Positions 1 through 64,000 of a DNA stretch of 64,000 bases are shown here, one piece after another. The notes beneath the pieces were generated by a model. The model searched no databases, was not told the DNA's origin, and saw only the letters and a list, made by a program, of their open reading frames with translations. This DNA is from Hyphochytrium catenoides. Taxonomy: Eukaryota > Protista > Hyphochytriomycota. The stretch covers positions 1 to 64,000 of the forward strand of contig FLMG01000016.1 in assembly GCA_900088475.1 (NCBI GenBank), in the 5' to 3' direction. A program made the position numbers and the translations under genes. Each line of letters begins with the position of its first letter. Positions within the stretch are counted from its first letter, which is position 1.

Positions 1-420
1 CATCCGCTGCTTGCTCCTGATGAAGATTGGTTATCGACGGCAAGGAACTCACGCACTATCCTTCGCCTGAAGGAGTGGAAGCCGCAATCTTATTCTGAGA
101 ACTCCATCTTACTCTTCTGAGGACATCAGCGTGCAGCGGGTTTGGACATACTTACATCTTCCCAAACTGTCCGTGTGGCTGCTGGTCATCAAGCTCCTTG
201 AGATCTCCGTCATAGCTGCTGCCGTCTGGAGAAGATCCTGAAGGAGAGAGTGCAAGATCGTGCGTACAGTACGGCTCTACAGTAGCAGAGCCTGGCAGCT
301 ACACAGTTGTAACTGAAGGAACGCCTAAATCATCAGCTTCGTGGGACTCTTCGTGGTCATTGACATCTGCTGTTATTCTTTTGTCACTGAGGGGCTTGCC
401 GCGCTATTTTGGTAAGCACC

Positions 421-1755
421 ATGCGGAACATGTGGGATCTGCTCAAGTCCTTGATGGGAACCGTGTTTGTCCTGTCGCTGGTTGTGCAAGGACAAGATTC
501 TAGAGCTGCTGCGCCACCTTCGACTGCGGCCCTTACTACCCAGCCACCAACTTTGACAGAAGTCCCACAAACAGTGCCTGTCTCGCCTACTACAACCCAA
601 GCTCAAAGACCAACAAGCGCAGCTCCTACCAAGAGCCAGACCACTGTTCCACCAGCAACTGCCGGCCCCACCGCCCCTCCTAGCACAACTGCCTCGCCGG
701 GCGCCGTCGAGATCTGCGGCTTTAAGGATAAGGATCTACCGCTTATTATCGCTTACTATGAATCCTGGCGGAACGTCGACGTCTCGTTGGTGGACTATCC
801 CAACTTCCCGAAGGTTCTACTTTACTCCTTTGCTGAAGTTGACGATAATGGGCTGCCTAAGGATCCCATCAATGGCTCCAAGGTAATAATGGAAGGGATC
901 AAAATGGTGCACGCCAAGGGCTCCAAGATTTATCTGTCTATAGGAGGTTCTAACAACTGCGGTCCAGAGCTCGCCCCAGATTTTACGTTTCCTGCTAAGT
1001 TTAGTGGTAGAGAGGAGGCATTCGCGACAGCAGTGATGGACCTAGTAGAGCGGTATCAGTTTGATGGCATTGACATTGACTATGAGTGCAAGGGACAGGA
1101 CCAGGGCGTAGCTGTGCCCTTTACGAAGGCTTTGCGGAAAAAGCTACAGAGTAAGAAAAAGTGTCTCACCTGGTCAGCGTTCTCAACCGTAGCGGACCCT
1201 AAGTCAGACTATCATAAGACCTTCAAGAACATCAAGGACGAGGTAGACATGATTTTCTGGATGGCATACAACATGCATGATCGGAGCTTTTATGACAATG
1301 TGGCTGCAGAGTATAAGAAAATCGTAGATATGGGCGTTCCTTCTCAGAAGCTAGCTTATGGCATTTGTGTCGGCAACGGTTGCAGCTATAAGCCCGAAGT
1401 AGGGCCGAACGGAAAGGACCTGGACAACTATAGAAACCTAGTAAAGGCCAACAAATCCTTGGGGCTGATGTTCTGGGCCGGAGTAGAAGATTTTTTGAAT
1501 GTGTCCACCACGGAGAGCATGGTAAACCGAATGAAGAGGTCGCACCAGGCGGTTACCTACGACGCGTTCTCAAAAGATTATCTTATCTACCTTCCTGGTG
1601 TCTACCCTCCAAAGGATGATGGAGAGCCATTTATTCCTACTGCGGAGGATGAAGACCAGGCTACAACAAGCAAACCCAGCCCTGCCGACAGGGCGTCCCT
1701 GTCTATCTCTGCCTTTCTGATCATAGTGGCGTCTGGTGTGGCTGCTGCATGCTAG
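421..1755 (+). CDS. Secreted, probably GPI-anchored GH18 chitinase-like glycoside hydrolase with an N-terminal Thr/Pro-rich linker
   Basis: Intronless ORF, first ATG at 421. Hydrophobic signal (LMGTVFVLSLVVQG), T/P-rich stretch, GH18 motifs IYLSIGG and FDGIDIDYE (intact DxxDxDxE), MIFWMAYN and LMFWAG, and a C-terminal hydrophobic tail (SLSISAFLIIVASGVAAAC) like a GPI signal. Confidence 0.9.
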   Translation: MRNMWDLLKSLMGTVFVLSLVVQGQDSRAAAPPSTAALTTQPPTLTEVPQTVPVSPTTTQAQRPTSAAPTKSQTTVPPATAGPTAPPSTTASPGAVEICGFKDKDLPLIIAYYESWRNVDVSLVDYPNFPKVLLYSFAEVDDNGLPKDPINGSKVIMEGIKMVHAKGSKIYLSIGGSNNCGPELAPDFTFPAKFSGREEAFATAVMDLVERYQFDGIDIDYECKGQDQGVAVPFTKALRKKLQSKKKCLTWSAFSTVADPKSDYHKTFKNIKDEVDMIFWMAYNMHDRSFYDNVAAEYKKIVDMGVPSQKLAYGICVGNGCSYKPEVGPNGKDLDNYRNLVKANKSLGLMFWAGVEDFLNVSTTESMVNRMKRSHQAVTYDAFSKDYLIYLPGVYPPKDDGEPFIPTAEDEDQATTSKPSPADRASLSISAFLIIVASGVAAAC

Positions 1756-2407
1756 AAGGCGTGCGTGTGTCTGGGCGGCAGGCGTCCACGTCTTGGCCTC
1801 TTACAAATCTTTCCTCATATCTCCCCCCAGCACTACTGTCGAAGTTTTTCATACTCTGTGAAGTCCAAAGATAGAGCATCTTGCCAGCTTCGTTTGGCTC
1901 GGCGTTTTGTGGCTTCTACAGACTACCTGTGGCTCTCAGGACAGAGAAACGAAAGAGAGGGGGCAAGTCCACAGGGCAATGAACCCCTTCCGACACAAAC
2001 TCAGGGCTTCTCACGTTTACGGGATGAGCACCTATTCCCGCAACAAAGCATCACACCTTCCAGATTCCTATGCAGCATCCATCTTGTGGGATAGCAGCAT
2101 GAAGGCAGTGCCATAAGTGCCATATCACGTGTAGCAATAGTTATGAATGTGTCTGAATAATCCATTCTCTGGGAGACCTTTCTATGGCGGTGAGTTCCTA
2201 CAACTACTACTGCTGCTAATTCTCGGTTGAGTGGAAAAGCAAGGCGCTGTCCTTGCTCCTGGAACGAATAATGTACACATTTCTATGGAGCCCTGACCTG
2301 CGTAGAAAAGCAGTGTGCTCAGTGCACCTCTCTTCTCTCGTTATATCTCCCAGTGCAGGCGACCATAAATAACGAGTATGATACAGACATCTACCCACGG
2401 TGCCCTT

Positions 2408-5400
2408 TCACTTGACATAGATCCTGGTGGATGAACGGGGGCCTTCAGACTGGTTGACTAAGGCTTCGTAACGCTGCCACACATATTTGACCTCGAGATC
2501 TTTCGCCCTCAATGCCTCCACCTAACCACGTTTGATCAATACGTCTTCATGAGAAAGGAGAACCGATAGAGCAATCGGATTGATAGATACAACGAGGAGA
2601 ACCGTCATCACTTACGTGCCGCAATTCGATGGCCTTAAGCTTTTCAGCCAAAAGCATATTCTCCTCTCTTAGCTTCGAATAGTCCTTTTGCTTGTCTAAG
2701 AGCCGCTGCCGAAGTAATTTATTGTCTGCATATCTCTCATATTGGTCCCCCGACAGCGGCAGAACCTCTGGACGTCGAGACTTTGCCTCCTTCTTGTCTT
2801 TTTCCTTGAGCATCTTTTGCAGTTTTTCTATCATCCGTCGGGCTTCAGCTAAACTCTCACTGCTCCGCTCTGTTTCCTCCTTTGCAACTCGGAGGTCTCG
2901 CGCTGGACAGATGAGTGCCAAGGGGGTGAGGGGGATTGCGGCCAGAGCATCTAAGAGGCCTTTAGCGGCATATAAATAGCTTACCTTGCCGAAGGGCGAG
3001 CCGCCTACTTTCTTTCATCTCTCTTTCTAACTTCCTCACTCTATCTGCTCCCTCTTGGTAGTGCTTCTTGCTCTTTCTCTGGTCCTCTATTACTGCCTCT
3101 AGCTGCTGTATTCGCAACTCTAGTTCTGCTGATTGAGCGGAAGACTCTTGCAACAGAGACTCTGCCTGCTTCCTTTGTACACTCTCTTCGGAATACTTTC
3201 GAGCTAAGTCATTTGCCTCGTCTACTCCAGCGCCGAAAGGGTTATGTTAGAGCGGAGACGCAACAGACAGCATGAAAATATATAAGTGTGGCGAGAGGAA
3301 TCCAGCTGGGTCATGACAGAAGGAGTAGAGTTGTTCGATCGACGTAGGGAGCTCAACTGTAGGACCTTAGACAGTACTAGTGGTAGGTGGCGAATGCGCT
3401 AGAGTGTTTCTTACCCTGAAGCTGCTGAAGGTGAAAGGCGAGAAGCTCATCTCGCGTCTTTCCCTTGGCAACTTCTGTCCTCAGTGCATTGTTCTGTGCC
3501 CGCAATCTTTCTAATGAACCCTGAAGGCCTTTATTCTTCTCTTCGTACTGGTCATACACGCATGACAGAGGGAGAAAGGAAAGAGAGAAAAGTTATAAGG
3601 ATTGTGCAAGGGAAACTGGATTATAGAGAGCTCTATGCCGTTAGAACAAGTTGGCTGCGGAATAGATGCGGTTGAAGTCCAGAGGGTTCGCTCTCTCTGC
3701 TTGTGTGAAACAGGAAAGGCGGAGTTTCGCAAAGAGGGAGTGCTAGTAGATGCAAGCTAAGCCCAAGGAAGCGATAAATCTGTGACGAGTCAGGAGTACC
3801 TCTCTCAGAAGATCATGTGCCTCCTTAATCTGGCCTATCTTCTCCGACACGAGCTGCTTGGCGTTGTCGAGCTCAGCTGTCAAGTACTTGATCTGCAGAA
3901 CGGTGTTAGGCGCACACGATTTCCGAGTCTTTTTTTCCTGTCCTCCTCGTTGCTCCCCTTTCATCCTATCTTTCTCTGTTCCCGAGTATCATTTGGAGGT
4001 ACTAGCCTTGTCCTTGCCTTCTTCATACCCTGTACCAAGATGTAACTAGCATGCTGCTTCCTACGGATTGCCAGGATTCTTGTCGTTTACTGCTTAGGGT
4101 CTTGCTAGCTTCTGGCATCTACCTTCTCCTCCTTTTGGATGAGAGCCATCGTGGAGTTCTCGACGCTTTGTCGAAGAGTTTCCGCCCTCTGCTGCAGATT
4201 GTGACTCTTTTCCTTGTCATCCTTGCTCTTTTTTCTCTCCGCCCTGGCAATCTTCTCTGCCTTTTCTGTAGACTCTATGGAGATCTTAAGCGCCTGTTTC
4301 AGCTGCTGACACTCTATCTGTAATGCAATCCATAGAGGTAACAAAAGTCAACATCAGATTCGGGTCGTGTCTCTTTGGCCATACACTGCTTGTCCACGCT
4401 CTTTGCCCGCTCATCGCTCTCCGCTGAAAAAAAGTGTTCACTACTCTTTGACTGTCTACAAAGACAGCAACGGAAGCCAGCTTGTCTCACCTTTAGCGCT
4501 TTCACTGTGCGACGTAGCTGATGATTCTCCTGTCTGCTTTTCTCCTGCAAGTCCCTTTCACCTTTAAGTTCCTCTTCGGCATCCTCCAGCCTTCTTTCTC
4601 CATCATGTTTGTCCTTTTCGAGCTCTTGTCGCTCTTTTTCCTTCAGTTCGAATTGGATTTTTAGGGTGCCTTCTCTCTTCTTACTCTCTTCAAGCTTCCT
4701 CGCTAGCTCGGCTGCTTCTTCTCGAAGCTTCCTGACAGTCTCCCTATACAGCTTTCCCTGTAAGCAGTAGATTGAGCTATGGCGTCAAATGAGGCAGACA
4801 GCGAAAATATTGTCAAAGGGGCCGGCGCCTAAAGGGCAATGGCTTCAAGGATGACAGGTAAAGAGTTGAACAGAGCCCAAGCGAGCGAAGAGGGGGTTCT
4901 GCGGCTAAGTAGGCCAAGCACCGCTGAGAAGAGGCAGCGGCCAAAGCTCATTTAAGAACCGCGAACGCAGTAAAGAAGTCCACTTTTAGACCTTCGGCTC
5001 ACGTACCATCGACTCAATCATGCGGGTCTCTGGCGGAGGCTCCTCCTTAATAAGTCCACTATCCACATCCTTGCTCTCGTCCTCGAAGTAAGAAGGTTTG
5101 GCTCGTCTGATCTCCTGGCGGTTAGAAGAGGAAGAAGAAGATGATGCTTTCGACGGCGGCTTTTCCTCGTCTCCAACCTCGCCTGATGTCTGCAAGGAAG
5201 GCACATGTATAACAAATCGTCGTTAGTCGGTGTCACAGAGGCTTGTCACTTTGACCGTATATCGCTGGTTGTCCTGAAGGATCGGTTCTACCTAGTCGTC
5301 AGGCTGTCTGCATTTTGCTTTTATGGGGCTACTTCCTTACTCCTCTCTCTTTTTCACGTTTTCTGCCTCTTTCACGCACGCGTATTGTCTGTTGCTCTTC

Positions 5401-6410
5401 TCCATCTGTCTTTATTTCTTATGTCGACATCAGTAGGTCCGCTTACCTTCATTTGGGCTCTAAAGGAGGAGAGAAGGCTTTGGTTGGAGGTGAAAATTCT
5501 CTTCTGCTCTTCCTTCAGCTTCTTGGACTCCTCTTTCAGGCTATGGATAGTGCGCAGCACGTCATCTCCTTCCGCGCCATGGACTATAGAGCTGAAAGCA
5601 ATGAGAGCGTTGCAAAGGAAGAGTTAGGAGAGGTGAGAAAGATCTTTAGCACAGGCAAGAGACGGACAGGGAAGCGGTAACCACCATCGACACAAAGCAG
5701 AAAGAACAGGATGGAAAGAGGGAGAGATCGTGCTGAGACGAAGAGCTCACCTATTTCCTCTCCATTCCGGGGAAGGAAACGAACTTATGGACGGGAGAGA
5801 GGGCGGAAGAATCCCTTCATACCACAAATGACTGTCTTCCGAACCAGCTCGAGAGCGAGAGAGGTGCTCTACCTCGCCCTTGAAGAATGGCGACGTCATC
5901 CGTTCATGTTTCTTGGTACTTCTCTGTGTCTCTCTGCTGGGACTCATCCCTCTCCTCCGAGGGGAAGGTGAGGAAGACGAAGAAGATGAAGGGAAGGTTT
6001 GCTTTGTCTTCCGGTGAAGCTCTGACACATGTCGGATGTCTTGGTCCAAGGTTCTATTCCCTTCCCTCAGCTGCCGAAGAGACTCATCTAGCTCACGGAG
6101 AGAGTCATCCAGACGATAAGAGCTGCAGAGATCAGATGCGCGGAGAGTATAGAAGCGAGTTAGGTATGTGGAAGAAAGGATGGACCTGAGACAGAGAACT
6201 ACTGAAGAAGGAGATTAAAGCACTTCGCGGTAGGTGGCTAATCTCCTAGTACCTGGGCATCTGCTGTGCTTGGTGAGAGGAAGAAGAAATGAAGGTGTCC
6301 TTCTCTCCGTCTTCTCTACCATCATCAGGCTCGCTAAGCTCAGCATCCGATGTGAAGACAGTCTGCAGCAGTGTGGCCCCCTCCTCCTCCGGCATCGAAG
6401 ATGGATTCAT
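2408..6410 (-). CDS. Multi-exon long coiled-coil protein of unknown function
   Basis: Chain of E/K/Q/R-rich heptad ORF fragments (2547-2921, 2962-3153, 3377-3559, 4105-4344, 5372-5560) bounded by GT-AG sites. Last exon reads VEALRAKDLEVKYVWQRYE...RIYVK* with the stop at 2408. Start uncertain (ATG 6410 or up to about 6699). Confidence 0.65.
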
Positions 6411-7015
6411 CCCGGCGTCGTCTTCGTCCTTGTTATCTCCTCTCCTACTCCTGACCGCTGGCCGTGCCGTGGCCAGTCCAGCCAGGAGCGCGCTCCTCTT
6501 TGGTTACCCTATAGTGTCAACCCTTCGTCCGTCGCTTGGTGTGGAGCTCTGCAAGCTCTCTCTCTGAGCTTGTCCGTCCGGGCACGGTGGAGCTCAAGAA
6601 CAGTCTTCGAAAGGACAGACAGGGCCTGTCACCATCATCTCCCGCTCCTCCTGGCTCCTCCGCCGCCTCCGCACTGTCCCATGCTCTCTGTCTCATCAAG
6701 CCTCTGTCTTCCGTCCATCGGTCGCTCTTCCCTCTCTCTCATCGCTCCTCGCCCGACCTAAAATAATTTCGAAAACAGTCGTTTAGATCTGACCATTCGT
6801 AATACCAAGTCCAGAAATTAGGCATCAGAACGCAGTGAGTCTACTCTATTTTGGATGTTCTCGGCAGCTGAGAAGAATTGTTTTCGTGCGCAGGCCGTTC
6901 GTTAGCTCTGTATCCTTCGCATCACGGAAAGCGAGGCGGCTCGGTGCGTGAGCAGCGCTGGAGGACGAAGAGTAACAGACAAGACGTCAAGGCAGATGAT
7001 GTCTGATGGAGGATA

Positions 7016-7092
7016 GAAGAGAGAGAGAGAGAGAGAAAGAGACACAGAGAGAGAGAGAGGGAGAGACGGAGAGGAAGAGAGGAGAGAGAGAG
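7016..7092. repeat. Imperfect (GA)n microsatellite between divergent genes
   Basis: gagagagagagagagaaagagacacagagagagagagagg... seen directly. Confidence 0.9.
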
Positions 7093-7278
7093 TGACAAAG
7101 CACGGGAAGCGCACGGGAAGGTGACAGTTGAAGAGACACAGAGAGGAAGCGAGGCTAAGGAAAGGCAACGGCTTTAAGCGACATACGAGAGGTGAAGCAG
7201 TGTCACAAGCATCTGGCAGGGCACAGGCCCAAGCATCTTCAAGGCACAGGCGCACGCCATGACGGATAGCGAGTAGCA

Positions 7279-10226
7279 TTGGCTGCACAATGCATCGCTA
7301 TACAGTGCTGCAGACAGGAAGACTGTGCAGCGAAATGTTACAATGAACAGACATCAGGACGGTCCACTTCCATTCTCGCGTCGGTAAGGGCCAGAAGAGG
7401 CACACAGACAACGCAAGGCAGAATCACCCGTCCGCAGCGCTCTTCGATCTTGCAGAGTGCTGAAGTTGCCTCTCTTGAGGAACAACTCAGTGGATCAGGG
7501 TCTGACAGGGAGACTGTCCCCACGCTAGACGCGGAGGAGGAGATGGATTTCGAAGAGGCAACACTGGATGCAGAAGCCGTTTCTCATCCCCAATGGAATG
7601 ACGAAGGAGATGAGGAGGAGGACGAAGAGCACTTTCTTTTCTCTCTTGAGAGGGAGATCAACGCTCTAGAGATGTCAAAACACTGCAGCCTTGCCGGAGA
7701 TAGCTTCAGAATTGGTGGGGACTATGCAAATGACGGACCTTTTAGCCCATATCAGGTGAGGCACGGAGGAGAGACGAAGGAGAGATGGGGACAGCCTTTA
7801 GACCACGGCCCAAGAAGAGAGTATATCGGTGACGTAAGGCGGAAGTGAAAGGGCTGATGCCGAGGGCGTTGAAGTCTTAGAGACGGGTGTGGTGCTAACT
7901 CTGATCTTCTGGCAGAGCCCAAGGAGCGAGAGCAGACCAATCTCCGCTACCCTTCCTGTCTCCCCATTTTCTCGCTGCGCTTACAGCAGAGGGCGGACCC
8001 AAGCCCAAAGGTTCCCTCTTTCTATAACCCTTTCTATCCTAAACTCTTCCAAACTCATCCTTTGGCTCTTGCATCGTCGGGTTGGTAGTGGTAGCTGTAG
8101 GAGAAAAGAACAGAGAAAGCAAGAAGAGAAAGAGGAAGAGAGGAAGCGAAAGCGAGAGGACCAGCAGCGACGAATCAAGGTGCTTCAACCTTGGCTCTTT
8201 GTCCCGGCTGCTGCATCTGTTAGATGTTCCAAGATCTCCAGCTATTATTCTCTTCGTCTCTCTTTCTCTGTCTTTCTCTTTTCCTTGTATCTCTCTTCTT
8301 CTCTGTCTCTCTCTCTTTCTCTCTGTCCAACGCACATTCTCGCCCTACTTTGCCCTAGACGTCTGCTTAAGAAAAACAGCTCTCTGGCAGTCTCACGGTT
8401 TCTACTCTCCCCTCTGCCCTAATTGCACGGCCAGTCTTACCACCTGCGACTTCAAGGACAACGCTCAGCTATCGGAGAGCTAGAAGCCAAGGTTAAAAGC
8501 CAGGTGTCACTCTGCTTCCCTTTGTGACTTCCTTGTTGCCGTACACACGTGATATAAATGGCCAACATAAGCTTGCAGTCCTCAGATTCATCTATCCTTA
8601 TATTGTCTCACACTCTGTCTGCTTCTTTCTGTCTTTCTGGGGGCGCATTAGGCCTCTCTGCTTGACCGTTTGAGGGCTAGAAACTCCCACTTGGAGGAGC
8701 GCTGTAAGCGCCTTGAGGAAGCTGCAAAAGTCCAAGCGGCTATGATGAGCACTCGCGTCAGAACTTGGAGGGAAATGGATACTNNNNNNNNNNNNNNNNN
8801 NNNNNNNNNNNNNNNNNNNNNNNNNNNNNNNNNNNACTAGTGAGCGTTGAACGCAGGGAAGACTCTGCTGGAAAATAGAGTATGCACGAGAAAGCAACGT
8901 ATCCATGTCTCTCGTTTCATTAGCACTTAGGTTCTATATCTTAATCTTGATCTCTACAGGTTCGGAAGCTACAAGATACGCTTCAGGAGACCAAACGGAA
9001 GGCATCGAGAGCTGAAGAAGGCCGGGAGCAGCTCAAAATGGTGCGCAAAATCTAGGAAAGCTCTCCTTTGTTATCTGGTCTCATGGTCTGTCAGCTCTTC
9101 CACTACTTGTTTCATTTTTACTCATGCCGACCTCTTTGCCTTCATAGAGGTTGCAGCAGCTTTCACATAGCGCAGCGGAGACCGGAAAAGAGCTCAATAA
9201 CCTCAGAACGGACAACTTGGCACTTAGGAACGAGGTGATCCTCTCACTGTGTGGCTAGGCGGCTCTACCCTCCTCCGCCTGCCTTGCGGAGTCACTAGCT
9301 CATGCGGTTCCAATCATTGTTAACCTGGCTTTCCTGCTTTCGAAAGCCTTGGCGTTGCTGTTATGAGTTAGACTGTTGCTTGCGGCGTGCCTTTCAATAT
9401 CATCTTCAAGCTTCTTCGTTTTTGCCATGTCTGCTGTTGCCCTGCCATTGGAACCATCTAATGCCCCTAACCTGTTCCTCTCTCCTGCATCTCCTTCCGA
9501 TGCTGCAGAATTTGAACCTGCGGCTAAAAGTGAAGGAACTGCTCGCTTCTAAGGAAAAAGTATCCGAAACTGAGAAGCTACCCCGCGCACAGGTTGAAGA
9601 GAAAGTCACAAAGGTGTGTCACTGGATATTCTTGTCCCTTTCCCCTTGTTTCCTTTTGCTGTAAGGATGTCTTATCTATGCCCGTCTCTTTGCGTTGTCT
9701 AAGTCATGGTCTCCAAACCGAAAGCAGGGAAAGGGAAAGCAAATGACGGCAACCAAAGGCCTGCTCTCCAGAGTTGAAGAGGTAACGCTCTCTACATACT
9801 ATGAGTCTGTCATGCTATCACACCTCTCACTCTCAATGGGACCAAACGTCCGGCGCGCAGCTTGTGAAAGAAAATATTGATCTGAAGACGCAACTTGTGA
9901 CGCAAACCCAGATAAAGAATTTGGGCCGAAGCCGCACAATCCTAAAGAAGGATAAGCAAAAGATTGCATCAAAAGAAGGATCAGAGAACCACCCTTCCCG
10001 AGCAAACTCGTCATTTCTGGCCAAGAGCCAGGAACGCTTTCGCGGTTCATCCTTATACTCTTCATCAGGATCAGAGGACGAGAAGGGCGGAAATAGAGAG
10101 GAGAGAACCGCCTACAAGCCTCAAAGACCTGGAGTTAGGTTAGAGGATGATCTTGGAATGACTACTCGCCTGCGACGCCTTACAGAAATGTACCAACGTG
10201 TGAAGCTGCAGAAAGAAGAGGGCTAG
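7279..10226 (+). CDS. Multi-exon protein with an acidic N-terminal region and coiled-coil segments, function unknown
   Basis: Acidic exon (DEGDEEEDEEHFLFSLEREINALE), then short coiled-coil exons (LQGQRSAIGELEAKVKSQ, RKLQDTLQETKRKASRAEEGREQLK, NLNLRLKVKELLASKEK, RLRRLTEMYQRVKLQKE) with GT-AG boundaries. Both ends uncertain; contains an assembly gap. Confidence 0.6.
8784..8835. other. Assembly gap (N run)
   Basis: Run of n characters. Confidence 1.
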
Positions 10227-11237
10227 GTTGCTGTGTCCGTCTGTGACTCATTCTCCCGTCACTTGACAACGCTCATCTATTTATTAGGACCTTCCCTTCC
10301 TCACATGGTCCAAAGATCCCACAAACTGATGTTGAAGTCGAAGCTTCTCTGCCCGGCTTGTCTTTATAGGGGGGCATAAATGTCTGTATAGAGCCCTACA
10401 GAATAAAGTTGCGCCCTGTTCTGTTCCCAAGGAAGCCTCGCCTTCTGATGCCTTGCTCTGTTTGAGCCTATGTCTGATGATCCTCCAGGAAGCCCATGGA
10501 CCGATGCATTATCTATACTACGTATTACCTCTTGTCAAATCATCACTATCTATAGACAGAAGGAAGGCTAGAGCAGTGGCACCACGTTGTATTTGGGAAG
10601 CGCACGAGCCCGTGCGCAGCACGAACATGTCTTCCCCATGGAAGTGCTTATCATGGTCGCAACACTTCGTTATCAAGGAAAGTAGCCACAAGCGGCGACG
10701 TTTCATTTGGGGCAAATATTCTTCTACAGTGCGTCACGTTAGGGTCCGTGCTATCTAGGTTAGTCTCACGAAGCAAGGAGAGCTGTTCGCAACAGCTTCT
10801 TGCTTTGGTGGAGTTGAAGATTTTGAATTGCAGAGCGCTCTTGCTGCAACCGCGTAGGGTTTGGCGCTTTTTAGCGTCATCCATTCTACGAGGCACGCCA
10901 TTCAAGAGCTACGCAAGGCCGCAAAAAAAGAAGAAAAGCCAGACACCATCCAAGTAGAGAGAGAGAAGAAGAATTGGATCCAAATCAGAACCAAAGCCAT
11001 CTTGCATGGGAGCACAGCACCTTCCAGGCTGAGGTAGCGGGACCGTTAACAAACGACCTGTGCGGCCCAACAGGAGCTATCTTGCATGACGCTGCGAACA
11101 GGTCAGTAGCGCATACAAAGGCCAGTACATTGTACGATCATTAGGTACTTCATTATAACAGAAATGTGGTGCTTCAGCATGTAAACAGGTGCCGGCACAC
11201 GGAGTAGCGCTGGCTCATTGCTTTTCGTGCCATTCTT

Positions 11238-13973
11238 TTAGATAAAAACGTAGTGTGGCATTCTCTTGGGGTCAAGAAGGCGATAGGGCAAAACATTATC
11301 TTCGTCTGCTCGCTTATTGATGTCTTTCGAGATTGCTGCCAGAGACTTCATGAACTTGGTTACAGTGGAAGCGGTAGCGGCATTGTTGAAGTCAGCAGAC
11401 TGCAGCCCGTCATAAAAGACTTGATCAGGAGTCATCGGCCTCGCAAACATCAATCCTGTGAGTATGACATCCAGTGCGACAGGGTATGGGGGCAACCACT
11501 CAACAATGTTTGTGACCCCTCCTTTTGTCGATGGTATAGCCTTCCCAATTGATGGTGTCTGGAAGGGAACTGTCATGCCCAACTGGAACGGGTTGTAGGC
11601 GTTCATCGCATGGTGGCGAGTGGTGCAGAGATGGACAAAGTGGGCTAGATGGCTTGATAGGTCATCAACGGTCGTGAAAGAGGATGGAAAGCCCTTGACT
11701 TTTCCGGGGTCGCCAGTCTCCGCAGCCCATTTCTGCAACTCTTGGTCACCAGCGACCGCGCTGTCGCCTGGGTAGTAAACCTTAAGGTAGTCAGTGATAA
11801 ACCTCTTCGTTGCTGCGTTTATGGCCAAGGCGTCCTAAAGAAGGGAGAGTGATCAATGAAAAGTTAGACCATGCCAGCCAGTGCATAGAGCTACTAGGCC
11901 AAGAATGGTTGAGCCAGGTTTCAAAGAACGTTACTGGGCAAGGATAGGATTAATGCAGCGGAGCCGGCCCCTAAACACCTTTGCAGACTAAAGCAGGGAA
12001 CAACGTACCACGAAGTAGTCAAAAGAGGGTAGAATATCACTCAGTCCTCGGGTTTGGATCTGGACGTCCAACATATCTTTTTGCCAGGTCCATCCTTGAA
12101 ATTTTATAGCCGTGAGCAACTGCGACCCTGCAGCCCCAAGGGAGTTCGTTCGATCACGAGTGCCACTGTCCGAAGGGTAGAGAAGCCTGAAAGCAGCGAG
12201 AGAGTTGCCAAAGAGAATCTTCGTATAAAATTCAAGCAATGCGCGAACCGGGTGATTCTTAGCCATTGTCCGGTAAAGTGCAACTTTGATAGGCTCAAGC
12301 GCAATGTGGCTGGACACAAAGTGGTCGACATTCTGCTCCTGAATGGCTGCGCTGTTGAAGAAGATTTTGGAGAGTAGCCAGTCATTGGCACTGTCCCTCG
12401 GAGAGAACACAAGTCCACCAGGAACTTCCACTTGGATACCTAAGACTGACAACGCCCCGTCCTCGTTGGGTGAGTATTGAAAGAGCGCGATGGGATTCCC
12501 CATAGCTCTCCCTGGAACAATAAATGGCTTGATTACTCGGAGATAAGATAGATCAGCAATGTAGAGCCGGCCAGAGCCCAACAATGTCTCTAGAGTGCTC
12601 GGCGCAAGCTGAAGATTAGCGTCCGTGAAACCCTCCGGAACTGCCGTCGCCTTCTGGAGCAAATGTGGGTACGAGGTAAAAAACTGCCTGGCGAATAGCT
12701 CATCGCTGGTAAAGTCATGCCGATTCAGCTCCGGCACATCGCCAAAGAACTCATAGAGGGCAAGGTAGTCCTTAAGGGATTTAGGCACCTGGGTGGCAGT
12801 AGAGCTGAGCGCGAGAAGAAAGCTTGGAAGAACCTTTTTCTGATAAAATGGTAGAAGCTCGCCCATTAGCTGAGCATACTCTGCTTCTGCAATGATTAGT
12901 CCTTGGGACCCGTGAATGGTGGGAGAAATGCCTGCTCTCGGTGAGTAAGTAATGCCTTGGGAGCTGACCGCCAGCTGGAATCCTCGGAGGAAAGTCGCCG
13001 GATCATTACTTGGTAAAGAGAGATCTCCACTTAGCTGCTGGGCCACCATAGTGGCAGCACTTTGGAGGCGGCTCAAGGTTAAGGTCATTTGCGGCCGTGA
13101 GAAACCGGGCGGTAACTGCTCGTCTAGAAGGAAGGTCCGAATATCGGATACTTTGGCAACCCCTTCCTTCCCCAGTCTGTGAAGAATCAGAGCGGCTTCA
13201 TGGAAGGCAGATGTGGACACCATAGGATTCCAAGCGAACTCTGGGTTCTGCTTCTTGGACTCTAAGAAGCGGATTTTCCTAGCAAGCGCTAATTCCTGAG
13301 CGCGAAGCGTTTTGCCGTCAGCAGAGAGTGACAAGAATGACTTGACAAGAGAGGCGTTGACCGCTGATGGATCGCCCCCAAGATAGGCGTCGTTATGCAC
13401 TAGGGAGGCATCATGTTCCGCTGCATTATGCTTTGAGAGATCAGAGAGGGCAAAGCTATTCATGTCCGCTATTGCTCCCAACTTCTTGGCACCTGCTACG
13501 ACTATCATTGAGAGCTCTGGGTCCACGTTGTAAACGGCGTCAAGCGCAGCGATGAGGCTACTGACACTCACATCAGCACCGTTCCGGTTGATGTAGCCAT
13601 GATTCGCAAGAGCGTTCAGTCCCGGACAAGGACTCCGTTTGAATGGCGCCGAGTTTCCTGGTACTCCGGAGACCTTGGTTCTGGGCGGCTTATAGTAAGC
13701 TCCGACTCTCAAAGACGGATTGTAGTCCTTCAAGAGCTCATCCTCTCCACTTCGCGATTCAGGTCCATAGTTTCGCGGGCGGTACGACCGTCGCATGCCG
13801 CCTCGCCTCTCCTGGAAGAGCTGTTGGAGGTCTTGGTGGAAGGGTAAAGGAAAAGCCTGCACAGTTACCGATTCCATTGCTGTCTGAAATGAGATCAGCC
13901 CCATTATTAGGAGCAAGGCAAGGGCTGAGCAGCGGTGGGATACAACGCACAGCGGCGCCATCCTTTGCCACAT
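11238..13973 (-). CDS. Secreted fusion of a heme-thiolate peroxidase/unspecific peroxygenase (chloroperoxidase family) domain and a lipoxygenase; 2 exons (13973-12009, 11834-11238), about 853 aa
   Basis: Signal-like hydrophobic N-terminus. HTP motifs RSPCPGLNALANHGYINRNG, AEHDASLVHND and a distal Glu (AFHEAALIL). LOX motifs SDELFARQ, DWLLSKIFFN, HFVSSH, HPVRALL, DQELQKW, HLCTTRHHAMN and a C-terminal Ile (PHYVFI*). A phase-0 GT-AG intron at 11835-12008 joins FDYFV|DALAINAA in frame. Confidence 0.92.
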
Positions 13974-15688
13974 ATGATGTTGGCGGCGTCCTACCACGAT
14001 CTGCCGCGCTGACCTCGCAAGTCACGAAGTATCAATGGTTCTGAAGTCCACCAATGTCGCGAAGAAGAAGTGATGACACGACACAGTTGCTATAATATGC
14101 TGCGATGATAGTCGCAATCGCGGCAAAAAGGAGAGGACCAGATCAACCCTGTGGCCGATCGATCCAGATCTTCCTTGTCAATGATCGTCAAAGAGAAGAC
14201 AGGCAAGTGATAACTACGACGGGCATGGAATCTGGCGGGTCGCCTGAATGACAAATGGACAGATTGAACTAGGTCGTGCCGTTGCTAACAAGCAAGTGAA
14301 TTCTTACTTTATAGACAAAGCAAGGCAGGACGAGGGATGCAACCTCTTTTTTATGGCTAGAAGAGCTCAATCATAGATTTATAAACATTGAGACTATGAT
14401 TGAAGACCATTAGGAGCTCCAGCTTCGAGATTTTTAGCTAACCGCTAAACCCTCCTGTGACATCGAAGGAGCGCAGAGGCACTGCCGCTCTCTCTTGCTG
14501 TTCCCAAATCAAAGATACCCTTGCCGATCTCGAAGGGCAGCAGATGGGGAAGAGGGGAGAGATCGACCTCCCGAGATCATGGGTAGAGAGGAGTATCTCG
14601 GACATGGGCGGCCCTGACAAGATAGGAAGGTAGGGAGGAGCCATCAATCATCATCCAAAGCCAATATCTGCGAGTACTTCCAGTTTATCAGTGGACGAGA
14701 TTGGTCGAGGAGGTACCGAGAGATTGAGAAAGGCGAATGTTTAGGTTCAGCAGGCTAGTCACTCCTAGTATGAGTACATTTCCGCCGACCAAGAGAACAT
14801 GAGATAAATGTGGTTTGTCATCAGAGAGGAGGGACAAGAAGGATAGACCAACAAGAGGTACAACAAGAGGAAGGTAAAGGTGGCAGTGACAAGAAGGGTC
14901 CGTAGTGAGAGGAGAAGAAGAACAAACCCACTAATAATCTTAGTCGCAAAGGCCGCTTTCTTCTGTCGGTGGTGTTACTCAGTAAGTATATAAAAAAGCT
15001 ACCGCTGATGGCGACATGATCGTGCATTCGCCTTGAAAGCGCCTACTTTTTTTCCTACTTCTTGGCCCTCTTCTTAGTAACCTTATCTGCTTACCTTATT
15101 CTTTGGGCTCCTCTTTTATCTCTGTGCAGCAGCGCAGAACTCCTTGCATGACTGCCAACACGAAAAATGGGTTCCTATGATGGCTATGGATGATTGGGCT
15201 GCTTACCACTAGGAAGCAGCAGCAGCAGGCTTCTGTTGTCGTCGGTGGCTCTTCTATCATCAGTGGTGGCACGAAGACTGTGAACTGTGCTTGATATCTT
15301 TCGCCCTCGCAGCCTTGCCACCTGTCTTTCTCTCATAGATTGGTTTGTACTGCCGCCGCACTGCTGGTCGACCGATCTGCTGTGGATCTTTCCCGCCGCG
15401 GGTGACCCTTCAAAGATCTTCAGGCGACGCTTCAGAGCTGGGCTGCCAAATAATCAACTTAAATCTGTTGGGAGGGGAGTAATCTATGGGATTGTTCCTT
15501 GGGGATGCCCAATATTATGGCGATTTCATTTTGGGAGGTTTTGGGTCTAGGGGGGTTTGGCCTTGTTTGGGTGTTGTATACTACTGGGGCGACCACTCTG
15601 AGGGAGGGGGTGGTAGCCGTTTTACTCATCATTGAGGGGGACACCACGACCTTTGGGAAGGAAACAGAGAAAGAAAGTGGGTCATGCT

Positions 15689-15690
15689 TT

Positions 15691-15727
<37 letters not shown>

Positions 15728-15771
15728 GTCTCTCTCTGTGTCTCTCTCTCTCTTTCTCTGTCGTCTCTCTC
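15689..15771. repeat. (TC)n microsatellite
   Basis: tctttctctctctctctctctctctctctctctccctgtctctctctgtgtctctc... seen directly. Confidence 0.9.
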
Positions 15772-17453
15772 TGTCAGGCTTTATCATCCCGCTTGCTCTC
15801 AAGAAAAACCCTTCTCTTCCTGCTGCTTGGATTGTCGACCTAGCTCTCTTCCGTCTTTGTTCTCCATCAAACCCTCGAGGCAACAATAGAGGAGACGATG
15901 CTGGGCTGATAGAGGTGGCGTAGGCTGCACCTGAGCTTATGCATAGCTAGAAGTACAAGGAGAAGAGTCAGTCTACGACCAGAGCGGACGGAGGCGGGAC
16001 AGCAGAGCACATGAAGGCAGCCAAGAAGAGGAAGAGGAGCTCATCACTTGTTGAGGCCAGACAGAGAGGCATTGTGACATGGCTTCCTGCTGCTGTTTCT
16101 GTTGTTTGTCGTGGTCCCTTCCTTCCTTCTTTCTCCTTCTGAATTGTGTCAAGAACAGCTGGAATTTCAAGAACAAGCCATTCTCTCAACAATGGCGCAG
16201 TCAAGGCGACAAATTAGTCGAACGGCTCCTCTCTGATTTGGGCAGGGGCGAGCTAAAAAATGGGGATGGAGCTGCCGTACCCTCCTGGCCCTCGCTTCGC
16301 TACTATGGTGCTTCTTCGATTTGGATAGGCCTGCAGGAGGCTGGGTGGGTTGAACAACAGCAGTGCGGTCTCAGCTGAGATATGATCACGCTCATCAAGC
16401 CGACTGTAACTTCTTCGAGAAGAATGTTTTCAGTAGTAAGAAGCCTGTCGTCCACAAGGAGGTAGGGTGATGACGTGGTAGGTAGATGGCGATAGATAGC
16501 TGAGGATGGGAAGAGGTGGTGGAGAAGAGGGGAGAAGCCAATGCCTTCTTCTTTCACCTCCTGGGCTCCACACGCTGCAGGGCTGGACTGTGGGTTCTAG
16601 ATCTGGCTGTAAACCACAAAGACCCTTCCTCTCTTCCTCATGGTGGCGTCTCTTCGATCCCCATGAGACTCAGTCAAAAAAGATAGTGACAACTAGGAAG
16701 AGTAGAACTAGAACTAGATGTAGCGGAGATTGCTGCTGCTTGTTCCCTTGCTATCGAGAAGTAATAGTCGCGGGGGTCTCCATCTGAATTGAAAGAAGGC
16801 ACTCAGAGGACGAGGAGCGCGTGGTGCAAGAAAGAAGATCGGTCAACACGCTCTTCCAAAGCCAAAGCTGGGGCCAGGCAAGTGTCCTTACTGTGCCCAC
16901 TTTAAGAGTGATGACATTGTTTAGAATATTTTTTATTCAGCAAACGAGAGGTTGCTTTTTTCTTAGCTCACTCAACTTCTTTGTTTTCTCATCCTCCGGG
17001 GATGAAAATGTCATGAAATGGACACATCTTCAGCCCTTCTCTTTGCTTTCCTTCCCTTTGTTGGCAACGTCACGATAGAAGAGGCACCTTGGTCCATTCG
17101 CCTGCCCTCTTTCTTCTGTCCTTCTACAGCTCCTCCAGCGATTCTTCAGCCGTGACCATTCCGGGTTACCATTGAGAGTGATACGTATAATAAAGCGTGA
17201 GACTGTTAACTCATTAGAATAAAGTGAGGAGACCAGCTCACTTTTTGCTTTGCATCTTCAGGGATAGCTCATAATCTGCGGCATTTTGCTAGCTTCTTCT
17301 TTGTTTGGGCGTGCATTGCTTCAAAGAACGGAGGCCAATTATTGGTGCTTGCTGACTTCTTAAGGCGGCGCTGCTATTAACCACGCAGTGGAGCGCGGAC
17401 CCTAGACAGACTCGGTCCTTCATATTGGCCATCCTTCATCATATTCTGGCATA

Positions 17454-20400
17454 ATGGGGGTGGCAGATTGGGCAAAGCCCCAGGAGACCTACTCCAGCTA
17501 CAACTTCCTAGGTTCAAGTGAGACGCGGTCCTACTTTCATCAGCACTTGAAGTCAGAAGAGTTCACCACCTTCAGTCCTCAGTTCTTCTTTTGGTCCATG
17601 CTATGGTTCATTGGCTTTGCTATACTGAACGCTGCTTGGCGCAGTGGGAAGCTTGGATCTGTGGCAAGTAAACTGAGTCCTATTCGTCGTGTCCAGCTAA
17701 TGTTCCAGCTTCTAAGCCTTATTGCGAGTCTGCTTATGCTGGGAGTCATGGTAGTGGTTACGACATATGGAGAGCTCTCCACGGTCCTATACACTGGCAG
17801 TCTCACTCACGAGTACTCGGAGGAAAAGTTTGTCGATGAATGGTCCTCTCCCCCTCGTGCAGTCAAGAAAGCTTCAATGCTGATGCTCTTCGCTGGATAT
17901 GCAGTGGTGCCCGTAACCACCTTATATGTCATGGAGATTCTAGGCGTTTCCTTAACGATCTCGCTTTCTCCTGCAGCAGCCACTGAAGCCAGCAGAAGGC
18001 AGGCTACTCCACAAAGCCCATCTTCTGCTGATACCGACCGGCGCATGGTCGCAGAGACACCTCCCCCTCAGACTATTGCCGACAAGCCTCCAGCAGCTAG
18101 GGTGGATAGTACCGCTGATGACTCTGGCAGCAGAAAAGACGCCAACATCGGAGTTGTAATGAAAGACAGCGCCAGCAGGCGCAAACGGAGTGCCGAAGGT
18201 GGTGATAGTCGTCTGAGTCCCACGGATAATGGGAGCCCGATGTCCCCGGTAGTGGCAAGATATCCTCCTGATAACTCCCTTGCTGGCAGCACAAGGGAGG
18301 GAGAGGAGGAGACGGCAATGACCCGTAGTCTTTTGGTCGTGTTTATACATCACCTTATCGTCCTGCTGCTCTACTGCATGGGTCTGTCACCGATGTTCGA
18401 GTGTATGGATATGGCCTACTTCAGGATGGCATGGATCCTCTCTCTGCACATTGCTTTGGAGTTCCCCTGCTTTCTCGCTATCATAGCCTATAGAGTGAGC
18501 GATAATAAGCACCTCGTGAGGCGCGGTATGGAAGGATGTGCCATCTACACTCTCATTCTGCGGATCTCTGTCAATGTCCTCGCGTTTCTCTCCTACCTGG
18601 ATATCGCTTGGCTAAGGCTGAAATTCACTGACTGGGATCTCTTCTGGCGCTGGACATTTCCTTGGATTTTCATCATCCTCGTCCTAGCTCAGCTGTACAT
18701 AGTTCGCATCTATTGGATCATCCGCACCAAGGCCATGATGGAGACTGAGACCCTTGACCTGTCACTACAGAGACAGCAGCTGGAGTCTGGAAGGGGCAAG
18801 GAAGAAATAACTAGTTTAGGTGACAATAAGGTTGTTCAGCTCTCCTCTGCAGAAGATGGCGTGAACTCAGTGGATGGATCGAGAGAGAGAGCGAAGAGCG
18901 GGTTCTCCCAATCCTCCTGGTCGTCGCCAGCAGCTGCGCGCTTCACCAAGGCTACTTCATCTATGATGTTGGCCCTGGAGGTCCCAGCAAGCGGTGGAAG
19001 GTCTAACAACCGAGTAATGTACGACAAAGCAGCTGCTCCTGCTGGTACCCTCATGGATTACTATCTACGCCTGCCTTTCAAAAGGTTAACAGTCCTCGCT
19101 ATCTTCTTCTTATTCTTGATTTGCGTACTATTCATCTGGATCCCATTCTCCTGTGAGACATGCTCCATAGCCAAGCAGCGCGTAGCTGTCATTGGAGGAG
19201 GGCCAAGTGGGCTGGTGGCCGCATGGACTCTAGCCAAGACCTCACCTAACTTTGAGATAACGCTCTTCGAAAAGGACAACCGCTTAGGAGGCGCAGCCTA
19301 CACTTCCAACTATGTGGACGAGGATACTGGCGTGGTAACTGGAATAGATCTGGCCTTCCGAGCCTTTATAGACTACTATAACTTTGAGGATCTTATTGAT
19401 GAGCTCGGCATCGACGTGGATAAAGAGATAGAGTCCCTCTCCACTGGCTTCTCTTCACAGTTCAACGATCAAAAAGCAAACGAGAGTGTGTTTGTTACCT
19501 CTGCGGAGTTTTCTCGGCCCCTCGCTGCTGGAAAGTCAAAGTACGACTTCCATATGGAGCGAGTTCGGCTGAGAGAGCTCTTGGAGGACGCTTCAGCGAC
19601 GTACTCGGAGGAAGTGCTCATGACAAAGACTTTGGGCGATTTCCTCAATGAACATAACTTTTCTCGTGTTTTCATTGAGGTGCACATGAAGTCCTGTCTC
19701 TTCCTTTACGTGGGAACAGCAGCAAAGTATCTCTCTACCCCTCTATCCGTAATTCTATTCCTGGAGAAGAATGTACACATTTGCACGTCGATGGATATGG
19801 ATGGCCGAGCCTTGACTAAGAACTTCAGGAATGGTACCCAGGTGTATGTAGAAAGGCTCGCGGCGAGGTTACGGGAAGACGGTGTCACCATCCGGACGCA
19901 GACTGAGGTTCAGAAACTCTCCCCAAGCTCAAGGAGTGGCCTCCCACTAAGGACGACAAAGACAAATGTCCTTCTGAATGGTGGCCAGGAGGAGGAGTTT
20001 GATCACGTCATCATCGCGCTCAGAGTCCCTCATCTTATACCCCTGCTTGCCGCAAGTCCAGATAGCTTTCACGCTCTGAATATTCCTAGAAGGCTGTATA
20101 ATACGGCCAACATGGAGATCACTGACGTCGCAGCGGTGGTGACAGCGGCCAAGAATGGACGACACTCTCCCATCGACATCATCTCCGCTAACTCTCTTAG
20201 CGGCACCAGGCCGAGTACTCTGATTGTTGACGACAAAGATTCCAACCAGACCAGGCAATGCTACATGTTTGAGCAATGCAACCATTTCCCAGCCGACATC
20301 AAGGATGACCTCTCGACGACAGAACCGGTATCCATCGGCTTCCAGTTCTTTGACGTGACAAAGTGCTATGACAAGGAGTCCATGAACTCCGTGGGTCCTT

Positions 20401-20774
20401 TCATTCTGTACGCTGCGACTCCGCTCATCGAGAAGCTTCTCAATAACATGAAGGAGGAGTTTAGTGATGCCAGTATCACAGCTCGGTTCAACGTCACCAC
20501 GCATACGGTGGGGTTCGCTCTCGGTGCTCGAAATATGCACAAAGCACAGGGTCTTCATAATATCTGGTACGCGAGTGCTGACTTCTCCAGCCTCAACCTG
20601 CATGAGTTGGCAGTCATCAATGGCATGGCCACTGCGCAGGCCATTGGGGGCAGGTATCCGGACACTAAGAATGCGCTCGCCGTAGAGAGGTTCTTGAGAT
20701 TTCAGTATTGGCTGATGTATGGGGTTAATCCCTTTGTGGCCAGATACACTGAGAGAAGCTCAAGGAGACTATAG
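17454..20774 (+). CDS. 1106-aa fusion of an N-terminal multi-TM TLC (TRAM/LAG1/CLN8)-like domain and a C-terminal FAD-dependent amine-oxidase-family oxidoreductase
   Basis: Intronless ORF with several TM helices carrying a TLC-like pattern (LYVMEIL...VFIHHLIV...ALEFPCF...ILR). After a further TM come a Rossmann motif VAVIGGGPSGLVAAW, LFEKDNRLGG, IDLAF, FDHVIIA and a C-terminal QGLHNIWYA...LHELAVINGMATAQAIG. Confidence 0.8.
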   Translation: MGVADWAKPQETYSSYNFLGSSETRSYFHQHLKSEEFTTFSPQFFFWSMLWFIGFAILNAAWRSGKLGSVASKLSPIRRVQLMFQLLSLIASLLMLGVMVVVTTYGELSTVLYTGSLTHEYSEEKFVDEWSSPPRAVKKASMLMLFAGYAVVPVTTLYVMEILGVSLTISLSPAAATEASRRQATPQSPSSADTDRRMVAETPPPQTIADKPPAARVDSTADDSGSRKDANIGVVMKDSASRRKRSAEGGDSRLSPTDNGSPMSPVVARYPPDNSLAGSTREGEEETAMTRSLLVVFIHHLIVLLLYCMGLSPMFECMDMAYFRMAWILSLHIALEFPCFLAIIAYRVSDNKHLVRRGMEGCAIYTLILRISVNVLAFLSYLDIAWLRLKFTDWDLFWRWTFPWIFIILVLAQLYIVRIYWIIRTKAMMETETLDLSLQRQQLESGRGKEEITSLGDNKVVQLSSAEDGVNSVDGSRERAKSGFSQSSWSSPAAARFTKATSSMMLALEVPASGGRSNNRVMYDKAAAPAGTLMDYYLRLPFKRLTVLAIFFLFLICVLFIWIPFSCETCSIAKQRVAVIGGGPSGLVAAWTLAKTSPNFEITLFEKDNRLGGAAYTSNYVDEDTGVVTGIDLAFRAFIDYYNFEDLIDELGIDVDKEIESLSTGFSSQFNDQKANESVFVTSAEFSRPLAAGKSKYDFHMERVRLRELLEDASATYSEEVLMTKTLGDFLNEHNFSRVFIEVHMKSCLFLYVGTAAKYLSTPLSVILFLEKNVHICTSMDMDGRALTKNFRNGTQVYVERLAARLREDGVTIRTQTEVQKLSPSSRSGLPLRTTKTNVLLNGGQEEEFDHVIIALRVPHLIPLLAASPDSFHALNIPRRLYNTANMEITDVAAVVTAAKNGRHSPIDIISANSLSGTRPSTLIVDDKDSNQTRQCYMFEQCNHFPADIKDDLSTTEPVSIGFQFFDVTKCYDKESMNSVGPFILYAATPLIEKLLNNMKEEFSDASITARFNVTTHTVGFALGARNMHKAQGLHNIWYASADFSSLNLHELAVINGMATAQAIGGRYPDTKNALAVERFLRFQYWLMYGVNPFVARYTERSSRRL

Positions 20775-21343
20775 GGGAAGAAAAAGGGGTGTCAAGCAGG
20801 ATTAATAGCCCATCGGACAGGAGTAGATATAAGAAGGCCTAATAGAAGTCAGCACGAAGTGAGAACGAGAACAAATAGAGTCTGTGCAGTCGATCGACAA
20901 AGAAGAAGGCGAACGAGGGCTTTTCAATGGTAGGTCCTTAGTACGTCGAAGTGACAGCTCAACTTCTTGATCAATGGCTTGGCCAGTGACAAATGACCAT
21001 CCTTTTCTCCGAGGGAGGCCTACCTATCTAATGGCGGTCTTCGATGGTATAAATAGCAGCGAAACAGAATCACCACCACACACATCGGAGAAAGAGTCAG
21101 CAACAGGGCGTTAGACCCACAGGTCGGTACCTCTTGGTCAGCGCGTTAGGATGACTTAGACCGCCGCCGTAGGTTCTCAGCTAAAGTCAGTCATCTACCT
21201 GTTGCTGTATAAGATGAAGATTGCTTTGAATGGCACACAGTTTCTTATCTTCTTCTCTGGGAGCTTTCTGACTGCTTTGGGCACCTCAATGGGTGATGGC
21301 AAACCAGCGCGTTTGAATCTACTAAGCACGATCCAAAGCATTA

Positions 21344-21461
21344 TCCATTGTGTCCAATCTTGACCTCAAACATTGATAACGGGTGAAGGTCTACAACGAC
21401 TTCCATTGTGTCCAATCTTGACCTCAAACATTGATAACGGGTGAAGGTCTACAACGACTTC
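21344..21461. repeat. Perfect tandem duplication of a 58-bp unit
   Basis: tccattgtgtccaatcttgacctcaaacattgataacgggtgaaggtctacaacgact occurs twice head-to-tail, starting at 21344 and 21402. Confidence 0.92.
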
Positions 21462-21973
21462 ATACACAGTTGGCACTCTTGTTACGATTATTCAGCGGCC
21501 TACCCTCCAACAAGAAGATGGTGATGTATCTTCATAGACTGTGCTATCCCAGGACCCTCGGGAGAGACCGGATTGGCTTCAATGTCCCCATCTTCTCATT
21601 CTTCCAAGGCTCAGTACCTAGAACGCAAGGCGCTTGGGCCATTTAGCCAATTATCACGTACGAGTTGTGCAGAAGAGTCATAGAGGGAGGACAGATCTCT
21701 GGTCAAGGATCATGGCCTCAAGCACCACCTTTGACTCAACGGTGCAGACTGATATTTTGCCACTAGTCAGCAACTTCATTGGAGGGCAGCGTTTGCCATG
21801 CAGCAGTCGTGAGAATAAGTATGTATGATGCTATCAATCTTCTGCTATTTTATAGGACAAGTCTGTCGTCCTCAATAGGCCCACAGGGTGCTCACTGTGG
21901 CCGATCTATCCATTGAAGTCGTCTAGGTGTTCACCTCTCCGGCTATCTGGCTTGTCTGTCATCAATCGTGACC

Positions 21974-24900
21974 TCACTTCCTCTGCTCCTTCTGGCTCTT
22001 AAGTTCCAGCTTACCCACTGCCAAGGTGTGGACTTCGTCAGGTCCGTCAGCCAAGCGGAGTACACGGGCCCAAGTCCACAAATGGGCTAGAGGGAAGTCG
22101 TTGGAGACTCCAGCGCCTGGAGAGGCGATAGAGCGACACAAAGCATCTATAAGTTAGTTCGTATCAGACAGAACGCGAGCTGTCCATGCGGTAGAGCAAG
22201 CTGCTCTCCTCCGTTCCTAACCCAAAACCTAGCCTCACTCCGTTTATCCGTCTTAGTAAGCTTTGATCTGCTTTGATACTGCCTTTCCCAACCATCAGAA
22301 ACTAACAGAGGAACCCTAAATGCTCTTTCCCAAGTCTCTGCTTATCGTTTTTCTCCGCCCACTCAAAACGTCGTTGCCTTCTGGTCGGCTTCCCTTTTCA
22401 TTGCCTCACCTCCGTGCACTTGTATAGCACGATCAAGAACCTTTTGAGCCATCTGGGGCGCCACTACCTTGATCATTGCTATCTCCTTTCTCGCCGCTGC
22501 AGCCGGAAAAGTTTGTTAATTTAGAGCGTCGTGAGAAAGAGAAATGGAGAGGATCCTAGGAGGCGTGGAGATCATAGGTAAGAGAGAGAGAGCGGTGGCG
22601 GCAACCAAATTCAGGAAGCTGGATAGATACCTTTGTTTCCGACTGTATCCATCTTGCGTGCTGCATCGAGGACAAGGAAGCGCGCCTAGCATCATACACG
22701 ATTGGACGATCGCAATATTAACAATAGCACGGGATAGTGGAGTGTATCCCGCCTAACCGACTCTCTGCCACCTTGCTCAAGCAACTCTCTGTGTCTCTCT
22801 TCTTGGCCCGTACCTGATCAATCTCCATACGGCATTGTGCGATAGCAGTAAGCACACCGTCCATCTCAGAAAACTTCTTCCCGAAGGCCTGTAGCGAGCA
22901 AATACACCCAAGATGCACACTCAAGTCAGGCACTTCGCTCAGAATGGTTTTCAGCACTGAACTAAAAGCCTCCTCTTCTCTTGCGCGGTGCCGGCTAGTA
23001 CCAAACGGCCACGCTGGCCACTACAGTATCCGTTACTCCTAATGTCGCTTAGAACAATCGCTCTTACCTTTCGCTTAGAGGCTCTATCGGCCATGAGTTC
23101 GACAGCGCGCTCTGCTGCACCTATGAGACGCATGCAGTGGTGGATCCTGCCCGGGCCCAGTCGGCCCTTACAAAATGGATTCAGTCAGTTCCCTATCGAA
23201 CAGCCCAAACTGATGGATCCAACTCAAGGGATCCAGCTCAGCTCAATCAAACTTATTGCTGTCCGTCGGAGCTTTCGTATATTTAGATTTTCCCGTCCTT
23301 TGATACATTCTTGCATCCACTAAGCGATGAACAGCACATCATTTTATAGCTGTCACTCTTTATATGAACCCATGTCCTCCCTGTCATTTCCCGCCTTCAG
23401 CCTTCATGCGCCCTACCTGTGCAATTTCAAAGCCTCTGCCCTCTCCCAACAGGATATTCGTCGCAGGAACACGGACATTCTGAAACGTCATCTCTGCATG
23501 GCCCTCAGGGGCATCATCAAAGCCAAAGACTGGAAGAGGGCGTAGAACCTCCACACCTTCCAATGGTGAAATCAGGGTGAAAGCGCGAGAATAAAGGAGG
23601 TCAGAAGAGGAGAGACGGACACAGCACCAGGAGTCAAAAGAAGCCTTATAAAGTTATAACGTTTGGTTCTTGGGAACAAATGCACGTGATCAGAACAACT
23701 GCAATGAATATATGGTGTCCATCGCTAAAGAGCTCAACTTCATAGACACTATAAGTTGATCCAGCGACAAGAGCGTAAGAGCGACAGCTTGTGGCAACTA
23801 GTGAGCAACGCCTAGAGTAAAGAGAAGTCCGTAGCGTTTGCGAGGGAGTAACAGAGGGTAGGGAGGCAAACCTGGGGCGTCCATGGGAACCAAAACCATG
23901 GAATGTCGCCTATGCTTTTCAGCATCTGCTAATTCTGGGGTTCAAAAGGTATGGAGAAAGTGAACAAGGAGAGAGCAGGTATTAGATAGTTAAATTCCTC
24001 GAAGGTCAGTGGGCATTCCAACTGGCGCTCATCGGAGGTACCTTCATTCTGTCCCAAAAAGATGCAAAGCTTGCAATGCGGGTCTGGAGCCCCGGATATC
24101 CACCACTTTTTACCGTTTAGTACAAGCCAGTCTTCCCCTTCTCCTCCCGTTTTCTCACGTCTTATTGAGGAAGAGATATTGGTGGCATCGCTCGACGCCA
24201 CATCAGGCTCGGTCATTGCAAAGCATGACCGAATTTCCCCCTAAAAGGCAAGAGTATGATACGTTGCTAGACTATTAAGTAATCGACCACTGAAAGCTAG
24301 TACCAACGAGAATACTCGCGATGACAGGGTTTCTCCAGAAGGCGCCTCACAAGAGACAAAGAATGTACCACTATGTAACACAAGTCGCAAGCAAAACCAC
24401 CAACTGCTCGATATCAAAGGAGAAAGTGCACTGTGAGCAGTGATAGTGGCTGACGCCAATTCACTCACCTCTAATAATGGCAATAGCCACCGGTTTTTCT
24501 GTTCCTCAGTCCCGTAACGGGCAAGGATTTCCATATTCCCTGTCACCAGTGGTTAGGAGTGAGGGAGAAACTTGCCTACAATCAACAAGCTCCTGTTTCT
24601 GATCTCGCTGTTTGCACTTCTAGCAGTACCTGTATCCGGAGCGCTGCAGTTGAAGATCTCAGGGGCAACTATGGACCTGCCCATCTCTTCACACATCGGG
24701 GCGTACTCGGCATTTGTCAGCCCAGCACCATATTTCCCTAAAGCGTGGGCAAATAACGAGGGCATTACACACTATGGTCAATGACGGTCACCACTGGCTA
24801 CCAAGGGTTGATGGGATACTCCACGGATAGGCGAAGAATGGACAGTGCTGTAAGTCGTGTATCAAACGATGCCATCAGCAGGACCTTAAATGGGCTTGTG

Positions 24901-27900
24901 CAGTCAGTTTGGTCCAACATAACAAAAGAGATTACTTCCGAGAAGAGAGAATAAAAGAGGAATAAGCACACCCTACCGCTGTCATTTTCCACGGGAAGGA
25001 AGAGGTTCCATAGTCCAGCGGCTTTGGCCTTCCCTTTCAGCTGTTCTACTAGTGGTGCCCGGGCCTTCCACTGTCATGCATATGGAAATAAGTATATAAA
25101 GAACAAGTATATGTATAAACTAGGTCTCTAAAAACATAAGGTAGCCGAGAACAATGGAAATGGAGTGAAAAGGTTGTGGCCGTTCAGAGGTAGCAAGGAA
25201 GTGAAATGCTGGTCTAACAGCATCTGCGTGGCAGCGGTCACCCTGTTAGAACAGCCAGGGTATTCCGTGAATGAGTGAACCACGTAAAAGCACAACGGTA
25301 GAATGTCACCTTATGTGAAGAGTGATAGTTGTGGTGCAGGATCTGCTGTTCAACGGGGAGAATCTCATCTCTGACAAATTCCTTCACTTCCTTCAGTAGC
25401 TTGGTTGCCTTCTCTGATAGTCCATAAGGGGGCTGTGAATTTAGTGGTTAACGCCAACAGAGAGAGTCAAGTAATAAGGGACGAGACTATCAAAGATCAG
25501 TGTTTAGCGAGAGGGACGTAGGTTTATGAGAACAAGGGGGGAAGTTTTGTGAAGACTGAGCGACCACGTCTCGATTAAACTTACTGAGATGCTGTCTCTG
25601 CCGACTGCCCGGGGCAGTTCTGCCTTGGCAGTTGCATGGAATCCTCCACTGAAGGCAGCGCCGGTTGCCGACATTTCAGCATGATGCTGCTGTATCAGTT
25701 CATTTCCTAAAGGAAGTCCAATCCGTGCAGTTAGTAGACAGCAGGATTCGATATGGGGCACCAATGGTCCATAATACATAATCAACCACGGAGTCAGGGG
25801 ATGCAAGGAGGATCACCTTTCTTCGCCATTGCTGAGGCTAGTCGACCCACAGCCACTGCCTTATGGGAGCTGGCATTGCCCTGCTGGGCTCTACAATAAA
25901 CACCCTAGGCCCGGTTATTGTTAGCATCTAGTACCGCCAACATAGGTCCCACAAATGAAGAGCAGACATAGCTAGGAGCATGAGTAGTGTATATGAGCAA
26001 GCACACCCTAAGCGATAGGACGGGTGCAAACAAATTGAGCTATCAGACACTGCGGGAAAGGACGTGCAAAAATAGAGTTGCCTTTGACACAAAGAGCAAT
26101 AGGGGTGCGCTTTTCACCTGCAAGATTGCTGCCACCCTAAAGAACGCGAAGGCAACGTAGAAGTTCCAGTTCTCAATACCACCAGTAGGAAGCCCCGCCC
26201 GACGACAGTACTCATCCAGATGCTCCTGTAAAGTGGGGATGGCCAACGCGGAGTGATCAATTCCCTAATGAGAGCAAGATGAATGTTAGCTCAAACTTTA
26301 TAGCAGAAAATTGGAGCGAAGAGGTGAGAAGTGAACTATTGCAACATCTTAGATAGACATATCTCAGTTGCTCTAGCTTACCTCTAATCCTCCAAGAGGT
26401 GGAGGGGTTCCCTGCTTGAGATAGTACAGCAAGGAGTTAAAGGCCAGGTCACTCATAGGGTGACCCAGGGTTGATAGCTCTATAATGATAGGGAGACCAC
26501 CAGGTGAGCAGCTGAAAACCGTAAAGAGAAAAAAGAGGAGGAGATGGCGCTCACCCCAGTCTAGAATTCCTTCCACCTCCAAAGTCTTTTTGTTAAAGAT
26601 CATATTGTCCAGGCGTAGATCTCCATGCACTAAAGTTGTTTGGTCGGTAATCGTCCCGACGTACATCTCAAGGTACTCAATCAGCTTTTCCATGGCTCGA
26701 GGATCGTGGTCCGGAGTCAGACTTGCCTATGCGAATAATTAGAGGGATAACTCTTTCCCCTCTACAGCTGCCGGAATGTATCTCGTTGTACCACACATCT
26801 TGTCCGATGCCACATCAGTCCCCACCTTTCCTTCTCCCTTTTATTGATCCTGGCGTCGCCACACATTCCCTTGCACCTCCATCCCGGACTCACCTTGTAC
26901 TGAGTGGTCCAAGTCTTCATTTGACGTTCAAAGTACCTTCCCTCTTTTCCATAGTCGGCTAGACCTACGAGACGGTTAGATAATGCGGTTTTTCCCCACG
27001 GTGAACCCCGTAATCTTTAGTCTGGCGTTGACGCTGGGACAAAAGTCAAATATTACGTCACAGATCACACCGGGTAGCACTAACATAGCATAAGCCCTCA
27101 CTTAAAAGAAGCCCGGCCTATCGTCTCCCGTACGGTTGGACAAAAGCAGCTAACAGGCTTGCCCTGTCCATAACTTCTGACTGTGCTTACCGATCGCCTT
27201 GTAGTCCACCTTGTGTAGATCAGCGATCTTTTGTACCATGGAGATATAGACTCTCTTCCTGGCGCTCCCGTTACTTCCGAGCTCATCTAAAGTCGGCTGC
27301 TTGAATAAAAACCCTGGGGTGTAGTCGTAGATGTAGAAGGGAGTCCCGATTACGGAGCGATCCTCACAGTACAGACGGACGTTAGGTACTGGGATGTTGG
27401 TCCTAGAGCCCAAAGCCTTCATGATCTGAACATCGCGATGAAGGCAGGAGCTCAGATTTGATCGAGGAAGAGCGGTTAACACTGATGTTTAAGGGTTTCA
27501 TTGCCCAGCCAGCCAGCCTTTCTTAAGGGGCCAATCGGACAGAGAGTATTTGTGCGTACCCGATACTCTCGGTCGACAGCGTGTGCCCCTTTCAGAAGCT
27601 TGCCGTGCGGCTGACGTCTGAGCACGAGCGGAGGAAATGAGTCGGACCTTATGGCGTACGTCTATGACAAGAGAGTAAGCCGATTTGCCTTTTGAAGCTC
27701 CACACCGTTTGCACCTACCGGATTACTCTGTCCATGACTAAACCGGCGGACATAGATTTGATCAAAGTCATTGTGGCGCATCTCAGGAATCTTTGGCTTC
27801 AAATAATCAAGCAGCTTCTGAAAGTCTACATCCTTATTCCTGTGTGCAAACGTATGTTGATAAAAAGTAAGCCTTACCCTTAACCCAGCATATTGGGATA

Positions 27901-28040
27901 GCCTACCTAACGGCTTCTTGCTCCTGGCGATTTCTGGCCATGCCGAACCTGTCGTAGGATCTTAAGGGGAAGCTGATAGAGTGCTTTCCCCTTGAGGCCG
28001 TGCCTCTACGTGGCAGGCTTCTGATAAAGAGTTGCCGCAT
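21974..28040 (-). CDS. ACAD11: ACAD10/ACAD11 (IBR3)-type protein: APH-like kinase domain plus acyl-CoA dehydrogenase; many exons; Arg-rich presequence
   Basis: Exons read FSHGQSNP|[34 protein letters not shown]...ILDW|[21 protein letters not shown]|[50 protein letters not shown] and [13 protein letters not shown]. Likely ATG at 28040 ([13 protein letters not shown]...), stop at 21974. Confidence 0.92.
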
Positions 28041-30220
28041 CCCTGCTATTTCAAGGGACTAGGGACTAAGTAGTCCCAGCCGAACCTTTCACCCCCAACT
28101 CCTGGCGAGGTCACCTCTCTACGATGGTCCTTCTTCTAGGACCAATTGGCGCACAGCAGCTAATGATGGTGAAAGACCAGACGCCGAGTGTTGAGAAATG
28201 CTTAGGGCTGGAGTCGAAGCTTTCACGGAGCATGAAGATCTGACTGACAGTCTTGAAGCGACAGCAACAACAGCTGCAGCGCTGGCATCGCTTCTGGGCT
28301 TCAACGTGAAGGGAAAATCATTCTGAGGAATCACTATGTCAAGAATCGTCCCTTTGATCCTTCAGTGATAACTCGAGTCTCGGACTTCAAAAATTACAAG
28401 TAGAAGTACTTATGATACTTGATGGTGGTGTACCTTACTGTACCGAAATAACTGTGAAAGTACTTAAGTAGAGCTACCGTACATCCAATCACACAAGTAC
28501 TTGTAATTGCACAACTATGCAGGTCAGGCTGTTGACGGTGAGCAGTGAAACAGTAGTACAGCTGTGCCTTATTTAGTTCTTTATTAGAAGAAGTAGGGGA
28601 AACTAACAGATTGGAGTGACTAATAACAAACTATCACCGCGTTTTACAGGACTAATTTAACAGTTATACTCTTCATTCCACAGTCTACATCACCGAGGAT
28701 GAGAGTAGAGTCCAAAAAACAAAAGCTGTAGAATAGTTCTACAGCTCCAGAACTACTGTACAGAAGATCATCTGCGAGGAGCTTTTGAATCAAGAATAGC
28801 TCTCCTCCTCCCACTGCTACTAGTTCTACAGTTCGCCACATTTGTGCCACCCAGATCCTCCTGAGACCCTCTACTCTTGATGTGAGTCCCGTGAGAAAGT
28901 CACATTCGACCCATCGAGTGGTGTTCATTCCAAGAGTCACTCATAGATTACAAGATCACAAGTACTTTACTCACACTCCAAACTGGAAAGGAAACTACAA
29001 TCTTAGGGCCCAACCTGCAGATGTCCTATTGTCTACCCGCGTGATCACGACGCTGGTGTTCGAAGGCCAGAGGTAGCGAATGATGGATAGAACTACTTGA
29101 CTTTCCACCAAAGAGCTGTCTTTAGTTAGGTGGGGTGATGCTGGTCCGTACACTTTTTTAGTGACACATAATATAACAGGTACCTTGGAACGTCCTAGAC
29201 CACAGGTGCAATGCGACTATGGGGGTTAAAATAAATAATCTATTCAGCGGGCTGAAATGGAAGTGCTCCATAAAATATTGGTAGAATAGGACAGTGGTGA
29301 GTGATGTCCCTTGGAAAAAGCGCAGGCATGGACTCATAAGATGGTAGAAGAACTTATCGACGCACGCAAGAAGAAGTGCACCTAGAATCTATCGAGAGGG
29401 AGAGAAGTACCCTGTAAGTTAGCGAACTGCAAAGCATGTGCAACAGTATTTCTATTGTTACCGTAGCAAGAGTGAGAACGCAGAAATTGGTTTTCTTTCA
29501 CCTTTCGCCCCAGGAGGACATAATAAGTCTCGCTCAGACATAGGAGATCACTCTTGTCCGAACTATGCAACGTAGAGAGCGTCGCGGCTGAGAGTCCTTA
29601 TCCCTGAGCTACATTAGCAGGCAGCACCCACGTTTCCTCCCAAAGTAAACGGAGACTAGAACTACTGGTCAGTACTCCCGATCCTGAAAACAATCTTATG
29701 CCTCTCTGACACCAGCAAAGTTTCTTGTCTTTTTTGTATCGTCGTCCTTCCACCCCGGTGGCAGAGCGGAGCAAAGCTTGCTGAGTTGGAAGAAAAAAAT
29801 AGATCTCGTTCTACTCCGACGCAATAGGGAGAGAGCGTTCTCTGCCTGTTATTAACTACTGATACTATGTTGCCTCCCTATCTCAACTAACGCGCAAAAG
29901 AAGAGTGGGCGTTGAAAATTCCGTTGCCACCAGTGCGAGTGAGGTAAACCTCGAAACATCATCGACCAAGGATGGACCACATCTGCAACAAAAGCGGCTG
30001 CCCCACTGTATAACTTCTAAAATAACACTACGCGAAGCTGTTGTGGCTCGTGCAGCCCATGCTATGAAATGGGGCCTCTCCAGGGTAGCGCGCAAGTTTG
30101 ACCAGAGTCACCGTGGTCGACGCCTTCGAAAGATGCAGCCAGACTTCAATTTACAGGCCGCAGTCTCTCTTGAAGGCATTCAACGTGCTCTTTGAGGTCC
30201 TGCAACCTTGATTAATAAGT

Positions 30221-31585
30221 ATGTCCTTGGAGGAACAAAAGGGATGCGCTTATCCCTATGTGGGAGTGGAGTGCGATGATCTCTTCAAAGATGCACCGGG
30301 AATGCATGACAAGTACCTCACATGGCGCATAGTAACTGGGAGTCTCGGTCTTTTAACAGCCGCAATCAGCGCCGTTAGGCTCTGTCAAGTCATTCATCTC
30401 GGTGGTCCACTGCAAAAGCAGATTTTCACTCTTCTACTATTGAGTTCTCTGACGTTGGTGGTACGCGCCGTCGATCCAGAAGGGTATGGCGGACTCTTGC
30501 CTCTATCTGTTTGCAACTCTCTTGAAATGGTGGGCTTTGGTTTCTTATACACTATCGCGATAGTGATACCACGCGTATGGCTGTCTCTGGCTGAGACCCG
30601 AAGCACCTCCTCCGGCACCTTAAAGACCACGGTCTGGATGCGAAAGCTCGCTTTCGGTCTGCTTTTCTTCTTATGGCTTAACTTCGTTGCACTGGCGGTG
30701 TTCGCATCACTCAGTCCCTTCGATCCGAAGCTACAAGGTATTCTATACGCTCTGCTGGGAGGGCTTACTATAGTAATGGCAATCTATACGGTCTGCGCGG
30801 GCTGTATTCTTGGTCGAAGCATTATGTCAGCTCTGCAGGAAGAGCGGTTGGGCACACCGCCAGGAGGTGATGGACTCCGTATATCTTTAAAGGAAGCGGA
30901 CCACATTCGGAGTCATCGTCTGGGTTCGTCCGGCGCTTATACCTCGGCGTACATTCCGTCACCTGCCGGATCATCCAACGAAAGCTTCTGTCAAGCACTT
31001 ACTCGGGTCTGCCAGGAGGCTCCCCGCATAGCCAAAATGGTGAGCATGATGGTTATGATCGCACTGGCCATGGCAGGACTGCAATTAGTGCAATCCTTAC
31101 AACTCCTAAGCAGTAGTAACACGTACGGAGAGACTCAGTGGGCGCAGTACCAATACTGCATGCAAGAAACTCCGAAAGATCCTAAGATTTGTGAAGAGGC
31201 AAACTCCCACATGATCTATCCCATTAGCATCCCAATACAGGCAGCACTGATTCTCTTCTCCGCGTGGATATTTTGGAAGATTCCGGGTGCCAAGACCGAA
31301 AATGGTTCTGATGAAGGGAGTGGTGCAATGAGTATGGGAAAACGTGGAAGCTATGGGCCACCAAGAAGTGGAGATGCTGAAGGCTTCTCTCTGGACGCCG
31401 AATATCTAGGCAGCCCGTCCTTTTACCCGACCGAAGTTCTAGTTACGGAAGTAGAGGATGTTGGCCAGTATCAGCTTTACATCGCTAGGGAGACGCTACA
31501 TGTCCACCCGGAGGACGAGACCACTCCGCCAAAGGACGAGGAGGGCATCCGCTTTTACCTGAATAGTCAAGCTTCATCACAGTAA
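30221..31585 (+). CDS. 7-transmembrane receptor-like protein (paralog A)
   Basis: Intronless 454-aa ORF with seven hydrophobic helices, Cys pairs in the N-terminus and last extracellular loop, and an RAVDPEGY motif. Aligns motif by motif with 35603-36868. Confidence 0.8.
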   Translation: MSLEEQKGCAYPYVGVECDDLFKDAPGMHDKYLTWRIVTGSLGLLTAAISAVRLCQVIHLGGPLQKQIFTLLLLSSLTLVVRAVDPEGYGGLLPLSVCNSLEMVGFGFLYTIAIVIPRVWLSLAETRSTSSGTLKTTVWMRKLAFGLLFFLWLNFVALAVFASLSPFDPKLQGILYALLGGLTIVMAIYTVCAGCILGRSIMSALQEERLGTPPGGDGLRISLKEADHIRSHRLGSSGAYTSAYIPSPAGSSNESFCQALTRVCQEAPRIAKMVSMMVMIALAMAGLQLVQSLQLLSSSNTYGETQWAQYQYCMQETPKDPKICEEANSHMIYPISIPIQAALILFSAWIFWKIPGAKTENGSDEGSGAMSMGKRGSYGPPRSGDAEGFSLDAEYLGSPSFYPTEVLVTEVEDVGQYQLYIARETLHVHPEDETTPPKDEEGIRFYLNSQASSQ

Positions 31586-33241
31586 AAGGTGGACGGAGGC
31601 ATGGCTGGTAAATGCAAGAGTTCCATTTTGAATCAATTGCTGGGCTCTTCTGATCTCCTCCGTCGCGAACCGAACAGCATTGCTCGGTTGTTTTGGTCTT
31701 AGTTGAGAGCTGGTTGCGTCCGTCGTTGTTCAGTAGGTGGGAACAAGGGCCGCCGCTACGAATAGGAAGACGCATCTCTGCCCACTGGTCCATCTATGGA
31801 GGCAGAGGCTGGTGGCGGGACGCGCGTGTATCTTAGTTATGTTCCACGGCTGGCGCTCAGTTTCTCTTTGATGCCCTTCGGCTGCTGTGAGGATGTTCAT
31901 TACCATTACCGATTTCTGCATGCTCGTACATACTCCCTCTTTCTATTATTTTCATTAACATCATTATTTATAAAAGAAGGTAACCATCATGGTCCTCTAA
32001 GCAAGCTATGAATCCGCAGTGATTAGCATAGGGATTAACATGTGATGAACCTTAGTCTGCCACGACCGACCTCAACAAACTCTTCTTTTCCCATATGTTC
32101 ATAAGTGTGAGACGTCATCACACGAGCAGTTAATTAGGTCAAGAATAAAGGCACTGTGATCAACAGCACAGCATCAATCGCAAAGGACGCTTACCTATTG
32201 TCATTTTGCACTTGATCTCGCCATTTTGAGCTCTTCACCGCTGCATCCTTTACTGGGCAGGAGGAAGTCAATGATGGCTTACTTCGTCAAGAAGGGATAT
32301 CGATGCCGTCGGCAGGTTGTCAACATTTCTTAGTGGGAGAAAAGGTAGATAAAAGCCCTTGCTGCTACCTCTCTCTCATGGCTGCTATAACTACTCTCGA
32401 CATATAATTTTGTGAAGAGTAGGAGTTAGTTCTGACATCCCATTGTCTGTCGGACTGTTGAGAACCACGATGACAGCTAGCTAATGATCATCATTCGGGA
32501 AGAAGGGAGGAGGATGATGAATAGCGCCACCACACATACAGCAGCGGCATTATTGCAGCTCGCCTTCTTCCTCGGCGGTGAGCGATGCCCTCAAGCATCA
32601 TCATCCTCACTGTCGGTAAGTACCAGTCAATCCTCGTTAATTATAGTCGAAGAAAGGCATCTTCCTTCGTATTTCCCAACAATATTTTCCTTCAGGACAA
32701 AAGGTCAATAACATCACCTATCCATCAGTTATCAATGGTCTTGATCTCTCGAACCAGATCGAAAAGATCCTGGAACAGATTGGGGAGAAGAATCCTTGTA
32801 CTGTAAGGGAAAGGGGAAACAAGGGAAGGGATGTTGGATGATGTTGCAGGTGTTGCAGGATAGACTGCGGCGACGACGATGATGAAGGAAAGGAAGAGCA
32901 ACGAATAGAAAGCAGGATCCCCGCGCCACAGATGCAGGCGAGATGATGGAGGAGCCCCGAGCTGGCAAAGGCCAATGAAGCAAGGAACCGCGGCCAACCT
33001 CGGCTTGGATTAGAGCAAGGATCGGGAGAAGTGGTGAAGACTGGGCAGCAGCCTACTTCCTATAATCTACGACGAGGAGAACGCATATATCCTTCTAAGA
33101 TCGTTGCCGGTAGAGGAGAAGTGCCAGACGAGCCTGGAGAAGAGTCCCACGTGGGACGGAGAGTAGGTATCAGGGACGAGTGCACCTTATTCGCGGTTAC
33201 TGGACGAGCAAGAAACTTCTTCATCACTTGCCTAGCGAAGA

Positions 33242-35288
33242 ATGGAAACAGCAGTTGAAGTCTACCCGCTTAAACCAGTGGCGCAGAACTATGCCTGGGG
33301 CAAGACAGGACCAAACAGTCTAGTCGCACAGTTGCTAGTAAGTATGCTTTCCTGGTGTCCGTGAAACGTGGAACCAGCCAACATCATGCTGTTCGACTCA
33401 GGAGGGAGGCATGACAGGATCTATTCAGAGTAATCTACCTTATGCTGAGCTCTGGTAAGGATTCTCACTAAACCTGAGGCCTGGCCTTGCAAGTGGCCGA
33501 ATGCGGCCAATTTTCACACTCGACGGTAGCTTAGAGGAAGAAGGTTCTAACAACTCGTCTCACTCTATTTCAGGATGGGCACCCATCCGAATGGTCCAGG
33601 GAAGATTGAAACCGGTAAAGGAGAGTGCTTGCTCTCCGATTGGCTGAAGGTCAATCTTGGCTTTCGTCCTGAGCACATGTCTGCCTTTCTAACCTCAACT
33701 GACAGGCCAATCCGGGAGCCATGGGTGAGGACCTCCAGGGCAAGGATTTACCTTTCCTTTTCAAAGTTCTCTCTGTCAACAAGGCCTTATCCATCCAGGT
33801 ATGACCTCAGCGTCACGACTGTTTGTAGTGGTACTCATCCTGTGCTATGGAAAGGCCCATCCTGACAAGCCAGGTGCAGAGCGGCTACATTCGGAGAAGC
33901 CTGAACACTATAAGGATGATAACCACAAACCAGAGATGTGCATCGCGATGACGGAGTTTGAGGCGCTGTAAGTACTCCGCTGTCCAGCTTCGGGATGCTG
34001 AGGGGTTGCACTAACCGGACTTCGCGATCGACTTGCAGCTGTGAATTCCGCGAGATGTCCCAGGTTCAGGCTTACCTCTCAGCAGTGCCAGAGTTCCGCG
34101 CCCTCTTTCCTGCTGACGGTACGCAGAAGTTTCAGCGATGTGACTTGCTAGCATAACCTATTGGACTTATCTCGTCTTTCTCTTCTGCATCTGCTCCATG
34201 TTCCTTCCAGTGGCCAAGGAAATGGCGGAAAATCCTAGCCCCGGAGCGCTCAGAAAACTCTTCACTTCCTATGTGCACACCGACGCAGAAGTGGCTCGCA
34301 GGTGCCTCGAAGAGTTGCAGGGCAGATTGGAAAAGGGTCAGACCCAAGATGAGCTAGAGCAGTTGGTGCTGCGGCTCGCAAAACAATACCCGGGAGACTT
34401 CGGGGCTTTCGCTCCTTTTTTACTGAACTACGTGAAGCTTCACCCTGGAGACGCAATATTCATGGGGCCCAATGAGCCACATGCCTACCTTTCAGGTATA
34501 GCGGGAGTGAAGGGCTTTGTCAGCTAGTATTGCTGTTAGAAGTAAGAGGACGGAAACACAGATATGATATCGTAAGAGGAGAAACATTTTAGGAGGGGAC
34601 TGGCTACGACTTGTCCTAACAACTTCCATGGTATGCAGGGGAGTGTATCGAATGCATGGCGACATCTGATAACGTAGTGCGGGCCGGTTTGACTCCAAAG
34701 TTCATTGATAAGGCGACGCTCTGTGATATGCTGACATACAAGTAAGCTCTTGCTCATGATTGGTTTGCCTGACATGCCCTTCTTGATCTCTCAAAACAGT
34801 GGGTGCCACCTAATCTTTTCAGGTGTGGCATGCCGATTGTGATTCCTGGGCAAAAAGTTGATGAGTGCACGACGTCGTACATTCCCCCTACTCCTGAGTT
34901 CCGCGTGGAGAAGATATCTTTAGCTCCTCGAAGTAACTACAGGCTTGACGGCAGCAAGAGCCCACAAATTCTTCTATGCACGGCTGGCACTGGCCACATT
35001 CAAGGCAACAATACGGACAGGTGGGGAACCTTACAGAGTTGGAGTAGGGACTTGCAAGTCGCAAAGACAAGTAGCTGACGCTTTCCTTACCGCAGTACGG
35101 AACATTCTGTGTCGAAAGGGAGGGTGTTTCTCTTGACTGCTGGGGCTAATGGACCCGAGCTACGGTCCTCAGAGGCTGGCCTGGAGCTATTCAAGGCCCA
35201 CTACAATGAGGCCACCTACCGGTCTCACAGCTTCATCAGGCAAAACTCCGTAGACCGTAGAGTGAGCGACAGATATATTCTTAGCTAG
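33242..35288 (+). CDS. MPI: Mannose-6-phosphate isomerase (type I phosphomannose isomerase), multi-exon
   Basis: Exons encode QNYAWGK, ELW|[62 protein letters not shown] and [23 protein letters not shown] 33242, stop 35288. Confidence 0.95.
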
Positions 35289-35602
35289 GTACTGCGCATG
35301 CTCAAAAGAGTTACTCCTAGAGAGTGAGGCGATTGCTTTAGCACCTCAACGAGGCAATCTAATTGAGAAGTCTAAGATGGTGCCGGCGATACGGTCGTGC
35401 GATCACAACTTTCATTGAGTAATGGACATAGTATTATAGGAAATGTGAAGAAAAGGCTAACCTCCTGCATCAGATACAAAAAGAGAGAACGTGGCCTCAG
35501 ACTGGGTCAGAGAAAGTATTCCAGCATTTGCAATGCGCAGATAGCGTGCTGAATGAGTGTATCATCAGCGGCCTTGATAATAAGAGGCAATCGCTCGGAG
35601 TA

Positions 35603-36868
35603 CTAAGCGTGTGCTTGTTGCGTGCTGTACTTGCTTCTTACTCCATATCCCGACTGGAAATGGCTCTCCTGTTCATCCTCTGAAACCAGCACCTCAGTTG
35701 GAATAAACTCTGTGAACCCGATATCTTCCCGACGAGGTTGCCTACTGCTGCCACCTCCGCGGCGACTTGTCTGTTGGCGCGATCGTTGGCCACTAGTAGC
35801 AGTTCCTCCGTGATTGTTCGTCCGAATTGTCTCATCATCGTTCTCTGTTCTGGCTGGAATCTTCCAGAAGATCCACGTGCAGATGCAAATAACGGCAGCT
35901 TCAATTGGCATATCTGGCGGATAGATCATGGCACGGTTCAGGGACTCACAGCCTCCTTCGCGCTGCTGCTTTGTATTGACACAGAACTGGTAGTTTGCCC
36001 ACTCATCATCCTCGAACTTCTCGTCGTCCAGAAGAATATCCAACGCAGCGCCCAGTGCCAGACCCGCCACCACCATGCCGATAACCACCAGGACCAGCAC
36101 AATCTTGGCAATCTTGGAAGTTTCTCTGTACCGCTTAACAATCGCACCCCAAAGACCCTTGGGCGCCGAGGCACCCTCTTGTCCTGCGGATTGCCTTCCA
36201 GCGTCAAGCAAAGACGAAGGCTGGTTCTTGTTGTTCTCATTCTTGAGAGCGTTCCGAATCCTTTGATCCAGAATATATCCAGAGAACAGCGCGTACATGA
36301 TGAGCATTACCGTCAAACCGCTGAGAACTCCAAACATGTAGCCTTGGGACCGGTAACCAGGTCCGAAGGGGTCGCTGGAGGCGAAGACCACGAGACAGAT
36401 AAGGTCCACCCAGGTCATTAGCACTAGGAATATGCCCACTCTTTTAAGCCACACTGTTGCTAGAATAGAGGCAGCAAAGCTTCGAGCAAGAGAGAGCCAG
36501 ACCAGGAGAATAACATAGACAATGGTATAGAGGAAGCCCATACAGGCAAACTCTAGCAGGTAGTATGCCCAGCGTGGTAGAAGATTTCCCAAAGCAAGTG
36601 GGTCAATGCCGCGAAGGATGATGGTCAAGGAGCTCAGGAACAGTAGGGTGTAGACATATCGCTGCAGAGAGGCACCATTCTGGACCACTCTGCACATTTG
36701 GTAACCCGTCAGGGAAGTGACGGCAATGCCAAGGAAAACCGTCACGACTCGCCAGATGATGTACTTGTTACCCATTCCAGGCGCATCGCGGAAGAGGATG
36801 TTGCACTTGGGCCAGTTAACAAAGGGAAAAGGACAGATATTGGGCTCGTAGTCGGAGGCGCTCTCCAT
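35603..36868 (-). CDS. 7-transmembrane receptor-like protein (paralog B)
   Basis: Intronless 421-aa ORF with seven TM helices. Shares LF.DAPGM..KY..WR.VT..LG, R..DP, MIYP...PI.AA.I....WIFWKIP and PTEVLV.E.E with 30221-31585. Confidence 0.8.
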   Translation of the reverse strand: MESASDYEPNICPFPFVNWPKCNILFRDAPGMGNKYIIWRVVTVFLGIAVTSLTGYQMCRVVQNGASLQRYVYTLLFLSSLTIILRGIDPLALGNLLPRWAYYLLEFACMGFLYTIVYVILLVWLSLARSFAASILATVWLKRVGIFLVLMTWVDLICLVVFASSDPFGPGYRSQGYMFGVLSGLTVMLIMYALFSGYILDQRIRNALKNENNKNQPSSLLDAGRQSAGQEGASAPKGLWGAIVKRYRETSKIAKIVLVLVVIGMVVAGLALGAALDILLDDEKFEDDEWANYQFCVNTKQQREGGCESLNRAMIYPPDMPIEAAVICICTWIFWKIPARTENDDETIRTNNHGGTATSGQRSRQQTSRRGGGSSRQPRREDIGFTEFIPTEVLVSEDEQESHFQSGYGVRSKYSTQQAHA

Positions 36869-37273
36869 GTCTCTTAACGTCCTGCTGACAGCTTTCTTCC
36901 TCTTTTTTTTTTCAAGATCCCACTGTCTTCTGTTCCCGCAGCTGCGGCTCTTATATCAGTAAACTCAGTAGTGCTTCGCAAGCTCGAAAGAAAGCTCAAA
37001 ACTCCTCTGCTGAACGGCAGCCCGTGACTTCACTCTTCAGATGGCGAGAGGGAGATTGTGAGCACCAGAGAGAGAAGCTCCAATTATCCCGTTGACGTGC
37101 TGCTTTCTTTCTGCGCCACCCTTAGCTTCGCGTTTCACTGTCTGACAATTGGACTCCCCAAAAAGAAGAGAGAGGGATCAGGCAGCCGCCGCTTTGTAGG
37201 CTCTAAGATGAGTGACCCTTCTCTCTTATTTCTCAGTGTGACCAGTCGCCACCTCTTCCGCTTCCTGCTCCCC

Positions 37274-37417
37274 CTTCTCTCTCTCCCTCTCACTTTCTCT
37301 CTCTCTCTCCTCTTGCCCCCCAACCTTTTTTCCTATTCCTGCCCCTACAGATCTCTCTCTGTCTGCCTGTCTCTCTATCTGTCTCTCTCTCTTTGTCTCT
37401 CTCTTTGTCTCTCTCTT

Positions 37418-37471
<54 letters not shown>
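37274..37471. repeat. (TC)n microsatellite including (CTCTCTCTTTGT)n units
   Basis: Long pyrimidine dinucleotide tract seen directly. Confidence 0.9.
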
Positions 37472-37474
<3 letters not shown>

Positions 37475-39821
37475 GTCGCTTCTCAATCTTCTCTTTCCGC
37501 TTCTCTCCTTGTCATCCTTTGATCTATGAAAGGTGGTCTGATTACCGGAGACACGACGATTCGTGGACAGCGCCCGGTGGCATGTGGATCCTGTGCAGAG
37601 AGTGCGTTATACGTTGTTAAATATCCTCCTAGCTAATTACTTTGCTTGATAGGAATGCGACAACATAAGGTTGAATTTAGCGCTTTACACTAACCTCAGA
37701 GGAAACGGTGCCCTGCCCCACCCTCCTGACCTCAAGCCGTGTGTTGACCTTTAACCCCAGCCCGACGGTGGGTGGGGCCGTCTGAGTACCCTCCGTAGAA
37801 TAGATATATAGGGTTGAGTTCGAGTAGGTCGGATGGGCAGGGCTGCTCGCCTCAGGATGGTATGTGGGGGGTCGGACGTCATGTGGGCGGAAGGGGGGAC
37901 GATACAGATACACCAGGATCATGGCTGAGGAGCATATCAAGAATAGGAAGCATTGATCCCTATTTTTAGAGTAATAAGCTCTTGTTATGTCAGGAATCTC
38001 TATGGGAATGTCTGTCCCAACCCCACCATTATATTAGCGCTCCCCTTTCTATGCCATTCTATGATCACTAACGCCACAAGCCCCAAGGCTAGGAAATGTA
38101 AGGCTTAGCGGTGCAGTAGGTGGCGGTGGGTAAAAGTGTAGAAATGTCCTCAAACTCTACTACTTACTTGGAAGGCATGGCAGGCTTTACTGTTTACCTT
38201 GGTACCAATTCTACTACTGCAGCCTTCAGATTGTTACTGTTTCTTTATTTTATTAGTAGAGGTTCCATTATTGTAGACTTAGGGGTTGGGCCACCGCCCC
38301 GCCCCATCAGCGACCCCATGAGAAAGATAAGCTTCAATCTTCAAAAAAGAAGATTTGCAATTTCCAGTCTCTTCTTCTTCGCACTTCTCCTCGACAGAGT
38401 TGTAAGAATAGGAGAGCGAGGAGGAGGTAGAACATTTGAACAGCAGGGACGGAGGAGGCTTGAGATATTTCCCTAATCATCTTCAGCAGCACGTTCTCTT
38501 CAACAGCAACAGTGAGCTCGTGGACAAGAGACTTCCGGTGGATCTTAAAAGGCTCGTGGTCCTCTCGTTCATCTTCGTCGAAGTAGTGCCACTCCTCCCA
38601 CTAATAGTTCTTTACTCGTTACAAACTTTAATCAAGCCACTGCTCCTTCTTCTCCCCACTCTTTGCCGCTGCTTGACCTCTCAACCCTCGACTAGCTACT
38701 ATTGCTACGCATATTATACCTCAACTCAATCATCATCTTCGGCTTTCCTTGGCTGCTGCCCATCAACTTTATGGAACATACCTTCCTTTCTCTTGTTCCT
38801 CTTCCGTCCTCTCCATTTCAGCTCGAGATGGAGATAAGAAGACGACGCTGCTCATACCACGGCCTCGTTACTGAAGCCCCTTCCTAGCAGCTTGCTTCAT
38901 CACCATGCTAGCTGCTGCTGATTGATCCCCATTCTCCTGCTCTCTAAGTAAAGTTCAGTTATTATCAGAACCAGCTCTTCTACCACCCGTAGAAGAATGT
39001 GGGGAATCCCCCAAGGCATTGTTCTTAGGTCCTCCTCGCCGTGTTGGACCCTCCCTTGCTATGTAGAACTGAGATGGTTAGATGGAGGAGAAAGTCCTTC
39101 TTCAATATTAGAAGGCGTCATTTTCATCGACGTCATGAAGACCAACACCTCTCCTTTGCTTCTTTTTTCCAATAAAGAAGAGTCCAGTTCATTTCCCCAC
39201 CACCTCTAGCAGTCCCTTTCGTCTTGTCAGCTGTGACGACTAGTCTCGTGTTATGTAGGATGCAACGGCTCTGTTTAAACGGGGCAGCCACTCATTAGGA
39301 AGAGTCACGACTCTTGATTTCAGAAAGGTCAGCAAGCAAAGGAGGTTTTGGTACGTCTCGCCCATAAAAATAGTCAATCTGGTCTTCCTATTATGGAGTA
39401 TTAGTTGCATCATATGTCTTGTCATCGGCCACACTCGTGGTGTGTCAACCTAACTACAAAGATAATAGAGCTGAAAGATAGAGCAAGGACCCATCACCCT
39501 TCTTACACCGTTGTAGACGGCAGCGAGCAAGAGCCAGAGTTACCTTGGATTGCATGCTTGCTAGCTCAGCTCTGCTCCTTAGGGAATTGGTCCTGTGTCT
39601 AAAGGTCCACAACCTTCAAATCGCGTAGAGTACGCATTAACGCGTACTAACAGTTGGCCTGCTTTAGCAACTAAGAGTTCTGCGGTCTCATTGCGAATTG
39701 CATCTGTCCTCTAAAATATCAGGGTCTGCAGGTTGCATCAGCTTTGTGGTGGTAACGGGGGAGACTCGAAACAACGCTTTCTTTAACCAGTCCGTCTGAA
39801 TGGAAACGCGCTTGTCCAGTG

Positions 39822-42800
39822 TTATGTGTGGGCGTACTCGCAGATGTGACTATAGGCGCAGAACCTGCAAGAAGAGAAAGACGGCCGAGCTGTCCAATCT
39901 TTTTGCCGTATAAGCTGGGCAGTTTCGTCAATGTAAACCATCAAGGTCTCTATCCCTTCGTCGTCTGGGACCCACTCTCCTGCATCCGAGGTCTCGATAC
40001 TACGCAGTAAGGCCTACAGAATGAAAGCTTTAGTTGTGAGATCAGAAGTCCTAGAACAGGAGAACTAAGATGACAAAGAAAATCCTGCCAGAGAGCTTTC
40101 CTTGTCTTCCTTTTACGTGCTTCCTATATATTCCTCATACTGTCTCTTTCTTGCAGGCCAAGTTCCACTCACTACATACGGCGTACCTTCGAAGGACGGT
40201 GGCCGTATACCTTTTCGTAAGCTAAGGAGTAGAGTTTTAACTGCAGACTCGACTTTGCCAATCGGGCGGGATCCGAACGGAGCCTTGACTTGTACTCTAC
40301 GATGCACACTTGACCTTCGTCTTCTTCTTCTACCAAGTCCCAGATGCCTTATAAATAGACGCAATGTCATCGAAATATGGACCACCAACCACTGTTGATA
40401 TAGAGAGCTTGTAAGAGCAAAAGGACGACAAGTGGCCCACCTGATATATCGACCGCTAAAGCAGGTAGGCTGAAGTGGAACGGCTGCTCTACTAATAGAA
40501 TCCTTCGGAACGCTTGTTCAGCACTTCTCCGACAAAAGGAATCTAGTGTCTTCCGTCCCATCTCCTGCAGCGAAGCCTTATGGGACTCGGAGTGGAAACC
40601 ACCTTCTGTCCACGCCTCCTCGTAAGCTTTCAGCACTACCTACCCTCACCGGGGGAAGTAAGCAGTTAGAGACAGGAGAGAGTACAGCAACCGCATGAAC
40701 GCCGCATGACTCACCTCAAGGTCTGGTACGTGGCCCGTCTCCTTCATGGCCTTATGATAGGAAGCTATGCCCTCGTGGAGAGCCTTGCCATAGACAAGCC
40801 ACTGGTTGGCCTTGAAATCAACTCCTAGCTTACGATAGAGAAAAAACTGGTAGGGGCAGCGGTGGTAAGCGTCCATCTGAGAGAATGATAGGCGCAATGG
40901 CTCTTGGTTGATGCTGCCCTGGGCGGACAATGATGGTCGATTGGCAAGTAGGTTCGTCTCACTCTGACAGGGCGGAATAGGGGTGGAATCCCGGGGAGTA
41001 GTGCTCGGATGAGAGTGTTGATTGAGCGAGAGAGAGAGATCGGCCAATAGCCTGCAAAGCAAGAGCGGCGGTCAGATTGCACGGACCCCAGTAAAACGGC
41101 CCTAGAGGGCAGCAGAAGGGCCTTAAGAAAGATGTCGCTCACCTGCTAGGCTTCAACCTGGTGCCCTCTTTCTCGAGAGAGCTGGTAATGATGACAGACT
41201 TACGCGCTGAAGCCATCACTTTTAGAAGGAGATTACGGTTCTGTCGAATAAAACTCACGCGTGACGGAGCTAACTGAACAGCGCAAGGGTAAGATATGGA
41301 TATTCCCGAGTAAGGCTTGTATAAGTAGAGCATCAACACTAGAAGAACAAAGGTTAATCGCAGAGTAGACAGGCAAACGGACATCTAGGATCAGTTTGAG
41401 GTGTCAAATAGGGACTTCCTCCTGCTGGAGAGGAATTCTTGAGGGAAAGTCCGGAGATATCAAGATGACAAGACCTACCACACGCAACCCGTCATCGAGC
41501 ACACTACCCGGCTCTAAAAGGTGCTTCCCTGCTAAAATGGGTGGCCTCATGAACCTTCCTGGCAAGTTCTTGTCTACTGCAGAGACTATAAATATAACGT
41601 CTGCCTCCATATCAACCGTATTCCTAAGTGTGGTCGATATAACCTCATCGGTTGTCCCATGAAGATAAGAGGAGACATAGACAAGCGAAGCATCGGAAGC
41701 TCGAAGTGGAGCACCGTCCTCTCGAAGAGCCAATAGGTCGGGGAAGAGTAGAGCTCCAGCTTTACCGGTAGCTGGACAGAAGGAGGTGGAGACGGTTAAG
41801 TCAATGATAAGAGAACCCAGAAGAGAGGGGAGTACTGCTAAAGAGAAGAGAATCAAGGAGACGGACGGAGCAGGGAGGCAGCGCCCCGTCGGTGGCGTTA
41901 CCTCTTTCAGCATTTGCCACAAGACCCAGAAAGTCGGCGACAGCGATAGAATTTTCTTCATCCTCTGCGCTTGCTGGAGCGTGAAGAGCAGGTAGCAATC
42001 CTGTTCTCTCTAGAAAAAGAATAATCTTTTCGCTACTGGACTTGCCTAGCACCTCGTCGGTCTCAAAGTAAGCCAGGTCTTCCAAGGCGCGCTTCACTGC
42101 CAGTCGATCATCATCTGAGAGGGGGAAAGGGTGCACGAGGCATATTATAGCAGGCGCTCCTCAGAAACTCTGTTTCGCGTGGTATCATCGGTTTGTTTGG
42201 GATATCCAGGTCATCCTGTCCCTGCTTCGTCACTCTCGCTTCCCCCTTAATCCTAATGTTCTTTCTGACTTGCCCCTTTGCCTCTTTTGCGTTCACACCG
42301 TCGCTCCTTGCAGCTCTACTAGTGCGCACTTAGTTACCTTGTTCTGTCGCAAATACGTAGTTCGATAGCCCTTCTCGCAGCGACGTTTGATTGGCATCAA
42401 AGTGCTGCAGAAATCTATTCATTCTGACCAGGGAGCAGCGATAGGCGGGAGAAGAGAGGAGGCCGTAAAGATGAGATGAGTCCATTGGCTGGTAGATAGA
42501 GCCCAGGAAGGACATGATCATCTTGACGTAGGGACTTGAAAAGGTCGTATGCACTGTGATCAAGAGTTTCTTAGTTATCTTCGAGGAAGAATTAGCGTAA
42601 TATCAGGAGAGGCAGAGCATGTGATAGCATAGATAAAGGGCACTCCCACACGGAAGGCGTAGTAAAACTAGGAGAGGACTCATGGAATTCTTACCGTAGT
42701 TCGACTTTATTGTGATTCCATCATTAGCTAACGCTTTGGTGAAGGATTGGAGCTCCATTCTAGAACTGCCGATTAAAGCCACCTGAAGTCCTTCCTGCAG

Positions 42801-44707
42801 CATGGTCTTGACTCTCCCCACCACATACTCCACCTCACGGTGGAACGTTGGGAATTCCCTGTGCTGAACTTGGGCTAGGCTCGATAGGGAAGAGTTAGGC
42901 AAGGAGGCAACCTTGGGTGGCCTCAGGCAGCGGTGCCCTGTGACGTTGATCTTGGCAATGGCCGAGATGGCGCTGGCAGTGGTTTGAAACGCTGTTGAAA
43001 GTATCTCTTGATGAACGTTGGAGCCACACTTTGCTGCAACGGCCTCTAACCAGCCTTCGCGGCACCCTACGGAGTCTAAACGAGTGGCAATGGGACATGC
43101 AAAAAGCATAAGACTGCTCTCTTCGCGTGCATCAGAACTTCGACTGAGTCGAGCGAGGACTTCAACTGCCACGGGGCTGACGTTTTCTAAGCCGTCTACG
43201 ACTATGTGTGGAAAGGTGTCGCTGACTTCTTCTAGCACATCGGGATGCTTCCTTAGCATTTCAGCAGTCTTATACACCATCCCCGTCCAACTCGAGAACT
43301 GGTGCTGGTCAAGCAGGGTGAGATATGCCTCATAGCATGCTGACAGCTCTTTCTGACCACCAAGATACTCAGTAGCCGCATCCAATGACCGAAAGTTAAG
43401 TGCCTCGGGCGCTGCACGATCTAAAATTTCAAAACACTGCTTTGGCGAAATGTTCTGGGCTTGCAGGTAGTCAAAGGTGGCAATTAATGCCCTTATCGAC
43501 CCGTCAGCAGCCAGTGGAGAGTAGAAGCTGCAAGTAGCACCCGTCAGGTCGTAGTCGTACCTCACCAGGAGGCACAATCAGGAAAGATACCGAGACCGAG
43601 CATCTAACGGGGCAATATAGCGGTGTGGGGACAAACAGGACGCTCGACAACAGTACCAAGAAATGGTGGTAAAAGTTAGAAGCAGAGGAGTATCCCAACA
43701 AAACTCACCGAGCTAAAGGAAGAGTGTGAATGTGTTGGTAGAGGAAGAGCTTAAGCTCGGTGCTGGAGATGGTATGATATCGAGAGGCATACTTTCCACC
43801 AGCCAGTGGGCCAAATTCTTCCAGAACTCTATCGCAGAATGAGAATATGGTATGGGCGGCTGGTGGTAACTGAGACGAATGGGAAGGAAGGGTGGCGCCC
43901 ACATTTTAGCAAGCAACGACAGAGTGGGAAGCGGCCAGAGATAGACAAATCTTTCCAACGGATAAGGCAAGCAGAGCGCCGACAACCGAAAATAGTCGAA
44001 GAAAGGTACTGAGAGAAGTGAAGCTTCATTGAGTGCGCTGGACAGAGTAAGAGGGGTAAGTCTGTTCATACATGTCAGAGTTGGTCAGGCGATGTTGCTG
44101 AACAGTGTTAGGTGATTGTTAGTACCTTTCCGTATGTGCCATTTAAATCTATAAGATGCTGAATCAAGGTGATCTCTGAGGAAGACGGGACTAACATCAG
44201 AGGCTCAGAATTGGTTGAGGAGTTCATCTCCGAGCACAAGCGAAGAAAGCGTGTGACAGCCGTGACGGTTTTGCCTGTTCTCGGAAAGCCATGCACCAGG
44301 ACTTTACCGGCGGGGTGATCTACAAGCTGAAGGACAACTCTAAATATTATCATAAATAGCGCTGGGAAGCAGAATGGGGATCAATAGAGAGACGTTCAAG
44401 AGCTAAATGGTCAATCCTAGAGGCAGCCTGCCTACAATGAACCAACCTTGCGCTGTGTCACAGTCAACTTCTCCTCCTGTAGCTTCAAACCTCGAGGATC
44501 CAGAAAGGAATAGGGCAAAGTAGAGAGGCATCTGTATACGTGCCTTCTATTCGATACGAATTCCATCCCTACAACGTCTTCGCGGCTCAGTTTCCCGAGA
44601 GTGAAGATGTGATCACCACATCGTGGCCATGGCCGTAGGGACCGTCGCCTTGACTTTGAGGCCTTTCGAGCGAAGAATTGACTCCGCAAAAAAGGCAGCA
44701 CGGCCAT
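39822..44707 (-). CDS. UvrD/AddB/AdnA-like superfamily-1 helicase fold (degenerate) fused to a C-terminal Fe-S PD-(D/E)xK nuclease; multi-exon, probable organellar presequence
   Basis: Walker A VLVHGFPRTGKT, Walker-B position HIVVDGLENVS, and RLKPSR near the end of the helicase fold. Nuclease region LSFSQMDAYHRCPYQF...YGKALH, LVEQPF, SG|IWD...IVEYKS...QLKLY, ending CRFCAYSHIC...HT* (stop 39822). Arg-rich N-terminus MAVLPFLRSQFFARKASKSRRRSLR. Confidence 0.85.
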
Positions 44708-45240
44708 TGCTCCTGAATCACTGGTTTCGACTTTCAACTCCAGTCATCGCCTTCAAAGCTGCCGCTCTTCGCCCTGCGTCTCCTCTCGTGATAAAGGCCT
44801 CATTGTTCCCATTTGACTGCCTCTTCGCAGAGATTTCCCGGAGCTCTAAACAGATTTCCGAAGCTCCGATAAGAATCCAAACACATGTCTTGAAGGAGCC
44901 TATATGGCCGGTAGCGGCTATCAAACTTGACCAAACTGTTAGACTTGACGAGTCGAAAGTGAAAATCACGTTTTGGACGGGCTTCCAAGCAACAGAATAG
45001 CGGAGCTGTACGTCACTCCTTCCCTGTTAATAAGATGTTGCCTTGGGCAAACTACTCCGCCAAGGCTATCAGTGCGTTAGCCGCTATTTTGTATCTAAAA
45101 TTTGTTGTTACTTAGTGGGAGTTTGTGGGAGAGTGAAGACTGAGAGAGTGACGAGACAGAGCAGGTGACAGACAACGCGAGTTGTAGAGATAGAAGCCTG
45201 ACTAACTAGCAGACAGTGACAAAACGATGTATATGAAACA

Positions 45241-45330
45241 GAGAGAGGGAGAGACCCAAGAAGGGAGAAGAGATAAACATTGACGGCTGTGTTGAGAGAC
45301 AGAGAGGGAGAGAGGGAGAGAGGGAGAGAT
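45241..45330. repeat. GA-rich tract in a divergent intergenic region
   Basis: gagagaggggagagacc...agagagggagagagggagagagggagag seen directly. Confidence 0.7.
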
Positions 45331-45647
45331 CAGGAGCAAGGCTGGAAGACCTTTCCAGAGATATTTTTGAGATCGCTGATGAATTTTGGAGGCTGAAGAG
45401 CCGATGACAAAAGCTCCTTTCAAGACCCTTAACGAGGTAGACACCGCACCAAGCACCTGCGGGGACTCTCAGCAGTGGGATTCTGCAGAGCTTCTTGCCT
45501 TTTGGGGCAGATCCCGGTGTATTTATCCTGAAAGAACGAAGGTTTTCTCCATAGACTACAAAAAGGACGGCTAAGCAAGGTCCACTTAACTGAAAAGACA
45601 AACTTCTGGTGGGCTGACCGTGCATTTAGGCGACGATATTAGGCATC

Positions 45648-47523
45648 ATGGCAGAGAAACCCAAGGCAGAGGTAGGGTTTGGCCTTCACCACCCTCTTTT
45701 CACTGATGTATGCAATCACTGTTTGACATACTTTCTGTACCACTAGGTGGAGTTGGATCCCAGCGACAGTTTGAGTTTCACATTGGTCGGTGGAACTGCA
45801 CCAGAGGCTACTTTACTCATTAGAAATGTATCCAGTGCCAAAGTGGCTTTCAAAGTCAAGACCACACAACCGAGGAGGTGAAGCATAACGGGATTCTTCG
45901 CCGTTCCTTGTCTTCTCTTAATCTAACTTTTACTCTACCGCCCGTGTAGGTACCTAGTGCGCCCCAATCAGGGCATGCTTGACCTCAACGCATCATCACA
46001 AATTACTGTCATCCTTCAGCAGAGGGACTGTGACGACTTGCTGGCTGCCGACCCCAGGTGAGACCTGCCAACAGATGGCAATTACATCTGCTAGGTCTAA
46101 AAGGTGTCCGCAAACTGGTGCGGTATACGATACAGGGACCGGGATCAGTCCAATGATAAGTTTCTGGTGCAGTCAATGGCTTTAGAGAATGACTTCTACC
46201 AAACTGTTGTGGACAAGACACCTAAGGTAATGAGGAAGGCAACAAAGCGTCTGAAAGTGGTATGGAAGCTCTAACACACCGAACTGACTAGGAGCAAGCG
46301 GATGATCTGGCGCAAATGTGGGCCAAGGCAAACAAGAAAGATCTGTCAAATAAGAAGCTTCGTTGTAGTTTTACATTGGTAGGTTCCGGTCCGCACTCGC
46401 TCTGTTCCTTTTTCTACCCCTCTATCCTGAGGAATAAGCATTGAAAATGAAGATGATGAGCGTTCCGGTCTCTCTTAGCTGCAAATTCTACATTCTCTCG
46501 GTCTCTCCTCACAATTAAAACGGGATCATGCAGCCTTCCAGTACTCGGCCTGACGCTCAGGCATCCGGAGAGGCTCCTCGCAAGACGGAGATGCTCAAAA
46601 ATGCTCTTCTAGCTGGGCAGCAGAATCTGACAGGAGAGTCTGGCAAGTCTGACGGAAGTCAGATGTTAAATGAGGTCGCTAGCCTAAGGAAGAAGTACGA
46701 CGAGGTACGCTTGTCATCGTGGCAACAGTCCCGTGCTCAGCTCTGGCTGTTCCACTTTCTCCAAACTGACAGTCCAAGTCCAAGGTTGAACGCTCGCCTA
46801 TCTTCGAATGCCTCATCACGTTGTTTTCCGGCCGTACGCTTTCTCTTACATTGTCGTGGTCTCTTCCAGCTTGTGGCATTCACAGTGCAGCTCACAGCTC
46901 AGCGGGATCAGCTAATGAACGATCTCGAAAAGTCAAAACAGAAGGCCTTGAAATATCAGGCAGAGGCAGAGAAAGCAAAAGGTAAAAATCTGTTAACAGC
47001 AGCCAGTAGTTCGCTAAGCTCTCTTCTCTTTGCGACAGAGTTACTTTCTTCCTTTCTTTCCTCATTTCCCTCTCTCTGGAGTTCTTGGTCCACGGGTGCA
47101 ATGGTTCCAGGACCGTCGACTACTCCTCTCGCTCGCTAGGGCAAGTCAATGACAATGCGGGCTGGGCTGACGTACATAGACTGTCTTGGTGCAGAAGATT
47201 GTTTCTCCGCTTTCTTCTTCTGACAACCAGTTCCCTACCTCTTCTGTCAACCTTCCCCATCTGAGTTGCTGCGTTTCACGCATCCTTGCAGAGTCAGGCC
47301 TTCGACAGAGGAATAGAGGTTCCACAGATATCTCCGCTGCGGCTACCAGTGACGCTGCGATGAAAAAAGGCCAAGTCGAAGCGGTACGTTCAGTGCAGCA
47401 TGTGGAGTGAGGCTTTCAGCTAACGGAGTTCTATTTGCAACTTGTCGTTTGCAGGGATTCAAGCTCTTCCATCTTATAGTTGCTGCCCTTTTCGCCTTCC
47501 TCATCGGAAAGTATCTGACCTAG
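45648..47523 (+). CDS. VAP: VAMP-associated protein (MSP domain, coiled coil, C-terminal TM)
   Basis: VAFKVKTTQPRR|YLVRPNQG and DKFLVQS MSP signatures, coiled coil LRKKYDE|LVAFTVQLTAQRD, tail anchor GFKLFHLIVAALFAFLIGKYLT*. Confidence 0.93.
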
Positions 47524-47650
47524 ATGCCGCCGAGTAACCACCACGGACCAAAAAAGACTAAGAAATATGGGAGAGAAAGGAGACACATTCTGTTCTATGA
47601 ACGTTTCATTGACGTATAAGCCGCTTGGCCGCACCCTAATATCCTAGAAC

Positions 47651-50600
47651 CTATACGAACTCGTCCTCATCTTCGTCCCGTCCGCGTGCAGCTACAGCTT
47701 TAGGGGAAGTAGGGCGAGGCGAAAGTTGGGGAGAGCGCCGATGAGGAGGAATAATAATATCGATTTCCTCATCTTCTTCCTCTGCTATGACATGAACCGG
47801 ATCGTCGGAGGGCAAAAGCCCACCACTCTCCTCTTGTCCAGTCTCCAGCGACCTTGCGGAGTTCACGTCGTCTGAGCGTGCCCCGCCGACTATTAACTCG
47901 TTGTCATCCCCTAATTGAACGCCAAGGCATAGCAAAGGGAAACCGCACAAGAAGCAGGAACGATCAACGGACAACGTTAGGCTGAAGGAGGTACCCATGA
48001 CAGTTAGAAAAGATTCCCTACCTTCTTGGTCAGCCCCATCTACACGCTCCCACGAGTGTCGTTTCGTTCTCCAGATCACGGCCACTGCTATAAGCAGCAG
48101 GCACCCAGCGGCAATAGCAACAGAAGCCACCACTACATAAGCAGGAACACCCTCGTCCTCGTCCTTTCCCTTGTCAGCACCAGCAGCTACGTTGGTCTGT
48201 GCGCTCGCAGCTTCTCCTGCAATCACGGAAGGAGAAGGGGTTGTGAACGGTGCAGGAGACGGAATAGGGGAGGTTGGACTAGAGGGCGATGGGGTTGGAG
48301 CTGCGGCGGGCTCCTTGCCTGATGTGGGGGCGAGTGCATTTGTTGGTGTGGCGGTAGTTGCAGTAGGCACCGGCGATGTAGGAGTGAGTGGAGTGGTTGG
48401 TGCAGCACTGGGGACACCGTTGGCAGGTGTCGGACCAGAGGTCGTTAGGGGAATGGTGCTATTGGTGGTTGTGTTAGAAGTTGCTGCAGTTGTGTTTGCA
48501 ACTGTGGGCGTAGTCGTGGAAGATGTCGTAGTATTGGTATCAGAAGGGGCCCCTGTAGGGAGCACTGTTATCGCAATATCTTCAGCTGCAGACGTAACGT
48601 TGGTAGTGTTTGAGCCCGCAACAACCGTGGCATTTTCTACTGTCCCTGGCGGCTTCGTGGGCACTGCTGGCGGAGCCACCAGAGGAGGAGAAGGGGTGGT
48701 AGCATTAGCGTCAGGTGAGGTTGGGGTCATTACTTCTGTGGGACCGACGGTTTTTGCCGCAGTTACATTCGCCGTGTTGTTAGCAATAGGGACCATGGCC
48801 TTCCCGATGGTAGGGGCAGCCGTAGAAATAGTAGTTGGGCTGACAGTAGGAATGGCCGTCGATGGCTGACCATCTGTGTTGGAGGAGAGAACAGACGAGG
48901 CGCGAGGAAAGTGTGAGGCGCTGCAATGTTTGGCCTCTTTGGGGTTCAAGATGGCGGGAGTGCTCTCCTTTGACACGCCACATCATACGGGCCCACAACC
49001 GACAAAAGCCAACCCACCATCGCCCAAGAGTTAAACGGCAAACTCTCTAGAGTAAGGTAAAAGTGCAGGAAAATGCGACGCACAAGGGTAAAAGAATGAA
49101 CCTTACCCGGTGCAGTGCAGTCAGTCTTCATGAACGCAAGCCTTCTCCCTTCAACGTCAAAGATCACATTGTGATTCATCATCACGGAGGCACCAATCAC
49201 TGCCCAGAGAGAGAAGCTTAGCACCTCTAGTGCATCAACCAATGTGTTGGTCCCTTACCACCTCCCGAGCCTTCGGTGAAAAAGATCGTGGTGACGTAGG
49301 TGTCAGCTTTCTTCTTTGACTTCTCAAAGTACTGAGTTGCTGGAATAGACAATGTGACGGCCGACTTGGAGATACCTGGGGCAAGCCAAGACTTTAGGAC
49401 TATGGCATAAGGCCTTTCCTGTACTTCCCTCCTTCCTCCTTCCCCGTACTCGCTCATCTCACTCTTGACACAGCGGCCCTGAAGCGCTTCAGTGCTTAGA
49501 AATTTCTGTCGTGAGCAATTGCCGAAAGCGTCTGGCTCTCTTTGGCCTCGGTAAGAAACTAGATCGCATTGCGCTCAACTGTCTTTCTCGTAGCCAAGGC
49601 TGGCCTTATTCCTTGATTTCCCCGCCTCTTCCTTACCTTCAAAGACAAAGACGAGGTCCGGAAGCTTCTTGAAGGTTTCTTTGGGGATCACAATAGTGGC
49701 ATCTTCTTTGTTGGGATAGTCGAGGCCCGTAGCTTCCTTGAACTTCTTCAGGAAAGGGCCTGCCGCTCTACTGCTCAGGTAGGTGTCCGTGGTCCCGCTG
49801 TCCACTATGGTGCCCTTCCCTTGGTTCCAAACATACTCTGGTAGCCCTAAACCGCCATCTTGACCAATCTTGAAATCCAACATCTTCACGTTAAACCACC
49901 TGGAAGGCAAGTGGGAAGGGTAGAGGGCAGAACCGGAAGTGGCAAGAGCAAGAGGGGAAATAGCGATTAGATATTTTAGCTTCTCAAGGTCTTCTTCGTT
50001 TACTTGAGATACCCGCTCGAACTGGTTGGACCAATGCGGAGCCAATCAGGCTCTGAGGCGTTTCCGCGAGTGGGCTCGCCTATCGTCATGTACCCGCCTT
50101 TCGGTGCGAAGCACAAGCTAAACATCTCTCTATTAATCTTCTTCTGCTTTCTCATTGCGGAGATCAGGTTGTTTCCTTCAAACGCAAGGGATACCGGGCA
50201 AAGTCAGTGCTTGTCCACACAAGATAAACCGCATACTGTTTTACAGTCACAGCAGCTTAAGGGACGAGGGTAGCACCAGTTGGTAATCGAGTAAAAAGAA
50301 GATGAAAATCCAGAGATGATAAATAATATAGGTGGGCAGCTGACGGGACGGACGAGACGTCTTTCATAGAGCATGAAAGAAGAGGAAAGAGACAGCGAGA
50401 GCTCTGCGTTCAGACTAAACGAGGTACCTGTATTCGATAGCCCAATAATGCCATTCTCGACTTGAGTCACAAAGAGAGCTACAGAATGTTACGTCAATTC
50501 AGGCACAGACACAACGCCGACGTAAGAAGGAGGTAGGAGTGAGAGCAAACTAACGCACTTATGCGTGGCACACTGGGACACGTGGGCTAAGAGAGCCAGC

Positions 50601-51728
50601 ATTGCCGGTGAAGGACGCGCAAAAGTAGTTAACTTACCAGTCGTGAAGTATTGACAAGCGAACTCAAAGGGCACGCCCTCCAAGGAGGAGTTACCCGAGG
50701 GTCGCTTTGCATCACTGTCAAAAGTGACCAGGTCCCGAATCTTTACCCCTTTCCACTGACTCCCCTCAGAGTAGCTCTACAATCGCCATAGTGCAATTAG
50801 TATGCCAGCAGGATAAGTAACGAGTTGCAAATAGAGAGTTGCTTCGCAGTCTCTAAAGAGAATGAAGCAAGACAAAGCACGTTTAATGGTGACAGACCTG
50901 CACTATCGCGCATTTGTTCTCTAAGTGATAGTCCTGGCTGCAGCCTGCGGTGTAGGGCACATAGGAGGCGCTCGAGCTCTTGCTTGCGTCAAAATACTTA
51001 TCTGTGTGGTTACCACACACTTTCGTCTCACATCTGAATGCCATTTGGTCGGAAAGTCAGGCCGGAGGCATCATGGAAAGGAAATGTTAAAGCAAAGAAG
51101 AACTCGAATAGAGAAGATGAAGAGGTCTCAACCAAGAAAGAGAGCAGGAGCACCGCGCTGCAGAATATTCTTCCTCTAAGAAGACATACGTACTGTGCAC
51201 AAGGAAATGCGAGGATGTGACTGCCAGTATCCAGGATAACAGAGGCACGTTGTGGTGGGGTTCCCACTAGAACCTCAGCATAGTGAGTCCTAAAGTGCAT
51301 TGCGTCATGTGTCAAAGATCCTGCTCAAAATCAAGAACCACACAACAGTAATGTGACACCTACCCTTCGCCCACTGCTAAGGCGACTGTGTGCATATCAA
51401 TGTCTGCCAGTGAGCGGCGGAACCGTGCTCTTCTCTGTCTGACACGCTAGAGCCACGATTTTAGAATAGAATTTTTGAAAGAAAGTGCAAGAGAAGGTAA
51501 CCCATGAAAGAAGATCCTACAAGGAAAAAGCAAACATGTCCACCTTACTCGCATCAGTGTACTTGGGTCTCGTTGTAGAGCTATTCTGTTGCTCGAAGCG
51601 GTAAAGAGCTCTTGATCAGGAGCACTATTTCCAGAAAAGGGAGAGAGAACAACTTCTTCACTTCCGTAGGCCTGTCCTGCGCAAAACAGAGCCATCCCCA
51701 GCAGCGCAATATAACGACAAACGCCCAT
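47651..51728 (-). CDS. A1 aspartic protease, plasmepsin V/ASP5-like, with signal peptide, mucin-like stalk, TM helix and acidic cytosolic tail
   Basis: Signal MGVCRYIALLGMALFCAGQAYG; THYAEVLVGTPPQRASVILDTGSHILAFPC; SYSEGSQWKG; TIVDSGTTDTYL; VIGASVMMNHNVIFDVEGRRLAF; T/P/N-rich stalk; TM YVVVASVAIAAGCLLLIAVAVIW. Confidence 0.9.
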
Positions 51729-52748
51729 GATTCCGGTCTTCTTCAGAGTCGCAGGTAAACAGACAACCTTCAATACAATCAGTCCGCAAAGAGCTACTGC
51801 CCATACATCATCCAACCTAGCGATGAAGGAAGCTGCTAGGCTTTGTGCCCTTGATGTGGGGCCTGTGTGTGTGACCTCTAGGGTTAGGGGCGATACTCCA
51901 TATCTCACCCTGGTCTTCCAGCAACCGAACGGACCTTGCAGCAACGATGTGGGGGTGACCAACAGCCTAAGGAGAGACGTGTCTTTGCTCGCTCCAATTG
52001 CCAGCTCCACGACTTGCTGCTTGTCTCTTCTTATAGCTCGAGAATAGGCCCTGTCCCTGCGTTCTCACGGCTCCGTTGCTCTCATCAGAGCAAAGCCTCA
52101 GCAGCTGCCTCAGGGTTCACACAGAGGGGAAGTGGCATGATAGTGTCATTGGCAACTGAGGAGCGGCGATAATGGGAAAACGGCGCTGTGATGGCGAGCT
52201 CGTCTGAGATAAAACCATGAAACCCTGCGATGCGATGCTGTCTCTCTCTCCTCCACACTTCATAACATCTCACACTTAAAGCACCTCTTTGCCAGATGGC
52301 AAGATTACGGCTTCGGTGTGTTTTGTAATGGACCATACCTGTGATTTATTTGTCAAGAACGGTTGTTTAGTAGTAGACAGTTTAAGTCTGAGTATTGACA
52401 TTCTAAGATCTGATAATGTAAGAGGCGCTTTAAGGTGGGTGTTGTTTGATGTGTCATGTGATGCTCGTTTCTGATCTTGTACTATAAGAGATAAAGGGCA
52501 ACGGATTTGTCATGATAGCTGGAATATCTTGATCATTACGGATACCCATGGTATTGGTGGCTCCCACAAGAGTTTCAGAATCCATTGTAAGAAGGAATCA
52601 TTCCCACGATGATGAAGCTGAAGCTGTGAGAATCTTCATGAAAGCTTCACAACGGACTTCTTGAGCTCTGGAGGTACATAGTTCTAGGTGTTGGAGAGCT
52701 TTGCTAGCTCTTCTGAACAGCGATTATCCTGCCTCTTATACTCTTAGG

Positions 52749-53496
52749 AGTCCCGACATCCAGCTGCAGAGTAAGGCTACCTGAATAGGGGACAGTAGGC
52801 GAGGTAGGGAGGTAGAGCTCCATTGCACTCTGTTGTCAGAAGCTCGACAATACACCGGTGTCTTGGCAGGTCTCCAGCTCCTCAGCTGACAATATTACGA
52901 GGATGAGCGGAGTCCCAGCTATTATCTTCAAAGTTCGCAAGCTCCGTAAGGCTGTGGAGGAGGTCTTTGAAAGGATGTACGTATCCCGCTTTGGGTTGCT
53001 GCCTGCTACCTTTTCACAGGACACATATAACTCTTGTTCAACAGAGAAAAGATGGGTCCAGCCAACTACACTCCCAGTCAAGGCATGGGTAAGCTCTACT
53101 TTCCGGTCTCAAGATGCGGCCTTACTTTTCCACCTAATTTCTCGCCTTATTATAGAGGACCGGCAGCAGCTTAAGGATATGATGGAAGAGGTTATGCAGC
53201 AGGTAACTTAGCCTTAGCGCTCTGACTTCTGGCGCCAAGAGAGGTTGCTAAGCTTTAGCGTCAGATGGACCAGGCAGACGTGAATGATCTTACGAAGAAT
53301 CCTCTAGCCAAGAAGACAGACGCTGAAATAGAGGTGAGCCCGCACCATTATATAGTCCTCGGGATACATACGTCCAATAAGGGCCCTAACCGTGGCCCTG
53401 CAGAGCTTAAGCAAGGAGATCATAGAGCTGAAGAATGAGCGCTCAGCTATCCATCATCGCTGTGCAGCATCTGTGAAAGGAATGGTCTCTTTATAG
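52749..53496 (+). CDS. Hypothetical small multi-exon protein with a C-terminal coiled coil
   Basis: Regularly spaced GT-AG sites. The last three exons join in frame (DRQQLKDMMEEVMQQ|MDQADVNDLTKNPLAKKTDAEIE|SLSKEIIELKNER...VSL*); I could not phase the 5' exons. Confidence 0.4.
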
Positions 53497-53763
53497 CCTT
53501 CCTGCGACGACGCTCCTCCATAAATCGCCCCATTCCTCTCCTTCCACTTATTTATTCATGTTGCAAATCTCCGTCGTTCCCTTCTTTAGCATCGTCCAAA
53601 GGGTACTTAAGTTGAAGCGTCAAATGAAGTCGCTCTTGCAGCTTTACTAATATAGGAGATTGTAAAGAATCCAGAAACGCTCAGTCTGCAGAGGGACAAT
53701 CTCCGCTACATCTCCTTCCTTAACGCTGCTGCTATTGTCCTCTCCTTTTAAGTGTATATAGCC

Positions 53764-56700
53764 TTACTCACAGTGGCGATAGATGGCCACTGTGCGAGCT
53801 GGAATGTAGACCTAAAGCATAAAGGCATTAGTCAGCTTTTTGTGGAAGGGCATGAGGTTAGAGTCTAACGGTCTAGTAGAACCCGAGAGCGTGAGCAGGA
53901 GGCAAGAAGGATAAAGAAGTGAGCCGACAAAGAGTCCATCTGATATAAGAGTCAATCCGCATAGACAGTTAGGGCTAGAAGTCTAACCTGCATGCTATTC
54001 TTCCGGTTGCAGTGCGGCATATCGCGGGTAAAGTACTCAGCATTCGCATCAAGACGCTGGTGGCCACCAAACTCAGCCCTGTCGCTGTCGGTTAACAGCA
54101 TGTACTTCCCAGGCCTGTCAACGCCAATTGCATAGTCTGGGAAGCTCTGGTGGGAGTTGAAACTGAAGACAAAGACAAGACCTGCCTTCTCGAAAACGAT
54201 GACCTTGTCCTGCTCGTGCTTCAAAGATATGTACGCGTCCGTCGCCAGAAGTACGTTGTACTGCTTATCCATGCTATTCATTGCCCTGTCCCAGTTATTT
54301 AAATGTTGATAGCGCAGTAGTGGGTCGTCGACAAGGTTCCATTGTCTCCTGCAGTTGTGGAAGCTCCAGTTATTGCCCTGTCTTGGAAAGTCAATCCACT
54401 CAGGATGGCCGAACTCGTTGCCCATAAAATTAAGCCAAGCTTCTCCTCCGAGTGCATAGGTAAGGGTCCTAATCATCTTGTGCAAAGCAATACCACGGTC
54501 GACGATACCGTTCACAGGGTGAACCGTTGACATTCCGGTGTACATTTCCTTGTCCATCAGCCAGAAAGCAAGCGTCTTGTCTCCGACAAGAGCTTGGTCG
54601 TGGCTTTCTGCGTATGTGATCGTTCTCTCGGAGTAGCGGCGGTTAGTCAAAGTCCAGCAGATGGCTGACATATCCCATTGCTCATCGGTAGATTCCTTCA
54701 GCAGTTTGATCCACATGTCTGGGACAGCCATAGCAAGGCGGTAGTCAAACCCGACTCCTCCCTCCTTGACGGGTCGGCACAGTCCAGGCATGCCTGAGAC
54801 ATCCTCGGCGATGGTAATAGCAGGAGGGTTCATCGTGTGCAGCAGTTCATTAGCCAGCTGAAGGTAGACAATGGCATCATCATCCGTCATTGACCGGTCA
54901 GAAAAGTACTCTCCGTAGTCTCCGCTGAACCCAAACCCAATGCCGTGGTGCAAATAGAGCATCGAGGTCACGCCGTCGAACCTGTAGCCATCAAACCCAT
55001 ACTCGTCCACCCACCAACGGCAGTTGGAGAGTAGGAAACGTAATGTCTCGAAGTTGCCATAGTTAAAGATCCGAGAGTCCCATAGCTCATGCTTCCCTCT
55101 AGGTCCCGCGTGGAAATAATGCGCATCAGTGCCATCAAACATGTTGATGCCGTCCAGGACATTAGTGGAGGCGTGGCTGTGGACGATATCCATAATAACG
55201 AGCATCCCAAGCTCATGCGCCCTATCCACAAGGGCCTTCAGGTCATCAGGAGTGCCAGAGCGAGAGGACACAGCAAAGAAGTTCGTCACGTGATAACCAA
55301 AGCTGCCATAATAAGCGTGCTCCATGATGGCCATCAGCTGTACGCAGTTGTATCCTTGACGATGGATGCGAGGCAGAACGTCGTCCGCAAACTCCTTGTA
55401 GGTATGAACACGACCCTCGATGCCGGCCATCCCGACGTGGGCCTCGTAAATCCTCAGCGCTTCGTTATCAGGTAACTTCTTCCGTGCAGTTCTCCACTTG
55501 TACTTCTCATCTGGATCCCAGTGTACGGCGCAGTAGCTGAGGCTGTTTTCATTGACCTGTTGGACGGCATAAGGCGCCCAGCACGGGATGCGGTGCTCCA
55601 TCTTTCCATCTGGTCCAGTGACGGCGCACTTGATCCTGCTCCCGTGTTTGATCCTCTTCCCTCCTTCTGGAAGATCGCTGATGAAGCAATACCAGTCTCC
55701 AAACTCTGAGCGTTCCATGGGGTTGGCATTGGCGTCCCAATGATTGAAGTCTCCAATGAGAGCTAGTCGCTGTGCTGCAGGAGCCCACTCCCGGTAGTGG
55801 TAGCCGTGCTTTTCCCCATCATAGATGAGTCCATAGCGCTTGTAGCCCTTGGCAAACTCATGCAGCCCTCCGCCGTTCTTCGCAATGTTTTCCTACGGCA
55901 GGGAGAGAAACGGAACACTCAGTACCGCTAGAAGAGACGAAAAGAGACGACGCCCTTAGAAAGTAACTGGAAGCCAACCGCCGCAAAATGCTAGTGTCTA
56001 GGCAAGATCATGGACTCAAGGGGTTGAATAACGTCCGATAGGCCCTTCAGGCTCACCTTGACCTGCTTATACCGTGAATAACGGCCGCGCAGAGTGTTCT
56101 CATATGGCTCCAGCCACGGATCAACAGCAATTAGCGCCGTACCGTCAGTCGCATTTCTAAACCGGTGGGGCCCTGTCTGCCACACATCTTCAAATAGAAT
56201 CTGGAGAGAGGCAACGTCAGATTTGTCCTAGGCATGGATGACTAGCCTTCTTGGTTAGGCGAGAGGTAGCCAGCAATCTAAGGAACAGGGATAATCTGAG
56301 AATACAGGCACAGATCAAGATGAATGGCATCAAGGTATGGAAAAAGAAGGACGAGCAAACCATCACAATGACCTCGAAGTATAGGGCCAAGAAGTCAAGG
56401 AGAGATCACTGGTCAAGCGCAGCAGGGGCAGGTAAGCCGCTATATATACATGGACTTTGGCCAGTAGATGCTGAGTCAGGAGGTAACCCTCTCCAGCAGC
56501 CTTTCTCGCCATCTCTTATGTATCGCCATCTCAACTCACCTCGCCAATGTCTGAAGAGACGATTCTCTTATGGTTGTCTCCTTCATTCCAGATCTTCTCC
56601 TCTGGATTTTCTTCATTGATCATCACGTACTTGTACTCGAACGGCCAGTCACGAGGCAGGTGCACTGAGGTTTCGTAGACCTTCTGTCCATGCTCTTCAT

Positions 56701-56866
56701 GAGACTCTTTCAGCGGGATCCCGCTTTCAGCTTTCCATGACCCAAGCTCTGGGATGCTTCCTGCAATTCTTAGGGAAAAGTTATAAGGAACCGAGATTCT
56801 CACTCGGAACTTGCATTCGCTGAACTCTCTCGAGTGCATCCTGTCGTCAGCGTGAGCTGCCACCAT
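53764..56866 (-). CDS. GBE1: 1,4-alpha-glucan branching enzyme (GH13_8, eukaryotic GBE1/SBE type) with an N-terminal CBM20
   Basis: LRIYEAHVGM, MEHAYYGSFGYHVTNFFAVSSRSGTP, GFDGYRFDGVTSM, IAEDVSGMP, YAESHDQALVGDKT and NFMGNEFGHPEWIDFPR. N-terminal exon LRIAGSIPELGSW...FEYKYV...WNEGDNH is CBM20-like. The start may extend to an exon near 57100-57270. Confidence 0.95.
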
Positions 56867-57360
56867 TGTGGAGAGGAGAGAGCAGTGACCAGACGAGAGA
56901 GAGAGAAGGCAAGAAAGACGCGGTGCGGTTATTATAGTCTCAAAGATATCAGAGCCGATCTGGGAGGCGGTAAATTGAATATTGAAGAAATCCTTGATAT
57001 AGCGAAGAGAAGGGGCAGGGAGGACAATATGAAAGGGCGACCACTGGGAAATGACTGCAGGACCTCTTTTAACGCCTCGGCCCCTTCTGTCACTTACCTT
57101 GAACCCCTTCCCTGTCTTGATAATGGCTTTGTTCTCTTTCCCACAGGCAAGTGCTTGTGAAGATTGACGCTGCAGGATCTTGCTTTCTGCTGGGTGATGA
57201 GGCGAGGAGAGGGAACAGCTGTTGGTCTGCTTCCCGTTTCTGGAGGAAGATATCTTTCTTTCCTTGTCCGTTCAAGAGGTAGAGCGATCAATCGAGATAC
57301 TGTATGAGGATCTTAGGCAGACAGAATGAAACAGAGATGAAAGACGATGAGCTAAAGGTA

Positions 57361-57369
57361 AGAGAATGA

Positions 57370-57420
<51 letters not shown>

Positions 57421-57612
57421 TTGAGAGGGAGGAAGAGAGAAAGAGAGAAGTAGCAGACTCACCGTGATCAGATAGCTGAACTGAGAGGGAGACAGAGGGA
57501 GGAAAAGGGAAACAGAGTGTAAGAGTAGAGAGAGAGAGGAAGAGAGAACCCCGAAAGAGAGAGAGAGAGAGAAAGAGAAGGGAAGAGCGAGAGGAAGAAG
57601 GGTGAGAGAGAG
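57361..57612. repeat. (GA)n microsatellite upstream of the branching-enzyme gene
   Basis: Long gagagagaga tract seen directly. Confidence 0.9.
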
Positions 57613-58862
57613 GAAACAATTGACATGAGATCCTGAGCTTTCTTGTTCTTCTCTCTCTCTCGTGCGCCATGGCTTCGCATCACCCAATGGACCCCTCCCA
57701 CCCAAAGGTGTGTCAGCCGGGCTAAGTATACCAAGTCAAATATTTATCTAAGTATTATAACAGATAGTAAAATTCCTCTTTTCTCTTTTTTCTCATTCAC
57801 AAGTCCGCTTAGAAAACTTACTCTCCCTTCACGTTTCCTGGGGTGGTCCCAAGATGGTCTTCTTGATTCTTTGCTCCAGGAATCCTGATCCATCACGACT
57901 TCTGTCACGTAGCATTGGGTGAGCATTGCCCATAGATAAGACCGGGGTAATCAAACTCACGAAACCTTTTGAGGATGGTAGGGATGATCTCTTTGGCCAT
58001 TCTTAACTATAATAGTACCCCCACCCCCAACATATTCTGCAAAGGAAGGCGGGTGGGCGATCAGAATCCTTTATTCAGCGGAAGGTTACGACGGAGAAGG
58101 CAAGGGCTGGTCATCAACTCAAACCCGCAAGAGCAGCAAGCGTGTCGCTTCGTCTGTGTGATCTGTTTGCTTGTCTTTCTTGGTGCCGTGTGCCGCCGCG
58201 TCATTCCAATGTGAGTAGGTTCGGGTGTCGCTGCTGGCGCGGCAGAGAACGTGGCCAGTGGGACGACCAGCGTGAGTGGCACCGGATAGGAAAGAAGGAA
58301 GAGCCATCCCAGCCATAGAAGCGAGATAAAAGGCACCTATGACAGCTCACCCTCTCCATTTGATAAGCAACCTAAAGGGCTATTCACTTCACTCTACGAC
58401 CGCTAACATGGAGACCAGATGAAGCCGCAGCTGCCTGACAGAGTACCTGACCCAGTAGTTCCCAGTAGTCAGAAAAGTTTAGGAAAAGAATATAAGTAGA
58501 ACTGCAGTTGTAAACTTTGGTTTTGATTCGACCATTAAGAAGAAGGGTTTGCCCGTTGCTTCTTCCGTTGAAGATGAAATGTTTGGAGTGCACAACATGG
58601 CGTATATGAACATCCTTTAGAGCTCCAGGCTCACTTTAGGTTCTGAGTCTGCTCAGTCCCTTGACGTCCTTGATGTTCCCAGCCCAAGACTGGCTTTCGT
58701 CGAGAGGTGAAAGCAGGTGCGTACTTCGACAATAAGTGCTTGATCTTTAGGCAGGACGGACTCAGAAACGACAATGACAATAAGCCTTAACGTAGAACTC
58801 ATCCGAGCTCGCTGAGTTCTAGGATAATAAGTTGTTGTGGCGCTTGCTATGGCACATTTTCG

Positions 58863-61800
58863 TCATTCCTCGTCAGAGTCTTTGTAAGACTGCTTGGACC
58901 GTAGAGACTTCCTGCTTCTTCGTCTTGACGTGGAAGAAGTTCTTTCACGGATAGCGCTGAGATTAACGGCGCCCCCTTCATTGATAGCCAGTCTTGCAAG
59001 CTTCAGAAGAGAGCTTAAGGTACGCTCGTCCTTAAAGAGGTTGAACGATGCCATGAGTGGCACAGCATAGGTTGGAGGGTTAGTTTCTTTTGATACTGGC
59101 TTTTCGGAGGCCTACAACAAGAGTTCGGAAGGAAATATGCTCAGGATCTTTTCGTCTTCGCAGATAGCGCTGCTCGGGCAGCGCTACTTGCTTAAAGAGT
59201 CACAATGTGACAAGAAGTTTAGCCCAGCACAGCTTGGAAGCCACATACCTTTGTAGCATCCATTGGCGAGAATGCCTGAATTCTATTCTCATGCAGTTGA
59301 TACACTCGCTTAAGGTAGTCTCGTACAGACGCTAAGAGGACGAGAGAGTAGGCGCCCGCTATGAGTGACTCTGCAGTCTCGGAAGATTCCTTCGCATCTC
59401 TACCCTCTGCCTCAAGGTGTTCTGGAAACTCGTCTTCGTCGCTGCCAACATCCATCAGGTCACGAAAGCGCCTCCCAGCGCTTTCAAGAATCGACCTAAG
59501 TAGCAGGTTAGCCGTAACCGTAGCCCCGCAAACAGCTCATTTGCGCTTACCGTCCTTTTAAAGAGGTAAGTCGGTTGATCGAGAAGATGAGATAGAGGGG
59601 TTCCTCTTGCACATCATAGGGAAGGGTCGCCAAAATGCTGGCGATATAGCTGAGAAACTCCAACTCTAGCACCACTGCATCTTGGTGCATGAAGAGCGCA
59701 TGCTTGGGCTCCGCTGCCATCAGGAAGTCCTCGAACCCGCTCAACAACTTTTTGAAAAATGAGTGTCTACTTGATCGTTGATTCCTGACGCAAAGGCCAT
59801 AGAGGCGGCCCATGAAGCTGTATTCCTCCTGGTCCGCATGATCTGCCATCTTCACTTTCCTGCAAGAGAATGGCTTCAGTCCACCAGAAATACTCGCTCA
59901 TACCCAGTCACGTACCAAGCTCCAAACACATCTCTCTGAAAAGTGAATGACAGCCTAATGCCCTCAAAAATAGGCTAGAGGAAGCTGCGGTCAGAGGCAA
60001 TTAATGGCCAGGGTATATCTGTCGTCTTACCTGGAAGATCATGGAGGGATATTTCTCAGCCTGCTTCACTAGCGCTCTATGAGCTACTTCTCGATTCGAG
60101 GGAAGTCTGTCGGTAGCTACTGCAACTAGGTAAGGTATACAGGCCATGGGGCTGACTAAGCCTTGCCTCAAAATAGTTGCAATAAGCTCCGCAGCCTCTT
60201 TTCTCACTGTCCCATCCCCGGACAAAAGGAAGGATAGAAACGTAGGTAGGTGGATCTGGAGGACGCCTCCGATGACACTGGCGTCGGCATCCTGATCTCC
60301 TTTCACTTGTTCTGACTTCTGCTTTCTGCATAACAGTCAGTTTAGCCTCATCGACTCTTGGTACAAAGTAGTTGACAATCCTACCTCGCCCTTAGCTCTT
60401 CCTTTGCGGTTCCACTGCTTATGCGCTCTTCCTCGCACTTCAGGATGTCTACCAGACTGGCGCCGGCTAGTTAGATCTAGTGGGCATGCATAACAAAATA
60501 TAATCCTACCTGATAAGAACCTGCTTCTGCACCTCCTTCCCCTTCTCTGCGAGTAATTCGGCAATAACTCCAGTTTGTTCAGCTTCTAGCAGAAATTTTG
60601 GGCTACGGGAGAAGAGAAAGCCCAAGCCTTGCACACCCTTAATAATGACAGGAGCACTGTATTTCCTCCTAACGTAACCAATTAGGAGCTCATAAAGTGT
60701 CTTGGTTATCTGAGGCCATAGGTGCATTAGTAAATCCTGGGCAACCGGCACTGAAGGCTAAACTTACCTCTCCCCGCACCAATGGGTAGGAGGAAGTGTC
60801 TCCTGCCTCCGATGATTGGGACATAGATTCCTCATCAGAAAATGCTTCATCCAGATCGAGATACTTTGACATCAGCCCAACGACGAAAATGGCTCGCTGG
60901 AGATTAGCCAAAACCTTTCCTGATTGGCCTGCAGGCATTCGAGAGAGATCCTCAAGCGTCGAGTACTTCACTAGGTACGCATGGAACTGTTTCAGAATGG
61001 CGAACCAAGCACTGTTTGACATGGATGGGCAACGCTGCCGATAGGAGCTATGTGTGACTAGAGAAGCTAAGCACTCCACGCATGGCTCCACCACACTTGG
61101 CGGACATCTGTAAAGGGTTGATTGAGCTTTAGGGAGGCACGCTGCAGGTCGAGGTTGGATGTCTTACCTGTAAATCAAATTCTTGAGATCCTTCTCCAAA
61201 CACTCAATAACACGAACTTCAAGCCTCTCCTGCAGTGGTATCAAACGCTTCAACATTGAGGCAGTCGTTCTAGGATGTTCAGTTCTAAGACGAATGATTG
61301 GCATGGATAACATGGTGGGCGGGTCTACCTGAAAACCATTTGCTGCTCATTATGGGGCAGGTGAGCGCTCTCTTTTAGGTATATCATAAGGGTGTTGAAG
61401 TGAGGCAAAAGGATTCTTGCATTTGCGCGACAGAATACTTCGAGTGACTCAAGAATGTCCTTAACCTCATATTTCCCTTGCTGGTCGGCTGAAGAACGTT
61501 GAGTCTCTTCCAAGGTGAGAAGCTCCTTCACCAAGCTATTGGTGGCAGTTAGCTACTTTAGAGAAGAGACGGTCCCAAGCGTTAACTACGTACCCTGAGA
61601 CGACATTAACGCAACCTTCCCGAATGACCTGTCGCTCCTTCAGCCGCTCCTTTTTCTGCCGCACGCCATCCTTTTGCTGATGGTCCTGAAGTAATCTCTC
61701 TAGAAGACCCAACAGCCAGCCAGCAGAGCCAACTCTGGACACCACTTCTACAATAGTCTTTGCCACATCGTAACCGCGGTCGTTAAGCTTTGATGGCTGC

Positions 61801-64000
61801 ATTGAAGCTAGCGAGGGTTTGACTTCAGAGACTGCGGGAGTGCTATTAAAGTATGGAGTCTGAGGAACGCTAGGAGTTTCAGGGTACTCTCCGGGCGTCT
61901 GATCACCAACACCTTCCCTCTGACTCTTTGAACTCATAGGTGTTTGATGCGGAGTCGTCAACCCGCGACTCGGGGTTTGATAGCTCGCGGTGCCATCCTT
62001 AGCCAGAAAAGTACTTTCCTCAGAGCCGAACCAAAGTTCCTGTGGATGGGGGAGTTTAGAGCTTAGGCATAACATCGAGAAGGTTGTCTCTAGCGCCCAC
62101 CTGGAATGTTTCTTCCACAAGCTCCTTTACGGATTCTTCTTCTGCTATCGCATTCAACCTAGCAACGAGACGAATAGATATGTCCGTTCTCCTGCTTGAC
62201 TCTGGCTGGGTTTGAAGGATCCGTCTGGCCAGCTTTATCACTGCCTTTCGCACGCTAACTCCTTTGTCCAAGAGTCGATCAAAAATGAGGTCATAATAGC
62301 TATCCAGCTAGGGCATTAAAGAATGTCAGGCTTATCTCTNNNNNNNNNNNNNNNNNNNNNNNNNNNNNNNNGGCAATATGGCTGTCCTACCAGTTCAGCC
62401 TGGCCGATTAGGTACTTCCCAACAAGATCCACCGCCGCTTGTCGGACAGAAATAGCCTCATCTTGGAAGCAGACCTTCACAGCTCTCCGCACAGTGTCGT
62501 TTCCCATGAGCAATGGATCCACGACGATAATGGAGTCTAACGCCTTCAAAACTCTGGCCCTGTACGTCGGTTGACTCTCTCCCAGCAACTGCATGAGATG
62601 TCCTGATTGAGAATGGTCATGTTAGACAAGTATATCAACCTTAATCCTGATCGACCGTACCTAACATTGTCTCGAAACCCCCACAGAGGTCGCCGGAAGT
62701 CAGTTCGAAGCGGTAAAGGGTACATAATGAATGGTAGCTGCAAAAGCGGAGCTAGGTTTAGTCTAGTTCTAGTCCAACTGTTTGGGTAGGGAGAATTCCA
62801 CAGACTTTACCTTAGAACGATGCCACTCTCGTGTCCCAGTGTGGCTCGAGGCACAAAACACCCAGGCAGACTGACAGCAGAGCCTAATATTTGAATCCAG
62901 GTCGGAAGGGTCCGCGAGTCCTCGTCAATCGTCCGCTTCAGCCACATTGTCATGAGGTAAAGCTGAGCATCTCTCTCAGTAGAAGTTCGCTTGCTCAGCG
63001 TTTCTAGCAAATGCTGCCTTCGGGCCATGACCGCCAGCGTCTCCTATTAATGAAGGAGATTCCCGTGGAGATACGGAAGAAGTTCAGTTCATGGGTGTTT
63101 TTGGCGTTACAGTTAACGAGTCAGTTTTGGCTACCTCATCAGCTTCTGTCACGATTTCTTTAGTTGCTTTCTTTAACTGAGAGCATTGGAGCTTTAAACT
63201 CTGTAATAGGTGATATTAGATGTTAGGACAAATCAAATGAAGTTCGTAAATGTCACCTCTTGCTGTTCATCAAGTCGCTGCTGCAGGTCTGACTCTTCGC
63301 CGATGCCGTGACATCGCACATCACAGGTTAGTTCCCTGACACTAAGAGCCAAACGGTCAGATACAGCTTAATTGTTATATAGAGGCAGATGGCCTCGTAC
63401 CTTGCGCAGATTCGACCTATAATGTCAAGAGCCATAAGTCCAAACGAGGACTCAACGATTCTCTCGGAGGTTTTTTGGTTCTTCTTTGTCGATAGAGTGG
63501 CCACGAGGGCACGACTTAGGACGACTAGGATGGATTCAGCAACTGGCCATTCAGGGTATCTCATGGCCTGTCTACATGTGAGCTATCGTCTTCGAAGTAG
63601 AGTGACTTCCGATAACATATGACCGACCTGGAGCAGATCCTCCACAAGTTGCGCCAGTGAAGCGCGATACGGTCCGCCTTCCTCCTTCTTGCTGCATCGC
63701 GCCAGTAATCCTTGAATGAATGTTTGGACCGTTGCCAATGCTTCGTTCTTACAACCTTCCACTGCCTCAACTAAAGCAGTTGGCCCTTCGACATTCTCCT
63801 CCCCTCTCCCTTGCCAGTGCTTAAGGGCATCAACGACTCCGATAGAACTCTGCATTAGCTGTAGGATGGCACCGGTCACCTATCAAGTAAATCAAAGGTT
63901 AAGAGAGCTCTGGAGAATGTACAAGCCAGGTTCTGTATCTACCATTTGAAGCTTCACAGAAGAGTCTCGTAGCTTGAAAGACTTCAAGCCCTTCTTGGAG
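58863..64000 (-). CDS. NIPBL: Cohesin loader SCC2/Nipped-B-like, 3' portion (gene runs off the window end)
   Basis: YPEWPVAESIL, PTYRARVLKALDSIIVVDPLLM...DEAISVRQAAVDLVGKY, DKGVSVRKAVIK, LRQGLVSPMACIPYLVAVATD, LATLPYDVQEEPLYLI and YLKRVYQL. Stop at 58863. Confidence 0.93.
62340..62371. other. Assembly gap (N run), apparently intronic in SCC2
   Basis: Run of n characters. Confidence 1.

What the first reader, a model, noticed from the sequence alone, without database searches (positions are those of the whole stretch)
11238..13973. Secreted heme-thiolate peroxygenase-lipoxygenase fusion: a candidate new self-contained oxylipin synthase
Seen: one reading frame carries a complete short-type HTP/UPO domain (about 13645-13090; PCP proximal Cys, EHDAS, distal Glu) running straight into a complete lipoxygenase (His/His/His/Asn ligands plus C-terminal Ile). 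The domain junction lies inside exon 1, so it is not a splicing or gene-model artefact. Known: LOX makes fatty-acid hydroperoxides, HTPs use peroxides to epoxidise, hydroxylate or halogenate, and the described hydroperoxide-channelling fusions are catalase-like AOS-LOX (corals, cyanobacteria) and fungal dioxygenase-P450. I do not know of an HTP-LOX fusion. Inference: the LOX domain supplies lipid hydroperoxide as co-substrate or substrate for the peroxygenase, giving an O2-driven, H2O2-independent peroxygenase that makes epoxy-, hydroxy- or halo-oxylipins outside the cell.
Basis: partly seen in the sequence, partly recalled or inferred. Interest (0 to 1): 0.93.

Follow-up and report, generated by a model that had tools for sequence, protein, structure and literature searches.

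The report
Peroxygenase fused to lipoxygenase gene
One intact gene joins a heme peroxygenase to a lipoxygenase in a single, probably secreted protein; only one other (unstudied) example was found, so it is a plausible oxygen-driven lipid-oxidising enzyme of a kind nobody has tested.

Summary
A two-exon minus-strand gene (13961/13973..12009 and 11834..11238, one 174-nt GT-AG intron) encodes about 849 aa. It has a signal-peptide-like N-terminus, a poorly constrained spacer, a complete short-type heme-thiolate peroxygenase domain (PCP Cys, EHD, distal Glu) and, in the same exon, a PLAT-less lipoxygenase. All five lipoxygenase metal ligands are present, including the C-terminal Ile. Genomic contigs from three public DNA runs cover the junction. 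Allelic differences are mostly synonymous in both domains, and indels fall only outside the coding sequence. No RNA run was listed, so transcription as one mRNA is untested.

The architecture is rare but not unique. Of the 150 closest lipoxygenase representatives, one is also a fusion: a hypothetical protein of the chytrid Blyttiomyces sp. JEL0837. Its lipoxygenase domain has lost both His of the first ligand motif, it sits beside two intact lipoxygenase genes, and it is not sister to ours in the tree. The nearest relative of our lipoxygenase is a stand-alone secreted enzyme.

No paper describing the fusion was found. The scan's notes, searched by word, record no lipoxygenase elsewhere in this genome. 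Hydroperoxide hand-over from lipoxygenase to heme is the best reading but is inferred. Halogenation is unsupported.

The parts
11238..13973 (-). Whole gene (CDS with stop); start codon at 13973 or, in better context, 13961
13854..13961 (-). Signal-peptide-like N-terminus (about 36 aa, hydrophobic core with Kyte-Doolittle mean up to 3.0)
   Evidence: hydropathy only; no signal-peptide predictor available
13692..13853 (-). Charged, poorly constrained spacer or possible propeptide. Over residues 35-96, which also take in the end of the signal peptide, 6 nonsynonymous against 3 synonymous allelic differences
   Evidence: AF2 pLDDT below 50
13089..13691 (-). Short-type heme-thiolate peroxygenase domain (Pfam Peroxidase_2): PCP Cys 13626-13628, EHD 13410-13418, distal Glu 13197-13199
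12009..13088 (-). Lipoxygenase domain, exon-1 part, no PLAT domain: His ligands 12321-12323 and 12306-12308; Ala at the Coffa-Brash position 12195-12197
11835..12008 (-). Only intron, 174 nt, GT-AG, phase 0; it holds the only indel seen within the gene between alleles
11238..11834 (-). Lipoxygenase domain, exon-2 part: His 11613-11615, Asn 11601-11603, C-terminal Ile 11241-11243, stop 11238-11240

Best explanation
Shown: this is one intact, selectively maintained gene for a roughly 849-aa protein. It has a signal-peptide-like N-terminus, a short-type heme-thiolate peroxygenase (HTP/UPO) domain with all its catalytic residues, and, directly after it in the same exon, a PLAT-less lipoxygenase with all five metal ligands.

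Inferred: the protein is secreted and works as a two-step oxylipin enzyme. The lipoxygenase domain adds O2 to a polyunsaturated fatty acid to give a hydroperoxide; Ala at the Coffa-Brash position suggests S stereochemistry, and Fe versus Mn cannot be told. The neighbouring heme-thiolate domain takes that lipid hydroperoxide instead of H2O2. Its Glu/His acid-base pair would favour heterolytic O-O cleavage to Compound I. Compound I would then return the oxygen either to the same chain (epoxy-alcohol or keto products) or to a second substrate (epoxide plus hydroxy fatty acid), as plant caleosin peroxygenase does.

The heme partner sits at the N-terminus because the lipoxygenase needs its free C-terminal carboxylate as a metal ligand.
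For: The frame is continuous across the junction. Genomic contigs of runs X1-X3 cover it; X1 record 3 spans 11995-13709. Over residues 100-861 the listed allelic differences are 14 synonymous to 5 nonsynonymous, and indels fall only in the intron and flanks. HTP motifs align with CviUPO 7zcl, a short UPO reported to epoxidise unsaturated fatty acids (PMC11719350). Lipoxygenase ligands align with MnLOX 5fno and ALOX15B. The lipoxygenase part has AF2 pLDDT above 90 and Foldseek probability 1.0 to lipoxygenase structures. A second HTP-lipoxygenase fusion exists in a chytrid, with its junction also inside one exon and two lipoxygenase genes next to it. Its lipoxygenase is not sister to ours, so the pairing either arose twice or has been kept for a long time. 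Other lipoxygenase relatives carry pathway partners at the N-terminus: catalase, P450+ACBP, patatin. GC3 is uniform across the domains and neighbouring genes.
Against: No RNA evidence that both domains lie on one mRNA. No biochemical data on any HTP using a fatty-acid hydroperoxide was found. The chytrid fusion has lost lipoxygenase metal ligands, so coupling in cis is not required in that lineage. The closest lipoxygenase relative is stand-alone. The AF2 model gives no usable geometry between the domains, because the HTP part has low pLDDT. Only two fusions are known, so the conservation argument is thin.
Confidence: 0.5

Rival explanations
1. Both domains are active but chemically independent. 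The HTP uses H2O2 from elsewhere to epoxidise or hydroxylate lipids or other substrates, and the lipoxygenase peroxidises fatty acids. Fusion only ensures that they are secreted together and act in the same place on a lipid-rich substrate.
For: Both domains match stand-alone secreted enzyme families. The nearest lipoxygenase relative works alone. Short UPOs act on fatty acids with H2O2 (PMC11719350).
Against: The same two families are paired in two unrelated lineages and clustered with lipoxygenase genes in the chytrid. That is more than co-secretion would predict. Known N-terminal lipoxygenase partners are pathway enzymes.
Confidence: 0.22
2. The lipoxygenase-like domain serves mainly as a lipid or hydroperoxide binding and presenting module for the HTP. 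Its own dioxygenase activity is dispensable, and hydroperoxides come from other lipoxygenases or from autoxidation.
For: In the Blyttiomyces fusion the positions of the first two His and the Asn ligand read Asn, Ser and Ser. The HTP motifs are kept there, and two intact lipoxygenase genes are adjacent.
Against: In this window all five ligands are intact. The lipoxygenase part shows 11 synonymous to 4 nonsynonymous allelic differences. No other lipoxygenase gene lies within the 64-kb window.
Confidence: 0.13
3. Gene-model artefact or unexpressed relic: the frame is open, but the locus is not expressed as a fusion (internal promoter, or silent gene).
For: No RNA run holds it. The protein is absent from the protein collections searched. 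No relatives were found in JGI metagenome contigs.
Against: The frame is 2.5 kb long with a single canonical intron. Purifying selection acts on both domains, and indels lie only outside the coding sequence. All catalytic residues are intact. The genome seems simply unannotated.
Confidence: 0.08

Closest known systems
Hypothetical protein KAJ3327329.1 (HDU76_011981) of the chytrid Blyttiomyces sp. JEL0837 (P0008)
   Same: Same order and content: signal peptide, Peroxidase_2 with PCP/EHD/Glu, then a PLAT-less lipoxygenase. The junction lies inside one exon.
   Different: Only 33% identical overall (29% in the HTP part). It has 8 introns, none at our intron position. The lipoxygenase His-x4-His has become Asn...Ser, the Asn ligand position is Ser, and the C-terminus is Val. 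Its lipoxygenase nests among chytrid lipoxygenases, not with ours. It is flanked by two lipoxygenase genes. It has not been characterised.
Coral allene oxide synthase-lipoxygenase and cyanobacterial catalase-lipoxygenase fusions (PDB 3dy5; Anabaena and Acaryochloris proteins, PMC11719350, PMC5617202)
   Same: An N-terminal heme enzyme is fused to a C-terminal lipoxygenase. In those proteins the heme domain consumes the hydroperoxide made by the lipoxygenase. This is the mechanistic model proposed here.
   Different: Their heme domain is catalase-related (Tyr-ligated). Here it is a Cys-ligated Peroxidase_2 fold with no Catalase match. The coral protein has a PLAT domain and this one has none.
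Fungal linoleate dioxygenase-cytochrome P450 fusions (Ppo/LDS/AOS/EAS; PMC13049297)
   Same: A fatty-acid dioxygenase is fused to a heme-thiolate domain that rearranges the hydroperoxide without O2 or NADPH.
   Different: There the dioxygenase is a heme (cyclooxygenase-like) enzyme at the N-terminus and the thiolate domain is a P450 fold at the C-terminus. Here the dioxygenase is a non-heme lipoxygenase at the C-terminus and the thiolate domain is an HTP.
Short unspecific peroxygenases (CviUPO 7zcl, HspUPO 7o1r, MroUPO 5fuk)
   Same: PCP-EHD-Glu signature and about 200-aa size. CviUPO epoxidises unsaturated fatty acids (PMC11719350).
   Different: They are stand-alone and driven by H2O2. Identity is only about 30%.
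Fungal manganese lipoxygenases (5fno, 5fx8)
   Same: Best solved lipoxygenase match for the exon-1 part. They are secreted, lack PLAT, and have the same ligand pattern.
   Different: About 24% identity. Which metal this protein binds cannot be read from the sequence.
Plant caleosin-type peroxygenase
   Same: It uses fatty-acid hydroperoxides as oxygen donor for epoxidation. This is a functional analogy for the proposed second step (my own knowledge).
   Different: Unrelated fold (His-ligated heme, EF-hand protein), and not fused to a lipoxygenase.

Membership tests
Heme-thiolate peroxidase / unspecific peroxygenase (Pfam Peroxidase_2), short type | Profile match above the curated threshold | tested here: met
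   166.6 bits against 26.9, E 1.1e-48; E 2e-23 to CviUPO
Heme-thiolate peroxidase / unspecific peroxygenase (Pfam Peroxidase_2), short type | PCP motif with proximal Cys | tested here: met
   SPCPG aligned to APCPA of 7zcl; codon TGT at 13626-13628
Heme-thiolate peroxidase / unspecific peroxygenase (Pfam Peroxidase_2), short type | EHD motif (short type, not EGD) and distal Glu | tested here: met
   EHDAS is identical to 7zcl; the Glu aligns with the Glu of 7zcl and is conserved in P0008
Heme-thiolate peroxidase / unspecific peroxygenase (Pfam Peroxidase_2), short type | Binds heme and has peroxygenase activity | not testable with these tools
   Needs expression and spectroscopy
Lipoxygenase (Pfam PF00305) | Profile and fold match | tested here: met
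   27.8 and 36.7 bits against 23.6; PDB E 1e-16 and 4e-18; pLDDT above 90 and Foldseek probability 1.0
Lipoxygenase (Pfam PF00305) | Metal ligands: His-x4-His, His-x3-Asn, C-terminal Ile carboxylate | tested here: met
   Aligned to the ligand positions of 5fno and ALOX15B; codons verified, with the stop directly after Ile
Lipoxygenase (Pfam PF00305) | N-terminal PLAT beta-barrel (classical eukaryotic lipoxygenases) | tested here: not met
   No PLAT hit. The alignment to MnLOX 5fx8 starts at chain residue 28-29, right after the HTP domain. In this respect it is like MnLOX and mini-lipoxygenases.
Fungal manganese lipoxygenase | Mn as catalytic metal | not testable with these tools
   MnLOX is the best PDB hit for the exon-1 part, but identity is only 24%
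Catalase-related AOS-lipoxygenase fusions | Catalase-fold heme domain N-terminal of the lipoxygenase | tested here: not met
   The N-terminal domain is Peroxidase_2, with no Catalase hit; a true member (P0058) shows Catalase+PLAT+Lipoxygenase
Catalase-related AOS-lipoxygenase fusions | Heme domain consumes the hydroperoxide made by the fused lipoxygenase | not testable with these tools
   Needs enzymology
Dioxygenase-P450 (Ppo/LDS) fusions | Cyclooxygenase-like heme dioxygenase plus a P450 fold | tested here: not met
   No An_peroxidase or p450 Pfam hit

The most novel reading that the evidence does not exclude
The protein is a self-sufficient, O2-driven peroxygenase. Its lipoxygenase domain makes the peroxide that its own heme-thiolate domain uses, giving epoxy or hydroxy oxylipins (or oxidising other substrates) without added H2O2. 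This pairing has arisen at least twice independently: here, and in chytrid fungi, where the lipoxygenase half later became a non-catalytic hydroperoxide-presenting module.
Probability: 0.3. Interest if true: 0.85.

Novelty: new variant of a known kind. Interest (0 to 1): 0.7.

Why it matters
Fusions of a fatty-acid dioxygenase with a heme enzyme that consumes its hydroperoxide were how several oxylipin pathways were worked out: coral AOS-lipoxygenase, cyanobacterial catalase-lipoxygenase, fungal dioxygenase-P450. A lipoxygenase joined to a heme-thiolate peroxygenase would add a fourth, chemically distinct pairing.

It would also give the first natural hint that UPO-type enzymes use lipid hydroperoxides as oxidant. 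UPO biocatalysis is limited by H2O2 supply and by inactivation by H2O2, so a natural enzyme that makes its own peroxide from O2 and a cheap fatty acid would be of practical interest.

For the organism, a secreted enzyme of this kind could make signalling or toxic oxylipins, or drive lipid-peroxide-based attack on host or substrate surfaces.

Tried and rejected
- **Word-indexed protein searches.** Three searches (whole exon 1, its lipoxygenase part, and the alignment with P0008) returned only weak stand-alone HTPs or nothing, and did not even recover P0008. They say nothing about how rare the fusion is.
- **JGI metagenome scans.** Two scans found no relatives.
- **RNA evidence.** No RNA run was listed. 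The runs that hold the locus are genomic, since their contigs contain the intron.
- **Structure.** The AF2 model of exon 1 is confident only for the lipoxygenase part, because just 8 HTP sequences were in the alignment. No geometry between the domains could be drawn from it, so the second structure job was not used.
- **Shared origin of the two fusions.** The lipoxygenase tree and AU tests speak against a single clade, and no intron position is shared. The HTP side could not be tested for lack of a broad HTP sample. The apparent similarity across the junction is just the HTP C-terminal helix followed by the conserved lipoxygenase N-terminus, which stand-alone lipoxygenases also have.
- **N-terminus of chytrid lipoxygenase P0021.** I asked whether it is a degenerate HTP or is related to the neighbouring gene at 17454-20774. 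It is neither.
- **Organism identity.** It could not be established: the Atlas look-up of a neighbouring gene was uninformative, and earlier notes of the scan disagree, chytrid against stramenopile-like.
- **Lipid gene cluster.** Pfam confirms only a FAD/amine-oxidase-type ORF and APH-domain exons nearby. Nothing ties them to this gene.

Full report
**Anatomy**

On the minus strand a 669-codon open frame (13997..11988) is followed by a 196-codon frame (11828..11238). A donor GTACGT at 12008 and an acceptor TTTAG ending at 11835 remove 174 nt in phase 0 and join the two frames. The first in-frame ATGs are at 13973 and 13961; the second has the better context.

From 13961 the product is 849 aa. 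Residues 1-36 have a basic start and a hydrophobic core (Kyte-Doolittle mean up to 3.0), as a signal peptide would. About 55 charged residues follow, and these are poorly modelled.

**Domains**

- *Pfam.* Peroxidase_2 lies on ORF residues 103-303 (E 1.1e-48). Lipoxygenase lies on both exon products, just above its threshold.
- *PDB, HTP part.* The sequence search finds short unspecific peroxygenases (CviUPO 7zcl, 7o1r, MroUPO 5fuk; E 2e-23 to 1e-17). The PCP, EHDAS and distal Glu positions align with them.
- *PDB, lipoxygenase part.* The exon-1 part finds manganese lipoxygenase 5fno (E 1e-16) and 5fx8. The 5fx8 alignment starts at chain residue 28-29, immediately after the HTP domain. Exon 2 aligns with ALOX15B up to four residues short of its C-terminus, at E 4e-18.
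- *Metal ligands.* In these alignments His-x4-His, His-x3-Asn and the terminal Ile fall on the known metal ligands. Every codon was checked.
- *Stereochemistry and PLAT.* Ala occupies the position of ALOX15B Ala416. By the Coffa-Brash rule (my own knowledge) this points to S stereochemistry. There is no PLAT domain.
- *Model.* An AF2 model of exon 1 gives pLDDT above 90 for the lipoxygenase part and Foldseek probability 1.0 to lipoxygenase structures. The HTP part is poorly modelled because the alignment held only eight HTP sequences.

**Is the fusion real?**

The junction (about 13089/13079) lies more than 1 kb inside exon 1. Logan contigs of three DNA runs of the same organism cover it; X1 record 3 runs 11995-13709. 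These contigs contain the intron, so they are genomic.

The runs carry allelic or strain differences:

| Region | Synonymous | Nonsynonymous |
|---|---|---|
| Residues 100-861 (all) | 14 | 5 |
| HTP domain | 3 | 1 |
| Lipoxygenase domain | 11 | 4 |
| Residues 35-96 (N-terminal region) | 3 | 6 |

All indels lie in the intron or the flanks. Eleven further differences were not listed by the tool. GC3 is the same in both domains and in the neighbouring genes. No RNA run was listed, so a single mRNA is not shown.

**Relatives**

An exhaustive HMMER search with the lipoxygenase part found 847 relatives, but only three below E 1e-30.

- *Closest relative (P0005, 40-42% identity).* It comes from a 1.5-kb JGI contig. 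It has its own signal peptide and an in-frame stop upstream, so it is a stand-alone secreted lipoxygenase.
- *Second fusion (P0008).* A home-made HTP profile run over all 150 listed hits found exactly one other fusion, P0008. Pfam confirms Peroxidase_2 plus Lipoxygenase. It is the hypothetical protein KAJ3327329.1 of the chytrid Blyttiomyces sp. JEL0837. Its junction also lies inside one exon, residues 220-359. Two stand-alone lipoxygenase genes lie next to it.
- *Its ligands.* It keeps PCP, EHD and the Glu. Its lipoxygenase reads Asn and Ser where the two His should be, and Ser at the Asn position. The genomic DNA offers no alternative reading.
- *Tree.* Our lipoxygenase pairs with P0005 (SH-aLRT 99). 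P0008 nests in a clade of chytrid lipoxygenases (SH-aLRT 100). AU tests reject uniting the two fusions (p 6e-9, and p 1e-4 with P0005 included). These groups were named after the tree had been seen.
- *Other comparisons.* The two HTP domains are 29% identical, no closer than to ascomycete HTPs. No intron position is shared.

So the pairing either arose twice or is old and was lost repeatedly. The HTP side could not be tested.

**Context for the mechanism**

Among the lipoxygenase relatives, other N-terminal partners are catalase+PLAT (the coral AOS type), partial P450+ACBP, ACBP, and patatin phospholipase. The partner is always N-terminal. This fits the need for a free lipoxygenase C-terminus as a metal ligand.

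Known dioxygenase-heme fusions pass a hydroperoxide to the heme domain (PMC5617202, PMC13049297, PMC11719350). The closest solved HTP, CviUPO, epoxidises unsaturated fatty acids (PMC11719350).

I therefore favour hand-over of the lipid hydroperoxide to the HTP heme, giving epoxy-alcohol or epoxide plus hydroxy-acid products. This step is inference. I found no paper on UPOs using fatty-acid hydroperoxides, and the chytrid protein with a degenerate lipoxygenase shows that coupling in cis is not obligatory. Nothing supports halogenation.

**Novelty**

Five literature searches aimed at such a fusion found no description of one. The Atlas look-ups showed no large cluster with both families. The architecture does exist unremarked in one public chytrid protein. 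I class it as a new variant of the known kind 'dioxygenase fused to a hydroperoxide-using heme enzyme'.

The scan's notes record no lipoxygenase elsewhere in this genome, and one other peroxygenase note on another piece. Other agents' notes call the genome either chytrid or, more often, a stramenopile-like soil protist. I could not settle this.

**Surroundings**

No second HTP or lipoxygenase lies in the window. The neighbours are a GH18 gene, a FAD/amine-oxidase-type ORF (17454-20774), APH-domain exons (26373-27482) and a glucan-branching-enzyme-like ORF. I see no evidence that they form a functional cluster with this gene.

Noticed in passing
L001:4689-15720 (Blyttiomyces sp. JEL0837 contig JADGKC010000629): The chytrid HTP-lipoxygenase fusion (with degenerate lipoxygenase metal ligands) lies beside two intact stand-alone lipoxygenase genes (8256-11098 and 13583-15720, both minus). 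This looks like a small lipoxygenase-pathway cluster.
   Followed up: partly
Proteins P0018, P0048, P0054, P0058 (lipoxygenase relatives): Other N-terminal lipoxygenase fusions in public proteins: partial P450 + ACBP + lipoxygenase (1242 aa), ACBP + lipoxygenase, patatin phospholipase + lipoxygenase, and catalase + PLAT + lipoxygenase. I did not check whether the P450+ACBP and patatin combinations have been described.
   Followed up: no
Protein P0021 (Chytridiales sp. JEL 0842, 959 aa): A chytrid lipoxygenase close to P0008 carries a roughly 330-aa multi-pass membrane N-terminus with no Pfam match. It is not similar to HTP or to the window's 17454-20774 protein. It may be a merged gene model.
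   Followed up: partly
window 17454-20774 (+): A single 1106-aa ORF with a hydrophobic N-terminal half and a FAD/NAD-binding amine-oxidase-type C-terminal half (Pfam Amino_oxidase, NAD_binding_8). It is the subject of another note (s1-347921).
   Followed up: no
window 11100-14200: Two haplotypes or strains differ at roughly 1% of sites, which suggests a heterozygous diploid or two isolates. Two 151-nt contigs of a 2025 soil metagenome match the lipoxygenase part (12214-12364, 12385-12535) almost exactly, so the organism or a very close relative lives in soil.
   Followed up: partly
window 53952-55718 (-): A 588-aa single-exon glucan-branching-enzyme-like ORF whose nearest Atlas clusters are all bacterial (score 0.97). 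This may only reflect the make-up of the Atlas.
   Followed up: no

Follow-up and report, generated by a model that had tools for sequence, protein, structure and literature searches.

A conserved protist fusion protein that joins a predicted ceramide-synthase-fold membrane barrel to an FAD-dependent oxidoreductase

Introduction

It was not until 2025–2026 that TLC proteins other than the ceramide synthases were shown to be acyltransferases, and UfaD-type flavoproteins have been known as fatty-acyl desaturases only since 2020. Both groups bear on the gene described here.

The ceramide synthases (human CerS6, yeast Lac1/Lag1; PDB 8QZ6, 8IZD, 8QTR) have seven helices with a six-helix barrel, and the 6-TM barrels of the TMEM120A and ELOVL7 families have been likened to that of CerS6 (PMC11919693). 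TLCD1 and CLN8 are TLC-family lysophospholipid acyltransferases, small barrels that lack the Hox domain (PMC11838012, PMC13661276). They follow a ping-pong mechanism via an acyl-histidine, for which an acidic residue and an arginine are also conserved; TLCD1 acts via acyl-H117, and disease mutations in CLN8 affect a His and an Arg that are both conserved (PMC11838012).

In Cereibacter/Rhodobacter sphaeroides, UfaD (RSP1091), a predicted NAD/FAD-binding domain protein, desaturates fatty-acyl chains in the synthesis of furan fatty acids. Its substrates are the chains of phospholipids, it works alone on liposomes, and its product was detected only in O2-grown cells (PMC7380195). In Arabidopsis AT3G23510 (AtUFAMD1), which is found on lipid droplets, a UfaD-like domain is fused to a cyclopropane-synthase/UfaM-like methyltransferase (PMC10940516). 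AtUFAMD1 is a eukaryotic precedent for joining a UfaD-like flavoprotein to another lipid-modifying module, although its partner is a soluble SAM methyltransferase, whereas the partner in the protein described here is a polytopic acyl-CoA-type barrel. LkcE (PDB 6F7L), a soluble enzyme from bacteria, tailors a polyketide as the amide oxidase/cyclase of the lankacidin pathway.

Here, we describe a gene in a 64,000-nucleotide stretch of DNA, the whole of which is called the window. The source organism is an oomycete-related protist.

Results

One open reading frame and a recurrent fusion

The original prediction of an intronless 1106-aa protein was borne out, since the gene is a single uninterrupted 1106-codon open reading frame that begins with ATG.

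17454..20774, + strand: whole gene, a single ORF of 1106 aa followed by its stop codon, with both ends supported by relatives

In alignments, the protein begins (M-G-x-x-x-W) and ends together with relatives P0010, P0018 and P0019. Contigs from two further DNA runs of this species keep the frame intact, and a contig of another strain does so over 18100–20822. Nine of the ten SNPs between strains across both domains are synonymous, which shows that both domains are under purifying selection. The gene was absent from every RNA run searched; one possibly-RNA run, from another organism, contained just two short pieces.

At least 12 divergent clusters carry the barrel and the flavoprotein in one ORF and in the same module order, with differing linker lengths. 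Named members are Seminavis robusta (as an 'amine oxidase'), Bigelowiella natans and one MMETSP transcript. The fusion is a conserved, unannotated protist family that recurs in diatoms and other marine protists. Literature searches on the fusion and on COG2907 returned nothing relevant, so the earlier remark that such a fusion was not known is fair with respect to the literature, but the fusion is not unique to this protein. It could be argued that two adjacent genes happen to share one frame and that the second begins at an internal Met before TM8, giving a signal-anchored flavoprotein; Met residues are indeed present shortly before this helix, at aa ~521 and ~534. However, the arrangement recurs across the clusters, one of them a transcript, the ~110-codon linker contains no stop, and the contig of the other strain keeps the frame. 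Because the fusion is conserved across relatives, we reject a two-gene artefact, which is extremely improbable.

The C-terminal flavoprotein

The region after the last predicted helix was expected to be a full flavoprotein domain, and this was confirmed by Pfam, which matched Amino_oxidase (1.6e-14, 54.5 bits, cut-off 19.8) and NAD_binding_8 (4.3e-14, 53 bits, cut-off 21.9) at aa 576–862. An NCBIfam search gave Rossmann matches only, all of them sub-threshold.

19173..20651, + strand: amine-oxidase-fold FAD domain of the LkcE/UfaD kind, aa 574–1066, from Pfam, LkcE and bacterial homologues
19194..19211, + strand: GxGxxG dinucleotide-binding motif, G581/G583/G586, invariant in 20/20 sequences
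20601..20606, + strand: H1050-E1051 of the C-terminal motif, HE in 14/15 fusion proteins and 5/5 bacterial proteins, and in LkcE too
20652..20771, + strand: C-terminal tail, aa 1067–1106, conserved in the fusion clade only, of the type Y-P ... F ... W-M-M-Y-G-V-N-P

E606 and G612-G613 (a conserved Glu and LGG) are conserved like the GxGxxG motif. Among proteins of solved structure, LkcE is the nearest by sequence (E 1.3e-21, aligned at the FAD-binding N-terminus as well as at the C-terminal motif), and the domain has only the general fold and the cofactor motifs in common with it. A C-terminal Q-G..NIWY..LHE motif (aa 1032–1051) aligns with LkcE and with the bacterial homologues, which share its G-x-x-x-x-x-x-H-E pattern, H1050-E1051 falling on the HE of LkcE and of P0001–P0008. 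The likeness to a predicted NAD/FAD-binding family, which had been noted earlier, holds for LkcE and for bacterial proteins of the UfaD kind. These homologues are ~420-aa proteins that lack the barrel and are 25–30% identical over about half the domain. Compared with them, the window domain, which is likened to UfaD itself by description, is ~110 aa longer and has four clade-specific cysteines, a membrane-helix tether and the conserved tail (P1069, F1080 and G1090), which extends past their aligned end.

One bacterial homologue is fused to DUF1365, a family that includes UfaO. When the window was searched by tblastn with a DUF1365 domain, it gave nothing below E 0.16 and no known partner enzyme. 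Linkage to UfaO or to a cyclopropane/UfaM-type methyltransferase is a feature of bacterial operons, and in a eukaryote it is weak evidence.

Fold of the N-terminal barrel

Hydrophobic segments are located at about aa 44–62, 84–104, 142–170, 293–312, 326–346, 361–385, 400–423 and 545–565, and the helices of the AlphaFold model agree with them.

17574..17966, + strand: TM1–TM3 of the predicted CerS/TLC-fold barrel, aa 41–171, modelled as helices 41–64, 76–105 and 135–171, with near-invariant Y158 and E161 on TM3
18318..18743, + strand: TM4–TM7 of the barrel, aa 289–430, the best conserved N-terminal part, pLDDT 88–97

The helices of TM1–TM3 have pLDDT values of mostly 82–96. Relatives were recovered by exhaustive HMMER search only, and for nearly all of its 30 hits the best-scoring stretch was TM4–TM7; a word-index protein search with the full protein and with the N-terminal half gave no match.

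When the AlphaFold model of the window protein was compared with 48,161 PDB chains using VIA-align, CerS6 ranked first (Z 15.1, 252 aa, spanning model residues 12–428), followed by Lac1 (Z 14.5), yeast CerS (13.6), TMEM120A (11.9) and ELOVL7 (9.1), although by the tool's own note helical bundles reach Z ~13–14 by chance and Z ~15 is barely higher. A second AlphaFold model, of a loop-less relative that is 33% identical, again placed ceramide synthases first (Z 15.5, 14.9 and 14.6, then 12.0, 10.1 and 8.8). With both models, the ceramide synthases are followed by TMEM120A and ELOVL7 and then by a fall to about Z 9, and the ceramide-synthase matches (Z 13.6–15.9 over 231–252 residues) include all seven helices in order. 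The six best entries of a further structure ranking were all ceramide synthases, and Foldseek ranked yeast CerS first for the loop-less relative's model (probability 1.00, TM 0.49/0.51). With the window protein's own model, Foldseek gave no significant match and placed yeast CerS at rank 37, probably because of the long disordered loop.

Family models did not recover this relationship from sequence. Pfam PF03798 (TRAM_LAG1_CLN8) matched neither the whole protein nor three cuts of its N-terminal half at E<=10, and gave a single match (E 5.9) among 25 relatives. Searches of PDB sequences with family profiles yielded no CerS and only spurious matches (a designed helix and a bile-acid transporter), and neither a shape search of the ESM Atlas nor searches by feature gave a usable result. 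The language-model neighbours of the barrel are weak TLC-named clusters (0.76–0.77), and the UniRef entry for the stand-alone relative P0020 is named TLC domain protein.

The absence of detectable sequence similarity to TLC proteins, together with the Z values that bundles reach by chance, would also fit an unrelated bundle of seven helices that arose by convergence, with a fortuitous His-His pair and another function, such as transport. We consider this quite improbable, since the ceramide synthases top all the PDB chains compared, followed by the same two families and a gap, for two models and two programs, and since the matches run through the helices in order and the TLC names of P0020 and of the language-model neighbours point the same way. 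The N-terminal bundle is thus predicted to have the ceramide-synthase (TLC) fold, an assignment made from modelled fold and motif and not from a family-model match. The original 'TLC-like' label stands with respect to fold and motifs but not Pfam membership, and of the two Pfam families proposed as a check, Amino_oxidase was matched and TRAM_LAG1_CLN8 was not.

Conserved residues of the barrel

H299, H300, E336 and R347 are invariant in the window protein and 25 relatives, and Y158, E161 and Q413 are near-invariant in the barrel alignment. The motif residues picked out in the original prediction (Y158, E161, H299, H300, E336 within E-x-P, and R347) are present and are the conserved ones.

18348..18353, + strand: codons of H299-H300 (CAT CAC) on TM4, candidate acyl-accepting His pair, invariant in 25/25 and 26/26 sequences
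18459..18494, + strand: invariant E336 (E-x-P, at the TM5a/5b break) to invariant R347, from alignments, the modelled helix being split into 320–334 and 337–348

In the AlphaFold model, the conserved residues sit on TM3, TM4 and a broken TM5, and the catalytic residues of CerS and TLCD proteins are carried by helices of the same numbers, as are Y189, H211/H212 (TM4) and D242 (TM5b) of CerS6 (PMC11919693). On this modelled placement, the window barrel and the ceramide synthases both carry two adjacent histidines on TM4, with a polar position on TM3 and an acidic one on the broken TM5. The acidic residue of the window barrel, however, is an invariant Glu in an E-Q/F-P context and not the Asp242 of CerS6. 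Because this Glu stands in place of a strictly conserved, essential Asp, and because the Pfam match is absent, we would not file the window protein as a ceramide synthase despite its His pair. It also differs from the ceramide synthases in having no detectable sequence similarity to them and, in the TM1–TM2 interval, no match to a Pfam domain, not even the homeobox. TLCD1 and CLN8 are about the size of the ~300-aa stand-alone relatives of the window barrel, but they have no sequence match to it, no structure among the search results and no fused redox domain.

A sphingolipid-specific enzyme would N-acylate a long-chain base in the barrel, and its flavoprotein would oxidise the amine or amide part, as in LkcE, or make the sphingoid double bond. 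Ceramide synthases are indeed the best structural matches, and among solved structures the flavoprotein is closest to an entry deposited under the title 'Amine oxidase LkcE'. However, the TLC-family matches returned by the structure search were all ceramide synthases, so the search is blind to the difference between CerS and other TLC proteins, and the LkcE similarity amounts to only ~80 bits over a general fold. With the Pfam TLC/Lag1 match absent and the Glu in place of Asp242, such a function appears improbable.

Loop, linker and membrane orientation

17970..18317, + strand: lineage-specific disordered insertion in the TM3–TM4 loop, aa 173–288, predicted cytosolic, pLDDT <50 at about aa 200–264
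18744..19073, + strand: low-complexity linker, aa 431–540, predicted cytosolic, of varying length among relatives
19086..19148, + strand: TM8, aa 545–565, the strongest hydrophobic segment (KD 3.12), with a conserved P-x-x-C after it

The ~120-aa Ser/Pro-rich loop noticed earlier within the bundle proved to be 116 aa long, rich in Ala, Ser, Pro and Arg, and missing in 24/24 aligned relatives. No stop interrupts its frame, whereas the two alternative frames have 4 and 11, and 4/5 of its SNPs are non-synonymous. An unspliced in-frame intron was rejected as an explanation: the only GT..AG pairs that would preserve the frame combine a weak donor with acceptors rich in purines, and the loop itself reads through as an open frame. 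Within the linker, a small contig of run X4 maps to 18824–19001. The additional membrane helix expected before the flavoprotein was found as TM8, and most aligned fusion relatives have a hydrophobic helix at its position. Relative to the ceramide synthases, the TM3–TM4 insertion, this eighth helix and a 530-aa flavoprotein are all additions.

The domain composition of relatives suggests that the flavoprotein faces the lumen, because an ACBP domain follows TM7 in P0022, TM1 of P0036 is preceded by a signal peptide, a DOMON domain and a copper monooxygenase, and the four cysteines of the flavoprotein are conserved in the fusion clade only. A lumenal flavoprotein would be opposite the cytosolic acyl-CoA entrance of CerS-type barrels, which limits the possible coupling. 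In CerS6, the cavity is closed on the lumenal side and the acyl tail points towards the lumen (PMC11919693), so direct hand-over to a flavoprotein on that side would need an opening.

A less likely reading is that the flavoprotein alone is catalytic, oxidising or desaturating the acyl chains of membrane lipids like UfaD, and that the barrel, with no catalysis of its own, serves as an anchor, a lipid-binding scaffold or a sensor which keeps hold of the substrate or presents it. UfaD does work by itself on liposomes (PMC7380195), the bacterial homologues have no barrel at all, and the barrel has no TLC membership at the sequence level. In contrast, H299, H300, E336 and R347 are also kept in the ~300-aa stand-alone relatives, which have no flavoprotein, and invariant polar residues retained in this way argue that the barrel has chemistry of its own; the ACBP domain fused in P0022 points to acyl-CoA use by the barrel.

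Discussion

We propose an eight-helix endomembrane enzyme whose two catalytic modules act on the same lipid, one by acyl transfer and the other by flavin oxidation, and we give this reading an even chance of being correct. By analogy with CerS6 and TLCD1, the first module (aa ~41–430), a CerS/TLC-fold barrel, would take acyl-CoA from the cytosolic side. A covalent acyl-histidine would form on H299, with H300 assisting, and the acyl group would then pass to a lipid acceptor positioned by E336, R347, Y158 and E161. After the cytosolic linker, the eighth helix would recross the membrane and place the second module (aa ~574–1066) on the lumenal (extracytosolic) face, where the FAD oxidoreductase would remove hydrogen from the acyl chain or from the lipid product and probably pass the electrons to O2. 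The orientation in the membrane is inferred, as are catalytic activity of the one module or the other, the substrates and any coupling of the modules. Acyl transfer coupled to desaturation or isomerisation of the acyl chain, as originally predicted, is plausible and stays within our preferred reading.

A more elaborate version, which we consider a long shot, is a trans-membrane assembly line in which the tail of the acyl-histidine would be threaded to the lumen, desaturated there by the flavoprotein and then transferred. The copper monooxygenase of some relatives would add another lumenal step, and with the neighbouring peroxygenase-lipoxygenase gene the protein could belong to an unrecognised pathway by which protists make conjugated, furan or otherwise oxidised fatty acids.

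If the proposed two-module reading is true, a conserved natural fusion argues that both chemistries act on one lipid. It would also offer a handle on the substrates of a divergent TLC clade present in diatoms, chlorarachniophytes and oomycete relatives, and would point to lumen-facing flavin desaturation, for which there is no described counterpart. Given its other partners, ACBP and the DOMON-copper monooxygenase, the barrel resembles a reusable lipid-tailoring platform.

Gene structure and selective constraint

The fusion gene (window 17454..20774, + strand) consists of one open reading frame of 1106 codons beginning with ATG. Long reading frames are few in this DNA, with only 12 ORFs of at least 200 aa in the 64-kb window, and the genes adjoining the fusion gene are broken into small exons. 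The fusion gene stands as a 3.3-kb ORF without introns among window genes carried in many small exons, and its relatives on metagenome contigs are likewise uninterrupted. Because the first and last residues of the protein align with the ends of its relatives, the gene limits are right. A Kyte-Doolittle scan places seven hydrophobic helices within aa 44-423; the strongest of all is helix eight, which follows at aa 545-565. One feature interrupts the helical region:

aa 173-288: 116-aa loop joining helix 3 to helix 4, with a high content of Ala, Ser, Pro and Arg

Since this loop is absent from all 24 aligned relatives, it is regarded as a lineage-specific insertion. An unspliced in-frame intron was considered, but the GT..AG pairs that would preserve the frame all have a poor donor site and acceptors rich in purines. 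There are no in-frame stops across the loop, against 4 and 11 in the other two forward frames. Given the stop-free frame and the lack of a credible GT..AG pair, the loop is taken as coding.

The fusion gene is also covered by contigs from two further DNA runs of this species, including one contig that extends over 18100-20822 and keeps the frame open. These contigs reveal 19 SNPs inside the ORF; of the ten that fall in the folded domains, nine are synonymous, and four of the five in the loop change a residue. Both domains are thus under purifying selection, with relaxed constraint on the loop. At 18004-18129, within the disordered loop, and at 20793-21005, both same-species DNA runs contain a pair of short alternative contigs at comparable depth, which look like heterozygous haplotypes. 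No RNA run holding the fusion gene was found. Run X4, which carries another organism's label and is possibly RNA (2025), contains two short contigs at 17297-17546 and 18824-19001 with 95-99% identity, matching the 5' end and the inter-domain linker of the gene. These suggest that a closely related organism or strain was sampled at another place.

The C-terminal flavoprotein

Pfam detects Amino_oxidase (1.6e-14) and NAD_binding_8 (4.3e-14) at aa 576-862. Among PDB sequences, the sole strong relative is the lankacidin amide oxidase LkcE (E 1.3e-21), and this alignment reaches both the start of the FAD-binding region and the C-terminal motif quoted in the original prediction. A word-index search recovers bacterial homologues of ~413-437 aa at 25-30% identity, including P0008 from Nocardioides, in which the flavoprotein is fused to DUF1365. 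When the window protein was aligned with 14 fusion relatives and five bacterial proteins, the cofactor residues G581, G583, G586, E606, G612-G613, D632, Y798, D850 and H1050-E1051 were conserved. The LkcE match, the bacterial homologues with their DUF1365 fusion and these cofactor residues support the flavoprotein family named in the original prediction. Other features belong to the fusion clade only and are absent from the bacterial proteins: four conserved cysteines (C748, C777, C936 and C971), a P-x-x-C directly after helix 8 and a conserved tail of 40 aa.

In bacterial furan fatty acid synthesis, UfaD, a predicted NAD/FAD-binding domain protein, introduces a double bond into an acyl chain carried on a phospholipid; the UfaD product was detected only in O2-grown cells, and UfaO, the pathway enzyme that follows it, is a DUF1365 protein (PMC7380195). 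In Arabidopsis, AT3G23510 is a fusion of UfaD-like and UfaM-like parts (PMC10940516). The flavoprotein belongs by sequence to the amine-oxidase-fold superfamily, where it groups with LkcE and, compared by description, with UfaD. An NCBIfam search of the fusion protein gave sub-threshold matches only, and the domain is not assignable to any curated equivalog.

The fusion is conserved and unannotated

The N-terminal half matched nothing in Pfam even at E<=10, found no relatives in the word-index protein search and gave no useful match in the Atlas feature search. An exhaustive HMMER search with aa 30-450 as query retrieved 30 proteins. About 12 of these, 820-1530 aa long, carry the same barrel followed by the same flavoprotein, and the remainder are stand-alone barrels of ~300 aa. 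The nearest relative, 1001 aa long and 48% identical, comes from a Logan contig of 5.7 kb, and another relative is on a contig whose split genes look eukaryotic. Members include Seminavis robusta CAB9516189.1 (910 aa, annotated 'amine oxidase') and Bigelowiella natans EP00466_P012390. An MMETSP transcript falls in the same cluster as the latter, so one mRNA carries both modules. Members among the JGI entries are labelled 'predicted NAD/FAD-binding protein' or 'hypothetical protein', and a literature search found no papers on the barrel-flavoprotein architecture. Linkers vary in length and sequence, but most of the aligned proteins have a hydrophobic helix ahead of the Rossmann fold. The fusion is therefore real and conserved in a family that lacks annotation; the original prediction would have been undermined by a widespread annotated family, and this is not one.

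Every sequence in the barrel alignment keeps H299, H300, E336 and R347, and almost all keep Y158, E161 and Q413; the residues earlier picked out by eye are these conserved ones.

The N-terminal barrel resembles ceramide synthases

Sequence comparison did not connect the barrel to known families: none of 25 aligned barrel relatives reached the Pfam TLC model (best E 5.9, in one member), and barrel family profiles retrieved no ceramide synthase from PDB sequences. An AlphaFold2 model of the window protein, built with the barrel alignment, was confident, with pLDDT 77 overall (~82-97 over the helices) and pTM 0.70. Foldseek returned nothing significant with this model, and an Atlas shape search returned nothing. 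In a VIA-align comparison with 48,161 representative chains, human CerS6 ranked first (Z 15.1, 252 residues, rmsd 4.2), followed by yeast Lac1 (14.5), yeast ceramide synthase (13.6), TMEM120A (11.9) and ELOVL7 (9.1). Because helical bundles can reach ~13-14 by chance in VIA-align, the test was repeated with a second model, residues 1-320 of the loop-less relative P0011 (33% identical; pLDDT 83.6, pTM 0.80). The same order was obtained (15.5, 14.9, 14.6, then 12.0 and 10.1, with a drop to 8.8), and Foldseek ranked yeast ceramide synthase first (probability 1.00, TM 0.49/0.51). All of the top six entries in a second-look structure list were ceramide synthases. The CerS6 paper itself compares the 6-TM barrels of TMEM120A and ELOVL7 with that of CerS6 (PMC11919693).

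On these models, the N-terminal half has the CerS/TLC fold. Weaker pointers agree: the stand-alone Seminavis relative P0020 is named a TLC domain protein in UniRef, and language-model neighbours of P0011 include TLC clusters at weak similarity. The predicted TLC-like bundle thus holds at the level of structure, through the match of two models to ceramide synthases, but not at the level of Pfam, where no TLC match appears at E<=10; we therefore call it TLC-like rather than a Pfam TLC member. Matched by helix number in the models, the invariant barrel residues may correspond to the CerS6 active site, with Y158/E161 opposite CerS6 Y189 (both TM3), H299/H300 opposite H211/H212 (both TM4), and E336 at the TM5 break opposite D242 on TM5b. 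Judged by motif, the fusion protein is not a ceramide synthase.

Predicted orientation

Other fusions of the barrel suggest how it sits in the membrane. P0022 (317 aa, JGI), whose N-terminus is cut off by the end of a 1.1-kb contig, continues from TM4-TM7 into an acyl-CoA-binding (ACBP) domain (E 3e-12), a cytosolic domain. P0036, a 1526-aa ENA metagenome ORF, is a four-module relative, as are P0049 and P0051: it begins with a signal-peptide-like segment, DOMON, a copper type II monooxygenase and a region rich in Cys, all ahead of TM1, and continues into the barrel, helix 8 and the flavoprotein as in the window protein. DOMON and copper type II monooxygenase modules are extracytosolic. Direct reading of the sequence finds Arg/Lys-rich TM1-2, TM3-4 and TM5-6 loops and a similarly rich segment preceding TM8.

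CerS6 has a lumenal N-terminus and a cytosolic C-terminus, with its cavity open to the cytoplasm and the acyl tunnel in the lumenal half (PMC11919693). A CerS6-type orientation fits the ACBP domain of P0022, the modules of P0036, the Arg/Lys of the loops and the four flavoprotein cysteines, which the cytoplasmic bacterial homologues lack. With eight helices, both protein ends lie on the same side; therefore, on the fusions and charge, the flavoprotein most likely faces the lumen (extracytosolic).

Proposed mechanism and genomic surroundings

With folds, motifs, conservation and constraint established for the fusion protein, a mechanism can be proposed by analogy with CerS6, TLCD1/CLN8 (PMC11838012) and UfaD, from which catalysis, substrates and coupling are inferred. 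The barrel would take cytosolic acyl-CoA, form an acyl-H299 intermediate and acylate a lipid acceptor. The flavoprotein, on the opposite face, would then dehydrogenate the acyl chain or product using O2. A weak point of the proposal is the CerS6 cavity, which is shut towards the lumen; for any direct hand-over, the barrel here would have to differ from that of CerS6.

Two neighbouring genes also concern lipid oxidation:

Window 11991-13997, - strand: 669-aa ORF with Pfam Peroxidase_2 (heme-thiolate peroxygenase, 1e-48) and a lipoxygenase segment (E 1e-6)
Window 23932-27482, - strand: Acyl-CoA_dh_M and APH (phosphotransferase) in small exons, an ACAD10/11-like arrangement, downstream

The first lies 3.5 kb upstream of the fusion gene on the opposite strand. 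That about 17 kb should contain three lipid-oxidation genes is suggestive, although in a eukaryote this may be coincidence. Neither a DUF1365 gene nor a second copy of the barrel or flavoprotein domain was found within the window.

Taken as a whole, the fusion protein would combine the activity of a TLC-family acyltransferase with that of a UfaD/LkcE-type flavoprotein. The architecture is solid and timely: a previously undescribed, conserved pairing of two known modules, with an unexpected predicted orientation.

What the first reader, a model, noticed from the sequence alone, without database searches (positions are those of the whole stretch)
39822..44707. Eukaryotic organelle-targeted AddB/AdnA-like pseudo-helicase with an intact Fe-S nuclease
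Seen: a UvrD-type layout in which the ATPase motifs after Walker A are systematically degenerate. Walker B reads VVDGLEN (for VDExQD), motif III reads LFACPIAT (for VGDxxQSIY), motif V reads TTLRNTVDMEAD (for TxHxxKGLEF), and motif VI reads NRNLLLKVMASAR (for ERRLxYVAxTRA). The nuclease keeps E, GxxD, EYKS, QLxLY and a 1+3 Cys arrangement (RCP...CRFCxxxxxC). The gene has many spliceosomal introns and an Arg-rich presequence. Known: an inactive SF1 fold plus an iron-staple nuclease is the design of bacterial AddB and resembles AdnA, both acting in double-strand-break resection with an active motor partner. Inference: a domesticated bacterial-type resection nuclease for mitochondrial or plastid DNA, either with a partner encoded elsewhere or acting alone.
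Basis: partly seen in the sequence, partly recalled or inferred. Interest (0 to 1): 0.78.

Follow-up and report, generated by a model that had tools for sequence, protein, structure and literature searches.

The report
Dead-helicase, live-nuclease gene of oomycete kin
This is a real 12-exon nuclear gene for a protein whose helicase motor has decayed while its iron-sulfur DNA-cutting domain is intact. It resembles bacterial AddB/AdnA, has unstudied counterparts in all sampled water moulds, and probably works on mitochondrial DNA.

Summary
On the minus strand, 44707-39822, twelve exons joined by eleven GT-AG introns give one 1083-aa protein. It has an Arg-rich, acid-free N-terminus and a UvrD/PcrA-type SF1A layout. 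That layout keeps Walker A (GFPRTGKT) and the Walker-B Asp but lacks motifs III, V and VI. The C-terminal PD-(D/E)XK nuclease has every catalytic motif and the 1+3 Cys pattern.

The gene is not unique. Colinear "hypothetical proteins" exist in Pythium, Globisporangium, Nothophytophthora, Plasmopara and Aphanomyces (25-26% identity overall, 30-40% in the nuclease). They share the motor decay, and the window protein is sister to all of them.

The nuclease is closest to AdnA (Z 20, profile E 6e-16), then Cas4/ACE1 and AddB. The predicted whole fold of an ortholog matches AdnA and AddB best among solved structures.

The helicase-like part is nearer by sequence to PcrA/UvrD and to stand-alone bacterial helicase-nuclease fusions of about 950-990 aa. 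AddB family thresholds are not met. It therefore works like AddB/AdnA by independent decay and is not a member.

Mitochondrial targeting and a role in mtDNA end processing are inferred, not shown. I found no paper on the family. Verdict: a new variant of a known kind, of moderate-to-good interest.

The parts
39822..44707 (-). Whole coding region: 12 exons, 11 GT-AG introns, 1083 aa. Exons (high to low): 44707-44436, 44339-44126, 43869-43709, 43560-42695, 42553-42338, 42114-41902, 41771-41482, 41273-41143, 41051-40715, 40639-40441, 40347-40187, 40013-39822 (stop included).
   Evidence: Model built. It is colinear with oomycete and bacterial homologs by blastp and tblastn. The alignments show no missing conserved block.
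44615..44707 (-). N-terminal extension resembling a mitochondrial presequence (aa 1-31: 7 Arg, 2 Lys, no Asp or Glu). The whole ~90-aa lead has no counterpart in the bacterial relatives.
   Evidence: Composition and helical moment. Full-length oomycete orthologs also start with Arg-rich, acid-poor leads, whereas bacterial kin start at the Q motif. No targeting predictor was available.
44267..44290 (-). Walker A / helicase motif I, GFPRTGKT, intact.
43182..43205 (-). Motif II remnant IVVDGLEN: the Walker-B Asp is kept and the catalytic Glu is replaced by Gly.
   Evidence: Alignment with the bacterial VDEFQD. It lies inside the uninterrupted 866-nt exon 4.
43083..43112 (-). Position of motif III (LMLFACPIAT). 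The GDxxQ and aromatic pawl are absent.
   Evidence: In the ortholog's AF2 model this region has low confidence (residues 314-344).
41599..41634 (-). Position of motif V (TTLRNTVDMEAD), degenerate.
41202..41240 (-). Position of motif VI (NRNLLLKVMASAR), degenerate.
39825..40903 (-). Cas4/AdnA/AddB-type PD-(D/E)XK nuclease domain (aa ~838-1083, across exons 9-12). It carries Cys853 (40841-40882 region), YGKALHEG (40769-40792), GIWD (split over intron 10), VEYKS (40286-40300), QLKLY (40229-40243) and CRFCAYSHIC (39840-39869).
   Evidence: Pfam PDDEXK_1 on three pieces. Motif alignments. Ortholog domain model against the PDB: AdnA Z 20.0, ACE1 17.0, AddB 16.1. Profile search: AdnA 6e-16.

Best explanation
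This is a nuclear gene of an intron-rich relative of the oomycetes. It encodes a single-chain 'pseudo-helicase plus nuclease'.

Shown:
- The N-terminal two thirds keep the four-subdomain SF1A (PcrA/UvrD) layout.
- That part has lost the motifs that couple ATP hydrolysis to DNA translocation (III, V, VI and the DExx Glu).
- It keeps Walker A and the Walker-B Asp.
- The C-terminal third is an intact AdnA/AddB/Cas4-type PD-(D/E)XK nuclease with the four cysteines that bind an Fe-S cluster in those enzymes.
- The same decayed design is shared by orthologs across oomycetes, so it is old and maintained.

Inferred:
- The Arg-rich N-terminus sends the protein to the mitochondrion.
- There the dead helicase core acts as a DNA-binding and strand-guiding scaffold, possibly still binding nucleotide, as in AddB.
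- The scaffold feeds a single strand, most likely the 5'-ended one as in AdnA and AddB, into the Fe-S nuclease.
- The protein thereby trims or resects ends and tails of mtDNA during recombination-dependent replication, repair or clearance of broken molecules.
- Any unwinding is supplied by another helicase or is not needed.
For: - Gene model and motifs.
- Family-wide decay with an invariant nuclease.
- Monophyly of the degenerate eukaryotic clade, with the window protein sister to 13 oomycete sequences (100/100 and 100/99).
- Shared derived nuclease signatures LHE, GxWD and E[FY]KS, against bacterial H-x, GR-x-D and D[YF]KT.
- Fold of the ortholog P0006 (pLDDT 84) best matches AdnA 7sjr_A (2.5e-25) and AddB 4ceh_B (5e-24).
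- Nuclease domain (pLDDT 93): AdnA Z 20.0 at 25% identity, ACE1 17.0, AddB 16.1, Dna2 13.2, MGME1 13.0, Exo5 12.6, AdnB 10.7, RecB 8.7.
- Sequence profile of the nuclease: AdnA 6e-16, AddB 1e-4.
- AddB keeps only motif I plus an Asp at the NTP site and uses the dead helicase for ssDNA recognition: PMC3321194.
- The AdnA Fe-S nuclease takes the 5' strand: PMC5314763 and PMC13000450.
- Arg-rich, acid-poor N-termini occur in the window protein and in the full-length oomycete orthologs but not in bacterial kin.
- There is no ER signal peptide. Earlier notes place the genome in the oomycete lineage, which from general knowledge has no plastid.
Against: - No transcript evidence was available.
- No targeting predictor or localisation data exist. 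The basic stretch KSRRR could equally be a nuclear localisation signal.
- Structure predictions were made on a 25%-identical ortholog, not on the window protein, because a spliced sequence has no reference.
- Walker A is lost in the Globisporangium and Peronosporales orthologs, so nucleotide binding cannot be essential to the family's core job.
- Nothing here shows the substrate, the strand polarity or any link to mtDNA.
- The rest of the genome could not be searched for a motor partner.
Confidence: 0.6

Rival explanations
1. It is a true organellar AddAB- or AdnAB-type system. On this reading the protein is the AddB/AdnA subunit inherited together with an active AddA/AdnB-like motor subunit encoded elsewhere in the genome, and the two act as a heterodimeric resection machine.
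For: The whole-chain fold and the nuclease are closest to AdnA and AddB among solved structures. A dead helicase with only Walker A is the AddB hallmark.
Against: - AddB models are far below cut-off: 9-25 bits against 486-904.
- The helicase-part profile finds PcrA, UvrD, AddA and AdnB, but not AddB or AdnA.
- The nearest full-length kin are stand-alone bacterial fusions with live motors and no neighbouring second subunit.
- No partner gene lies next to the gene in the window or in Pythium or Aphanomyces.
Confidence: 0.1
2. It acts in the nucleus or cytosol, not in an organelle. It could be a DNA-repair nuclease, or a defence nuclease against invading DNA in a genome that carries giant-virus-like insertions.
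For: The basic N-terminal stretch could be an NLS. The nuclease resembles the Argonaute-associated Cas4 enzyme ACE1 (Z 17.0). Earlier notes report viral insertions in this genome.
Against: N-termini across the orthologs look like classical presequences (for example MLRAAARRVPPRRSWRRW...) and not like internal NLSs. The gene is single, conserved, and its tree matches oomycete phylogeny, with none of the turnover typical of defence genes. No Argonaute or defence neighbours are present.
Confidence: 0.15
3. The motor is not dead. The divergent motifs still support ATP hydrolysis and translocation, so the protein is a self-sufficient helicase-nuclease like its bacterial cousins.
For: Walker A and the Walker-B Asp are intact. 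Pythium oligandrum even keeps DE (VVDELER).
Against: Motif III with its pawl residue, motif V and motif VI are unrecognisable in every member of the clade. Several orthologs have also lost Walker A. Pfam UvrD_C is undetectable on the window pieces.
Confidence: 0.1
4. It is a decaying or non-expressed gene.
For: No RNA run could be listed. The branch is long.
Against: There are twelve open exons with canonical splice sites and no frame break. All nuclease catalytic residues and all four Cys are conserved against relatives that are only 25-40% identical.
Confidence: 0.03

Closest known systems
AdnA subunit of mycobacterial AdnAB (PDB 6ppj/7sjr/9np6 chain A)
   Same: It has the same order of parts: a UvrD-like N-terminal domain followed by a C-terminal nuclease with an Fe-S cluster. 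It is the best structural match for the whole ortholog (E 2.5e-25) and for the nuclease domain (Z 20.0, 25% identity, 240 residues). It is also the best sequence-profile match for the nuclease (6e-16). AdnA is the trailing, non-essential motor and cuts the 5' strand.
   Different: AdnA keeps Walker A, Walker B and the motif III loop (PMC3321194). It works as a heterodimer with AdnB from an operon. Here motifs III, V, VI and the DExx Glu are gone, no partner is known, and the helicase-like part does not find AdnA by sequence.
AddB subunit of AddAB (PDB 3u44/4ceh chain B)
   Same: The design is identical: an inactivated UvrD-like helicase retaining only Walker A plus an Asp at the NTP site, followed by a RecB-family nuclease stapled by a 1+3 Cys Fe-S cluster. 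It is the second-best whole-chain structural match (5e-24), and the nuclease scores Z 16.1.
   Different: Sequence relationship is weak and confined to the nuclease (1e-4). AddB equivalog cut-offs are missed by a wide margin. AddB needs AddA. The decay here happened separately, inside a eukaryotic clade.
Stand-alone bacterial PcrA-like helicase / Cas4-like nuclease fusions of ~940-990 aa (e.g. P0003, P0016, P0033-P0039; Atlas clusters commonest in Chloroflexota and Acidobacteriota)
   Same: They are the closest full-length kin outside eukaryotes. Alignments are colinear (E 1e-42 to 1e-45). TM is 0.86 over 907 residues for the oomycete ortholog. The nuclease motifs and Cys pattern are the same.
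   Different: The bacterial proteins have all seven SF1 motifs, score best to PcrA and have no N-terminal extension. To my knowledge they are themselves uncharacterised.
Oomycete 'hypothetical proteins' (Pythium oligandrum TMW67351.1, P. insidiosum GLD99067.1, Aphanomyces, Globisporangium, Nothophytophthora, Plasmopara halstedii)
   Same: They belong to the same family, with the same decayed motor, the same nuclease signatures (LHE, GxWD, E[FY]KS) and the same kind of N-terminus.
   Different: Overall identity is only 25-26%. The window protein branches outside all of them. It keeps more ancestral features (Walker A, TIFSFCDRVL) and is broken by 11 introns.
Eukaryotic mitochondrial nucleases Dna2, Exo5 and MGME1
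   Same: They have a PD-(D/E)XK fold, with an Fe-S cluster in Dna2 and Exo5. They process ssDNA ends in mtDNA maintenance. Structural similarity is Z 12.6-13.2.
   Different: The architecture differs. Dna2 has the nuclease first and a live SF1B helicase after it. Exo5 and MGME1 have no helicase-like part. All three are clearly more distant than AdnA and AddB.

Membership tests
AddB (AddAB subunit B) | N-terminal UvrD-like fold with all helicase motifs missing except Walker A (PMC3321194) | tested here: met
   Walker A is intact and the Walker-B Asp is kept. Motifs III, V and VI and the DExx Glu are absent.
AddB (AddAB subunit B) | C-terminal RecB-family nuclease with 1+3 Cys ligands for a 4Fe-4S cluster | tested here: met
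   C853 plus C1069/C1072/C1078, and all nuclease motifs, are present. Actual cluster binding cannot be tested here.
AddB (AddAB subunit B) | Scores above the curated AddB models (TIGR02773, TIGR02786) | tested here: not met
   A window piece scores 9.1 bits against a 903.7 cut-off. The ortholog P0004 scores 25.5 bits against 486.5. The family helicase-part profile does not hit AddB at E<=1.
AddB (AddAB subunit B) | Obligate partner AddA, normally encoded next to it | tested here: inconclusive
   No helicase gene lies adjacent in the window or in the Pythium and Aphanomyces loci. The rest of the genome could not be searched.
AdnA (AdnAB subunit A) | Fe-S nuclease domain of the AdnA type | tested here: met
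   AdnA is the top hit by structure (Z 20.0) and by profile (6e-16 over the whole domain).
AdnA (AdnAB subunit A) | Motor-like domain retaining Walker A, Walker B and the motif III loop | tested here: not met
   DExx reads DGLE and motif III is absent. AdnA is not found by the helicase-part profile.
Stand-alone bacterial PcrA-like/Cas4-like helicase-nucleases | Colinear UvrD-helicase + UvrD_C + PDDEXK_1 in one chain of ~950-990 aa | tested here: met
   blastp E 1e-42 to 1e-45 over residues 94-1081. TM 0.86 for the ortholog.
Stand-alone bacterial PcrA-like/Cas4-like helicase-nucleases | Intact SF1 motor motifs | tested here: not met
   UvrD_C is not detectable on the window pieces.
Oomycete-lineage degenerate helicase-nuclease clade (unnamed) | Shared derived signatures (LHE, GxWD, E[FY]KS), a decayed motor, and grouping in a tree | tested here: met
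   The clade is one side of a branch at 100/100 in two trees. The tool's long-branch warning is noted.
CRISPR Cas4 | Scores above TIGR00372 and stands as a small stand-alone nuclease in a cas locus | tested here: not met
   17.2 bits against a cut-off of 65. The domain is fused to a 830-aa helicase-like region in a eukaryotic gene.

The most novel reading that the evidence does not exclude
A motor-less helicase-nuclease has re-invented the AddB design inside eukaryotes and works without any AddA-like partner. On this reading the dead SF1A core is a sequence- or structure-reading module, possibly nucleotide-gated in the lineages that keep Walker A. It would position an Fe-S nuclease on mitochondrial DNA ends, giving pseudofungi (oomycetes and their intron-rich relatives) an mtDNA end-processing pathway with no counterpart in animals, fungi or plants.
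Probability: 0.25. Interest if true: 0.8.

Novelty: new variant of a known kind. Interest (0 to 1): 0.6.

Why it matters
Helicase-nucleases with one dead motor (AddB, RecC, and in part AdnA) are textbook bacterial break-resection parts. No eukaryotic counterpart has been described.

This work defines a conserved eukaryotic clade that reached the same design independently. Its members carry mitochondrial-type leaders, and the clade occurs in a lineage that includes major plant and animal pathogens.

Three consequences follow:
- It gives a concrete, testable candidate for how these organisms process mtDNA ends.
- It offers a natural series for asking what a dead helicase is kept for. The series runs from a live motor in bacteria and some protists, through Walker A only in this genome, Aphanomyces and some Pythium, to no Walker A in Globisporangium and Peronosporales.
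- The searches here found no relatives in plants or animals, so the family may be lineage-restricted. Those searches were limited.

Tried and rejected
- RNA evidence: the look-up of sequencing runs listed no run, so read laying was not used and no junction is confirmed by reads.
- The word search with exon 4 found nothing in the 158-504 aa range.
- The whole-library phmmer with exon 4 gave only 18 hits, all at 36% identity or less, and did not return the window's own protein.
- A metagenome scan with exon 4 found no relative.
I did not pursue it.
- Alignment A1, which mixed full-length proteins with window fragments, yielded a truncated 397-position profile. I replaced it with A2.
- I could not fold or profile the spliced window protein with the reference-only tools, because a spliced sequence has no reference. 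I folded the ortholog P0006 and its nuclease domain instead, with window exon pieces as alignment rows.
- Six full-text searches found papers on AddAB and AdnAB but none on this eukaryotic family.
- Rejected, mis-splicing restoring canonical motifs: the degenerate motifs lie inside single exons and are shared by orthologs.
- Rejected, separate helicase and nuclease genes: the colinear single-HSP alignments to oomycete proteins argue against it.
- Rejected, viral or recent bacterial insertion: the gene has 11 spliceosomal introns, local GC like its flanks, and a tree that follows oomycete phylogeny.
- Rejected, plastid targeting: there is no signal-peptide-like hydrophobic start, and earlier notes place the genome in the oomycete lineage, which from general knowledge lacks plastids.


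Full report
**1. What is in the sequence**

On the minus strand between 44707 and 39822 the three reading frames hold a chain of open segments. These join through eleven canonical GT-AG introns of 75-256 nt into a 3252-nt coding sequence of 1083 codons with no internal stop.

Pfam run on the separate exon pieces gives UvrD-helicase (1.4e-5, big exon). It gives PDDEXK_1 on three pieces, covering the start, middle and end of that model (8.6e-8, 2.2e-4, 2.8e-3). tblastn of relatives back onto the window gives colinear hits only within these exons and no second copy. Local GC content matches the flanks. No RNA run could be listed, so the junctions rest on frame, splice consensus and homology.

**2. 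Motifs**

I aligned the protein with active bacterial relatives and eukaryotic relatives.
- Walker A is intact (GFPRTGKT, aa 108-115).
- Motif II reads IVVDGLEN against VDEFQD. The Asp is kept and the catalytic Glu is lost.
- The motif III position reads LMLFACPIAT against VVGDDDQSIY.
- Motif V reads TTLRNTVDMEAD against TxHxAKGLEF.
- Motif VI reads NRNLLLKVMASAR against ERRLFYVAxTRA.

Motifs II and III lie in one uninterrupted 866-nt exon, and V and VI each lie in single exons. Splicing errors therefore cannot be the cause.

The nuclease keeps the Cys-bearing first helix (SQMDAYHRCP, C853), YGKALHEG, GIWD, VEYKS, QLKLY and CRFCAYSHIC (C1069, C1072, C1078).

**3. Relatives**

A whole-library phmmer with the 288-aa exon 4 found only 18 proteins at E<=1e-3 among 1.84 billion representatives. 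A word search in the 158-504 aa range found none.

blastp of the spliced model against the retrieved proteins gave full-length colinear alignments:
- Pythium oligandrum TMW67351.1: 1e-65, 25% identity.
- Aphanomyces stellatus: 1e-64, 26% identity.
- Pythium insidiosum.
- Bacterial fusions of 943-975 aa: 1e-24 to 1e-45.

Cluster look-up and a second word search using the nuclease region extended the eukaryotic set. It now includes Globisporangium ultimum and G. splendens, Nothophytophthora, Plasmopara halstedii and three more Aphanomyces species. All are named hypothetical or carry automatic names.

Every eukaryotic member lacks motifs III, V and VI, and most read D[GD] at DExx. Walker A survives in the window protein, Aphanomyces, P. 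oligandrum and one Pythium-like metagenomic sequence (P0024). The P. insidiosum model starts downstream of the motif, so it is uninformative. Walker A is gone in Globisporangium and the Peronosporales. The nuclease motifs and four Cys are invariant.

The eukaryotic sequences share derived nuclease signatures (LHE, GxWD, E[FY]KS) against bacterial H-x, GR-x-D and D[YF]KT.

In two maximum-likelihood trees the degenerate eukaryotic sequences form one side of a 100/100 branch. The window protein is sister to all 13 oomycete sequences (100/99). Within the oomycetes, the Aphanomyces sequences separate from the Pythium, Globisporangium and Peronosporales sequences, as I expect from oomycete phylogeny. 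The tool warns about long branches. The shared signatures give independent support for the grouping.

Earlier notes on this genome describe it as an unidentified, intron-rich, oomycete-like microbe. That fits a position just outside the oomycetes.

**4. What it resembles**

*Helicase-like part, by sequence.* A profile of five oomycete proteins hits PcrA (5e-14), UvrD, UvrD1, AddA (1.2e-4) and AdnB (4.7e-4). It does not hit AddB or AdnA at E<=1.

*Curated models.* The bacterial kin score best to PcrA and reach no equivalog cut-off. The eukaryotic proteins touch only Cas4 and the nuclease part of alpha-proteobacterial AddB, both far below cut-off.

*Whole fold.* An AF2 model of the A. stellatus ortholog (pLDDT 84) matches PDB chains in this order: AdnA (2.5e-25), AddB (5e-24), AdnB, AddA, UvrD, PcrA, Rep, RecB. 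The ESM Atlas model of the same protein superposes at TM 0.86 over 907 residues on a ~980-aa bacterial UvrD+UvrD_C+PDDEXK_1 cluster.

*Nuclease domain alone* (pLDDT 93). The matches are AdnA Z 20.0 (25% identity, 240 residues), ACE1 17.0, AddB 16.1, Cas4 13.8, Dna2 13.2, MGME1 13.0, Exo5 12.6, AdnB 10.7 and RecB 8.7. A sequence profile of the domain gives AdnA 6e-16 over its full length, AdnB 4e-9 (partial), Cas4 1.8e-5 and AddB 1e-4.

*Literature.* AddB has lost all helicase motifs except Walker A, keeps an Asp at the NTP site, and uses the dead helicase as an ssDNA (Chi) reader stabilised by nucleotide binding (PMC3321194). Its Fe-S cluster, held by one distant and three C-terminal cysteines, is needed for stability and DNA-end binding (PMC2887965). 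AdnA is the AddB-equivalent, carries an Fe-S cluster, binds AMPPNP in a motor-like domain and receives the 5' strand (PMC5314763, PMC13000450).

**5. Reading**

The protein works like AddB/AdnA, and its nuclease is a true homolog of the AdnA/AddB/Cas4 Fe-S nuclease group. It is not a member of either family.

The nearest full-length kin are stand-alone bacterial helicase-nucleases with live PcrA-like motors. These are encoded among housekeeping genes with no second subunit beside them. The motor decay is confined to one eukaryotic clade. The AddB-like state is therefore best read as parallel evolution.

The oomycete genes are ordinary nuclear genes with no helicase neighbour.

**6. Targeting**

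The first 31 residues hold 9 basic and no acidic residues. The helical hydrophobic moment reaches about 0.7.

Full-length oomycete orthologs start with similar Arg-rich, acid-poor leads. Bacterial kin begin directly at the Q motif. There is no signal-peptide-like start, and the lineage lacks plastids as far as I know. The mitochondrion is therefore the favoured destination.

This is inference. No predictor was available, and the basic run could be an NLS.

**7. Function**

I commit to an mtDNA end or tail-processing nuclease whose dead SF1A core guides a strand into the Fe-S nuclease (confidence about 0.6 for the whole package).

The structural description is close to certain. The compartment and substrate are not. 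Loss of Walker A in several orthologs argues that nucleotide binding is dispensable for the core role.

**8. Novelty and limits**

Six full-text searches found nothing on this family. Its members sit in databases as hypothetical proteins.

Two limits apply. The structures are of an ortholog, not of the window protein.

Noticed in passing
L005:432-3637 (NCBI GCA_049309705.1 contig JBMUHC010002959.1); also L006 (Logan SRR19745161): An intron-broken gene in 41% GC DNA, presumably eukaryotic, from an organism I could not identify. It encodes a relative with live motor motifs (AGPGTGKT, VIVDEVQD, FGDDDLAIFRWRGA, NNYRS, EEERRLVYMLLTRA) and the same nuclease start (FDRCPLHYYY). The contig ends before the rest of the nuclease. 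In the tree it falls unresolved between the bacterial and degenerate eukaryotic groups.
   Followed up: partly
P0015 (EukProt Picozoa sp. SAG31, 721 aa): A Picozoa single-cell assembly protein with canonical motifs II, III, V and VI and no nuclease domain in the model. It may be a live-motor eukaryotic relative or a bacterial contaminant.
   Followed up: no
P0036 (Candidatus Rokubacteria MAG, 1334 aa): This bacterial relative carries an insertion of about 350 aa with intein-type Pfam domains (PF14890, PF13403). The insertion sits exactly inside helicase motif III, between DDDQ and SIYKWRGA.
   Followed up: no
orthologs P0025-P0032 (Globisporangium, Nothophytophthora, Plasmopara): Walker A is lost in these lineages (for example SSVDTKYKS and SSDVVTKNR where GxxxxGKS stands). 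It survives in Aphanomyces, Pythium oligandrum, the Pythium-like P0024 and the window protein. This looks like stepwise decay of the nucleotide site within the family.
   Followed up: partly
window 44718-44747 (-): A 9-codon upstream ORF (ATG at 44747, stop ending at 44718) lies in another frame and ends 10 nt before the main ATG. Whether it lies in the 5' UTR is unknown.
   Followed up: no
window 45747-45881 (+), 47651-48976 (-), 49575-51315 (-): Neighbouring genes. An MSP/VAP-like exon diverges from the gene's 5' end. A 441-aa Thr/Pro/Ser-rich mucin-like ORF has one hydrophobic span. Exons of an aspartic protease carry DTGS and DSGT motifs. I recognised these by eye only.
   Followed up: no
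window 37226-37486: A long (CT)n/(GA)n-type simple repeat gives SLSLSL and RERERE reading frames on the two strands.
   Followed up: no
L003:1-1392 and L004:1069-4676: A Na+/H+ exchanger gene lies within about 9 kb of the ortholog in both Pythium oligandrum and Aphanomyces stellatus. This may be conserved micro-synteny among oomycetes. I did not look for it in the window.
   Followed up: no
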